Assembly (NCBI GenBank): GCA_030390025.1
Contig: CM059431.1
Span: forward strand, 104,906,001 to 104,970,000
DNA length: 64,000 nucleotides
DNA from: Squalus acanthias
Taxonomy: Eukaryota
Direction: 5' to 3'
Notes under the pieces: model-generated
Told to the model about the DNA's origin: nothing
Database searches by the model: none
What the model saw: the letters and a program-made list of their open reading frames with translations, nothing else
Shown: piece by piece, positions 1 to 64,000 of the stretch
How positions within the stretch are numbered: position 1 is the first letter of the stretch
How the letters are laid out: each line of letters opens with the position of its first letter
Made by a program: the position numbers and the translations under genes

Positions 1-1256
1 TAAACCTGCAGTCACAGAAACACAGGCTGCGGGAAGGGGTGTGGTGAGGCAGTGGACAGCTTGTGGGTATTGGGACCGAGCCAAGCTGTCTGGGAAATGT
101 TTGCACTGCAATCCAACCAAGGAGGAAGAGCCTCACCCAAAACCTCACAAACACATCCAAAAAAATGAATAAACCAAGACCCTTTTGAAATCCCTGGGTC
201 CAAACAGAATTCCTAACAATAAAACGTCCAGCATACAGCCTCACAGCCCATCATCCCATCATCCCATCAAAAAACAATTAGCCAAGAAGATCGACAGGAT
301 GCAAACCATCCCAAAAAAAAAAACCATTTGACACTTACAGAACCCATTAAAGACATGCATAAAGATAGGAGTCCTAGACCCAGTCAAGAAACCCAAAACA
401 TGAGGACAATTCAAACTCCGATTAAACAACAGATCGACAGGATGGAGCTATCCGGAAACCACTTCACACATTTACAAAATCAGTTAACACGCTAGTAAAG
501 TCGTTACTGTTAACAAGGTCTTACAATGACCGGGATTTGATTTGGGGTAGATAAGGCCACTTCAATTTAGTATAATTGAAGGCCCATCAAACAGTAAAAA
601 CAGTTCAAGTTCAACAGAAAGCAGTTCTGCAGTTCAATCGAAAAGCCTGTTTTCAGCAGAAGTCAGGGCTGGAGTTACAGAGTTCAGGAGAAGCAAGGAA
701 GAAGCAGCAAGGAGTTCCACAGTTCTGCAAGAAGGCAGTTCCACAGCTCAGAAGAAGACAGTTTAAACAGAGGCAGAGTTCAACAGAAAGAAGTACAACA
801 AAGAAGGCCAGCAGTTCAAGAGACCAGAGCGACCGCCTCAGTGACCATCGGACACCTCGCGGCAACAAGGGCCTTACGAAACTTTTTACTCAAAAGACTC
901 TAAACCCTAACTCTCAACTGTCAAGAACTGTCATTTGGTGAGCATTATCCCTGATCTTCTGGAATCAACCCTAGCTAGGCAGTGGGATTTGGGAGGGATA
1001 AGGGTTTTTGTATATTGTATTTCTCCCTCACCTGTACCGTGTGTTCCCCAACCTGTGTTTAAGCATTAAGTGTGTTTTAAGTTTGTTTTCTTTTTCTTTA
1101 ATAAAAGTCAAAGCTCTTTCATCAAAACCTGTTGTCTACTGCATCTTTGTTCACAACCCCCAAATAAGTCCAAGGTCTAGAACCAGGGATGTGGGAGCGA
1201 TTCAAACCGCTCACTGAGTCAGAGGTGAACCTGACCCCCACACACCACCCCCTACA
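1..1256 (+). mobile_element. Probable LTR (3' part; 5' end outside window) abutting a CR1 fragment
   Basis: TATA-like TATAAT ~571, AATAAA ~1100, ends ...CCTACA at 1256 directly against CR1 3'-region sequence; internal duplicated motif GATCGACAGGATG (~289, ~432). No gag/pol seen. Confidence 0.5.
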
Positions 1257-1750
1257 CGCCATATCCCTTGATGCCCTTACTAGTCAGAAATCTATCGACT
1301 TCTGTTTTGAATATACCCAATGACTGAGCCTCCACAGCCCTCTGGGGTAGAGAATTCCAAAGATTCACCACCCTCTGTGTGAAGAAATTTCTTCTCATCT
1401 CAGTCCTGAATGGCCTACCCTTTATCCTGAGGCTGTGGCCCCTGGTTCTAGACTTCCCAGCCAGTGGAAATATTCTCCCAGCCCTGTATCAAGCCCTGTA
1501 ATAATGTTGTATGCTTCAATGAGATCCCCTCTCATTCTTCTGAATTTAAGAGAATACAAGCCTAGTTTACACAATCTCTTCTCATACGACAGTCCCATCA
1601 TCCCAAGAATCAATCTCGTGAACCTTCGTTGCACTACCTCTATGGCAAGTATATCCTTCCTTAGGTAAGGAGACCAAAATTGTACAAAGTACTCCAGGTG
1701 TGGTCTTACCAAGGCCCTATATAATTGAAGTAAGACTTCTTTACTCCTTA
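1257..1750 (-). mobile_element. CR1 LINE 3' fragment
   Basis: ORF 1422-1811 reads LYRALVRPHLEY..QFWSPY..RRMRGDLIE, typical of the CR1 ORF2 C-terminus. Confidence 0.92.
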
Positions 1751-1769
1751 TGGAGCTCACCCATGTTAA

Positions 1770-2590
1770 AATCACAGAATCATAGATTTGTACAGCACAG
1801 AAGGAGGCCATTCGGGTGCATCATGCCTGTGCCAACTTTTTGAAAGAACTACCCAATCAGCCCCACTCCGCTGCTCCCAGTTGTCAGCTGAGGCTCAGTT
1901 GGTAGCACTCTCGTCTCTGAGTCAGAAGGCTTTGGGTTTAAGTCCCGCTCCTGAGACTTGAGCACAAAAATCCAGGCTGACACTCCCAGGGCAGTGCGGA
2001 GGGAGCACTGCACTGTCGGAGGTGCCATCTTCCAGATGAGACGTTAGAACGAGGCCCCGTCTGCTCTCGCAGGTGAAGATTAGAGAACCCATGACACTAT
2101 TTTGAAGAAGAGCAGGGGAGTTCTCCCCGGTATCCTGGGCAATATTTATTCCTTAACCAACACCGCTAAAACAGAACATTCATTATCTCATTGCTGTTTG
2201 TGGGAGCTTGCTGTGCACAAATTGGCTGCCGCGTTTACTACATTACAACAGTGACTGCACTTCAATCACACTTGGCTGTAAAGCACTTTGGGATGTCCAT
2301 AGATCATGAAAGGTGCTATAGCAATGCTAGACTTTCTTTCTTTCCATGCTCTTTCCCCATAGCCCTGCAAATCTTTTCTTTTCAAAAAAATATCCAATTC
2401 CTTCATGAAAGTTACTATTGAATCTGCTTCCACCACCCTTTCAGGCATCGCATTCCAGATCATAACAACTCGCTGCGTAAAAAAAAATCTCCTCATCTCC
2501 CCCCTGGCTCTTTTGCCAATTACCTTACATCTGTGTCCTCTGGTTATTGACCCTCCTGCCACTGGCAACAGTTTCTCCCAATCTACTCTA
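1770..2590 (-). mobile_element. CR1 LINE 3' fragment split by a SINE (1883-2343)
   Basis: CR1 tail (catagatttgtacagcacagaaggaggccattcgg) at 1770-1878 continues at 2348-2590 (TRGH..RRFFFTQRVV..WN). Confidence 0.85.
1883..2343 (+). mobile_element. tRNA-headed DeuSINE (SacSINE1-like), near full length
   Basis: A-box-like aggctcagttgg, B-box-like ggtttaagtccc, conserved central body, tail ...aaggtgctatagcaatgctagac(tttc)n; many copies in the window. Confidence 0.85.
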
Positions 2591-2795
2591 TCATATTGGG
2601 CTGTCATAATTCCTTATCATGCCTCTTGGTGTGCCTTGAAAAGATTGTCCCATTGTTAAGTGAGCAGCTATTGGCTGTCATGGTTCCAGTCTAACCAGCA
2701 AGCCCAAGTCCACCTCTTGCACTAGATGGAGCTACAGGGCACAACTGGCATCCCGGCTTGACATTGTACACTATAATGACTAATATATTATAACT

Positions 2796-3008
2796 AATAC
2801 AACAGCAAAATACTGCGGATGCTGGAAATCTGAAATAACAACAGAAAATGCTGGAAACACTCAGCAGGTCAGGCAGCATCGAGGCGAGAGAGAAACAGAG
2901 TCAACGTTTCGGGTTGGGTCCCCGAGCCTAAACGTTGACTCTGTTTCTCTCTCCTCGATGCTGCCTGATCTGCTGAGTGTTTCCAGCATTTTCTGTTGTT
3001 ATTTTATA
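2796..3008. mobile_element. Palindromic Penelope-derived short insertion
   Basis: ~85-bp inverted arms centred ~2920; 15-bp direct repeat TAATATATTATAACT at 2781-2795 and 3009-3023; arms match the hammerhead-bearing short family at 22990 and 50421. Confidence 0.8.
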
Positions 3009-3050
3009 TAATATATTATAACTTTCTTCTTCTTCGATTTAATTCATTAC

Positions 3051-4217
3051 GGGCAGAGTTTCTGCTCTGGGCGCAATGAGAAACTGGGCGCAACTTGCGC
3101 TTGAGATTGTGCTGGTTTTTCCGAAGTGAAGATATGGATCAAGTTTCTGCCCAAACGCATTCGCATAATCACAAACGTAAAATCTTCCACGAACCAGCGT
3201 AATCGGGCAGTGTGTTAGAACGTAATTGTCTCCTCTTTTCCTTGCCTTAACAAATATTCCTCCATGTATTTAAGAGTGGTAACCTGGTGCAGTTATGGGT
3301 TTATCACCAAAAATAAACATTTTTAATAAAATTGTCTAGTCCACCACCTGTGAGTAACCTGATTTCAAATCACTGAAAATGATTTTTTTTTAAACTGTAT
3401 TGAACCATTCATTAGTTTCATTGGTGTACACCAATCAGTTTCTTAGTAAATTAAATATTTTTTTAATATGCAAAAACTTTTAAAATGTGCCTACTGGTGC
3501 CTGTGCACTGAAACGAAAAGCTCCATTTGAAGAGCCTGCGCGAAGTGCCGCAAACAACAACAACAACAACTTGTATTTATATAGCGCCTTTAACGTAGTA
3601 AAACGTCCCAAGGCGCTGCACAGGAGTATTTTAAGACAAAAAATTTGACACCGATCCGCATAACGATAAATTAGGGCAGGTGACCAAAAGCTTGGTCAAA
3701 GAGGTAGGTTTTAAGGAGCGTCTTAAAGGAGGAAAGAGAGGTAGCGAGGCGGACAAGTTTAGGCGGGGAATTCAAAAGCTTAGGACCTAAGCAACAGAAG
3801 GCACGGCCACCAATGGTTGAGCGATTATAATCAGGGATGCTCAAGAGGCCAGAATTAGAGGAGCGCAGATATCTCGGGGGGGGGGGGGAGGGGGCGGGGT
3901 TGTGGAGCTGGAGGAGATTACAGAGATAGGGAACGGACGAGGCCATGGAGAGATTTGAAAACAAGGATGAAAATTTTGAAATCGAGGCGCTGCTTAACCG
4001 AGAGCAGAAACATGCACAATGGGTGGAAACCCACCATCCTCATTGTTTTGATCTGTGGGCAGGGCCGGCTTCGGCCAAAATGATCTTTAAACAATATTTA
4101 AAGATCGCGGAAACTCGATTTACACTTGTCGTAGCTTACGTTGCAAATTACCAACGTCTTGTGCTGGTTCGGCCGATTTCACCTATTTTGCGCTGGTACT
4201 AGCAGAAACTCTATCCC
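3051..4217. mobile_element. Harbinger-type MITE containing a nested L2 fragment
   Basis: Imperfect TIRs GGGCAGAGTTTCTGCT / AGCAGAAACTCTATCCC; related copy in opposite orientation at 48254-49423. Confidence 0.75.
3553..4004 (-). mobile_element. L2 LINE 3' fragment
   Basis: GGRAF..GPKL.NS.P..SSFKTLLKTYLF motif and (TTG)n tail. Confidence 0.9.
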
Positions 4218-5324
4218 TTATCTGTTTTGATTTAAAAGTTGTTTTGCTGGCCATCTCTCTTTTTAATTTAGAACCGCTTTTCCTTGATTTCTTACTCTCT
4301 GACTATTCAAATGCTCTCCTGGCGCGGCCGCCAATTGCGGAGCGATGCCATTTTAATTTTCTTTCAGTTGCTGATTGTTATTTTTAATCAATTTTTACGT
4401 ATAATTATATTTTATCAGGTTTGATTTCTCAATTTAGTGTTCCTTAAATAAAGTTCCTGATTTTTAGTTTTAATAGCTTTTTATATATATATATATGAAA
4501 AAATATATATTTACTGCTTCATAAAAACAAAGCTTGCGCTTTTAATTTTTAATCCTTTTTAAGTAATAAAAACTATTTTACGAGGTTTATTTTCTTAAAT
4601 TTACTGTCCTAACATTAAGTAACTAAAAATTCTATCCACTCCATATCGTCTACTCTTAATTCCTCTGCTAACCCAACATTTCTCTCATCATCTATATCTA
4701 ATGTAACATCTCTAAATATTAAATTTAAATAAATTATTCATTCACTAGCACCCCACTCTCACTCTCCAGCGCTTGCGTAGACGTAGTTTACTCAGATTTT
4801 AAATAAAATATATAGTTCTATTCTTTTCTAAATTAATACGTTAAATCGTTCAGATTAAAATTAATCTCTTTGCCCCATTAGTTTCCTTATAAGGCGTTAT
4901 ACCCTCTAAATTTCCATCAACAACAGAATGGGTGATTCACTAGCATGCATAATATTTAATGGAACAGATTGCATCTTGAATAGCATTAGGATCAGTTGGC
5001 CAGAAGTGCTGACAGGAATTGAATGCAAAGACTGGGTTAACGGTATGAAAAGCTGATTATTTGTACACTCCCCTTGGACCTCCATATCAAACCATTCACA
5101 GTTGTGTTTATTTTCATTAGCCTATTGAGGTGATATTGTTTGTCAGTTGCAGAAAGTGATTCTTAGAGAAGTCCCAACTGTTTGGTGATAAAGGCAGCCA
5201 TCTGTTTACTTGTTAACCTCAGCACGTCTCTTCTGAGGAAAGATCTACACTAAGCATTAGATCGCAATACTTTTTAAAAGTGTTTAACAATGGGACATGA
5301 TATGAGTGCCACCGACCTGTTCAT

Positions 5325-5889
5325 ATCCAAGTTAATACATTTATCACCTCCAGACCCAACTATTCCAAAGCTCTCCTGGCTGGCCTCCCAGTCTCCACCC
5401 TCCGTAAACCTCAATCCATCCAAAACTCAGCTGCCTGTATCCTATCCTACACTAAGTCCTGCTCACCCATCACCCCTGTGAGCCCAGTTCCTCGATGACT
5501 CAAATTTCACATTTTCATCCGTGTGTTTAAATCCCTTGTCCCTCCCTATCTCTGTAACTTCCTGCAGCCACCCACCCCCCGCCAAGAACTCCGCATTTCT
5601 CCAACTCTGGCCTCATGTGCATCCCGTTTCCCCCCCCCCACCCTCTCTTCACCCCCCTACCATTCGGTGGCTGTGCCTTTTGCCACCTAGACCCTAAGCT
5701 CTGGAATTCCCTCCATCTATCTCTCCAGCTCCCTCTCCTCTGTTAAGACTCTCCTCAAAACCCGCCTCTTTGACCAAGTTTTTAACTCCGCCTCTTATAT
5801 CTCCTTCTTTGGCTCAGTGTCCATTTTTGTCTGATTCCCCTTCTGTGCAGCACCTTGTTAAAGGCGCTATATAAATGTAAGTTGTTGTG
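5325..5889 (+). mobile_element. L2 LINE 3' fragment (degraded)
   Basis: Matches other L2 copies; tail aaggcgctatataaatgtaagttgttg. Confidence 0.85.
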
Positions 5890-6510
5890 GATTTGAAAAA
5901 CCTTCATAATTGTTTCCCTTAGTATCTCAACCCAGTTCACTTTGGAAGAAGAATTACTCTTCACATCTCATCACTGGGTACTTTGCAATTCTCCATTACT
6001 GAACAGCCTGTGATTAATACATTGGAATCTAAGGCTTCAAATACTACATTGTAAAAGTACCGCCAGAAGGATGATGTATAATTCAAGCAAAGGAAATAAC
6101 CATGATCTTGGGAATATTTGTTTATCATTAAACACACAATTAGTGAAACGAGTCAAATGTAAGTTATCAATAAACTTTCAAGGACCTACATGAAGCCAGT
6201 CACATTGCATGTCCTTGATGATAGAAAATGCCTCTTTGACATTTCAGTATTTCTCGTTTGTTGTATTTTAAAATATGCTGGCCTCAATGTACATATCTTC
6301 AGGTACCTATAACCTGAGAATGTGCAAAACCCTTGCTGAATTCAATAAGGCCTTTAAGAATGAGATCCAGTTTCAGTTACTTTAAAAAGCATCTGTGAGA
6401 ACAGCTTCTCTTGTGATTCTTCCTCATCAGCTACAGAATAATTATCGTTCTTTCAGTGACATCCAATTAAAATTCTAATAACTAGCGTAATTTATTTGTC
6501 GGTGACATTG

Positions 6511-6600
6511 CAGTTCTGATGAAACGTTAACTCTGTTTCGCTCTCCACAGACGCTGCCTGAACTGCTGAGCGTTTTCAAGCATTTTCTGTTTTAATTTCA
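6511..6600 (+). mobile_element. Penelope-derived short element, hammerhead stem II deleted
   Basis: cagttCTGATGAAACGTTaactctg... matches 22990-23090 but lacks the stem II hairpin. Confidence 0.7.
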
Positions 6601-6609
6601 CATTTAGTG

Positions 6610-6665
6610 AAGTCCTGTTAACCATTCAAGTCCTGTTAGCCATTCAAGTCCTGTTAACCATTCAA
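6610..6665. repeat. 18-bp tandem repeat, 3 copies
   Basis: AAGTCCTGTTAACCATTC repeated three times with one substitution. Confidence 0.9.
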
Positions 6666-6757
6666 TGGGTCTGCAGTACAGCAAAATGCAATGAGCGCGT
6701 TTAACCAGAAGTGTACATTACACGGAGTTTGGTGGGTGTGGATTTAACTGCCTATTC

Positions 6758-6937
6758 ATGTGACTATGGAGCTCCTGATCAGACCCTGGAGCACATCATT
6801 GAGCACTGCCATCGGAGGAAATTCACAGGCAGCCTACAAGATATCCACGCTGTTACACCGGAAGCTTTGGCCCGGATATCTGCCTTAGATATTGACATTT
6901 GATTTGCTTTGCTACTACCATACGAAAGAAGAAGAAG
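6758..6937 (+). mobile_element. Vingi/Ingi-like non-LTR retrotransposon 3' end
   Basis: CDYGAPDQTLEHIIEHC zinc-knuckle-like C-terminus, stop, short UTR ending CCATACGAAA(GAA)n; 11-bp TSD ACTGCCTATTC / ACTACCTATTC (6747-6757, 6938-6948). Confidence 0.72.
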
Positions 6938-6949
6938 ACTACCTATTCT

Positions 6950-7135
6950 AAATAACAACAGAAAACGCTGGAAAAACTCAGCAGGCCAGGCAGCATCCGT
7001 GGAGAGAGAAACAGAGTTAACGTTTCAGGTCGAAGACCTTTCGTCAGAACTGGAAATAGCAGGAAATGAAATAGATTTAAGGCAAGGATAAAGCTGGGAA
7101 AAGGGGGAGGGGATGAAAGAACAAAAGGAGAGATT
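6950..7135 (-). mobile_element. Penelope-derived short element with hammerhead motif
   Basis: Minus strand reads AGTT-CTGACGA-AAGGTC-TTC-GACCT-GAAA-CGTT-AACT at ~7014-7051. Confidence 0.78.
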
Positions 7136-7215
7136 AAGAGACATTAAGAGACATTCTAATCTAACTTTCACTTCTTCTGAAATTAAAGCTGCCTCCACTC
7201 ATTTGCAAGATAGTA

Positions 7216-7375
7216 AAGAAAGAAGAAAGAAAGACTTGCATTTCTATAACGCCATTCACAACCTTGGCACGTACCAAAGCGCTTTACAGCCAATGTAGTC
7301 ATTGTTGTAATGCAGGAAACGCAGCAGCCAATTTGCACACAGCAAGGTCGCACAAACAGCAAGATGAAAACAGTG
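7216..7375 (-). mobile_element. DeuSINE 3' fragment
   Basis: Reverse complement of the 1883-2343 tail and body. Confidence 0.8.
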
Positions 7376-7384
7376 ACATTCTTC

Positions 7385-7665
7385 GGACAACACGGTGGCA
7401 TAGTGGTTAGCACTGTTGCCTCTCAGTGCCAGGGACCCGGGTTCGAATCCAGCCATGGGTGACTGTCTGTGTGGAGTTTGCATGTTCTCCATGGGTTTGC
7501 TCCGGTTTCCTCCCACAGTCCAAAGATGTGTGGGTTAGGTTGATTTGGCTATGATAAATTGACCCTTAGTGTTAGGGGGATTAAATACGTGGGTGAGTGG
7601 GATATGTGTCGGTGCAGGCTTGATGGGCCGAAATGGCCTCTATCTGCACTGTGGGGATTCTGTGA
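7385..7665 (+). mobile_element. HE1-like V-SINE
   Basis: tRNA head (tggcatagtgg; ggttcgaatcc), V-domain (ctgtgtggagtttgcatgttctcc..ccggtttcctcccacagtccaaaga), CR1-like tail (gatgggccgaaatggcctc). Confidence 0.88.
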
Positions 7666-8599
7666 GTGGTACTCCCTAAAGTGGTGAGTGATTGAGAATG
7701 GAACATTATTTTTCTTGATAATATTTGTTTAATGGTATTTTTCCAGACTATTATTTGTGGAGGCTTTGAATGATAGAAGCCTGCTCTGCTTGTACAGAGG
7801 CAGGTTTGCTTTCCAGCAATCTCTAAAATAAGATTTGACTCATTTTAGTGCTGTGAATAAATTAATTGCATTGTCTACCACCTATAGAGAAGGGATCACT
7901 TTATTGAGCTTCCTCTCATAGATAAATGAATATGTCTCAGTAATATTATCCCAAGGAAATATTTCTGACTGTAATCTCTTTATGGTAGTTAGGAGACCAT
8001 TTCAGCCTCTGCCTTACTACAATATTAAATGTCTTCATTTCCAGCTATGATGTTCAAATGTCAAAGCCATCCCTTGTGCTAAAGGACAGTAGCTTTAATA
8101 TTTGTAAAGGTAATGGTATGTGACTGTTCCCTGAAAATATATTCACTGATTATGGTACAAAATGTACAGGAAATTGCATTGCTGAGCAATGAGACCAAGG
8201 TACTTTATTAATGCTACAGTTCACTGGGGATGGGCTCAAGCGGGTTTTGATAGAGTAAGATGCATAGGCTAAATTTTCAACAGCTTTAAGCCTACTGGGC
8301 ATCTGATGACATTGCACTCCTTCATATAACTAGACTGTAAATTCTCAATAGGTGCCCAAGGCAGCAAATATGCGAAACTACTCTCAAAATGGAATGTCAT
8401 TTGGAAAAGGTCACTTTAAACTTTACGATGTTTAGAATGCTTTTAATGCTTTTCAAGTTTGGTACTGTTACATTAACCTAGACCATAGGCTCTCGGTTGG
8501 GATGTGTTCACAGGCAACGGCACAGCGAGGAACACAATTTGTTTCTCCTAGACATTATTGACCAAAAATATATAGTGTGAAGCAATAAGGAAAAAAATA

Positions 8600-9050
8600 G
8601 CTATCATTTATATAGCACATTTAGTTTCTCCAGATGTCCTGAAGCACTTTACAATCGACGGATTACTTTTGAAATGCAATCACAGTTGTTATCTAGGCAA
8701 ACATGACAGCCAATTTGCACGCAGCAAGATCACACACAAACAGCAAATGGACGAGCGACCAGATAATCAGTTTTGGGTCCTGTTGATTGAAGAAGGAATG
8801 TTGGGAGGCATTGGGAGAACTCCCTGCTCATCTTCAAATTGTACCATGGGATCTTTCACATCCACCTGCGAAAGACAGGAAAAGGCCACAGTCCATTGTC
8901 TCATTCAACTGGCGGCACCTCTTGAGAATGCAGCACCACCTCAGTACCGCACCGGAAGGTCAGCCTAGATTATGTGCCTAACTCTGCAGAGGGGCTTGAA
9001 CTCACAACCATTGACTCAGAGGTGAAAATGCTACCAACTGGGCCATGCTC
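8600..9050 (-). mobile_element. DeuSINE (old, diverged)
   Basis: Recognisable reverse complement of the full SINE body and head. Confidence 0.75.
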
Positions 9051-10439
9051 ACATGTAATGTAGGTGTTACATTTCTGGTTTTTCAGACATTAAGTACTTC
9101 AACATACAAACTTTTCACGCAAGGTGAACAACCGGCAAACATGCAGGAATGCTGCAGTTATCTCTGAGCAGATCCATGAAGCCCAAGTCCATGAACTTTA
9201 GTAAACCACTGATACAGGAGACAATTATCATTGATTTGTACTTTACTAAGCTGTATGCTCTGATCATAAACTGGCCAATCCTGGATCCAACTACAGCCCA
9301 TATCCCACAATAAGCCACTCATATAACTATCATTACTGTAGCAGGCGCCAGGACCAGTAGAGAGACACCTCCACCTCCACAAACTATAATATCTATCTCT
9401 GCTTGGACTAGCGTCACCCTAGACATAATTGACAAGAACTTATGGACAAAAGCAAACAAGTCACTGTCTTAGCCTGGATTACGATAGAGCAGATTCTCAA
9501 CTTACTACATGGGGCATTGCAGATCAGCCACCCATTATCGAAAATGCCCCATTTTTGTTTCCATTCGTTCCGGCACAGAGAGCTGGGGGATGTGCAGAGG
9601 TTACATTTTTGGCTTCCTCTCTGTGTGGAAAAAGTAGAAGGTTTTGCATCTGAAGCAGAGAGGGAGAGCGAGACGGAATTGTATCAATTTCTATGTGAGT
9701 GGCAGTCAGCCAGTAATACTGATTTGTAAAATAGTAATTTATTTTTTATTTTTGAAGCTGCAAGGAAAGTAGAGAATGTGTGCAACCCGTGGTGACAATG
9801 GTATTCCACTCATTCATACACTTCATGTGAAAATAGACCAGTTTTTTTTTGGATTTACAATTGACCTCATCTTACTAGAGTGTTTATTGGTCCACCTTCC
9901 AGAAGGCAGGAGAAACATGCATAGATCACAGGATCCAGTACACAAGGGGGCTTTCGGTTACAGCCCCCAGGTCATGCTGTCATATAACTAGATAATGAGC
10001 AGTGAAAGATTCCTGATCATAAGGTACATGGGATCAAGCCAATGAGAAAGTCCAGATATGTTGAACCTGGGAAATTATCTCGTGCAGACCCAGAATTTGT
10101 AACACCTGGTCTAATGTACACTTTGTAATTCAGAATAATTTAAACGAACATTTTCCCATGTTAATATTGCCTTTTTTATGGAAAATATGCTTAGTTTCGA
10201 ATATGTACAGGGAAAAAGAAAGGAAGAGGCAAAACTAAGCAAACATCAGAAAGAGGATGAATGAAAAGCAGGGAATATTTATCAAATTGCAATTTCAGTT
10301 TTGCTAAAATACATTTTAAATTATGGACTCTCTAAAGAGGAGTTGTGACTATGCCAAGGTATCTAATAAGACACTTAACAATGTTCATATAGTGAAGTGA
10401 GCACATTAGTTTAATAAGAGGACTATGCGCATGTTGTCG

Positions 10440-10869
10440 TTTAGTACAGCTTTCTTTTAGCGCCGTTCACAACCTCACGACATCCCAAAGCGCTTTACAG
10501 CCAATGAAGTACTTTTTTGAAGTGCAGGCACTGTTGTAATGTAGGAAATGTGGCAGTCAAATTACACACAGCAAGCTCCCACAAACAGCAATGAAATATT
10601 AACTAGATTATCTATTTTAGTGATGTTGGTTGAGGGATAAATATTGTCCAAGACAACAAGGATAACTCCCCTGCTCTTCTTCAAAATAGTGCCGTAGGGA
10701 TCTTTTACGTCCACCTGAGCTGGCAAACAGGGCCTTGGTTTAACGTCTCATCTGAAAGACGGCATCTCTGACAGTGCAGCACTCCCTCAGCACGGCACTG
10801 GAGTGTCAGTCTGGATTTTGTGCTCAAGTCTCTGGAGTGGGACTTGAACCCACGTCCTTCTGACTCAGA
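10440..10869 (-). mobile_element. DeuSINE
   Basis: Reverse complement of 1883-2343 including B-box region gggacttgaaccc. Confidence 0.85.
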
Positions 10870-11489
10870 AAATTTTGCCCCTCCATCATGGGTTTGAATC
10901 TAGTCCAGACTAATGGGATGAACGTTACTGCTGTCTGCAAAGGGCCCTAAACAGAGTGTTGCTAACATTCGCTGGTCTCAAAGCGAATCCCAACACTGCA
11001 TCCAGATTTTGACAGTCTTAGCCCAGATACATATGGGTGTTGGCCCATATTACAAGACTTCCCATAGCTCATCTATAATTATTACTAAATTTCTCTTCTC
11101 ACTCAGGAATCATTGGGTGATGTGCATGAAATGGAAGTATCACACTTGTGTAGTTGCAACTCGTTTGAGATGGCAACTAAAGCACATTGATGGAGTGCTG
11201 CAAAGGAAGTTTATGTCAGTATCATATTAGGATTTTTTGCACCAAATTTATGGACGCCACAGAGTGAATCTAATTGTTCTTCTGTAACCAGTGCCTCAAC
11301 ATTGAAGTGGCACTGTCTCATCTCAAAGGCAATAGTTGAAGTTTGACATATTGTCCTGGAATTGTGGTGTCATGCTGCGCATTGAAACTGCTCTACCTAC
11401 TCACAATCTCTGTTGGTGAAGAGATTGATGGTGGATGAAACAGATTACAAGCATAGGGCAGTCTGGTTACCTCCAGCAGCTGCAGAACC

Positions 11490-11890
11490 ACGAGGGCACA
11501 GCAGTGTAAATGTTATATTCCTGAACTCGTAATCCAGCGAGTGTGCGTTCAAATTCCACCATGGCAGTTTGAGAATTTGAATTCAATTTAATTCATAATT
11601 TTATTTTTTAAAACCAGTAAAAAATAAAGTTGGTTTCAGTAAAAGTGAAGCTGTCAGGATGTTGTCAAAATCCAACCTGTTCACTAATACCCTTTAGGGA
11701 AGGAGACCTGTTATCCTTACCTGGTCTGGTCTACATGTGATTCCAGTCCTGCACCAATGTGGTTGACTCTTAACTGCCCTAGTGACGTGCAATTCTAGAA
11801 GAAGGCCCACCACCACCTTCTCAAGGGCAACCAGGGATGGGCAATAAATGCCGGCCTTGCCAGCGACACTCAGATCCAAAAGAATGATTT
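11490..11890 (+). mobile_element. tRNA-derived SINE whose 3' tail matches the CR1-like LINE at 17795-20095
   Basis: B-box-like gttcaaattcc; tail caccaccttctcaagggcaa..gggatgggcaataaatgccggccttgccagcgac matches ~20009-20068 and ~60932-60990. Confidence 0.75.
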
Positions 11891-11946
11891 TTTTTTAAAC
11901 GAGGAAAGTTGTGCATGTCCATGTGCCTCATGTTTTGGAAGAAACT

Positions 11947-12200
11947 AAAGAAAGGAAAGAAAGAAAGACTTGCATTTATATAGCACCTTTCACGACCACC
12001 GGATGTCTCAAAGCGCTTTACAGCCAATGAAGTACTTTTCTGAAGTGGAGTCACTGTTGTAATGTGGGGAACGCGGCAGCCAATTTGCGCACAGCAAGCT
12101 CCCACAAACAGCAATGTGATAATGACCGGATCATCTGTTTTTGTTATGTTGGTTGAGGGATAAATATTGGCCTCAGGACACCGGGAGGAGAACTTCCCTG
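11947..12200 (-). mobile_element. DeuSINE 3' half
   Basis: (GAAA)n tail and body match the family. Confidence 0.85.
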
Positions 12201-13464
12201 TATTAAAAACTAGAGTAAACAGGCAGAATAATATTGCCAAATCAAATGAGGCTGTGTACAATCTCTCATGTCATCTCAGCAAGCACCACAAGAATATCAC
12301 TCTACATTTTTACTGTGGGGAAACCTGACACTGGGAGTGCTGACACTGGCTGCAAAGTGGAAAGAAAGTTCTCTTCCTGGGCACTGCCAATCCTTGTCCT
12401 AATGAAGATGAGAATTGAGAAAAGAATAACGAAACTTCACTGGAAAAGTTTGTCGCAGCAGACACAATCTATGTTGCAACATAAACTTGAATAAAAAGCG
12501 ACTAAAAATGCATATTTGGTTTTATTGCAAATCTCTGCATGCAATAAACTACAAAATGGAATGAAATAAGGACATTCGAGCTGCTGTACCTAGTTTTAAG
12601 GTTTTTTTTTGTTGCACTTTTTAATTTGCTCTGTGGGTAGGTAAAGGTTTTTAATCGCCATTCTCACTGATGATGTGTTGTTAATTTGCAGCTATGTTTA
12701 TAGGGCAAGTTGATTTTGCCCATGACGGGGACTTGCACCCCTCATTTCGTAACACTGCCCCTTTCAATGATTGAATTCGATGTTGAAAATTCCTGGCAGA
12801 TACGCTGGTAGCTACGAATCCCTTAGGCCTCGACAGGCACGTTTCATTCAGTATGTAACTTAATTTAAATGAGAGCACCATTCTTTATAGTTACTTGAAT
12901 ATTAATACAACTGCGTTCGGAACATGTTACAAAATGTCCTCTTATTCCCTTCAGTCCGTGTAAAGGATGATTTATTGCATTTGTTCTGTTGTAGAATTAA
13001 CACATTTAAACCATATGCATGTCTCATTGAACATCCTAAGGAAACCATTTTAGCGATGCTAATTAAAGCCTCCACAAAGCTTGCTCAATTTCGCAGTTCA
13101 TTCAAAATTAATGGCCGCTCTCTGGTGGATGAATATTCCTTTCTGAAATCTAATTCCCACTTCAAGCTCAGACGGGTCCAGTTCACGGCATTACATGAGA
13201 CTATTGCAGGCAGCAGCTTAATGGGGCACCTAAGCACTCCAACATGCAGCCTTTTCTGTGAAGATAAAGATGCTGCGTTCACAAGCTATGACCAGATTTC
13301 GCATGCAGTGCTAACTGTTAATCACGCATTAACCATTTCTCCTATCAGAGGCACTGGTATATTTCTTCCTCACGGCTGGTTGTATGCTTTTGTTGCCAGC
13401 CCAGGCAGACTGCAACCAATCCCTGGAAATACCCGAAATCATAAACAGAAAATTTGGTCCATTC

Positions 13465-13817
13465 AGAAAGAAAGAAACTTTAGCACCCTTCTTGACCTCA
13501 GGTCGTCCAAAACACTTTACAGCTAATTTGAAGTGTAGTCACTGTTGTAATGTAGGAAACGTGGCAGCCAACTTGCACACAACAAGCTCCCACAAACGGC
13601 AATGTGATACTGACCAGATAATGTGTTTTAATAATGTTGGTTGAGGGATAAATATTGGCCAGGACACCGGGGATAACTCCCCTGCTCTTCTTCGAAATAG
13701 TGCCATGGGATCATTTACGTCCACCTGAGAGAGCAGTCGGGGCCTCGGTTTAACATCTCATCCAAAAGACAGCACCTCCAACAGTGCAGTGCTGGAGTGT
13801 CAGTCTGGATTTTGTGT
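13465..13817 (-). mobile_element. DeuSINE
   Basis: Matches family body. Confidence 0.85.
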
Positions 13818-14351
13818 CTATCTATCTATCGATTTTCTTTCTTTAGAAAAGAGAAAAAAACGAGATATGATTCTGACCTGTGCATTTTATTTATGCTGAT
13901 TAATGAGCTTGTTTATCTTCCAGCATCCAATTCCAACAAAAGATCTACATCCGAAAAATTAAGCTGTCTGTTTGCTTCTGATCCTAACAGACCTGCGATG
14001 TATGTTCTGCAACAAAAAACTATTTTATTTTCAGTTGATCGAAAGGCAAGTCAGAAGGAATGGAATGCAATGTTGTAAGAAGTGTTGTAAGCCAGTAGAG
14101 TGTGTTAAGCTGCTCCAAACTGCTCAGTTTGTTAATGTACTCCTCACTGTGTAACTGAACCATACAGTCTAGGATGGTTCCAGGTTCATTCCTGCTCTGA
14201 GCCGAATTTGATATGATCTCAGCCAGTCACTGCAATTAACCTCAGCATCCCGAGCTGGAGATGGGGAAAAATCAGCCACAGTTCCCGCACTTAATTCCTT
14301 GTCGAATGGAAAAGAAACTCGGCCAGAGAGTAGAACGGGCTGCTGAATTAG

Positions 14352-14765
14352 ACTAGCCCTAGAGTTTAGAAGAATGAGAGGTGATCTGAATGAAATGTAT
14401 AACATTCCTAAGGGATAGGTGCTGAGTGGATTTTTCCCCTGGCTGGAGAGTCTAGAACTAGGGGGTCACAGTCTCAGAATAAGAGGTCAGCCATTTAGGA
14501 CTGAAATGAGGAGAAATTTCTTCACTCAGAGGGTTGTGAATCTTTGGAATTCTCTACCCTAGAGGGCTGTGGATGCTCCGTCATTGAATATATTTAAGAC
14601 TGAGATAGATAGATCCTTGGACTCATGGGGAATCAAGGGATCTGGGGATTGGGCGGGAAGGGGGATTTGAGGTCAAAGATCAGCCATGATCTTATTGAAT
14701 GGCGGAGCAGGCTCGAGGGGCCGTATGGCCTACTTCTGCTCTTAATTCTTATGTTCTTATGTTCT
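14352..14765 (+). mobile_element. CR1 LINE 3' fragment
   Basis: agtttagaagaatgagaggtgatc..ttcttcactcagagggttgtgaatctttggaattc..(ttcttatg)n tail. Confidence 0.9.
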
Positions 14766-14817
14766 CAGAAACGTGAAATAAAATAAAACATAAAAATACA
14801 GCCATTTGAATCGTATT

Positions 14818-15348
14818 TGAGGTCATCCAAAACTCATCTGCCCGTGTCCTAACTTGCACCAAGTCCCGTTCGCCCATCACCCCCAGTGCTCGCTGACCTA
14901 CATTGGCTCCCGGTTAAGCAGCGCCTCGATTTCAAAATTCTCATCCTTGTTTTCAAATCCCTCCATGGCCTCGCCCCTCCCTATCTCTGTAATCATCTTC
15001 AGCCCCACAACCCCCCCCCCCCACCCCGAGATATCTGCGCTCCTCTAATTCTGCCCTCTTGAGCATCCCTGATTATAATCGCTCAACCTTTGGCGGCCGT
15101 GCCTTCTGTTGCCTGGGCCCAAAGCTCTGGAATTCTCTGCCTAAACCTCTCCGCCTCGCTACCTCTCTTTCCTCCTTTAAGACGCTCCTTAAAACCTACC
15201 TTTTTGACCTAGCATTTGGTCACTGGCCCTAATTTATCCTTATGTGGTTCGGTGTCAAATTTTATGTCTTAAAATACTCCTGTGAAGCGCCTTGGGACGT
15301 TTCCCTACGTTAAAGGCGCTATATAAATACAAGTTGTTGTTGTTGTTG
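14818..15348 (+). mobile_element. L2 LINE 3' fragment
   Basis: Close to the 3553-4004 copy; (TTG)n tail. Confidence 0.9.
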
Positions 15349-16261
15349 TATTTAACACAAGTGAACAAGGACAAAGCCGTGGGAATTGTTTACAACGATT
15401 TCTTCCCACAGGTCCATGCTGATTATAATAGTCCTGTTCTACTGAGGCAAATTGGAAAATTTAGCACAGACGGGTGCACAGTATGAAGCATCATAAAGGA
15501 GAAGGTGCCAGTAAAGAGCATTCAGATAATGAAGAGCAAATTTTCCAATTATCGCTGTGAAAATGATCATTTGGATGATCAATATGGTGGTGCATTTAGA
15601 TCACCAGCAAACACATGAGGACTATCACCACAGGAAAAATAATGATGGACAACGTTATTGTGTCATTATTATTTGGGATTAATTCATTACAAGAAAAATA
15701 CAAATCAGGCACAGGGTTTGCGCAATTGACAATTGTCCTAATTACCAGTAATTGCCATCATTTACATTACAGCACTGTTACTTCTGCAATTAATAAATTA
15801 TGTGAACGTTAATTTGAAACTCTCTACCATCATGAATCCAAGGATGCACCTCACAGCATTCTGTTTCCATTTTGCACAACCTCACATTGATTTTCATTAA
15901 TAATTGGCTCGGGGCTAAAAATTTATCAGCGTCGATCCCATCTGATAGTGAAGCAACAAATTAGAAGGGAGCCCGTGATTGAAATCGAACCTTCCATATA
16001 CCTCACCAGCTGGAACACAGAGAGATGCAAGCATTGGAGGATTCTTTCACTAGAAAGCAAACTGAGACTGATCATTTCTTGTTGGTTGTAATGGGATTTG
16101 GTAAGCAGGGTACGACAGCAATGGAGCTGCACCCTCTGTTGGATTTGACTGCACAAGAGTTGTGGCAAATCCCACGTTTAACTGCTGGAATGTTTAAAGA
16201 AAAATCTGATCTCTGCATTTCACCATTTGTCTCTTCAATCAGCATATCATCCTCTCCATAA

Positions 16262-16540
16262 ACCTGAGCTTATCAAAAACTCTGTTGCCCATGTCATAAC
16301 TCGCATCAAGTCCCGTTCACCCATCACCCCCTGTGCTCGCTGACCTACATTGGCTCCCAGTCCAGCAACGCCTCGATTATAAAATTCTCATCCTTGTTTT
16401 CAAATCACTCCATGGCCCCGCCCCCTCCCTATCTCTGTAACCTCCTCCAGTTCGCCGAGATCTCTGCGCTCCTCCAATTCTGGCCTCTTGCGCATCCCCG
16501 ATTTTTATCGCTATATAAATACAAGTTGTTGTTGTTGTTG
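16262..16540 (+). mobile_element. L2 LINE 3' fragment with internal deletion
   Basis: Body jumps from gatttttatcg to ctatataaatacaagttgttg tail. Confidence 0.85.
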
Positions 16541-18990
16541 TACTGTTATTTAAAGTCTAGTTCTCTTTAAGAAATCTTGCTTTCATTCTATCCTAAGACG
16601 CTGCACGGTGAGTGTGGAACATTCTGCTTTGATCCGTTCCCATCTTTGCAAACAGTTGCGTAGTTACAGTACAAATTCACTCGAAGTGCTTGATCGGAGA
16701 TTTGTGAGCTGTTGAAAGGGTGAAAGTGGAGTGTGACAGGGATGCTCGTTTATTCAATGCATTGCAAACAGTGCAATTTGGCCTTTTTTTTGAACGAGGC
16801 TAACATGATGTGAAATTGGAAGTTGTGTGGTTGACTTTTGAAGCGTCATAGTTACATAGTTCTTTTGTCAATAATTTTCTCCCACTTGCTTGAAGATTAT
16901 AAGTAACAACAAAAATCATTACTGGAACAAATGCTTGTTTTTTTTACAGCCAATTTATCATTTATTGGAAGACGCCCAGCATTACTTGGCTTGGCCTTTG
17001 GATTTCTTATATCCAAATAATCATGAAGCAAAAGCATAATCTTGAATAAACACAGGCTCCTGCGTTCCTGTGAAGACTGTAAGGAGACATAGAAGCATCT
17101 TCTCCACGGCGTTATCAGGGGACATAAAGCAACACAATTAGGGCATCAAAGATCCAATAACCTCTCTTGCCCCACCTCTCATTATATGGCCAGTAGCCCA
17201 GTACTCTGCAGAACAGTTTTGGATGTTCTCCACAGCCAAACAGCAGGGCTTGAAGACTTCAAGTAAGCCAGCAGGCCCCTTCCATCCTGCAACATTGCTA
17301 TAACAGTAGGGAGCAGCTGCCTCACATTAGAAAGTCAAGGGTTGGATGCCAGATGGGAACCACGCCAGGATACAGAAAACATCAAAGATATATTGTCGAC
17401 AACTACTTCTAAAGACACGGCCAAAACCTGAGTATATGAACTTCAGGTATCTGAAAAGTCAGTCCAAATCAGGTCACTCAAGATTCCAATGCCGTTTAGC
17501 CTCGTACTGGTGTTTATATATTCTTTAAATGAAATAATGGGTTAGGTTTTTTAACTTTCACCGTTGAACAGAAGGTAGCAGATTAGCCGCTCGTAATAGT
17601 GCTCCCCCCACCCCACCACCTCCGAGTTTTCTTTTCACTAAAGTCAGGGTATATACAGTAATGGGCAGCTGATCTGCCACTACCGCCAGTTTTCCACCCG
17701 ATGGTGAAAGATAACATTTACCTCAACATGTCAATGACGGAAAACTTGCCTGATCATTGTGTGCAATGCTATTGTAAATCTGTAATGTATTAAATGTCCT
17801 GCCACATCCAGTTGTGAATGGTGGTGGACCATTAAACAACTAACGGGAGGAGGAGGCTCCATGAACATCCCCATCCTCAATGATGGCGGAGTCCAACACG
17901 CGAGCGCAAAAGACAAGGCTGAAGTGTTTGCAACCGTCTTCAGCCAGAAGTGCTGAGTGGATGATCCATCTCAGCCTCCTCCTGAGCTCCCCACCATCAC
18001 AGAAGCCAGACTTCAGCCAATTCGATTCACTCCACGTGATATCAAGAAACGGCTGAGCGCACTGGATACAGCAAAGGCTATGAGCCCTGAAAACATCCCG
18101 GCTGTCGTGCTGAAGGTTTGTGCTCCAGAGCTAGCCATGCCTCTAGCCAAGCTGTTCCAGTACAGCTACAGCACTGGCATCTACCCGACAATGTGGAAAA
18201 CTGCCCATGTATGTCCTATCCACAAAAAGCAGGACAAATCCAATCTGGCCAATTACCGCCCCATCAGTCTACTCTCAATCATCAGCAAAGTGATGGAAGG
18301 TGTCGTCGACAGTGTTATCAAGTGGCACTTACTCACCAATAACCTGCTCACTGATGCCAGGACCAGTCAGCTGCAGACCTCATTACAGCCTTGGTCCAAG
18401 CATTGACAAAAGAGCTGAATTCCAGAGGTGAAGGGAGAGTGACTGCCCTTGACATCAAGGCAGCATTTGACAAAGTGTGGCATCAAGGAGGCCTAGTAAA
18501 ATTGAAGTCAATCAGGGGAAAGAAAGATAGTTGTGGTTGTTGGAGGCCAATCATCGCAGCCCCAGGACATTGCTGCAGGAGTTCCTCAGGGCAGTGGCCT
18601 AGGCCCAACCATCTTTAGCTGCTTCATCAATGACCTTCCCTCCATCATAAGGTCAGAAGTGGGGATGTTCGCTGATGACTGCACAGTGTTCAGTTCCATT
18701 CGCAACTCCTCAGATAATGAAGCAGTCCATGCCCGCATGCAGCAAGACCTGAACAACATTCAGGTGTGGGCTGATAAGTGGCAAGTAACATTTGCACCAC
18801 ACAAGTGCCAGGCAATGACTATCACCAATAAAAGAGACTCTAACTATTGCCCCTTGACATTCAACGACATTACCATCACCAAATTCCCCACTATCAACAT
18901 CCTGGGGGTCAACATTGACCAGAAACTTATTTGGACCAAAATTGAGAAGTTGCACAACACCAGGTTATAGTCCAACAGCTTTATTTGAAA

Positions 18991-19028
18991 TCACAAGCTT
19001 TCGGAGCGGCTGCTCCTTCGTCAGGTGA
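18991..19028 (-). ncRNA. Minimal type I hammerhead ribozyme motif (mirror copy)
   Basis: Reverse complement of 19331-19367 with a 1-nt longer stem II loop. Confidence 0.68.
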
Positions 19029-19330
19029 AGTGAAGAAATACAAATGGGCACAGCATATATAGACAGAGAACAATGCCTGTGCAGAGAACAATGCCAGACG
19101 ACTACAGTTAATCTTTCTAACTGCCCTTTATCACACCTCGGCAGAGAGACAATCACGGCAATCAAATCCAACCAGGTCAGTCAGGAAGACATTACATCAA
19201 AGATGATAGCAAAATACAACAAAGACAATGAGGTGGGGTTAGAAAGATTAACTGTAGTCGTCTGGCATTGTTCTCTGCACAGGCATTGTTCTCTGTCTAT
19301 ATATGCTGTGCCCATTTGTATTTCTTCACT

Positions 19331-19367
19331 TCACCTGACGAAGGAGCAGCGCTCCGAAAGCTTGTGA
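19331..19367 (+). ncRNA. Minimal type I hammerhead ribozyme motif
   Basis: TCAC-CTGACGA-A-GGAGC-AGC-GCTCC-GAAA-GCTT-GTGA: stem I, core, stem II, palindromic AGCT stem III. Confidence 0.72.
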
Positions 19368-20096
19368 TTTCAAATAAAGCTGTTGGACTATAACCTGGTG
19401 TTGTGCGACTTCTCACTTTTGTCCACCCCAGTCCAACACCGGCATCTCCACATTATTTAGACCAGCCACAGAAAAATTATGGCTACAAGAGCAGGTCAAA
19501 GGCTGGGTATTCTGCGGTGAGTGTCTCACCTCCTGACTCCCCAAAGCCTTTCCACCATCTGCAAGGCACAAGCCAGGAGTCTGATGGAATAGTCTCCAGT
19601 TGCCTGGACGAGTGCAGCTCCAACAACACTCAAGAAGCTCGACACCATCCAGGACAAAGCAGCCCGCTTGATTGGAACCCCATCCAACACATTAAACATT
19701 CACTCCCTCCACCACCGGCGTACCGTGGCTGCAGTGTGTATCATCTACAAGATGCATTGCAGCAACTCGCCAAGGCTTCTTTGGCAGCACCTCCCAAACC
19801 TGCGACCTCTACCACCTAGAAGGACAAGGGCAGCAGGCGCATGGGAACACCACCACCTCCAAGTTCCCCTCCAAGTCACCATCCTGACTTGGAAATATAT
19901 CGCTGTTCCTTCATTGTCGCTGGGCCACAATCCTGGAACTCCCTCCCTAACAGCCCTGTGGGAGTACCTTCACCACACGGACTACAGCGGTTCAAGAAGG
20001 CGGCTCACCACCACCTTCTCAAGGGCAATTAGGAATGGGCAATAAATGCTGGGCCTTGCCAGCGACGGCCACATCCCATGAACAAATTGAAAAAAT

Positions 20097-20650
20097 GACA
20101 CTGCAGTGCAGTGCTGAGGGAATGCTGCACTGTCGGAGGTGCCATCTTTTGGATGAGACGTTAAACTGATGCCCCGTCTGCTCTGTGAGGTCGATGTAAA
20201 AGACCCAATGGCACTATTTCGAAGAAGAGCAGGGGGAGTTATCCCCAGTGTCCCGGCCAATATTTATCCCTCAATCAACATCACTAAAACAGATGATCTG
20301 GTCATTATCACATTGCTGTTTGTGGGAGCTTGCTGTGCACAAATTGGCTGCCACGTTTCCCACATTACAACAGTGACTACACTTCAAAAGAATTCATTGG
20401 CTGTAAAGCGCTTTGAGACGTCCTACATAAATGCAAGTACTTTCTTTATAAACAAAGGTCTTGCGCACTGCATGTACTTCTGTAAATGTCACATTTACTT
20501 CCCATAACACTCTCCCCACCATAACTCTTTTTAGAATTCCCACATTCCAACAGTGACTACGCTTCAAATAAACTTCAGTGGCTGTAAAGCGCCCTTGGGA
20601 CGTCCTGAGATCGTGAAAGGCGCTGTAGAAATCGAAGCTTTTCATTCCTT
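20097..20650 (+). mobile_element. DeuSINE (20097-20445) plus second tail fragment (20535-20650)
   Basis: Matches family body and tail. Confidence 0.8.
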
Positions 20651-21413
20651 TGTCGCATCTTGCTGTTGACACTCCTGCGGTTCTCAAACAAGGAACGTTC
20701 CGACTCACTCCAATCAATGCCCTGTCAGTGTATTAAAAAAAAATGTATGCGTTTATGCTCACAGTGCTCCCCTATATAGGTAGAATCTTAATATTTCAAG
20801 TGAAAATATGAAGCTTGGCTGGAGAGCCAAAATAAGCGAGATTTTATTTCCAAGCATCAGTAGGTGACTGTACAAGGATGATGACCGAGCTCTCCAGTCC
20901 CCCTGATACCTTTCAGTTTTAAAAAGCTCTACGCCACTATGAATTGGTATCTTGCAGGATGAGCTTCCTGTTTGCAGCATTTTTCTTCTGATGTGGAGTT
21001 GCTGCTGAGGGAGCTGCTAGTTTAGTACCGGCAAGGATGGTGGGAAACAGATGGGAGTCCACTGTGATTTCTAGACCAGGCATCAATTTTGACAAGCTTA
21101 TATGATATCCTGCTCTCGAGCCTGTCCAAGATGATGCTTCATGTGTAAATTCGGGCAGCCTTGATCTGCCTGCTGCTATCTTTCAAATTGCAGTTCTGTC
21201 AGCACGCTATCATCACCTAACCAATTTTTTTTATAAACCAGGTTTCGAAACAACTGTACTCTAATGTCTTCTGACATCCCGCTCTTTAACTCTTTAGCTG
21301 CCTTAAGTCAACGTTTTGACGTTCCAGGTAAAATTTAAACACCATTTGCTGCTTAACATCGGCGATTATTGTAAGAAGTCAAACGATGCTGCAAGTGTAG
21401 AATCACGCCCCTT

Positions 21414-22198
21414 GGGGGAGAAATTCGGTACCGCCCCCGCTCGGGGCGCTAAAACTTTAAAAGTTGAAGATTTAGCGCCAGGCGCTAATCATTGTCGACT
21501 CCCGCAAAATTCATTGTTAGCGCTCCAAGAGGGAAGTGGTGCGCTGAATCAAGCGCTGCACCCCTAACTTAGGGCGCTAACCTCTGAGAGCAGGGCGCTA
21601 CCGGCTGAGCGATAAAGAAGGTCGTGCGCAGTCCAGACGGCGCTCTTTAATCACACAGGCTGCTTCCATCTCTTAAAGGGAAGGGGCCTGTCACGCTGTA
21701 TAACCTCATAGTCATCAGTGGTGTTTTTCAACACGACCTGGGCGACTGCCATTCACGCCCCCATCACTTTCAGAAAGTACAGCATTTGGAGATGTTTGAG
21801 GAAAAGGTGTAAAAAATTTTGCGCAGGCAGCAGACTGGTGCCAGTAATAAACGGTGCGATCACTGAAAGCGCCTTTTTCGCGATGTTCAAACGACACGGA
21901 AGCCTTCCTTTAAGTTACCGCTCCTGCAGCGCACTTCCTCTTACTGGCGCTGTCGGAGCGAGGCGCTAAAGCAGGGGGCGAAAGGCAATTTTGCATCGGG
22001 GCCGTTAACGGGGCGTTGCACACGCATTGACGTCACCATGTGAGAGGCGCTAGAGGCCTAGGCGCTGACAGTTAGCGCCAGCGCTAATTTGCCACTGAAT
22101 GTTGTGTGCGGCGTTGGATTCGCTGCGGCCAGGCGCAAACCCCTTAGCGCCCCTGCCAGGCGCTAATGGGAGGCACTAACCTACCGAATTTCGCAGCC
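21414..22198. mobile_element. Non-autonomous Harbinger element (MITE)
   Basis: TIRs GGGGGAGAAATTCGGTA / TACCGAATTTCGCAGCC; ~10 GGCGCTAA/TTAGCGCC motifs shared with ends of 55797-59889; no clean TSD. Confidence 0.78.
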
Positions 22199-22209
22199 AT
22201 GGTTTCAAA

Positions 22210-22322
22210 GTATCATAGAATCATAGAATAGTACAACACAGAAGGAAGCCACTTGGCCCATCGAGTCTGCGCTGGCCCCTTCAAAGAGCAATTCAGTTGG
22301 TCCTACTCCCCCGCTCTTTCCC
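22210..22322 (-). mobile_element. CR1 3' tail fragment
   Basis: (atcataga)n tail, cacagaaggaagccacttggccc. Confidence 0.75.
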
Positions 22323-22347
22323 CAAGTATACGTGCATTCGATGCATT

Positions 22348-22941
22348 TAACAACAACAACTTGTATTTATATAGAGCCTTTAATGCAATAAACTGTCCCA
22401 AGATGCTTCACAGGAGTGTTATTAAAAGCACAATTTGACGGAGAGCCATATAAGGAGATATTAGGGACAGATGGCCAAAAGCTAGGCCAAAGTAGGTAGG
22501 TTTTAAGAAGTGTCTTAAAGGAGGAGAGAGAGGTAGAGAGGCGGAGAGGTTGAGGGAGGGAATTCCAGAGCTTAGGGCCCAGGCAGCTGAAGGCACGGCC
22601 GCCAATGGTTAAGCGATTAAAATCGGGGATGCGCAAGAGGCCAGAATTAGAGGAATGCAGAGACCTCAGAGGGCTGTGGAGCTGGAGGAGGTTATAGAGA
22701 TAGGGAGGGGCACGGCCATAGAGGGATTTGAACACAAGGATGAAAATTTTAAAATCGAGGTGTTGCCGGACCAGGAACCAATGTAGGTCAGCGAGCACAG
22801 GGGTGATGGGTGAACGGGACTTAGTGCGAGTCAGGATACGGGGCAGTAGAGTTTTGGATGAGCTCAAGTTTATAGAGAGTGGGAGGTGACAGGCCGGCCA
22901 GGGGAGCATTGGAATAGTCGAGTCTAGAGGTAACAAAGGCA
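22348..22941 (-). mobile_element. L2 LINE 3' fragment
   Basis: ORF 22367-22942: ITPVLADLHW..GGRAFSCLGPKLWNSLP..FKTLLKTYL. Confidence 0.92.
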
Positions 22942-22989
22942 TCTTTTTCTGCTCTCATTCAGCTCCAGTATCCACGCACCTGACATAAA

Positions 22990-23090
22990 TGTTCTGACGA
23001 AGGGTCATCGACCTGAAACGTTAACTTTGTTTCTCTCTCTACCTGCCTGACCTGCTGAGTATTTCCAGCATTTTCTGTTTTTATTATATA
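22990..23090 (+). mobile_element. 101-bp Penelope-derived insertion with hammerhead motif
   Basis: GTT-CTGACGA-AGGGTC-ATC-GACCT-GAAA-CGTT-AAC at 22991-23025; 9-bp TSD TGACATAAA (22981-22989, 23091-23099). Confidence 0.82.
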
Positions 23091-24949
23091 TGACATAAAG
23101 GCGTGTTGCATTTAAGCAGGCAAGTGTGATCAGTAATCCAGAAGCTAAACTGAATCATGCTTTATTCCTTGAAAATCTATTCGAAAAAGGAAACAGAATG
23201 CTTCTGAAATAAAAGTTAAAGTGGTTTCGCCATGTAGTTCTAAGTAAAGCACCATTCTACATACAAACACAAGGTAAATGTAGGTCAACATGCTTTAGAA
23301 AGCCAGTAGACCTTGAAAGTCAAGCTTATTGTATTTTATTTCCAATGAAAAAAACCTTCAAACACCAACTATCAGCTAAGGTACAATACAGTTTACCCAT
23401 TGCTGCCAGAAGATTTCATTCAAGCATGTACGTGTCTCTGATCTTTTGAACCAAGTATCAATTCCATTCTTTTCATTTAGAGCTTAATGAGGTTTACTTT
23501 GTGCTTGCCTTCCACTTGTTTGTCAAATTGTGTCATTCGTGCACAATTTAAGTTCATTCTAGACAAAAGTTTACTCATTAAATCGGAAACTAAAGGTTCA
23601 GTTAATGAAGCTTTATCTTCTCTTTGGCGACTTAAGATAAATATGTGATGTCTTTGCTGGCTGAATCCCTTAATAGATTCATGCAGGGTAAAAAATTACT
23701 CTGTTCCTCGTAAACAGCAAATCCTTGCAGCCTCTATTTTCCTGACTGTTTAATTATTTAGTGGTTTGGTAGCTATAAAGACATCCATGCAAGCCAAATC
23801 GTAATATGCAGCTACAAATGAACACTGCAATCTTAACAAGATTATCATAATAAAGTGTCATTGGAGAAATTAAAATTATCTGGTTTAATTACGAGATTAT
23901 AACCCCATTAACTCCTCTGCATAAAAAGTGGGAGTCTGGGAATAGAGAAGGATCCACAGTCGCGCGTTTAAAACTCCTGTACAAATTGGAGAGTGAGGTA
24001 GCAAGGTTTTGTTTGTTAGTTGCGTTCTTACATTATTCATTGTTTTCCTTTGGTGCGCGTTTGCAGTTATGTCTATGTCTGTGTTTGCGCGTGCTCGCCC
24101 ACAGCATATCAATCGCTCATTCTCTGCTCAGCGGCCGGGGGAGGGGGGTGGAGAAATAAAATTACCGTTACTGCATCATCAAATTGTAAATGTGATAGAT
24201 GATTAAAAATAAAGGGTGATCCTTTCACAGATTAGCTATTCCACTTTGCCAGAAGTTGTAATCTCATCCCTCCCTATATGAAATTGTCAAACAAAATGTC
24301 ACCAACAATTTATTTGTAAGGCAATTTAAGTCGAAGTCTTTGTCGTGATAATTCCATTTTGACTTTAAACTTTAGACTGAAAATAGGATGATTCTGGATG
24401 CGGGGGAAGGGGGCGGTGAAGTACCATCTTGTCCTGAACAACTGTTTTATAAGGAGAGTTATTAATAATGTACGTGTTACAATCTGATAACTTATTCCCA
24501 TATCACGCCCGTAGTAATATTTGATGGTGTGTTATCATTGTTAAGCCCCAAAGCTGAGTGACCGCCTAATAATCCTCTGAGATGCCTTTGACCACACTTG
24601 CCGACTGGCTGCTAATGGCTGCGTTATGACAAATATTTCCTACTTGATTTTTCATGTTTTGAATCGGTCTCATTTTAACTTTTTTTTTCAGAATACTAAA
24701 CAAACAAGCAGACAATAAAGGGGACAGGGAAGACTGCATCTAAACATAGGGCGGCAGGTTCCATCGACAATGCTAGGAATAGGTACAGGAGAAATCAGTC
24801 GAGGAAACGTACAAGTGATGACTGTACAAAGTCTACAGTCGCAGCGGTGGTAGTAGAGTTACCCTTCATCGATCCCAAAGAAAGCGAGATTGCGGGGAGA
24901 AGGGTATAGGGGATCATCACTGGGAAATTTGACCAGTGTTGGTACGACA

Positions 24950-25150
24950 CAAACACAAAAGCCAAATGCTGCCGATGCTGGAAATCTGAAATAAAAACAG
25001 AAAGTGCTGGAAACACGCAGCAGGTCAGGCAGCATCTGTGGAGAGAGAAACAGAGTTAAATGTTTCAGGTCAATGACCTTTCGTCAGAACTGGTAGAAGT
25101 TGGAGATTTAACCGTTTTTAAGCAAGTACAGAGGCAGGGAAAGGAGGAGG
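24950..25150 (-). mobile_element. Penelope-derived short element
   Basis: Same family; core CTGACGA..GAAA present on the minus strand, stem III altered. Confidence 0.78.
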
Positions 25151-25454
25151 GCATCGAACTCTGCAAATCTAGAAAGCCACAACTTCAAGATCCTATAAAA
25201 TATAAATAACATTTAAAGCACTCACATTTTGGAATGGCATCATTTTTTTGTGATATCGTACAAATATTACAGCTAGGTCCGAGTCACGGCGTTCAAACCT
25301 CGGAGCAGCACTTCATCTAACTGCTGAAATAACCTGTACTTTAGACTGAGTCAAGTCAAACCTAAATTCCGACTTCAGATATTTCCGAAATGTTAGCGGG
25401 AGATGGGGAAAGTGTCAATACCAGCACAATCAACTGTTTTTTTTTCTGTTATTG

Positions 25455-25545
25455 GAAAGGTCGTCGACCTGAAACGTTGACTCTGTTTCTCTCACCACAG
25501 ATGCTGCCTGACCTGCTGAGTGTTTCCAGCACTTCCTGTTTTTTT
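25455..25545 (+). mobile_element. Penelope-derived short element, truncated within the hammerhead
   Basis: gaaaggtcgtcgacctgaaacgttgactctg... Confidence 0.75.
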
Positions 25546-26299
25546 TTTTAAGTACAACATAAGCTTGTTAAAAGCTGAGCACCATTGTGCGAGAAAGGGT
25601 AAACCAGGAAAATAAAGGCATCGGGGCTGAGGAATCAAGGAGTCATTGCACCTACTATGGAAAGGAGAGCCTATCAACACAGATTGCCAAGATCAACCAA
25701 CTCCTTGCAGTGCCCTGTCATTGGAGCTGGCAGGAGTTGCTAAACCAGTTCCTCTGAATAAGCATGTCCTGTCAGACAATACTCTCGGGAAGGGAATCAA
25801 ACCAAAACTGGAAGAATTTAGCCTGATTTAATCAGAGAATGCATATAAATCTCTGACTGAACCAATTTACAGAGTTCCTGGATCCAGGCAGATCACACAG
25901 GCCTTTCACCAGATGACTGAATTGCAATGACACACAGCAGAGTGAAGAAGGTTAATAAGATGCTTCGCGTCTGGGTACAAGTGAGTCTCCTGTGAGAACC
26001 CCCAAAGGCAGTGAATCGCGCTGAGTTCAGTGTTAATCTCAGTCAAGGACTCAACCTCTCCCTCATAGTAATCCAGTATGGCTGGGCCTGCAGACATTCA
26101 GATTATGTGAGCGAGTCACCAGTTTCCCAATATCTCTCACGTCAGGTATACTCAGGTTTCAGAGTTGGTGTGTGCGAGTGTTTCTCAGGGTTTTTTTTTG
26201 AACATAGAATTTCACTGACAATCACCCTCTCAAGGACACTGCTGTGGCAAAGGGGTAAAAAAGTCACTGGGGCTGAGTAGAGAGAATTTTATTCAGCAA

Positions 26300-26465
26300 T
26301 TTCATCGAATTACACAGAAACAGGCCATTCGGCCCAACTGTCTGTGCCGGAGTTTATGCTCCACATGAGCCTCCTCTCACCCCTCTTCATCTCACCTAAT
26401 CAACATAACCTCCTATTCCTTTCTCCCTCATACACATTTCCAGCTTCCCCTTAAAGGTATCTATG
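26300..26465 (-). mobile_element. CR1 3' tail fragment
   Basis: acagaaacaggccattcggcccaac..tttatgctccac; relatives at 46140-46380 and 61575-61740. Confidence 0.75.
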
Positions 26466-26569
26466 ATTTTAAATTTGCCGTTTCTTAACTGGGGCAATAT
26501 GGAGGGAGATGCAGTGTGCATCTAACCTGTGTCATTTCCGACCTGGGAGTGATGATGGGACAGTGGCCA

Positions 26570-29500
26570 ACAGCAGAGATACAGTCAGTAACACAGGGCG
26601 CTGGGGGGAGGGGTTACTGAATGACTGTGTGAGGGAGCTGGATTAACATCAGTAGAGATACAGTCAGTAACACAGGGCGCTGGGAGGAGAGGTTACTGAG
26701 TGACAGTGTGAGGGAGGTGGATTAACATCAGTACAGGGACAGTCAGTAACACAGGGCGCTGGGGGGAGAGGTTACTGAGTGACAGTGAGGGGGCTGGATT
26801 AACATCAGTAGAGATACAGTCAGTAATACAGGGCGCTGGGGGAGAGGGATTACTGAGTGACAGTGTGAGGGAGCTGGATTAACATTAGTAGAGATACAGT
26901 CAGTAACACAGGGTGCTGGGGGAGTGGGGTTACTGAGTGACAGTGAGAGGGAGCTGGATTAACATCAGTAGAGATACAGTCAGTAACACAGGGTGCTGGG
27001 GGAGTGGGGTTACTGAGTGACAGTGAGAGGGAGCTGGATTAACACCAGTAGAGGTACAGTCAGTGACACAGGGCGATGGGGGGAGAGGGATTACTGAGTG
27101 ACAGTGTGAGGGAGCTGGATTAACATCAGTAGAGATACAGTCAGTAACACAGGGCGCTGGGGGAGTGGGGTTACTGAGTGACAGTGAGAGGGAGCTGGAT
27201 TAACATCAGTAGAGATACAGTCAGTAACACAGGGCGCTGGGAGGAGAGGTTACTGAGAGACAGTGTGAGGGAGGTGCATTAACATCAGTACAGGGACAGT
27301 CAGTAACACAGGGTGCTGGGGGAGTGGGGTTACTGAGTGACAGTGAGAGGGAGCTGGATTAACACCAGTAGAGGTACAGTCAGTGACACAGGGCGATGGG
27401 GGGAGAGGGATTACTGAGTGACAGTGTGAGGGAGCTGGATTAACATCAGTAGAGATACAGTCAGTAACACAGGGCGCTGGGAGGAGAGGTTACTGAGAGA
27501 CAGTGTGAGGGAGGTGGATTAACATCAGTACAGGGACAGTCAGTAACACAGGGCGCTGGGGGGAGAGGTTACTGAGTGACAGTGAGGGGGCTGGATTAAC
27601 ATCAGTAGAGATACAGTCAGTAATACAGGGCGCTGGGGGAGAGGGATTACTGAGTGACAGTGTGAGGGAGCTGGATTAACATCAGTAGAGATACAGTCAG
27701 TAACACAGGGTGCTGGGGGAGTGGGGTTACTGAGTGACAGTGAGAGGGAGCTGGATTAACATCAGTAGAGATACAGTCAGTAACACAGGTTGCTGGGGGA
27801 GTGGGGTTACTGAGTGACAGTGAGAGGGAGCTGGATTAGCACCAGTAGAGGTACAGTCAGTGACACAGGGCGCTGGGGGGAGAGGTTACTGAGTGACAGT
27901 GAGGGGGCTGGATTAACATGAGTAGAGATACAGTCAGTGAAACAGGGTGCTGGGAGGAGAGGTTACTGAGAGACAGTGTGAGGGAGGTGGATTAACATCA
28001 GTACAGGGACAGTCAGTAACACAGGGCGCTGGGGGGAGAGGTTACTGAGTGACAGTGAGGGGGCTGGATTAACATCAGTAGAGATACAGTCAGTAATACA
28101 GGGCGCTGGGGGAGAGGGATTACTGAGTGACAGTGTGAGGGAGCTGGATTAACATCAGTAGAGATACAGTCAGTAACACAGGGTGCTGGGGGAGTGGGGT
28201 TACTGAGTGACAGTGAGAGGGAGCTGGATTAACATCAGTAGAGATACAGTCAGTAACACAGGGTGCTGGGGGAGTGGGGTTACTGAGTGACAGTGAGAGG
28301 GAGCTGGATTAACACCAGTAGAGGTACAGTCAGTGACACAGGGCGATGGGGGGAGAGGGATTACTGAGTGACAGTGTGAGGAGCTGGATTAACATCAGTA
28401 GAGATACAGTCAGTAACACAGGGTGCTGGGGGAGTGGGGTTACTGAGTGACAGTGAGAGGGAGCTGGATTAACATCAATAGAGATACAGTCAGTAACACA
28501 GGGCGCTGGGGGGAGGGGTTACTGAATGACTGTGTGAGGGAGCTGGATTAACATCATTAGCGATACAGTCAGTAGCACAAGGTGCTGGGGGGAGGGGTTA
28601 CTGAGTGACAGTGTGAGGGAGCTGGATTAACATCAGTAGAGATACAGTCAGTAACACAGGGCGCTGGGAGGAGAGGTTACTGAGTGACAGTGTGAGGGAG
28701 GTGGATTAACCTCAGTACAGGGACAGTCAGTAACACAGGGCGCTGGGGGGAGAGGTTACTGAGTGACAGTGAGGGGGCTGGATTAACATCAGCAGAGATA
28801 CAATCAGTAATACAGGGCGCTGGGGGAGAGGGATTACTGAGTGACAGTGTGAGGGAGCTGGATTAACATCAGTAGAGCTACAGTCAGTAACACAGGGTGC
28901 TGGGGGAGTGGGGTTACTGAGTGACAGTGAGAGGGAGCTGGATTAACATCAGTAGAGATACAGTCAGTAGCACAGGGTGCTGGGGGAGTGGGGTTACTGA
29001 GTGACAGTGAGAGGGAGCTAGATTAACACCAGTAGAGGTACAGTCAGTGACACAGGGCGATGGGGGGAGAGGGATTACTGAGTGACAGTGTGAGGGAGCT
29101 GGATTAACATCAGTAGAGATACAGTCAGTAACACAGGGTGCTGGGGGAGTGGGGTTACTGAGTGACAGTGAGAGGGAGCTGGATTAACATCAGTAGAGAT
29201 ACAGTCAGTAACACAGGGCGCTGGGAGGAGAGGTTACTGAGAGACAGTGTGAGGGAGGTGGATTAACATCAGTACAGGTACAGTCAGTAACACAGGGCGC
29301 TGGGGGGAGAGGTTACTGAGTGACAGTGAGGGGGCTGGATTAACATCAGTAGAGATACAGTCAGTAATACAGGGCGCTGGGGGAGAGGGATTACTGAGTG
29401 ACAGTGTGAGGGAGCTGGATTAACATCAGTAGAGATACAGTCAGTAACACAGGGTGCTGGGGGAGTGGGATTACTGAGTGACAGTGTGAGGGAGCTGGAT

Positions 29501-32500
29501 TAACATCAGTAGAGATACAGTCAGTAACACAGGGTGCTGGGGGAGTGGGGTTACTGAGTGACAGTGAGAGGGAGCTGGATTAACATCAGTAGAGATACAG
29601 TCAGTAACACAGGGTGCTGGGGAAGTGGGGTTACTGAGTGACAGTGAGAGGGAGCTGGATTAGCACCAGTAGAGATACAGTCAGTGACACAGGGCGCTGG
29701 GGGGAGAGGTTACTGAGTGACAGTGAGGGGCCTGGATTAACATCAGTAGAGATACAGTCAGTAACACAGGGTGCTGGGAGGAGAGGTTACTGAGTGACAG
29801 TGTGAGGGAGGTGGATTAACATCAGTACAGGGACAGTCAGTAACACAGGGTGCTGGGGGGAGAGGTAACTGAGTGACAGTGAGGGGGCTGGATTAACATC
29901 AGTAGAGATACAGTCAGTAATACAGGGCGCTGGGGGAGAGGGATTACTGAGTGACAGTGTGAGGGAAAGGATTAACATCAGTAGAGATACAGTCAGTCAC
30001 ACAGGGTGCTGGGGGAGTGGGGTTACTGAGTGACAGCGAGAGGGAGCTGGATTAACATCAGTAGAGGTACAGTCAGTGACACAGGGCGATGTGGGGAGAG
30101 GGATTACTGAGTGACAGTGTGAGGGAGCCGGATTAACATCAGTAGAGATACAGTCAGTAATACAGGGCGCTGGGGGGAGAGGGATTACTGAGTGACAGTG
30201 TGAGGGAGCTGGATTAACATCAGTAGAGATGCAGTCAGTAACACAGGGCACTGGGGGAGAGGGATTACTGAGTGACAGTGAGAGGGAGCTGGATTAACAT
30301 CAGTAGAGATACAGTCAGTATCACAGGGTGCTGGGGGAGTGGGGTTACTGAGTGACAGTGAGAGGGAACTGGATTAACACCAGTAGAGATACAGTCAGTA
30401 ACACAGGGTTGCTGGGGGAGTGGGGTTACTGAGTGACTGTGAGAGGGAGCTGGATTAACATCAGTAGAGATACAGTCAGTATCACAGGGTGCTGGGGGAG
30501 TGGGATTACTGAGTGACAGTGTGAGGGAGCTGGATTAACATCAGTAGAGATACAGTCAGTATCACAGGGTGCTGGGGGAGTGGGGTTACTGAGTGACAGT
30601 GTGAGGGAGCTGGATTAACATCAGTAGAGATACAGTCAGTATCACAGGGTGCTGGGGGAGTGGGGTTACTGAGTCACAGTGTGAGGGAGCTGGATTAACA
30701 TCAGTAGGGATACAGTCAGTATCACAGGGTGCTGGGAGGAGAGGTTACTGAGAGACAGTGTGAGGGAGGTGGATTAACATCAGTACAGGGACAGTCAGTA
30801 ACACAGGGTGCTGGGGGAGTGGGGTTACTGAGTGACAGTGAGAGGGAGCTGGATTAACACCAGTAGAGGTACAGTCAGTGACACAGGGCGATGGGGGGAG
30901 AGGGATTACTGAGTGACAGTGTGAGGGAGCTGGATTAACATCAGTAGAGATACAGTCAGTAACACAGGGTGCTGGGGGAGTGGGGTTACTGAGTGACAGT
31001 GAGAGGGAGCTGGATTAACATCAATAGAGATACAGTCAGTAACACAGGGCGATGGGGGGAGAGGGATTACTGAGTGACAGTGTGAGGGAGCTGGATTAAC
31101 ATCAGTAGAGATACAGTCAGTAACACAGGGTGCTGGGGAAGTGGGGTTACTGAGTGACAGTGAGAGGGAGCTGGATTAGCACCAGTAGAGATACAGTCAG
31201 TGACACAGGGCGCTGGGGGGAGAGGTTACTGAGTGACAGTGAGGGGCCTGGATTAACATCAGTAGAGATACAGTCAGTAACACAGGGTGCTGGGAGGAGA
31301 GGTTACTGAGTGACAGTGTGAGGGAGGTGGATTAACATCAGTACAGGGACAGTCAGTAACACAGGGTGCTGGGGGGAGAGGTAACTGAGTGACAGTGAGG
31401 GGGCTGGATTAACATCAGTAGAGATACAGTCAGTAATACAGGGCGCTGGGGGAGAGGGATTACTGAGTGACAGTGTGAGGGAAAGGATTAACATCAGTAG
31501 AGATACAGTCAGTCACACAGGGTGCTGGGGGAGTGGGGTTACTGAGTGACAGCGAGAGGGAGCTGGATTAACATCAGTAGAGGTACAGTCAGTGACACAG
31601 GGCGATGTGGGGAGAGGGATTACTGAGTGACAGTGTGAGGGAGCTGGATTAACATCAGTAGAGATACAGTCAGTAATACAGGGCGCTGGGGGGAGAGGGA
31701 TTACTGAGTGACAGTGTGAGGGAGCTGGATTAACATCAGTAGAGATGCAGTCAGTAACACAGGGCACTGGGGGAGAGGGATTACTGAGTGACAGTGAGAG
31801 GGAGCTGGATTAACATCAGTAGAGATACAGTCAGTATCACAGGGTGCTGGGGGAGTGGGGTTACTGAGTGACAGTGAGAGGGAACTGGATTAACATCAGT
31901 AGAGATACAGTCAGTAACACAGGGTTGCTGGGGGAGTGGGGTTACTGAGTGACTGTGAGAGGGAGCTGGATTAACATCAGTAGAGATACAGTCAGTATCA
32001 CAGGGTGCTGGGGGAGTGGGGTTATGAGTGACAGTGTGAGGGAGCTGGATTAACATCAGTAGAGATACAGTCAGTATCACAGGGTGCTGGGGGAGTGGGG
32101 TTACTGAGTGACAGTGTGAGGGAGCTGGATTAACATCAGTAGGGATACAGTCAGTATCACAGGGTGCTGGGAGGAGAGGTTACTGAGAGACAGTGTGAGG
32201 GAGGTGGATTAACATCAGTACAGGGACAGTCAGTAACACAGGGTGCTGGGGGAGTGGGGTTACTGAGTGACAGTGAGAGGGAGCTGGATTAACACCAGTA
32301 GAGGTACAGTCAGTGACACAGGGCGATGGGGGGAGAGGGATTACTGAGTGACAGTGTGAGGGAGCTGGATTAACATCAGTAGAGATACAGTCAGTAACAC
32401 AGGGTGCTGGGGGAGTGGGGTTACTGAGTGACAGTGAGAGGGAGCTGGATTAACATCAATAGAGATACAGTCAGTAACACAGGGTGCTGGGGGAGTGGGG

Positions 32501-35500
32501 TTACTGAGTGACAGTGAGAGGGAGCTGGATTAACAGCAGTAGAGGTACAGTCAGTGACACAGGGCGATGGGGGGAGAGGGATTACTGAGTGACAGTGTGA
32601 GGGAGCTGGATTAACATCAGTAGAGATACAGTCAGTAATACAGGGTGCTAGGGGAGAGGGATTACTGAGTGACAGTGTGAGGGAGCTGGATTAACATCAG
32701 TAGAGATACAGTCAGTAACACAGGGCACTGGGGGGAGGGGTTACTGAATGACTGTGTGAGGGAGCTGGATTAACATCATTAGAGATACAGTCAGTAACAC
32801 AGGGTGCTGGGGGGAGGGGTTACTGAGTGACAGTGTGAGGGAGCTGGATTAACATCAGTAGAGATACAGTCAGTAACACAGGGCGCTGGGAGGAGAGGTT
32901 ACTGAGTGACAGTGTGAGGGAGGTGGATTAACATCAGTACAGGGACAGTCAGTAACACAGGGCGCTGGGGGGAGAGGTTACTGAGTGACAGTGAGGGGGC
33001 TGGATTAACATCAGTAGAGATACAGTCAGTAATACAGGGCGCTGGGGGAGAGGGATTACTGAGTGACAGTGTGAGGGAGCTGGATTAACATTAGTAGAGA
33101 TACAGTCAGTAACACAGGGTGCTGGGGGAGTGGGGTTACTGAGTGACAGTGAGAGGGAGCTGGATTAACACCAGTAGAGGTACAGTCAGTGACACAGGGC
33201 GATGGGGGGAGAGGGATTACTGAGTGACAGTGTGAGGGAGCTGGATTAACATCAGTAGAGATACAGTCAGTAACACAGGGCGCTGGGAGGAGAGGTTACT
33301 GAGAGACAGTGTGAGGGAGGTGGATTAACATCAGTACAGGGACAGTCAGTAACACAGGGCGCTGGGGGGAGAGGTTACTGAGTGACAGTGAGGGGGCTGG
33401 ATTAACATCAGTAGAGATACAGTCAGTAATACAGGGCGCTGGGGGAGAGGGATTACTGAGTGACAGTGTGAGGGAGCTGGATTAACATCAGTAGAGATAC
33501 AGTCAGTAACACAGGGTGCTGGGGGAGTGGGCTTACTGAGTGACAGTGAGAGGGAGCTGGATTAACATCAGTAGAGATACAGTCAGTAACACAGGGTGCT
33601 GGGGGAGTGGGGTTACTGAGTGACAGTGAGAGGGAGCTGGATTAGCACCAGTAGAGGTACAGTCAGTGACACAGGGCGCTGGGGGGAGAGGTTACTGAGT
33701 GACAGTGAGGGGGCTGGATTAACATGAGTAGAGATACAGTCAGTGACACAGGGTGCTGGGAGGAGAGGTTACTGAGAGACAGTGTGAGGGAGGTGGATTA
33801 ACATCAGTACAGGGACAGTCAGTAACACAGGGCGCTGGGGGGAGAGGTTACTGAGTGACAGTGAGGGGGCTGGATTAACATCAGTAGAGATACAGTCAGT
33901 AATACAGGGCGCTGGGGGAGAGGGATTACTGAGTGACAGTGTGAGGGAGCTGGATTAACATCAGTAGAGATACAGTCTATAACACAGGGTGCTGGGGGAG
34001 TGGGGTTACTGAGTGACAGTGAGAGGGAGCTGGATTAACATCAGTAGAGATACAGTCAGTAACACAGGGTGCTGGGGGAGTGGGGTTACTGAGTGACAGT
34101 GAGAGGGAGCTGGATTAACACCAGCAGAGGTACAGTCAGTGACACAGGGCGATGGGGGGAGAGGGATTACTGAGTGACAGTGTGAGGGAGCTGGATTAAC
34201 ATCAGTAGAGATACAGTCAGTAACACAGGGTGCTGGGGGAGTGGGGTTACTGAGTGACAGTGAGAGGGAGCTGGATTAGCAGCAGTAGAGGTACAGTCAG
34301 TGACACAGGGCGATGGGGGGAGAGGGATTACTGAGTGACAGTGTGAGGGAGCTGGATTAACATCAGTAGAGATACAGTCAGTAATAAAGGGCGCTGGGGG
34401 AGAGGGATTACTGAGTGACAGTGTGAGGGAGCTGGATTAACATCATTAGCGATACAGTCAGTAACACAGGGTGCTGGGGGGAGGGGTTACTGAGTGACAG
34501 TGTGAGGGAGCTGGATTAACATCAGTAGAGATACAGTCAGTAACACAGGGTGCTGGGAGGAGAGGTTACTGAGTGACAGTGTGAGGGAGGTGGATTAACA
34601 TCAGTACAGGGACAGTCAGTAACACAGGGCGCTGGGGGGAGAGGTTACTGAGTGACAGTGAGGGGGCTGGATTAACATCAGTAGAGATACAGTCAGTAAC
34701 ACAGGGTGCTGGGAGGAGAGGTTACTGAGTGACAGTGTGAGGGAGCTGGATTAACATCAGTAGAGATACAGTCAGTAACACAGGGCGCTGGGAGGAGAGG
34801 TTACTGAGTGACAGTGTGAGGGAGGTGGATTAACATCAGTACAGGGACAGTCAGTAACACAGGGCGCTGGGGGGAGAGGTTACTGAGTGACAGTGAGGGG
34901 GCTGGATTAACATCAGTAGAGATACAATCAGTAATACAGGGCGCTGGGGGAGAGTGATTACTGAGTGACAGTGTGAGGGAGCTGGATTAACATCAGTAGA
35001 GCTACAGTCAGTAACACAGGGTGCTGGGGGAGTGGGGTTACTGAGTGACAGTGAGAGGGAGCTGGATTAACATCAGTAGAGATACAGTCAGTAGCACAGT
35101 GTACTGGGGGAGTGGGGTTACTGAGTGACAGTGAGAGGGAGCTGGATTAACACCAGTAGAGGTACAGTCAGTGACACAGGGCGATGGGGGGAGAGGGATT
35201 ACTGAGTGACAGTGTGAGGGAGCTGGATTAACATCAGTAGAGATACAGTCAGTAACACAGGGTGCTGGGGGAGTGGGGTTACTGAGTGACAGTGAGAGGG
35301 AGCTGGATTAACATCAGTAGAGATACAGTCAGTAACACAGGGCGCTGGGAGGAGAGGTTACTGAGAGACAGTGTGAGGGAGGTGGATTAACATCAGTACA
35401 GGTACAGTCAGTAACACAGGGCGCTGGGGGGAGAGGTTACTGAGTGACAGTGAGGGGGCTGGATTAACATCAGTAGAGATACAGTCAGTAATACAGGGCG

Positions 35501-35546
35501 CTGGGGGAGAGGGATTACTGATTGACAGTGTGAGGGAGCTGGATTA
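26570..35546. repeat. ~80-bp tandem repeat array, left part (~113 units)
   Basis: Unit CATCAGTAGAGATACAGTCAGTAACACAGGGTGCTGGGGGAGTGGGGTTACTGAGTGACAGTGAGAGGGAGCTGGATTAA with 77-81-bp variants. Confidence 0.98.
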
Positions 35547-37366
35547 CATAGATACATAGATACATAGAAGATAGGAGCAGGAGTAGGCCATCCGGCCCTT
35601 CGAGCCTGCTCCGCCATTTAATGAGATCATGGCTGATCCTCCAATTCAGTATCCCGTCCCCGCCTTCTCTCCGTAACCCTTAACCCCTTTTGCCTGTAGA
35701 AATATATCTAATTCCCTCTTAAATATATTTAATGAGCTGGCGTACACTGCCCTCTGTGGCAATGAGTTCCACAGGTTCACCACCCTCTGAGTGAAGAAAT
35801 TCCCCCTCATTTCTGTCCTAAATGGTTTAGCCCTTATCCTTAAATTATGACCTCTAGTTCTGTTCTCACCCGCCAAGGGAAACATTCCTTCTGCATCTAG
35901 TCTGTCTAGACCTGTCAGAATTTTATACACTTCTATGAGGTCCCCTCTCAATCTTCTAAACTCCAGTGTGTACATCCCTAAACTACATAGTCTCTCCTCA
36001 TAGGTCAATCCCGCCATTCCTGGTATCAGCCTGGTGAATCGCCGCTGCACCCCCTCCATGGCAAGAACATCTTTCCTCAGATGAGGCGACCAAAACTGTA
36101 CACAGTACTCGAGGTGTGGTCTCACCAGTGCCCTGTACAGCTGCAGCAGGTATCCCTGTTCCTGTATTCCAACCCTTTTGCTATGAAGGCCAGCATACCG
36201 TTTGCCTTCTTGATCGCCTGTTGCACCTGCATGCTCGCCTTCAGTGACTGGTGTACAAGAACACCCAGGTCTCTCTGTACTTCCCCCTCTCCCAATTTAT
36301 TGCCATTTAAATAATAATTTGCCCTCCCGTTCCTGCACCCAAGGTGGATAACTTCGCACTTGTCCACATTATAGTGCATCTGCCATTTATCCGCCCAATC
36401 ACCCAGTCTGTCCAAATCGCTCTGGAGCTTCCTGGTCTCCTCCTCTGAGCCCACCCCCCCTCCTAGTTTAGTGTCGTCTGCAAATTTGGAAATGCTGCAT
36501 CCGACTCCCTGATCCAGGTCATTAATGTAAATTGTGAACAGCTGGGGACCCAGGACAGATCCCTGTGGTACCCCACTTGTTACTGCCTGCCATTCAGAAA
36601 ATGAGCCGTTTATTCCAACTCTCTGTTTTCTATCTGACAGCCAGTTCTCTATCCACGTCAATACTTTCCCCTTTATCCCATGAGCTTCAATTTTCCCTGC
36701 TAATCTTTTATGTGGGACCTTATCGAAGGCCTTTTGGAAGTCCAGGTACACCACATCGACTGGCTCTCCCCCATCTATTTTACCAGTTACTCCCTCAAAA
36801 AATTCCAATAGATTAGTCAAGCACGATTTACCCTTTGTAAATCCATGTTGACTCTGTCCTATCCTGTCCCCATTTGCTAAGTGCTCCGCTATTTCATCCT
36901 TAATGATGGACTCCAGCATTTTGCCCACAACTGATGTAAGGCTTACAGGTCTGTAATTACCTGCTTTTTTCCTACCCCCCTTTTTGAATAGTGGGGTAAC
37001 GTTAGCTACCCTCCAATCCATGGGCACTGTTCCCGAGTCTAATGAATTCTGAAAAATCATACTTAGTGCATCCGCTATCTCTAGGGCCACCTCCTTCAGC
37101 ACCCTAGGATGCATGTTATCAGGCCCTGGGGATTTGTCCGCCTTCAATCCCTTTAGCTTCCTTAACACCATATCCTTAGAGATATTGACTTGCGTCAGTT
37201 CCTCCTTTGCAAATGTCCCTATTTTTCCCGATATCCCAGGGAGGTTCTTTGTGTCTTCCTTCGTAAAGACTGACCCAAAGTATGCATTTAGTTGGTCTGC
37301 CATTTCCTTATTTCCCGTTATATATTCCCCCGTATCTGACTGCAATGGGCCAACTTTGGTTTTCAC
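35547..37366 (-). mobile_element. 5'-truncated CR1 LINE (RT region, one frameshift) inserted in the array
   Basis: 414-aa ORF (NYRPVSLTS, QHGF, YLDFQKAFDKV, GVPQGSVLGP, FADD) plus 159-aa C-terminal ORF joined by a frameshift ~36150; (TATCTATG)n tail. Confidence 0.96.
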
Positions 37367-39125
37367 AGGGTGCTGGGGAGTGGGATTACTGAGTGACAGT
37401 GAGAGGGAGCTGGATTAACATCAGTAGAGATACAGTCAGTAACACAGGGTGCTGGGGGAGTGGGGTTACTGAGTGACAGTGAGAGGGAGCTGGATTAGCA
37501 CCAGTAGAGATACAGTCAGTGACACAGGGCGCTGGGGGGAGAGGTTACTGAGTGACAGTGAGGGGCCGGATTAACATCAGTAGAGATACAGTCAGTAACA
37601 CAGGGTGCTGGGAGGAGAGGTTACTGAGTGACAGTGTGAGGGAGGTGGATTAACATCAGTACAGGGACAGTCAGTAACACAGGGTGCTGGGGGGAGAGGT
37701 AACTGAGTGACAGTGAGGGGGCTGGATTAACATCAGTAGAGATACAGTCAGTAATACAGGGCGCTGGGGGAGAGGGATTACTGAGTGACAGTGTGAGGGA
37801 AAGGATTAACTTCAGTAGAGATACAGTCAGTAACACAGGGTGCTGGGGGAGTGGGGTTACTGAGTGACAGTGAGAGGGAGCTGGATTAACATCAGTAGAG
37901 ATACAGTCAGTAACACAGGGTGCTGGGGGAGTGGGGTTACTGAGTGACAGTGAGAGGGAGCTGGATTAACATCAGTAGAGGTACAGTCAGTGACACAGGG
38001 CGATGTGGGGAGAGGGATTACTGAGTGACAGTGTGAGGGAGCTGGATTAACATCAGTAGAGATACAGTCAGTAATACAGGGCGCTGGGGGAGAGGGATTA
38101 CTGAGTGACAGTGTGAGGGAGCTGGATTAACATCAGTAGAGATACAGTCAGTAACACAGGGTGCTGGGGGAGTGGGGTTACTGAGTGACAGTGAGAGGGA
38201 GCTCGATTAACACCAGTAGAGGTACAGTCAGTAATACAGGGCGCTGGGGGGAGAGGGATTACTGAGTGACAGTGTGAGGGAGCTGGATTAACATCAGTAG
38301 AGATGCAGTCAGTAACACAGGGCACTGGGGGAGAGGGGTTACTGAGTGACAGTGTGAGGGAACTGGATTAACACCAGTAGAGATACAGTCAGTATGACAG
38401 GGTGCTGGGGGAGTGGGGTTACTGAGTGACAGTGTAAGGGAGCTGGATTAACATCAGTAGAGATACAGTCAGTATCACAGGGTGCTGGGGGAGTGGGGTT
38501 ACTGAGTGACAGTGAGAGGGAACTGGATTAACACCAGTAGAGATACAGTCAGTAACACAGGGTTGCTGGGGGAGTGGGGTCACTGAGTGACAGTGTGAGG
38601 GAGCTGGATTAACATCAGTAGGGATACAGTCAGTATCACAGGGTGCTGGGGGAGTGGGGTTACTGAGTGACAGTGTGAGGGAGCTGGATTAACATCAGTA
38701 GAGATACAGTCAGTATCACAGGGTGCTGGAGGAGTGGGGTTAGTGAGTGACAGTGTGAGGGAGCTGGATTAACATCAGCAGAGATACAGTCAGTATCACA
38801 GGGTGCTGGGGGAGTGGGGTTACTGAGTGACAGTGTGAGGGAGCTGGATTAACATCAGTAGGGATACAGTCAGTATCACAGGGTGCTGGGGGAGTGGGGT
38901 TACTGAGTGACAGTGTGAGGGAGCTGGATTAACATCAGTAGAGATACAGTCAGTATCACAGGGTGCTGGGGGAGTGGGGTTACTGAGTGACAGTGAGAGG
39001 GAGCTGGATTAACACCAGTAGAGATACAGTCAGTATCACAGGATGCTGGGGGAGTGGGGTTACTGAGTGACAGTGAGAGGGAGCTGGATTAACACCAGTA
39101 GAGACACAATCAGCGACACGGGGCA
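37364..39125. repeat. ~80-bp tandem repeat array, right part (~22 units)
   Basis: Same unit resumes after the CR1 and decays at ~39120. Confidence 0.98.
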
Positions 39126-39604
39126 CTTGGGTGGGATTTGGTAAAAATAAAAATATTTTGTTTTGTACAATTCCAATGCCGTACAGTTGCCAATAAATAG
39201 TTTTCTTTTACAAAGATGTAAAAGTTAAAGAAGCCAAACTATTGAAAAAGAAATACTAAAGGAAGAACAATTAGATGTGGAAACAGAATAAATGGAAAGT
39301 GAAGGAAAACAAATGACACTGCCGAGAACACGAATCAGCACAAAGCACATATTCGCTAATATTCAGCAAATATTTAGTTAATGATGATCTGGCTGAATCA
39401 CTCCCTTGAATTAAGTCCCCTCAATCGCTAATGCATTTTAGGAAAATAAACACTTAAATTGGCTGCTATGTTTCCTACATTGCAAATGAGAGAGCCATTC
39501 TAAAGTGCTTCATGGCTGTTGAGTACTTTGGGAAGTTCTGAGATTGTGGACGGAGCTTTATCAATACAAGTTATTTTCTTATTTGAAGAATAATATTGAT
39601 GAAG

Positions 39605-40010
39605 AAATGATGAGGGACTTCAGTTAGGTAAGAGAGACTAGAGAAGCTGGGATTGTTCTCCTTCGAGCAGAGAAGGTTAAGGAGAGATTCAATAGAGGTG
39701 TTCAAAATTATATGGAATTTTGATAGAGTAGATAGGGAGAAACTGTTTCCAGTGGCAGGAGGGTCAGTAACCAAAGGACACGGATTTAAAGTAATTGTCA
39801 AAAGAACCAGAGGGGACATGAGGAGATTTTTTTTATGCAGCGAGTTGTTATGCAATGCCTGAAAGGGTGCTGGAAGAAGATTCAATACTAATCTCCAAAC
39901 GGAAAAATACTTGAAGGGGAATGAGCTGAGGAATATAGGATAGCTCTTTCAAAGAGCTGGCACAGGCATGATGGGCCAAATGGCCTCCTTCTGTGCTGTA
40001 TCATTCTAAG
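39605..40010 (+). mobile_element. CR1 LINE 3' fragment
   Basis: FS.EQRRLR.D.IEVFKI..DRVDREKLFP..TKGH motif and tail. Confidence 0.88.
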
Positions 40011-40245
40011 AAATGTTCCACTCATTATGTTCTATAATTCGGATAGAATCATAGAAGTTACTGCACAGAAGGAGGCTCTTTAGCTCATTGCACGTGCTAG
40101 CTCCTGGAATCCTTTTTACATTCTTCTTTTTCAAATACATTGCAATTCAAATGCAGAGTGTCTATTGACACCAGCGCGTCAGCCAATGTGTTGCACTGTG
40201 TCAGCCAATGATTTGAAGGCTAGGCGGGACTTAAGGCAGGACTCA

Positions 40246-40676
40246 TAGAACCATAGAGCAGGAGTAGGCCATTTGGCCCGTCGAGCCTGCTCCACCATTC
40301 AATACGATCATAGCTAATCATCCAAATCCAGTACCCTGTCCCTGCTTTCTCACACAGAATCCCCATCGAGCCTGCACCGACACATATCCCACCCTATCCC
40401 CGTAACCCCACGTATTTAATTCCCCCTAACATATCCCATCCTATCCCTGTAACCCCACATATTTAATCCCCCCCTAACACTAAGGGTCAATTTATCATAG
40501 CCAAATCAACCTAACCCACACATTTTTGGACTGTGGGAGGAAACCGGAGCACCCGGAGGAAACCCACGCAGACACGGGGAGAATGTGCAAACTCCACACA
40601 GACAGTCACCCGAGGCCAGATTCGAACCCGGGTCCCTGGTGCTGTGAAGCACCAGTGCTAACCACTATGCTACCAT
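40246..40676 (-). mobile_element. HE1-like V-SINE fused to a CR1 3' tail
   Basis: SINE head at 40676, V-domain, ~50-bp internal duplication, CR1 tail 40246-40350; flanked by GACTCA(T/C)AG at 40240 and 40677. Confidence 0.82.
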
Positions 40677-41356
40677 GACTCACAGCAAACAGTCTATTTT
40701 ACAGCAAACAGAGTCTATTTAAACAGCGCATGACATCAAACAGTCTACAGAGTCTATTTAAAAATAATCTCCCACAAACTTCCACAAACAGAACTCATGA
40801 ACGAAACTACAGCAAAGTCTCCTGATGAAAGCAGGGAGATGTCTCCAGAAAAATGCAGTGAGCGGAGGATGGTTACGCAATACGAATGATGTGCGTAAAA
40901 TCAATCCCAGTTACTTGCAGCAGTGCGGTGTCCAGGCGTGATTGGCGGGGGAATTACCCAGGCATCTCCATTCTGGCCGGGACTTGTGGCGTCACTCTAG
41001 GCAGCCATTAAAAATTACGTGATTTGCTGGAGTTTTCCGCACCTGCACTCGCCAACCATTAAAGTGAATAGGCGGAAAATTGGAGGCTGGTAGACACAAG
41101 CGGGAAAGCCCAGCCACCGTCTCTGCCTCAGTTGCACCTGAGCTAAAGCATTCCATGTTCTAATAACCATCAGTGTCTTCTGATTCCTTCCTTTGTTCTT
41201 CTCGTGGCAATCCTGAACCTATGCCTCCTAGTTACTAATTTGCCAAAACAGTGGAAACAATCTTTCACCGCGTATCTTCTCAAAACCTTTCAGGACTTTG
41301 GCAACCTCAATTACGTCCCCTTTAACCTTCCCTGTTCCAGTACAAGAAAAAACAAT

Positions 41357-41962
41357 GGGATAGAAATTGCTCTTCGTTGCTCCCCTTTTCTGAACAGAAA
41401 ATGGGAGTAATAAAGACCGATTTCACTGGCTATGCCCTGTGCACCAAGTCCACCTGAAAAACATCCAACGCCATATTGGCTTTGGATGATTTTCAGGCGT
41501 CCAGGGTGATAGCCTAAAATAGGCATTAGTCCCCTTGCATAGCCTAACAAGGGGCCTAATACCTGTTTTAGGACCGCCATGAGAAGTTGGGCTGTCCTGA
41601 GCAGAGCAGGCATCAAGCCTCAGGATTTTTCAGCCTAGCAAGTGGCCGCCACCGCAAAAGTAAGCTTAATTGTGTTTTAAATTCATGTGGAGCCAAGAGC
41701 AACAGGAGCGCTCCTCTCGACTCCACAGCACTCCTGATGGCCATTGCCTTTTTCCGTGATCGCCCCCGCCGCACCCGCTGTCCTCCCACCTCCCCGCCAC
41801 TTACCTGAGGGCTTCCGCTCGCAATGGGCGCATGTGGGCGCAGTTTGCCCACACGGTTTAGATGAGGCCCAATTTTGGGTGGTCCTCGGGCCCAGGGCCT
41901 CCCGGTTTGGGCGCGTGCTGTCTGCCCAGTGCCATGAACGGGCCTAGACGCAGTTTTACCCC
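41357..41962. mobile_element. Probable Harbinger-type MITE inside a degraded CR1 fragment
   Basis: Ends GGGATAGAAATTG / CAGTTTTACCCC, GC/CpG-rich interior; CR1-like flanks ~41140-41350 and ~41965-42030. Confidence 0.55.
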
Positions 41963-43194
41963 ACAAACATCTGAGCCTTTCTTCATAACTAAAACATCGC
42001 ATTCCTGGTATCCTTCTAGGAACTGACACAGTGCACAAAAAAATCCTAATTGTTTCACTGTTTCCTATACTTTTCTTGCTGTGTTCCTGCTCTTGCACAG
42101 GGAAATTATTAAGTGAAAGGGAAGTTATTAAAGGGAAAGAAGAGCAGCATACAGAAAAATACGAATTTTGATGTGGCAGCGCTCTCTGAGAAGATACTAG
42201 GGGCTAGTCCAACTGGGAATAATTGTTATTTCATAACTTTATAAGCCACTGATCCCTCATCTTCAAAATTGCAGAATTCCGTGACTATCTTGCTATCTAC
42301 AGTTTCTGAGACACAATGGGGTATATACTGTGGTCAGCCATCCACTGCAATTGATATACGGTTTATAATTCACGAGCTGCTCGGAATGAAGAAATGGCTA
42401 TGGGTATGAGTCCTTATTGGTGATAGATATAATGCTGCCTTTAATGGGTTGTAGGTAATCATGTTTTATTGCAATGAGGGTTTATGCACAATTTGAGAGA
42501 GGGACAAAATGAAACAGTAATTTTATGATAATTATCAAATTAAGTTAAAACGAAGTATGAAAATAACAGGTCTCGACTGTGCTATTATTTACAGTTCAAT
42601 TAAATAATTGTGGAACATGAATATTTAAATAGTACTCTGCTCTAATGTGTTATTGTTTTGTGGCTAGGGGTACAGGGATAATTATCTTTGAATTCTATTC
42701 AAAGAATTCTAGATTATTACTTTTTTAAACTCATTTATGTACTTAGACACAGCGACACAACGTTCATTACGACACAAGCACCATATCTTGAATGTTAATC
42801 AAGATTCGGAGGGCTAGCTGGGGGTCAAGGTCTTAAAAGTTGTGCTCAAATGAAACAAGGCAAACCCATTTATCAAAAGCTGGGCTCAGCCTCTGAGGAA
42901 AGTGTAGGAATCAGTTCACCAATAAACTCACCTCGCTGTCTGACTGTCTTGCTGTCACGCCTGATCAGTTTTGTCATTATACTGATCCCAACCTGCTGTA
43001 AAATAATTGATCTGGACAGCATTTCTAGATATACATTTTGGTTCCTCATTAATGGGAGAAAATGAAGTTGTCCAAATCTTTAACTTTTATTTCTGTTGAG
43101 GCTGATCTGCCGGTAACATTTACCTATATGTCTTTTAGAGTCAATAGAAGCTCCTGGGTGGAAACATGACATCAATTTAAGTAGGAATGGCATC

Positions 43195-44285
43195 CTCTGT
43201 GTTTCGGAAGAGACGTTAAACCAAGGCCCCGTCTGCCGTCTCAGGTGGACATGAATGATCCCATGGCACTATTTCAAAGAAGAGCTAGGGGAGTTATCCC
43301 CAGTGTCCTGGGCCAATAGTTATCCCTCAATCAACATCACTAAAAACAGATTATCTGGTCATTATCGCATTGCTGTTTGTGGGATCTGGCTGTGCGTGAA
43401 TTGGCTGCCACGTTTCCTACATTACGACAGAGATTACACTTCAAAAAGTACTTAATTGGCTGCACAATATTTTAGGATGTCCTGAGGTTGAGAAAGATAT
43501 TGGGCCAGAAATTCGGCTCCCTGGCTTCCCGCGGGTGCAAGGATCGCGCGCGCACCTACCTACCGTGCCTGCCGTTGACCTCTGGGCCCACGGGGCCTTC
43601 AGCTCCTGGGCCTCCTGCAGCTGCCGGCGCGCAGTGCTTGTGTATCCCAGGGGCGTAGTTAGTGCGATGCATCCCCTGGGATCACGTGGGCCATGGAGCG
43701 CCAATGGCAGCAGACCATCTTTCATTCATAGATTTGACAGGAAGACCTGTCAAATCTATGAATTGAAATCGGCCTCAAAACACCTAAACTTCAAATAATT
43801 TTTTTTAAAAATCACATTTTTAAAATAATTATAAGTTAAATAAATTAACTACTTTAAACAAAAATTTAAATTTTTGAAAAAATTAAAATACTTTTTAACA
43901 GTGCTAAAAATAAACTTACCTTTCTTTAAAGTATCTAAAAAAGATAAACTTGTTGAAAATGTTTTTAAATTATAATTAATTAACCACTTACCTTGTTAAA
44001 AACGGATCTTGCGCCTCCTTTTTAAAAGCGCAGCTTCTTCCATACTTACCCTCCCGGAGAAACCTGAAAAAAAACCGAAGTTCGCTGCGTGCGCGCAGCC
44101 TCTCCCACGCACGCAGTTCACCTCTGCACCCCTCCCTTCACGAGACCAGAAGTTCCGGTTTCCCGCGCATGTGCAGTGCATGCAGGAAACTGGCACTTCA
44201 GGAGGCCTTACGGGTGAGTACACAGCGCGTACTCACCCGGCAAGTGCCGAATTTCTGGCCCATTGTATAAGTGCAAGTCTTTCAA
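43195..44285 (+). mobile_element. DeuSINE split by a MITE
   Basis: Tail gatgtcctgaggttgagaaagatatt continues as gtataagtgcaagtctt across the insertion. Confidence 0.8.
43502..44261. mobile_element. Harbinger-type MITE
   Basis: Perfect 16-bp TIR GGGCCAGAAATTCGGC, 3-bp TSD ATT, GC-rich ends with AT-rich core. Confidence 0.9.
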
Positions 44286-45323
44286 CTCTTTCTGTATATT
44301 TATTTCAACATTCAATCTAAAATATACTTTCGAAACTGTTCCAACAAACCTTTGTGAAAATGGAGTTTTATTAGCACCGTTAAGTTATTTCACTTACCCT
44401 TGCGCTGACCCCGTTCACCCACAAAACAATTCTGTCCACCTTAATGTAATTGGATTCTTCCTGAGGTTAAGAATAATAAGAGATTTATTTTAAAATGGTG
44501 TCCAACTCAAAATGGAGGCCCTGAAATAAGTTGGTACGGTGGAGCAGCTTTGAAATTGGAATGAGCCATTAGAGAACCAAAGGAGATATTTATGGCCAAG
44601 GTTCACAGGAAGTAAACTGACTCGGGATACCTGCTGGTAAGGATTGAGGACTAAATGGATAAAACATTCCCACATATTGGAATGGTCTGACCGCATCACG
44701 CAACCCACTCCCCTGGAAACAAACCAATGCCCTGCCACCTCGTATAAAAAGCACACGGTGGTTCTCCAAGACTGGGGAAGTTTGGCACCTCCCCAAACCA
44801 CAGAGGTTACCATAACAACAGATGTCCAAATATGCAAGAGTTAGGAAAAGATGTTTTAATTCTCTCTCTCTCTCTCTCTTTCTGCAGAACAGCCACCTCG
44901 CTGCGCAAGGCGCTGTAGAGGGTTCAGCGTTAGGCCAAGTGTAACCATCATGAATCCCAGAGGAAGAGAGGAGAGTACAGTGGGAGAGCCGAGTACAGCT
45001 GTTTGCTTTCCACTAAAGTCACCTCTTGCTCTTACGAATCGTCTGGTTACTGCTTGAGTACGAGCAGGTCACTGTGGAATTTGGAGTGTACAGTGGCATT
45101 GGACATTACAAATCAGGTACAGTGCTCAAACAGGAATCAAATTCATTGTCTGTAAATAAATACAATGACCTTTTTTGTAGTTTCACTTCCATCACTGATA
45201 CTACAATCATAATCCAAGCTGATTCCACTCTGAGGCTACATTGCCCATGGAATACTTACCCAACCTCAGGACATGGTGTATTTTATTGAGGGGCAGGAAA
45301 TAGGAATCTTTTCCAGTAACTCC

Positions 45324-45775
45324 TCAACAACAACTTGCATTTATATAGCGCCTTTAGTAAATCGTCCCAGGGTGCTTCACAAGAACGTTATCAAACACAT
45401 TTGACACCGAGCCACATAAGGAGATATTAGGACAGGTGACCAAAAGCTCGGTCAAAGCGGTAGGTTTTAAGGAGCGTCTTAAAGGATGGGGAGAGAGGTA
45501 GAGAAGCAGAGAGGTTTAGGGAGGGGATTCCAGAGCTTAGGGCCGAGGCCGCTGAAGGCGGAGCGATGGAATCAGGGATGTGCAAGAGGCTGGAATTGGA
45601 GGAGCGCAGCGATCTCGAAGGATTGTAAGGCTGGAGGAGGTTAAAGAGAAGGGAGGGCCGAGGCCATGGAGAAATTTGAAAACAAGGATGATAATCTTAA
45701 AATTGAGGCATTGCCAGACCAGCAGCCAATGTAGGTCAGCGAGCACAGAAGTGATGGGTGAACGGGACTTGGTGC
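45324..45775 (-). mobile_element. L2 LINE 3' fragment
   Basis: LADLHWL..FKI.ILVFK motif and tail. Confidence 0.88.
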
Positions 45776-46139
45776 ATTACCGCCACTACTGGGCTGGAGA
45801 TATGAAAAAAGGCTCCTTAAACTATTTGGACTGATATACAAACCAGGAACCAGACAGGTTGGGATTGTCAACAAACAATTATACCCAGACTTAAGTTACA
45901 ATGGAAAGTCCAACTTTGGAAGTCAGAGGGTGCTGTTCCGAACTAATGGTCGTTACCTTCACAATTCTAGAAAACACCGATTTTGGCATTAGTAATATCC
46001 CATTCATCTGCAAGGTCTGCAAAGTTCTTAGGTGGCTGAGGTGCCCATCATCTCCAAACGGAAATATTTATTCGGAGAAAGTCAACCTTGAATAATAGCT
46101 CCTTTGAACCTCAGAGCAATATGGAGAGCTGTAACTACA

Positions 46140-46380
46140 CGTTTGAGGAACAGAATGTATTAGGCAGGTCTAGTGTTGAACTTGCTACCACAGGGAGTGA
46201 TTGAGGTGAATAACATGGATGCATTCAAGGGGAAACTAGATAAGTACAAGAGAGAAAAGTATAGAAGGTTATGATGATGGGGTGAGATGAAGTAGGGTGG
46301 GAGGAGGCTTGTGTGGAGCATAAACACTGGCATGGACCAGTTGGGCCGAATGGCCTATTTCTGTGCTGTAAATTCTATGT
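46140..46380 (+). mobile_element. CR1 3' fragment
   Basis: gcattcaaggggaaactagataag..gggccgaatggcctatttctgtgctg tail. Confidence 0.8.
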
Positions 46381-47029
46381 AGTTAGTGAGATCTACCATT
46401 ACTTGCAACCACTAGCAATGCACTAAGTTCTCAAGTATTTATGTATTTTTAAACTCCCCAACTATAAAAGGAAACAAGAATGAAAATCAAAGGCATGTTC
46501 CAGCAAGTCCACTGGACACCCCATTTCTCATGCGCTTGGCTGGGTGTGGAGGCAATACTTTTACACCCAACTGCTCCCTAGGGAACCCAATTTTAGAAAA
46601 ATTTACCGCACCGAAATGGCATTTGGAACTAAACCTAAAAATAAATATCCAAGCACGCCACGTCACCAAAGGATCAAATACGCCAGCTTTATCAGATCAT
46701 CAATGCATCTTTAGGCACCTTGCAACCTGTAGAGTCCCGAATGATTTACATTCTACCATGGCCCGAGAAAGTGTATCCAATATCTACAGCTCCAGAAATT
46801 GTCAGCTATTTTGAGGCAATGTTTCGGGGGGTGGGAAGGAGGTTAGAGATCAACATTTTCTGCTGAAAACAAGCAAAGTTCCACAAAACCTGCCACTCTT
46901 CACTTGCATACTTTGCTTTTAATATTCATATTCAGAATTGGCTTCAGAGGATGAAAATTGAAGACCCTCCAAAGTCAAATCCAAATTTGAGGCAAGTTTC
47001 ATTTGACCAGAACGATTTATTTGGCTTAA

Positions 47030-47713
47030 AGGGTCAAATTATGAAAACAGGCTGCATAGACTAGGCTTGCGTTGCCTAGAAGATTAACGGAGTGATCTAA
47101 TTGAGGTGTGCAAGATGATTAAAGGAGTTGATAGGGGAGATAGCGATAAACTATTTCCTCTGGTGGGGGGAGTCCAGAACAAGGGGGCATCACCTTAAAA
47201 TTAGAGCCAGGCCGTTCAGGGGTGATGTCAGGAAGCACTTCTTCCACACAAAGGGTGGTGGAAATCTGGAACTCTCTCCCCCAAAATGTTGTTGAGGCTG
47301 GGGGTCAATTGAAAATTTCAAAACTGAGGCTGATAGATTTCTGTTAGGTAAGGGCATTAGGCAGGGGAGTTATCCCTGGTATCCTGGCCAATATTTAGCC
47401 CTCAATCAACATGACTAAAACAGATTATCTGGTCATTATCAAATTGCTGTTTGTGGAAGCTTGCTGCGTGCAATTTGGCTGCCGCGTTTCCTACATTACA
47501 ACAGTGACTACACATCAAAAAAAAAGTACTTCATTGGCTGTAAAGCACTTTGGGACATCCGGTGGTCGTGAAAGGCGCTATAGAAATGTAAGTCTTTTGT
47601 TCTTTTATTAGGATTATGAAAGCAAGGTGGAAAGATGAAGTTAAGCTACAGATCAGCCATGATCTAATTGAACGGCAGAACAGGCTCGAGGGGCTGAATG
47701 GCCTCCTCCTGTT
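47030..47713 (+). mobile_element. CR1 3' fragment with nested DeuSINE fragment (47361-47605)
   Basis: CR1 sequence resumes after the SINE; ATTAGG occurs at both junctions. Confidence 0.82.
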
Positions 47714-48253
47714 CAAAACAAAATAAGCTGATCACTTATCCCTATTCAGCAGGGCAATTCTCCAGTTTTCCTATGATAATAAGTGAGAATTTGTTTGGCT
47801 CATCTCCTTCCTCCCCTGTGCTCCAGATTTACATTTGCTGTGCACCTTCAACACAATGCAATAACCGGGCCAGCGCAAGTGGCAGGGAGCGATTTAATCC
47901 AATCAGGTTTTCACAGTAAAAGCTTTTGCCGCTTTCCTTTGGTTCTTATCAGGGTTTGCCAAGCAGGAGGCTAGTAAAAAACAGCATCTCACATAAATCT
48001 TCCCGCAGAGTTAAACTGAAAATCAAAAGTCAGCACATATGTCAAGCAGGTAATTTACTACTGCCCGCTCAGTGTGTGAGCTGGCTTGGGGGCAGGGGAA
48101 AGGGAGCCTTCATTATAAACCTGCAGCTTTGTCATCAGCCGAGATCATGCACACAATCTCAATGCACTCGCAAGGTAATGAAGTAGTACAGCCAGCCTCC
48201 TGCACTCTATGGAAGGCATATTTGTATCCGTATACATTCTTATTGGTGACAAT

Positions 48254-49423
48254 GGCCGAGAGTTTCTGCTGGTTTTTGCTGGTTCAACTCGCCTGAAACA
48301 GGCCAAACCAGCGCAAAAGATGGTGGAATTTTAAATCGAGTCCCCCGCGATCTTTAACGCTTGTTTAAAAACCACCACGGCCAAAGCCGGCCCCTCCCAC
48401 AATACCGGCCATGCCCCCAGATTTGGTCTCCTTACCTAAGAAAGGATATACTTGCCATAGAGAGAGTGCAGCGAAGGTTGACCAGACTGATTCCTGGGAT
48501 GGCAGGACTGTCATATGAGGAGAGATTGGGTCGACTAGGCCTGTATTCACTAGAGTTTAGAAAAATGAGAGGGGATCTCATTGGAACGTATAAAATTCTG
48601 ACCGGGTTAGACAGACAGGAAGCAGGGAGGATGTTTCCCCTGGCTGGGGAGTCTAGAACGAGGGGTCACAGTCTCAGGATACGGGGTAGGACATTTAGGA
48701 CTGAGATGAGGAGAAATTTCTTCACTCAGAGGGTGGTGAACCTGTGGAATTCTCTACCACAGAAGGCTGTGGAGGCCAAGTCACTGAATATATTTAAGAA
48801 GGAGATAGATAGATTTCTAGACTCAAAAGGCATCAAGGGGTATGGGGAGAGAGTGGGAATATGGTAGTGAGATAGAGGATCAGCCATGATCATATTGAAT
48901 GGCGGAGCAGGCTCGAAGGGCCGAATGGCCGACTCCTGCTCCTATTTTTTTAGATCAGAACACTGAGGATGGCAAGTTTCCACCGATTGCGTCCGTCCTG
49001 GAGCCTCTTCAAATTAAGGTTTTTTTGGGGCGGGCGGGTGCAAATTATTTAAAACGATTTAATTTACCAAGAAACTGACCACTGTACCCCAATGATACTA
49101 GTAAATGGTTCTGTATAGTTTTTTTTAAGTCATTCTCGGTTATTTAAAATCAGGTTACTCAATAAAAATGCTTACATTTTGGTGATAAACCCAATTTCAG
49201 CTGTATTAATAAAACTGCACCAGGTTACTGCTCTTAAACACATCAAGCAATACTTTTTAATGCAAGTGAAAAGCACTGGTTCGTGGAAGGTTTTAAGTTT
49301 GTGATTATGCAAATGGGTTTGAGCGGAAACTTGAGCCTTAACTTCACTTCGGAAAAACAGCGCAATTACAAGTGCAATTTGCGTCCGGATTCCCCATTGC
49401 GCCCAAAGCGGAAACTCTACCCC
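48254..49423. mobile_element. Harbinger-type MITE (relative of 3051-4217) with nested CR1
   Basis: TIRs GGCCGAGAGTTTCTGCT / AGCGGAAACTCTACCCC; TSD AAT at 48251-48253 and 49424-49426. Confidence 0.8.
48418..48950 (+). mobile_element. CR1 LINE 3' fragment
   Basis: WSPYLRKDI..RLGLYSLEFRKMRGDLI..RNFFTQRVVNLWNSLP. Confidence 0.93.
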
Positions 49424-49437
49424 AATGGATATAATTC

Positions 49438-49820
49438 ACCCTGATTTAAAATTCTCATTTTCCAATCCCTCCATGGCCTCGTCCCTCCCTATCTCTGTGA
49501 ACTCCACCAGTCCTACAACCCTCCAAATTCTCTGCGCTCCTCCAGTTCTGGTCTCTTGTACATTTCAGATTTCCATCGCTCCAGCTTCAGCTGCCTGGGC
49601 CCTAATCTCTGGAATTCCCTCCCTAATCCTCTCCGCCTCTCTACCTCTCTCCTCCTTTAAGACACTCCTTCGAACCTACCTCTTTGACCAAGCTTTTGGT
49701 CACCTGTCCTAATATCTCCTTATGTGGCTCAACATCAAATTGAGTTTGATAACGCTCCTCTGCAGCACCTTGGGACATTTTATTACTTAAGAGGTGCTAT
49801 ATAAATCCAAGTTACTGTTG
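49438..49820 (+). mobile_element. L2 LINE 3' fragment
   Basis: SSFKTLLRTYLFDQAF motif and tail. Confidence 0.85.
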
Positions 49821-49844
49821 ATCTCCAGTCTCTTCCATTACGAC

Positions 49845-50297
49845 CTGCATTTGAATAGCATCTTATTATAGTGCTTCACATACAGTGAATTACATTGAAA
49901 TTCAACAACTGTTGCTATGTAGGAAAACACAAATGGCATTTTGACTAAGGGAGGAACACTACTATAATATGTCTGTTGACCATTCACCATCTGAAGGACA
50001 GTCTCTCCATTCCTTTAGTGCTGCACTGGGAGTGTCAGCCTAGATTTTTGTGCTCAAGTCTCTGGAGTGGGAACTATGAACCCAGTAACCTTCTGACTCA
50101 GAGGCGAGAGTGCTGCCCACTGAGCCACGGCTGACCTGCTAACCAGCAGCAAGAGTGCAAACAGTTTGTGGGAGCTTGCTGTGCACAAATTGGCTGCCGC
50201 GTTTGCTACATTCCAACAGTGGCTACACTTCAAAAGTACTTCATTAGCTGTAAAGCGCTCTGGGATGTCCTGAGGTCATGAAAGGCGCTGTATGAAC
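49845..50297. mobile_element. DeuSINE fragments (minus 49845-50135, plus 50165-50297)
   Basis: Match family head and tail. Confidence 0.72.
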
Positions 50298-50420
50298 GTT
50301 TTTTTTTTAACAGTTGAATCAAACTAACATCCATTGTGGTTAACACTCAACAATATCTACAGCAGAAGTATTAATGAGAATGATGCAATCACTGCAAAAC
50401 CTATTGAGTAGTCATCAATA

Positions 50421-50656
50421 CAGAAAATGATGGAAATACTCAGCAGGTCAGGCAGCATCTGTAGAGAGAGAAACAGAGTTAACGTCTCAGGTCGATGACC
50501 CTTCGTCAGAACTGTTCTGACGAAGGGTCATCGACCCGAAACGTTAACTCTGTTTCTCTCTCTCGCTACAGACGCTGCCTGACCTGCTGAGTATTTCCAG
50601 CATTTTCTGTTTTAATATCAGATTTCCAGCATCTGCAGCATTTTGCTTTTGTGTTG
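50421..50656. mobile_element. Palindromic Penelope-derived insertion with back-to-back hammerhead motifs
   Basis: Inverted arms centred on T50513; TSD GAGTAGTCATCAATA / GAGTAGTAATCAATA (50406-50420, 50657-50671). Confidence 0.88.
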
Positions 50657-51029
50657 GAGTAGTAATCAATATTTAGATGCTGTAAATTAATACAGTAATA
50701 AAGAATAGATGTTTGTGGATTACATGTTAGTAATCGAATCGAGAAGATTAGGTGGAATTGCAGAGTGTAATAACAAAGTGTAAGCATTTTACTATTCAAC
50801 AGAACCCGAGCACTGGATTACTGCCTGCCCTTCACTGACGGGCATTCATAAAGTAAGACTTGCAATTCTACAGCGCCTTGCATGATGTCAGGACGTCCCA
50901 AAGCGCTTTACAGCCAATGAAGTACTTTATGAAGTGCAGTCGCTGTTGTAATGTAGCAAATCTAGCATTGTTTGTCCTCTATAGAGATTCTAACTTTCCA
51001 GCAGTTGCTTCAGCTCATCTTGCAAATTG

Positions 51030-51099
51030 ATGCCAAGTAACGCAGGAACTCCCAAGATACTAGGCTGTGAAGTGCGATATCAACCTTGCAGGATACCAG
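51030..51099 (+). other. Candidate exon (coding part) of an unidentified transcript
   Basis: ATG at 51030, open to donor CAG|GTATGT (phase 1); pyrimidine-rich acceptors upstream at 50984, 51001 and 51004. Confidence 0.3.
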
Positions 51100-51306
51100 G
51101 TATGTAAGTTGATAAAATAGAGAGAAGTTGACCAAAGATCATTTATTGAAAACTGCCATTTTTTTTGTTGTTCCCATTTAAGATCTCAGAAAAAAAAAGT
51201 CTACGTTATATCAGTATTTGGAATACATGCGAGCCAAGTAAAAGATACACGTATAACCTAACTGAAGAATAACGCTTGCTACAAATTAATTTTAAAATCT
51301 TTTCAG

Positions 51307-51351
51307 AGAGCACGGAAATGTCTGATCATCTCTATTACAACCTGCTGGAAG
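51307..51351 (+). other. Candidate 45-nt symmetric phase-1 exon
   Basis: aaatcttttcag|..|gtgaga; open frame ESTEMSDHLYYNLLE. Confidence 0.38.
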
Positions 51352-51894
51352 GTGAGAAAATGTATGCCGCTAAATGTATTTGAACGCACTTACACTTGGC
51401 ATTGCAAAGCAAGCCTTTTCTGTTGCTATGCGCAATTCTCCCAATTCACGATCAGGCTACTGGTGTACACACAGAAGATGCATCATGAGGAACCAGATGA
51501 TAGGATTTATATTCCGCGGTGCTATATTTTATATCCCATGGCTCCTCATCATTTGGTCTGTTTGTACTGCATGTTAGGCAAGTAATTAAAATTAAATTGA
51601 TAAAAATTAGGAGCAAATTTTAATTCTAAATGGGAACTAAATTGATGCGCAGATTGTAGAGTTGCATTTTTTTTATGAGAGTACCATCTGTTCGCAGTTC
51701 TGATGTCATCTCCATACAAATAAAATTCAGAAAGATGATGCCATCAGATCTAGTATGATATGAATTTATTCCTGCATTTCCCAGATAGATTTTCTGTATT
51801 TTTCTTGTGTTCACATTGATGAAAAGACTTGTAGAGCAAGTTTGAAACCGTGACATTGCTCTAATTTGTTCAGAAGCTAAAAGTAAAGGCTCTT

Positions 51895-52500
51895 AAAAGC
51901 GTCTCAAAGCACTCGGCTTTACTTTGAAGTGCGGTGACTGTTGCCATGTAGGCAAATGCAGCAGCTCTTCTGCACAGAGCAAGATCCCACAATCAACGAG
52001 ATGATTGACCATGAATCTGTTCTCGGCAGTGCTGACTGAGGGATTGAATGTCAGCTAGGACATTGAAATAATTCCCTGCTTACCTTCAAATAATGCCATG
52101 GAGTCATTAATGCCCACTTGAAATGATGCCAAGTAAAGTAGGAACTCCACATGTGTCAGCCAGGGGCTCAGTGGGTAGCACCCTTGCCTCTGAGCCAGAA
52201 AGCTGTGGGTTCAAGTCCCCACTCCAGGACTTGTGTGCAAAAATCCAGACTGACACTCCAGTGCAGTACTGAGGAAAAGCTGCACAGATCAGAGCTGCCA
52301 TCTTTCAGATGAGATGTTAAATAGAGGCCCCATTTGCTCTCTCAGGTGATCCCTTGGCACTGTTTCGAAGAAGAGCAGGGGAGCTATCCCCAGTGTCCTG
52401 GCCAATATTTATCTTTCAACCAACATCACTATAAAGCAGCTTATGTGGTCATTTTCACATTGCTGTTTCTGGGAGCTTACTGTGTGTATATTGGCTGCTG
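51895..52500. mobile_element. DeuSINE copies (minus 51895-52110, plus 52155-52500)
   Basis: tRNA head ggctcagtgggtagc..gggttcaagtccc at ~52165-52220 and family body. Confidence 0.8.
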
Positions 52501-53405
52501 GTTGGTTTTATAAAGGGATTCTTCCATTTTCCAGTTCTTGTCAAAGACCCACAGCATGAAGTGATCATTTTTATTTTCTGATGGGCCTGCTGTATATTTG
52601 CATAATTTTGTATTCAAAATTCTTATAATAGTTTGCTGTATAGTAAATTAATGCAACAATACATTTAGTTGAGACTAGTGTCCCCCATTATCTGTAAAAT
52701 GTACATTAGGACCAATGCATTGAAAGTTACCAGTTTGATTGATACACCTTTTAGGAAGAATGTTCACCATCACTGATCAGAGAGTCTCTTATACACATTT
52801 TCACTCATTGTTGAAAGAGTCTCACCTGGAGCCCATCAATGCGAGGCAGGGGTACAAGATTTCTTCCTGTCAATAATTTTATCAAAATAGTCAGCACGAA
52901 TACAAAATCGGAAATTTCATTTTCGCAAATTGGCTCATTTTGCTACAGTAACGGTATTTCAAAGTATGAAAAGTACTTTGCATTCTTGATATAGATGCAA
53001 GTCTTTCTTTCATGCTGGCGTTTTGGATAAAATTATCCGTAGAAAGAACTTAGCCCCTGCTCCCTGGACTAAAGTCATATTATATTAAGTTGTGTATCAA
53101 GACGGATTACACTGCCTGCTTATTACATCAAGTGGAAAAGCAGAGCCCCAGCTTATACGCTCAATCTCCGGTCCTCTGTTGGTGCAATTTTAATAATTGA
53201 AAATAGCTGACCATTAAAATTGGAAACACAGTGTAAGCACTCCATATCGGGCACTTCAAAATTCTACATGTGTGGAATTCTCAATAGTTTGGTTTAAAGA
53301 CTCTGGAGTGCATGACAGGATTTCCTGCATGATGGACATTCAGCCAACCAAAACCAATACAGTAAATATATTCAGTAGCAGCACTACGCTTTTGGGAGAT
53401 TGTGT

Positions 53406-53657
53406 AGTGCCTTCAGCTGCCCGGGCCCTAAGCTCTGGAAATTCCCATTCCCCCCTAAACCTCTCCGCCTCTCTACCTCTCTCTCCTCCTTTAAGACGCT
53501 CCTTAAAACCTACCTCTTTGACCAAGCTTTTGGCCACCTGTCCCTAATATCTCCTTATGTGGCTCGGGGTCAAATTTTGTCTGATTACGCTCCTTTGGGC
53601 GTTTTACTATGTTGAAGACGCTATATAAATGCAGGTTGCTGCTGCTGCTGTTGTTGT
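53406..53657 (+). mobile_element. L2 LINE 3' fragment
   Basis: AFSCPGPKLW..SSFKTLLKTYLFDQAF and tail. Confidence 0.88.
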
Positions 53658-54177
53658 AATGCCTGGTGTATAATCCTTTAGGTGGTGTAGTTCACAATGA
53701 CTCAGTAATCCCAGCCAACAAATGCAACTGCCGCTGTTGATGGTCGGGCAGGGACAGTTCACCTATTATATGAATCAGAAATATTCTGGTGAAGCGTAAC
53801 CCACCTGTTGCACTATTTAAATCATGCAAAATGTGTCCCTTGTGGCTGCCCCGATTAATTGGATCAAAAAAATAAAGTAGTACATCTTCCATACATGTAG
53901 CTAGTGTTCTTTCTAAAGAGGCAACAACTGAAACACTGGCTGTGCTGAATCAATCTCAAGTGTGCAATAAAGAAGTGTAATATATTTGATCAATCTAGTT
54001 CTTGTTGGAATTTAGTTACTTGAAGGTCTGCAGATTGCGTGAATTATCAACACTATAAAATGCTGTTGTTGACTAGTACTCTATTCTCCATACTTTATCT
54101 TGCTGACTCTTTTGGGGGTACAAATCCATGGTTGCTAATGCCTTTCGCATCTCTCCAAATGATCATTCTCCATTTAA

Positions 54178-54739
54178 AAGTCTAGCCAGTTAGTAAGCCT
54201 AGCTCATTAGTAAGACTAGCTTATTAGTAAGTCTAGCCAGTTAGTAAATCTAGCTCATTAGTAAGACTAGTTCATTAGTAAGTCGAGCCAGTTAGTAAAT
54301 CTAGCTCATTAGTAAGACTAGTCAGTTAGTAAAACTAGCTCATTAGTAAGACTAGCCAGTTAGTAGGTCTAGCTCATGAGTAAGACTAGCCAGTTAGTAA
54401 GACTAGCCAGTTAGTAAAACTAGCTCATTAGTAAGACTAGCCAGTTAGTAAGACTAGCCAGTTAGTAAGTCTAGCTCATTAGTAAGACCAGCCAGTTAGT
54501 AAGTCTAGCCAGTTAGTACGTCTAGCCAGTTAGTAAGACTAGCTCATTAGTAAGACTAGCCAGTTAGTAAGTCTAGCTCATTCGTAAGACTAACCAGTTA
54601 GTAAGCCCAGCTCATTAGTAAGACTAGTTAGTTAGTAAGTCTAGCCAGTTAGTAAGTCTAGCTCATTAGTAAGACTAGCCAGTTAGTAAGTCTAGCTAAT
54701 TAGTAAGACTAGCTAGTTAGTAAGCCTAGCCAGTTAGTA
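54178..54739. repeat. 17-bp minisatellite (~33 units, two variants)
   Basis: TAAG(T/A)CTAG-CCAGT-TAG and TAAG(T/A)CTAG-CTCAT-TAG units. Confidence 0.95.
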
Positions 54740-55055
54740 TTTTTAAGATATTTTACCATCATAACCAGGATCAATCCTGTTCTTGGCCAATGTTCATGCA
54801 TGCTTTCCAGTGGGACTCGCTGGATTGGGTATATGATTCTATGAGGATGTGGTCCTCATTTCAGCACCTCGGTCAAATGGCTATCCTTCATTTAGGCAGT
54901 TAGTATTAGCAGCGTGTCTAGACAACGGAGGACGTCTCAATCGAGAACAATCCTCCTGCCCTGACGTTACCCATTGTTCATACTTTTCAGAAGCACTCAC
55001 TGGATTATCACAAGGAGCAGAAACCTAACCCGATTGTTTCCTTACTTCTCCAAGA

Positions 55056-55170
55056 GAATGCAAATACGGACGGTATTATGAAAAGCACCCCAGAAGAGCG
55101 AGAGAGAATCATCAAGCAGTTAAAGGAAGAGCTGGGACGGGAGGAAGCCAAACTTGTCCTGCTTAAGAAA
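55056..55170 (+). pseudogene. GATAD2A: Isolated fragment of the GATAD2A (p66-alpha) CR1 coiled-coil coding sequence
   Basis: Translates [38 protein letters not shown] versus recalled human GATAD2A ..[38 protein letters not shown]; flanked by CTCCAAGA direct repeats; no other GATAD2 exons found. Confidence 0.85.
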
Positions 55171-55495
55171 CTCCAAGAATCACGGAGGCCAATTGCAGCC
55201 AATTTGAACTGTCGCTCGGGCGAGCTTGGATGGTGCTGAAAGACACTCAGTGCTGCCATTACTGTGCAAGGGTACAATGTTGTGGCATCACACACTCATA
55301 TCCATTTTTTTCCCCCCCAAGTGTGTGAGTCCAACAAAGATGTTACAGTTTAGCCAAGGTGGAATGTGACTGAGCAGGTTTGGGAATGGGCACTGCTATG
55401 ATGATGTGCAACCTGGTGTCTCTGAACAATCTGCAGCACAGCAGGTGGGCTGAGTTGTAAACTTCGTGAAATCGCTGCTTGTCTTGTCTTTCAAG

Positions 55496-55616
55496 AAACT
55501 TCTGAACTTAATAATCACAGGCAAAATGTCTATCACAAACATGAAGAAGGTCCATGTGAGCTCAACCGGCCCTGGATTGCAGACACAGTGGAGACAAAGC
55601 AAGATCATCGCTGCTG
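55496..55616 (+). other. Candidate exon
   Basis: cttgtcttgtctttcaag|..|gtgaga; open in phase 1 (ETSELNNHRQNVYHKHEEGPCELNRPW..). Confidence 0.28.
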
Positions 55617-56307
55617 GTGAGATATGTTTAACATATGGTGCATTAAGGTCTTTTTTAATTTCTGGCAACAAATGTTTTAAAAATCCAAATTTTACCATTT
55701 CTAGACAGGATATCAACAGCATAGTGTACATATGATCTTAATCAATTATGAAAAATCATTGTTACAATTTTATAGGAGTGAATCACTAAACACCTAGGGG
55801 TAAAAATTCACTTGGTTGTGCCTCCCGTTAGCGCCTTAAGAGGGCGCTAATGGGGCGTTAAGCCGCTAACGCCCGGGCGCAGCGATGTTTGCGCCGCTCG
55901 AGAACTTAACTTGAGATTGTGCGGCGGCGCTAAAACTTACCGCTGCGACCACCTGCGCGCGCAGATTATGATGTCATTCCATGGTGCAACGCCCTTGGGG
56001 CGCCCCGGAGCGGAAATTGAGTGGCGCCCCCTGCCTTACCGCCTGGCGCTTCCAACGACCGGAAGACTGGAACGCTATCAATCGGTGTGGGGCTGGGGGG
56101 GGCGCTATTTAAAGGGGGCCTCTTCCTGTCTTTTTCTGTGGTCGACATTTATGCACCACTCGTTCTGAGAGAGAGAGAGAGATTCGGAGAGAGAGAGAGA
56201 GAGACTTCTACATTGACTCAACGCTTTGTGAGGTAGTTTTGCCTATTCATCCTAACTTTGTTGCTACTTTAGTTGCTGTACCTCATTACTTTTCTGGCAA
56301 AGAGAAT

Positions 56308-57468
56308 ATGGGGGCTGCAATGATTGGGGGCGTCGTCCTGCTCCAGCTGAATCGGAGGATACAGAGACGCAGACAGAGAGTGGCAATGATGGCCAGACGG
56401 AGGAGGGCCATCAGGCGCATGTACAGGAGAGCTTACCCTCCCAGGGTATATCGTGAACAGCTCTCCTACATCCATATGTCCGAGGAGCTGTGTTTGCGAA
56501 GGCTGCGATTCAGCAAGGAGGTGGTCACTGAGCTCTGCCACCTGCTGCAGCCAGATCTGCAGCCTCAGCTGAGGTCCAGGACGTCTCTGTCGGTGGCAGT
56601 GAAGGTCACAGTGGCTTTGAACTTCTACGCCACTGGCTCATTCCAAGCTGCTGTTGGGGACCTCGCCAATATCTCCCAGTTTGCGGTGCATCGCTGCATC
56701 CGGCAGGTCACCAATGCCTTCTTCAGAAGGAGACGAGACTTCATCTCTTTCCCTATGACCCCAGACAAGCAGCGTGACCGTGCTCTGGGCTTTGCGAGGG
56801 TAGCGGGCTTCCCCATGGTGCAGGGCGCCATTGACTGCACGCATGTGGCTTTGCGTGCTCCGCGAGAGAATGCAGAGGAATTCAGGAACAGAAAGGGGTT
56901 CCATTCCTTGAATGTGCAGTTGGTCTCTGACCACAGACAGGTGATACTCGCTGTCAATGCCCACTATCCGGGCAGCTGCCACGATGCTTTCATCCTGCGC
57001 CAGACTACTGTGGCAGAAGTTTTCGAGGCACCGCATCAGCCAGTTGGTTGGCTTCTCGGGGACAAGGGGTACGCATTGAGCACCTGGCTGATGACACCGC
57101 TCCGTACGCCAAACACCCCTGCTGAGCTGCGGTACAATGAAAGCCATCAAGCAACCAGGAACATTATTGAGCGCACAATCGGCGTGCTGAAACAACGGTT
57201 CCGCTGTCTGGACCATTCCGGAGGAGCCCTGCAGTACTCGCCTGAGCAAGTTTCGAACTTCGTAGTCGTGTGCTGCATGTTGCACAACATGGCAATCCTC
57301 AGGACCCAGCCAATGCCACCAGGCCTTGTAGCACCACCAGAGGAGGAGGAGGAAGAGGAGGAACAGGACGAGGACGATGATCATCAGCAGCACCAAGGCG
57401 GGAGGGCGGCCCACAATGGTCAAACTGCAAGGGCCATCCGTCAACGACTAATAGCAAGCCGCTTCTAG
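56308..57468 (+). CDS. Harbinger DDE transposase (HARBI1-like nuclease family)
   Basis: Uninterrupted ORF; GAIDCTH, FRNRKGFHSLNVQ, YPGSCHDAFI, LLGDKGY and RNIIERTIGVLKQRFRCL motifs; first ATG 56308. Confidence 0.95.
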   Translation: MGAAMIGGVVLLQLNRRIQRRRQRVAMMARRRRAIRRMYRRAYPPRVYREQLSYIHMSEELCLRRLRFSKEVVTELCHLLQPDLQPQLRSRTSLSVAVKVTVALNFYATGSFQAAVGDLANISQFAVHRCIRQVTNAFFRRRRDFISFPMTPDKQRDRALGFARVAGFPMVQGAIDCTHVALRAPRENAEEFRNRKGFHSLNVQLVSDHRQVILAVNAHYPGSCHDAFILRQTTVAEVFEAPHQPVGWLLGDKGYALSTWLMTPLRTPNTPAELRYNESHQATRNIIERTIGVLKQRFRCLDHSGGALQYSPEQVSNFVVVCCMLHNMAILRTQPMPPGLVAPPEEEEEEEEQDEDDDHQQHQGGRAAHNGQTARAIRQRLIASRF

Positions 57469-57762
57469 GGCCCCTGCCATTGCTACAAACACTAATCAAC
57501 CCAGCACGCAACCCCTAAGCCGGCCAAGGCACCAATAATTCCAACCACCAGCCATGTATATTTTGAATACAGAAACGTATTTATTTTACAAACTCTGTGT
57601 GTGTCAATTCCTCATGACAAACTCATAGAAATAAACACAAAAAAACAGTCAATAACATAACTGGTTCTCACAACCTGGAGATAATGTCCAAAACACTAAA
57701 CAAAAGTTGGACCATGAACCTCGGCCTTTAATAAAAAAATGACCAGCATTTTGTCACACCTC

Positions 57763-59530
57763 CTACTTTTTGCCCTTCGAGGGTGATCTCCTTCCCTTGC
57801 GCACTTCCCCCCTTCTAACCCTACTGCTCCTCCGTAATGGGACCTCAGTGGCTGCAGCAAGGCTGGTGGAAGGCTGCTGCTCGTCAGACCCTGACACTGC
57901 AGATGCCCCTGAAGGACGGCCTCGACCACTTCTGGGCCTGGAGGGCCCGGCTGCAGACTGCACCAACTCTGCATGGGCGGCAGCAGTCTGTCCTACAGGC
58001 GGTGGCAAGTGCAGTGGAAAAGTGACAGTGTTGGCAGCAGGAATGCTGTCATCGTGCGAGAGGACAGCAACTCCCTGCTCGCCCGACACACTGGCACTCC
58101 CACGGGGCAGCACTTCAGCATCCGTAGCAATTTGCCGGAGAACAGATTGCTGGCCTGCTGCGGCGCGGTGACAGCCCCGGGGACATGTGCACGAACCATC
58201 GAGGTTGGCAGCAGTCTGTGCTCGCGTGGCCTCCATCTGAGTCTGTATGAGAGCAGTCAGAGGTGGGATCACGGCAGCCAGTGACTGAATTGCAGCACTA
58301 AGCGTTAGTGTGGCATCCGCCTGTGCTACAGCGAAGTGCTCCACACTCCTTGCCAGTGACTCAATGCATTCGGGCACCCTTCCCACTGCACCCATGAGCT
58401 CAGTGTGCATGCACACCGCCTGGGTGTTCATTTCTGCAATCAGCCGCTCCTCCTCTGCGTCCATTGCAGTAGGAGTGTCTGGCATACTCTCCCTCTGGGG
58501 AGAAGGCCCCGTTCTTCCCTACCCCCCCCATGGCGTTGCTGCAGCCCGCTGGGTCCTGGAGCTTCACCATCATCAGCCCCTTCCCCCCTGCTCCCCTCCG
58601 GGGAAGGCGTGTTCCCAGTGTGGGCATGGGCTTCCTCGGGAGAGGGTGGCACTGATGCTCTGGCTTCCTCTTCCTCCTCAGCTGCAGCATCACTCCCAGT
58701 GGCAGCTTCAGGGCCCGTCTCCTCAGCTGGTGAATCACCATCTGAAAGCAGGGAGGTACAAGAGTGGCTTTAGCGTGAGGACAGGGTGGCAGTAAGGGAG
58801 GAATAAGTGCAGCGAGTTAGCAAGTTGGATTGAAAGTGTCAAAGGCTGGTGTTGTGAGGGACAAGTGGAAGGACAGAGGACAAAAATGTGATGACCTTAC
58901 TATTGCTGTCCACAACGGGGTCGGCGTCTCCAGTGGCGACGGGACCGATCACCCGGCTTGCCACAATCCTGTGGACGCGCTCCTCCAGATCGCTGAGGGG
59001 TTGCAGCTGAAGCCGCCCTCCACCTGTCCGTTGCTGCTGTCTCCTATTATGAGCCAGCTTAGCCTGCAAGAAAAAGGACAGCATCTGAGTAAATATACAG
59101 CCATGGTCTTGCCTGATGTGCCTCCCATAGGTGAATAGCCCTTACTGTATGCAAAGTGTGGAATGTGTGTGTGTGTTTGATGAAAGGGCCATAGGTGTTG
59201 GATGAGTGTTGTGCATTGGGGTTTTAAGACCCTCTGGCCTTAGAGTGAGGTTGAGATGGAGGGATGGAGAGGTATTGAGAAAAAGCCACTCACCCTGACG
59301 ACCCGAGTGAGGTCGTTGAACTTTTTGCGGCATTGAGTATGGGTCCTGGGCACCATGCTCCTGGAGGAGACGCTCTGAGCCACCTCCCTCCACACTCTTC
59401 TGAACTCGCGTGGCAAAGGCCTCCTGCCACTCTCAGGGAACAGCATACATCGTCTGCGCTCCACTGCGCCAACCAGAGCATCCAAGGCCCGCTCGGTGAA
59501 GCGATGAGCGCGTTCTCTCACCCTCTCCAT
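57763..59530 (-). CDS. Harbinger Myb/SANT-like DNA-binding protein; exons 59530-59294, 59063-58901, 58741-57763 (apparent frameshift ~58440-58518)
   Basis: Exon 1 RFTERALDALV..W.EVA..V....RT..QCRKKFNDL; canonical GT-AG introns in phase 0 and 1; exon 2 AKLAHNRRQQQRTGGG. Confidence 0.88.
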
Positions 59531-60214
59531 GCTTGGCAGCAAAATGGATTCACAGGTCTCTCCAGACTGAGATTCAAGGCTGCAATGAGCAGGGTGTGGC
59601 TGGGGAGCAAGTGGCCCCCCCCCGCTTTAAGAAGTGTCCGGCGCCATTGTGTCTGTGTTCCCTCGCTAACTGGCAGCAGCTGCGTTGCGCTCGCGCGCTG
59701 AGGTAGCGCCTCACTCCTTGGCCTTTGCGCCTTAAGACAGGTGTGCAGCGCCTGCTTTAGCGCTCCACTCACCTCCCAGGGCGGTAAAAGTGAAGTTTCC
59801 TTTCAGTGCCGATAATTAGCGCCAGGCGCTAATATTTGCGTCCAGACGATATTTGCGCCCCAAATGGGGCGCGACCTAATTTCTACCCCCTACTGCCATG
59901 ATTATTCAAGTATTCAGTGCTGGTCACAATTCCAAAGTGATGCTGTAATTAGATTTCAGCAGGAGGCTGTTGGGGATGAAAGGAGATGCGTTATCTCAGT
60001 TGCCAACGAGGCTGACATTGTTTTGTTTTTCAAGTGCCAACTTTATTTGTCTTGGTCAGTGCCTGATGTTTGACGCACATCCCCCATTTCTGACGTGTAG
60101 GATTAGCTAGAGGTAGTATTGAAGATATGAGTTGAAGAAATTCCCAGCATCTGGATTGAGTCAGAGCTTTTAGTATCACCAGCATTATTAGCGAAAAGCC
60201 GGAGACGGTGCGGC

Positions 60215-60310
60215 ATGTTGTCAAATTTTGTCACATAACACTCCTGTGAAGCGTCTTGGGACATTTTACTACTTTAAAGGTGCTATATAAATGCATGTTG
60301 TTGCTGTTGA
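60215..60310 (+). mobile_element. L2 3' tail fragment
   Basis: ctcctgtgaagcgtcttgggac..aaggtgctatataaatgcatgttgttg. Confidence 0.8.
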
Positions 60311-60334
60311 ATTGTAGTTCTAAAAGGCATCCTC

Positions 60335-61018
60335 TTTCTGGACAACATTCAGGCTTGGGCTGATAAGTGGCAAGTAACATTCACGCCACACAAGTGTCAG
60401 GCAATGACTATCTCCAACAAGCGAGAGTCTAACCAACTCCCATTGACATTCAACGGGATTACCATCGCCGAATCCCCCACCATCAATATCCTGGGGGTCA
60501 CCATTGACCAGAAACTTAACTGAACCAACCACATAAATACTGTGGCAACAAGAGCAGGTCAGAGGCTGGGTATTCTGCGGCGAGTGTCTCACCTCCTGAC
60601 TCCCCAAAGACCTTCCACCAACTACAAGGCACAAGTCAGGAGTGTGTATGGAATGTGTACCATCTACAAGATGCACTGCAGCAACTCACCAAGACTTCTT
60701 CGACAGCACCCCCCAAACCCGCGGCCTCTGCCACCGAGAAGGACAAGGGCAGCAGGTGCATGGGAACACCACCACCTGCAAGTTCCACTCCAAGTCACAC
60801 ACCATCCTGACTTGAACATATATCAGCCGTTCCTTCTTCATTGTCGGGTAAAAATCCTGGAACTCCCTGCCTAACAGCACCGTGGGAGTACCTTCACCAC
60901 ACGGACTGCAGCGGTTCAAGAAGGTGGCTCACCACCACCTTCTCAAGGGCAATTAGGGATGGGCAATAAATGCTGGCCTTGCCAGCAACGCCCAGATCCT
61001 GTGAATGAATGAGAAAAA
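60335..61018 (+). mobile_element. CR1-group LINE (second family) 3' fragment with internal deletion
   Basis: Collinear with 18750-20095 but lacks the Penelope insertion. Confidence 0.9.
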
Positions 61019-61574
61019 TATATAGCCAACTCTCTCTCTAAACTGTTGTCTTTAGGAGCCACATAAAAGAAGCCCAGCTCACGTGGATCCTGTTACAGCA
61101 AGGATCCCAATCCCCTGTAAAATGTTAACCAAATCCCTCCTGAGTTTTCCCAGCATTTTCTGTTGTTATTTCCAATTCAATTAATGTAACACTTCACTTG
61201 TTCATCATAGAATTTGTAGCGCTGAAATTAATATAGTAAATCATTCGACATAACTTGAATGTGATTTCTTTTACATTAGAAATTGTTACAGTTAAGGTTA
61301 TAAGAGATCATGGAGATTTGGCAGGACAAGTTTTCTCCTCACCGTCTGGGTAATAGCAAAAGTTGAGCTTATAGCGCAGGTGGATGGTAACAGTAAACTG
61401 GAACTCAGTTGAATGCGGCAGCAGATTAGGAGTTGGGTCGGAGCAAGCAGCAGATTGGTACCTTTAAGACTTTGCAGGGTGGGACCCCATTCCAGAGTGA
61501 TCTTCAACTACATTAACCTCTAGAAATGGAGAGGTAAATGAATGTGCTTTGCAGTGTTCATGTTTTTGTTTAGT

Positions 61575-61820
61575 AAGTTACATATAATTTACAGCACAGA
61601 AACAGCCCATTCGCCCCAATAGTTCCATGCTGGTGTTTATGCTCCACACGAGCCTCCTCCCACTCTATTTAATTCATCTCACCCTATCAGCATACCCTTC
61701 TATTCCTTTCTCCCGCATGCACTTATCTAGCTCCCCATTAAGTTGACTGTGAAGCGCTTTGGGACGTCCTGAGGTCATGAAAGGCGCTACATAAATGCAA
61801 GTCTTTCTTTCTTAAAGGCC
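61575..61820. mobile_element. CR1 tail fragment (minus) with nested DeuSINE tail (61742-61812, plus)
   Basis: CR1 tail ctccccatta..ttaaaggcc interrupted by ctgtgaagcgc..gcaagtctttctttc. Confidence 0.72.
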
Positions 61821-61908
61821 ATGATGTGGAGATGCCGGCGTTGGACTCGGGTGGACAAAAATGAGTAGTCGCACAACACCAGGTTATAGTCCAACAGATT
61901 TATTTAAT

Positions 61909-61949
61909 TTTACAAGCTTTCGGAGCTGTTCGCTCCTTCCTCAGGTAAA
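61909..61949 (-). ncRNA. Minimal type I hammerhead ribozyme motif in the Penelope terminal repeat
   Basis: TTTAC-CTGAGGA-A-GGAGC-GAACA-GCTCC-GAAA-GCTT-GTAAA. Confidence 0.75.
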
Positions 61950-62180
61950 GTAGCAGTGAGAGAATCTCCCAGAATTCACAAGATAAACACAGAAAAAATC
62001 TATTCAAATCTTTCCCTACATCAAAGACACACTAAGAGCACAGCCAAGACAATGAGATGTGTCCCAGGGGGTCCAACGTGTCAAAACACCTGCTGGCTGC
62101 ATATCCTGTCAATTTGTGTTGGTTCTTGTGTTAGTCTTTTTAAAAAAAAAACACCTGGAAAGACCGGCCATGATGTCAAA

Positions 62181-63974
62181 TCACGTTCTGTATCGTGACA
62201 TGAACCCGATATCGCGATTGAGGCCATCCTCATGAGTGCGGAACTTGGCTATCAGTTTCTGCTCTATGATTTTGCGCTGTCGTGTATCCCGAAGGCCGCC
62301 TTGGAGAACGCTTACCCGCAGATCCGAGGCTGAATGCCCCTGGCTGCTGAAGTGTTCCCCGACTGGGAGGCAACCCTCCTGCCTGGCGATTGTTGCGCGG
62401 TGTCCGTTCATACGTTGTCTCAGTGTCTGCATGGTCTCGCCGATGTACCATGCTCTGGAGCATCCTTTACTGCAACGTATCAGGTAGACAACGTTGGCCG
62501 AGTCACATGAGTATGTACCATGTACCTGGTGGGTAGTGTCCTCACGTGTGATGATGGTATCTGTGTCCATGATTTGGCATGTCTTGCAGAGGTTGCCGTG
62601 GCAGGGTTGTGTGGTGTCGTGGTTGCTGTTCTCCTGAAAGATGGGTAATCTGCTGCGAACTATGGTACTTTTGAGGTTAGGCGGCTGCTTGAAGGCGAGT
62701 AGTGGAGGCGTGGGGATGGCCTTAGCAAGGTGTTCGTTGTCATCGATGACATGTTGAAGGCTGCGAAGAACATGGCGTAGTTTTTCCGCTCCGGGGAAGT
62801 ACTGGACGACGTAGGGTACTCTGTTGGTTGTGTCCCGTGTTCGTCTTCTGAGGAGGTCTATGCGGTTTTTCGCTGTGGCCCGTCGGAACTGTCGATCGAC
62901 GAGTCGAGCGTCATATCCCGTTCTTACGAGGGCGTCTTTCAGTGTCCGTAGGTGTCCATCGCGTTCCTCCTCGTCTGAGCAGATCCTGTGTATTCGCAGG
63001 GCTTGTCCATAGGGAATGGCTTCTTTAACGTGGTTAGGGTGGAAGCTGGAGAAGTGGAGCATCGTGAGGTTGTCCGTGGGCTTGCGGTAGAGTGAAGTGC
63101 TGAGGCGTCCGTCTTTGATGGAGATTCGTGTGTCCAAGAATGAAACCGATTCTGAGGAGTAGTCCATGGTGAGTTTGATGGTGGGATGGAACCTGTTGAT
63201 GCTATCGTGTAGTCCTTTCAGTGATCCTTCGCTGTGGGTCCAAAGGAAGAAGATGTCGTCGATGTATCTGGTGTACAGCGTTGGTTGGAGGTCCTGTGCA
63301 GCGAAGAAGTCTTGCTCGAACTTGTGCATGAAGATGTTGGCGTATTGGGGTGCGAATTTGGTCCCCATGGCTGTTCCGTGTGTTTGGGTAAAAAAATGGT
63401 TGTCGAAGGTGAAGACATTGTGGTCAAGGATGAAGCGGATGAGTTGTAGGATGGCGTCTGGAGATTGGCTGTTGTTGGTGTTGAGTACTGAGGCTGTCGC
63501 AGCGATGCCGTCATTGTGGGGGATATTGGTGTAGAGTGCCGATACGTCCATCGTGACGAGGAGTGTTCCTGGTTCAACTGGTCCATGGGTGCTGAGTTTC
63601 TGCAAGAAGTCTGTAGTGTCGCGACAGAAGCTGGGGGTTCCCTGTACGATGGGTTTCAGGATGCCCTCGACGTACCCAGAGAGGTTCTCACACAGGGTTC
63701 CGTTGCCTGATACGATAGGACGTCCGGGTGTGTTGGCTTTGTGTATCTTTGGGAGGCAGTAAAAGTCTCCTATGCGGGGAGTACGTGGGATGAGAGCGCG
63801 TAGGATGTTTTGAAGGTCTGGATCGAAGGTCTTGATCAGTCTATTGAGTTGGCGGGTGTGTTCTTTGGTCGGATCTGCGGGTAGCTGTCTGTAGTGTTCC
63901 TGGTTGTCCAGTTGTCGGTATGCTTCTTTGCAATAGTCCATTCTGTTCTGTATGACGATGGCTCCTCCTTTGTC
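62181..63974 (-). CDS. Penelope-like reverse transcriptase with GIY-YIG endonuclease (N-terminally truncated)
   Basis: DKGGAIVI upstream of the listed Met; LPKIHK, GRPIVS, MDVSALYTNI, GTAMG and RYIDDIF motifs; Cys linker CHGNLCKTC; NVVYLIRC..YIGET; no stops or frameshifts. Confidence 0.96.
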   Translation of the reverse strand, partial: DKGGAIVIQNRMDYCKEAYRQLDNQEHYRQLPADPTKEHTRQLNRLIKTFDPDLQNILRALIPRTPRIGDFYCLPKIHKANTPGRPIVSGNGTLCENLSGYVEGILKPIVQGTPSFCRDTTDFLQKLSTHGPVEPGTLLVTMDVSALYTNIPHNDGIAATASVLNTNNSQSPDAILQLIRFILDHNVFTFDNHFFTQTHGTAMGTKFAPQYANIFMHKFEQDFFAAQDLQPTLYTRYIDDIFFLWTHSEGSLKGLHDSINRFHPTIKLTMDYSSESVSFLDTRISIKDGRLSTSLYRKPTDNLTMLHFSSFHPNHVKEAIPYGQALRIHRICSDEEERDGHLRTLKDALVRTGYDARLVDRQFRRATAKNRIDLLRRRTRDTTNRVPYVVQYFPGAEKLRHVLRSLQHVIDDNEHLAKAIPTPPLLAFKQPPNLKSTIVRSRLPIFQENSNHDTTQPCHGNLCKTCQIMDTDTIITREDTTHQVHGTYSCDSANVVYLIRCSKGCSRAWYIGETMQTLRQRMNGHRATIARQEGCLPVGEHFSSQGHSASDLRVSVLQGGLRDTRQRKIIEQKLIAKFRTHEDGLNRDIGFMSRYRT

Positions 63975-64000
63975 CGTTGGACTATAACCTGGTGTTGTGC

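Follow-up and report, generated by a model that had tools for sequence, protein, structure and literature searches.

Tailless retropseudogenes, whose first description is credited in PMC5322556 to Schmitz et al. 2004, are RNA-derived, 3′-truncated copies without oligo(A) (PMC5322556; also PMC2912911), and the definition given by Noll et al. 2015 (PMC5322556) combines a target-site duplication (TSD) of 8–35 nt with complementarity between the target and the final 2–18 nt of the RNA that was copied. The article mentions 5′- and 3′-truncated mRNA forms, and reports such copies only from therian mammals and the green anole, tying them to relaxed L1. Processed pseudogenes are intronless copies of spliced mRNAs, distant from an intact, intron-containing parent. 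In cartilaginous fish retrocopies are common, and the figures given in bioRxiv 10.64898/2026.06.26.734816 are 14,081 copies counted, 15.7% of them with an ORF, and median lengths of 375–674 bp. Templated sequence insertions are short pieces from a distant locus, for which spliced cDNA donors are known; as described in PMC5110952, class 1 requires a poly(A) with signal and a TTTT/A target, while class 2 has no TSD.

The insert studied here, 119 nt of spliced gatad2a mRNA at positions 55056–55174 of a 64,000-nt stretch of DNA (the window), resembles tailless retropseudogenes in being RNA-derived, 3′-truncated and free of oligo(A), in having an 8-bp repeat and 4 nt of CTCC that both fall within the published ranges, and in the A-rich stretch at the presumed priming site. 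It differs from them in a target without the WAAAAWW consensus preferred by the therian copies, and in its host, a cartilaginous fish lying outside the published range named above. Since the full consensus target TT/WAAAAWW is not seen here and the L1 machinery is putative, we regard the insert as working like a tailless retropseudogene rather than as a strict member of the group. With processed pseudogenes it shares the intronless copying of a spliced mRNA from a distant, intact, intron-containing parent, but it is an internal coding piece of 119 nt, without 3′ UTR or poly(A), and shorter than the medians given above. It is also like the templated insertions in being a short piece from a distant locus, and yet it fits neither class of these polymorphisms: the poly(A) with signal and the TTTT/A target of class 1 are both absent, and the 8-bp repeat is at variance with class 2. 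Among the titles and abstract openings listed in our literature search, none dealt with this locus or with tailless copies from sharks. The locus is likely an ordinary retro-fragment, decaying pseudogene scrap rather than a working microprotein.

Structure of the insert and its parent gene

The coordinates of the site are collected in Table 1. The original prediction, made from the sequence alone, placed ~115 bp of the CR1 helix of GATAD2A between direct repeats, without a poly(A), and both points are borne out: two perfect copies of the 8-mer CTCCAAGA enclose 115 bp, the insert frame matches the P66_CC family (PF16563; 49.6 bits, E 3.2e-13) and the p66-alpha structure PDB 2L2L (E 2.3e-9), and there is no poly(A) 3′ of the insert, which ends inside a coding exon at 55174. 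Similarity to the parent had also been thought to be lost at the repeats, which does not hold for the right one, as the parent match extends 4 nt into it. At this 3′ junction CTCC directly follows AAGAAA and the parent sequence continues through CTCC; parent contigs, when matched to the site, show loose ends at 55174. At the 5′ junction the match begins at 55056 with GAAT, and GAAT is also present in the target, where it overlaps the end of the repeat with a 2-nt ambiguity.

Table 1. Features of the insertion site, in positions of the window
Feature	Position	Strand	Evidence and remarks
Left part of the old SINE hosting the insert	54861–55047		Source of CCTAAC and the pyrimidine tract; profile alignment
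Left copy of CTCCAAGA, presumed target-site duplication	55048–55055	+	Contains AG 55053–55054
Upstream gatad2a exon, last 25 nt	55056–55080	+	24/25 vs C19:37882746-37882722 (minus strand); carries ATG 55078
gatad2a CR1 coiled-coil exon, first 94 nt	55081–55174	+	84/94 vs C19:37879818-37879725; PF16563
CTCC microhomology, 4 nt, in parent mRNA and target site; putative priming site	55171–55174	+	Junction comparison
Right copy of CTCCAAGA	55171–55178	+	Exact repeat
SINE continuing past the insert	55179–55199		Profile alignment
53-codon ORF	55078–55239	+	32 insert codons, then tail of repeat, SINE and flank

A DNA search of the 3.7-Gb genome with the insert gave two matches, its own site and C19:37879725-37879819. 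The latter belongs to the parent gatad2a gene, which is intact with at least 11 coding exons, and whose CR1 exon, when translated, is 100% identical to GATAD2A from numerous sharks and rays, which makes a cartilaginous fish the most likely host. The match to the upstream exon (E 7.7e-5) came from a search confined to 140 kb at the parent gene. In the parent, this exon is followed by GT, and the 2,903-nt GT..AG intron that starts there is missing from the insert, in which the 25 nt and 94 nt are joined exactly at the M|KS exon junction. As the insert crosses this junction without the intron, its template was spliced gatad2a RNA. The templated insertion originally proposed is thus supported and sharpened, since an alignment spanning M|KS was what the prediction had named as the sign of an RNA origin. 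The copy reads M-K-S; judging from database isoforms, this form arises when the proximal one of two acceptors in tandem is used.

The 94-nt part codes for the human-numbered residues K136–L165. Compared with the CR1 domain of GATAD2A (PF16563, PDB 2L2L), the copy thus retains residues 136–165 of the helix that binds MBD2, read in frame from the native methionine, and differs in ending just before R166, in having G153 and R or W at 154, and in showing no sign of constraint.

Some further observations concern the GATAD2 genes themselves. At C19:37879818-37879821, the CR1 exon of the parent is preceded by two acceptors in tandem (CAG-AAG), and shark and ray isoforms with and without K136 are found in the databases. 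A strict first-look search brought up a single full GATAD2 gene, and a sequence at C2132:12309-12443, which matches the GATAD2A C-terminus at 51%, might be a piece of GATAD2B. A third PF16563 match, on C20 (E 0.79), proved not to be GATAD2-like when its sequence was read.

Host SINE and the acceptor-like signal

About half of the window is repetitive, 31,075 bases being masked by local comparison. A SINE profile (nhmmer) was built from 22 local copies with the test site left out. It matches the insert-free site at 54861–55199 with 44.9 bits over model positions 2–224, compared with 3.0 bits for the best of 200 base shuffles. The SINE is collinear over this site when one copy of the repeat is kept, giving a net length change of zero. 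These results support the view that the insert interrupts an old SINE, which we take to be of the DeuSINE type, and that the 8-bp repeat is a true TSD. Because no empty orthologous site was seen among the three related species considered below (B, C and D), the latter point draws on the SINE profile. The flanks had been said to resemble a SINE at ~14180–14310. This is upheld by the profile, which also matches 14187–14296 on the minus strand, but not by pairwise alignment of the flanks to 14140–14340, which was not above chance (137/300 and 67/300 shuffles were as good). Used as DNA queries, the two flanks and the putative upstream exons matched nothing but their own site.

The upstream signal was originally described as a ready-made splice acceptor. 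Its parts are all present, with the branch-point-like CCTAAC at 55024–55029, a pyrimidine tract and the AG, although the base preceding AG is an A, which makes for a weaker AAG acceptor. They are however a feature of the SINE: among the 14 other copies that cover the segment, 10 have an AG after at least 13 pyrimidines in 18, and 3 reach at least 15 in 18, which is the value of the site itself. In the whole window there are 23 AG sites with at least 15/18 pyrimidines and a YTRAY motif, 7 on the plus strand and 16 on the minus strand. The site owes its acceptor-like signal to the SINE, and such signals are not rare. Just upstream of the SINE, positions 54178–54739 hold 17-bp units arrayed in tandem, with periods of 34, 51 and 85.

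Evolution of the insert in related species

The source genome of the window (organism A) was compared with those of B, C and D. In each of the three, a single contig covers the insert and both flanks at the same site, with no gap in the insert; being common to four species, the insert could serve as a presence/absence marker for shark phylogeny. The differences from A amount to 37 over ~1,020 bp in B, 38 in C, and 77 over 980 bp in D. Between A and B, 7 of 119 positions differ in the insert and 30 of 901 elsewhere (Fisher p 0.19), i.e. there is no deficit in the insert. The individual differences listed comprise 34 of the 37 for B, and few of those private to D. Those that separate A from B and C in the insert are seven, of which D shares five: three are synonymous and four are replacements (I/V, P138Q, G/R153 and R/W154), where 2.7–3.0 replacements would be expected at the rate of the flanks, that is, under neutrality. 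No indel or stop is found in the insert of B, C or D among the differences listed, with ~0.6 indels expected (B has 5 in 1,050 bp).

The nature of the replaced residues was assessed against stored homologues, 124 in number, of which 122 carry the motif; the set is biased to close matches and includes many isoforms. Positions P138, R153, L154 and R166 are invariant in 122/122 of them, while the copy has G153 in A, R154 in A or W154 in B, C and D, Q138 in B and C, and Q166. The M144I change is a natural one, seen in 34/122 homologues. The change of RL to GR that the original caveat took to suggest decay falls at R153 and L154.

Compared with its parent, the copy differs at 11 positions, seven of which are synonymous and four replacements, a distribution with p 0.06–0.18 if the copy is neutral and the parent constrained. 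This lean towards synonymous changes and the lack of listed indels and stops in the insert speak against the neutral reading. The replacement divergence between copy and parent (4 in 83–91 sites) is near half of the distance between A and D, which suggests that the insertion probably took place not long before the split of the four species. At these rates the insert appears to have drifted neutrally since its insertion, although the counts are small and therefore compatible with weak constraint as well. At positions 55071, 55075 and 55138, two of which are CpG sites, A has the base of the parent and the other three species do not; the reverse is seen at 55134 and 55135. Reads of a second individual of A, taken from ~55 in 100 of the run, left much of the insert uncovered.

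Mechanism of insertion

The insert, a copy of spliced gatad2a mRNA, was probably made by a LINE reverse transcriptase through internal priming, and is probably without function and in decay. With the spliced mRNA as template, a nick of the bottom strand in the germ line would yield a 3′ end complementary to CUCC, which lies just after the A-rich AAGAAA, and reverse transcription would begin there, inside the coding sequence; such an internal start would explain why there is neither a poly(A) nor the 3′ part of the gene. Synthesis would stop after ~115 nt, and the product would be linked to the top strand at a cut 8 nt from the nick. The GAAT match near the 5′ junction may have helped in this step, which would duplicate CTCCAAGA. 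The insert is found at the same site in all four species and, judging from the rates, would have undergone neutral drift from then on.

What speaks against the LINE route is the target itself, which reads TT/CTCCAAG and corresponds neither to the tailless consensus nor to the TT/AAAA of L1. A search for L1 ORF1 (PF02994), run without a positive control, gave no match. Tailless copies are primed in a single-stranded, A-rich part of the RNA. In the predicted RNA fold the AAGAAA before CUCC is unpaired; CUCC itself forms pairs in the minimum-energy structure but not in the centroid, and the fold is no better than those of shuffles (z +1.0). The genome also contains ten dispersed 7SK copies, none of which has an exact flanking repeat of at least 8 nt (one has a 7-mer), so that they provide no second example of the internal-priming route. 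These copies are old, nine of the ten being alignable at 68–85% to the best copy, and several are 3′-truncated, four of them ending at or before position 163. A search for a second case among U2 sequences returned 48 full-length array copies and nothing else. The tandem U2 snRNA array itself lies at C27:16099915-16125551, with a period of ~821 bp and at least 32 copies, and arrays with wider spacing are present on C12 and C27.

As the main alternative, a dead scrap of cDNA might have been patched into a staggered double-strand break by endonuclease-independent end joining, with microhomology at both ends, which we consider possible but rather unlikely. Such a patch would be in keeping with the lack of an L1-type target motif, with a short match at either junction (3′ CTCC, and GAAT with its 2-nt ambiguity near the 5′ end) and with the insert being a very short internal piece, and cDNA patches joined by microhomology are described in PMC5110952 as class 2 templated insertions. 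As characterised there, however, class 2 insertions lack the TSD and often come with micro-deletions, whereas the repeat found here is a perfect one and the SINE shows no net loss. Taking LINE priming and the break patch together, the product is very likely inert.

As it stands, the locus is a clean fossil, an mRNA retro-fragment of the tailless type from a cartilaginous fish. Further shark cases with target motifs other than those of L1 would be informative because the type is reported in PMC5322556 only from therians and a lizard, and is tied there to relaxed L1; they would show priming inside mRNAs to be within the reach of other LINEs or of repair enzymes.

Transcription and coding potential

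The remaining explanations give the insert a place in a transcript. The first is that it is carried, via the SINE-derived acceptor, in a non-coding or nonsense-decayed transcript with no protein function, which is improbable. Plausible donor and acceptor motifs exist at 51099/51100, 51306/51307, 51351/51352 and 55495/55496, and no difference between A and B or C is listed over 54959–55070, a run that includes the acceptor. However, a difference-free run of at least 112 bp occurred in 43% of 5,000 random placements, and both the unfavourable A before the AG and the 23 equally good sites in the window weigh against any particular use of this acceptor.

The original prediction went further and proposed exonisation into a NuRD-decoy microprotein. 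The reading frames on which it was based are real: ATG 55078, which has a purine at −3, opens an ORF of 53 aa, and the 99-aa ORF ending at 55239 is open too, though it needs three exons (51030–51099, 51307–51351 and 55055–55239). Signs of a host gene were sought around them. None of 94 candidate exons matched Pfam, these being 93 of 112 splice-filtered exons or frames plus 51003–51098, with the ones left out mostly transposon-like or of low complexity. The 28 long ORFs of the window gave transposon or weak matches only. The putative downstream exon of 41 aa has no homologue, which is weak evidence, and its alignment has a gap in the relatives, of 11 nt for B and C and 18 nt for D. Beyond CR1, the 53-aa ORF has no database protein match (6 of 11 candidates match, all with 66% cover), and the first downstream poly(A) signal, at 57630, is within a transposon that is absent from B.

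A microprotein of 53–99 aa, exonised or translated from ATG 55078, would have to bind the MBD2/3 coiled coil and displace GATAD2A-CHD4 from NuRD, which we consider highly improbable. Several features would be compatible with it, besides the purine at −3. The frame is open through the insert in four species, among the differences listed, the differences between copy and parent lean towards synonymous ones, and the tested interface residues I145 and L152 are intact. The loss of R166 may cost little, as binding by R166A is reported in PMC9231604 to be just 7.8-fold weaker (KD 33 nM), and PMC4381075 states that CR1, as a peptide on its own, binds to native MBD2 and lifts the silencing by MBD2 in cells. 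Considering the mild effect of R166A, the intact I145 and L152 and the activity of the CR1 peptide, MBD2 binding by the copy is still conceivable, and the case against a decoy is an evolutionary one.

That case has several parts. The purifying selection that marks a functional retrogene was not found: there is no deficit of substitutions, the number of replacements is neutral, and residues that are otherwise invariant have changed, with a glycine in the middle of the helix in A, and proline replaced by glutamine and leucine by tryptophan in B and C. Helical propensity tracks affinity in the CR1-MBD2 pair, as stated in PMC5240623, and G153 should therefore impair binding. A gap of 10 nt at 55221 puts the tail of the ORF out of frame in B and C, which would give ~93 aa instead of 53 on the background of A, and the 11-nt gap in the putative downstream exon, the lack of a protein match beyond CR1 and of a host gene, and the poly(A) signal placed in a transposon missing from B point in the same direction. 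With an acceptor derived from the SINE, putative neighbouring exons that match no protein, and evolution at the rate of the flanks, the exonised decoy is not supported. In its fullest form, as a shark-lineage NuRD decoy that is spliced in through the SINE acceptor, contacts MBD2/3 via I145 and L152 without the rest of GATAD2A and tunes methylation-dependent silencing, it would likewise be a most improbable outcome. Were it true, nature would have its own version of the engineered p66-alpha peptide, which lifts silencing by MBD2-NuRD, and only then would the locus be relevant to chromatin.

That the insert is a GATAD2 paralogue exon or a DNA-level duplication, as the acceptor-like signal upstream might suggest, is refuted by the crossing of the parent exon junction without its intron; also against it are the interrupted SINE and the absence of any further GATAD2 exon, which had been named as the sign of a paralogue, within 264 kb around the window (three shark GATAD2A queries, one of which gave weak N-terminal matches with E 0.11 or worse).

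Other elements in the window

Downstream of the insert, positions 55797–59889 are occupied by a PIF/Harbinger-type DNA transposon with terminal inverted repeats and a 3-bp CTA duplication, which contains an open DDE frame of 451 codons (56113–57468; DDE_Tnp_4, E 2.2e-38). The contig of B passes from 55796 straight to 59893 and B is therefore without this transposon; the contigs of C and D also stop matching at 55796. An 80-bp satellite extends over 26571–39113 in 113 and 22 copies; it is broken up by part of a LINE, whose reverse-transcriptase frame lies at 36122–37414 (RVT_1, E 1.8e-32). On the minus strand of 62190–64000, the reading frames resemble what we take to be a Penelope-type retroelement.
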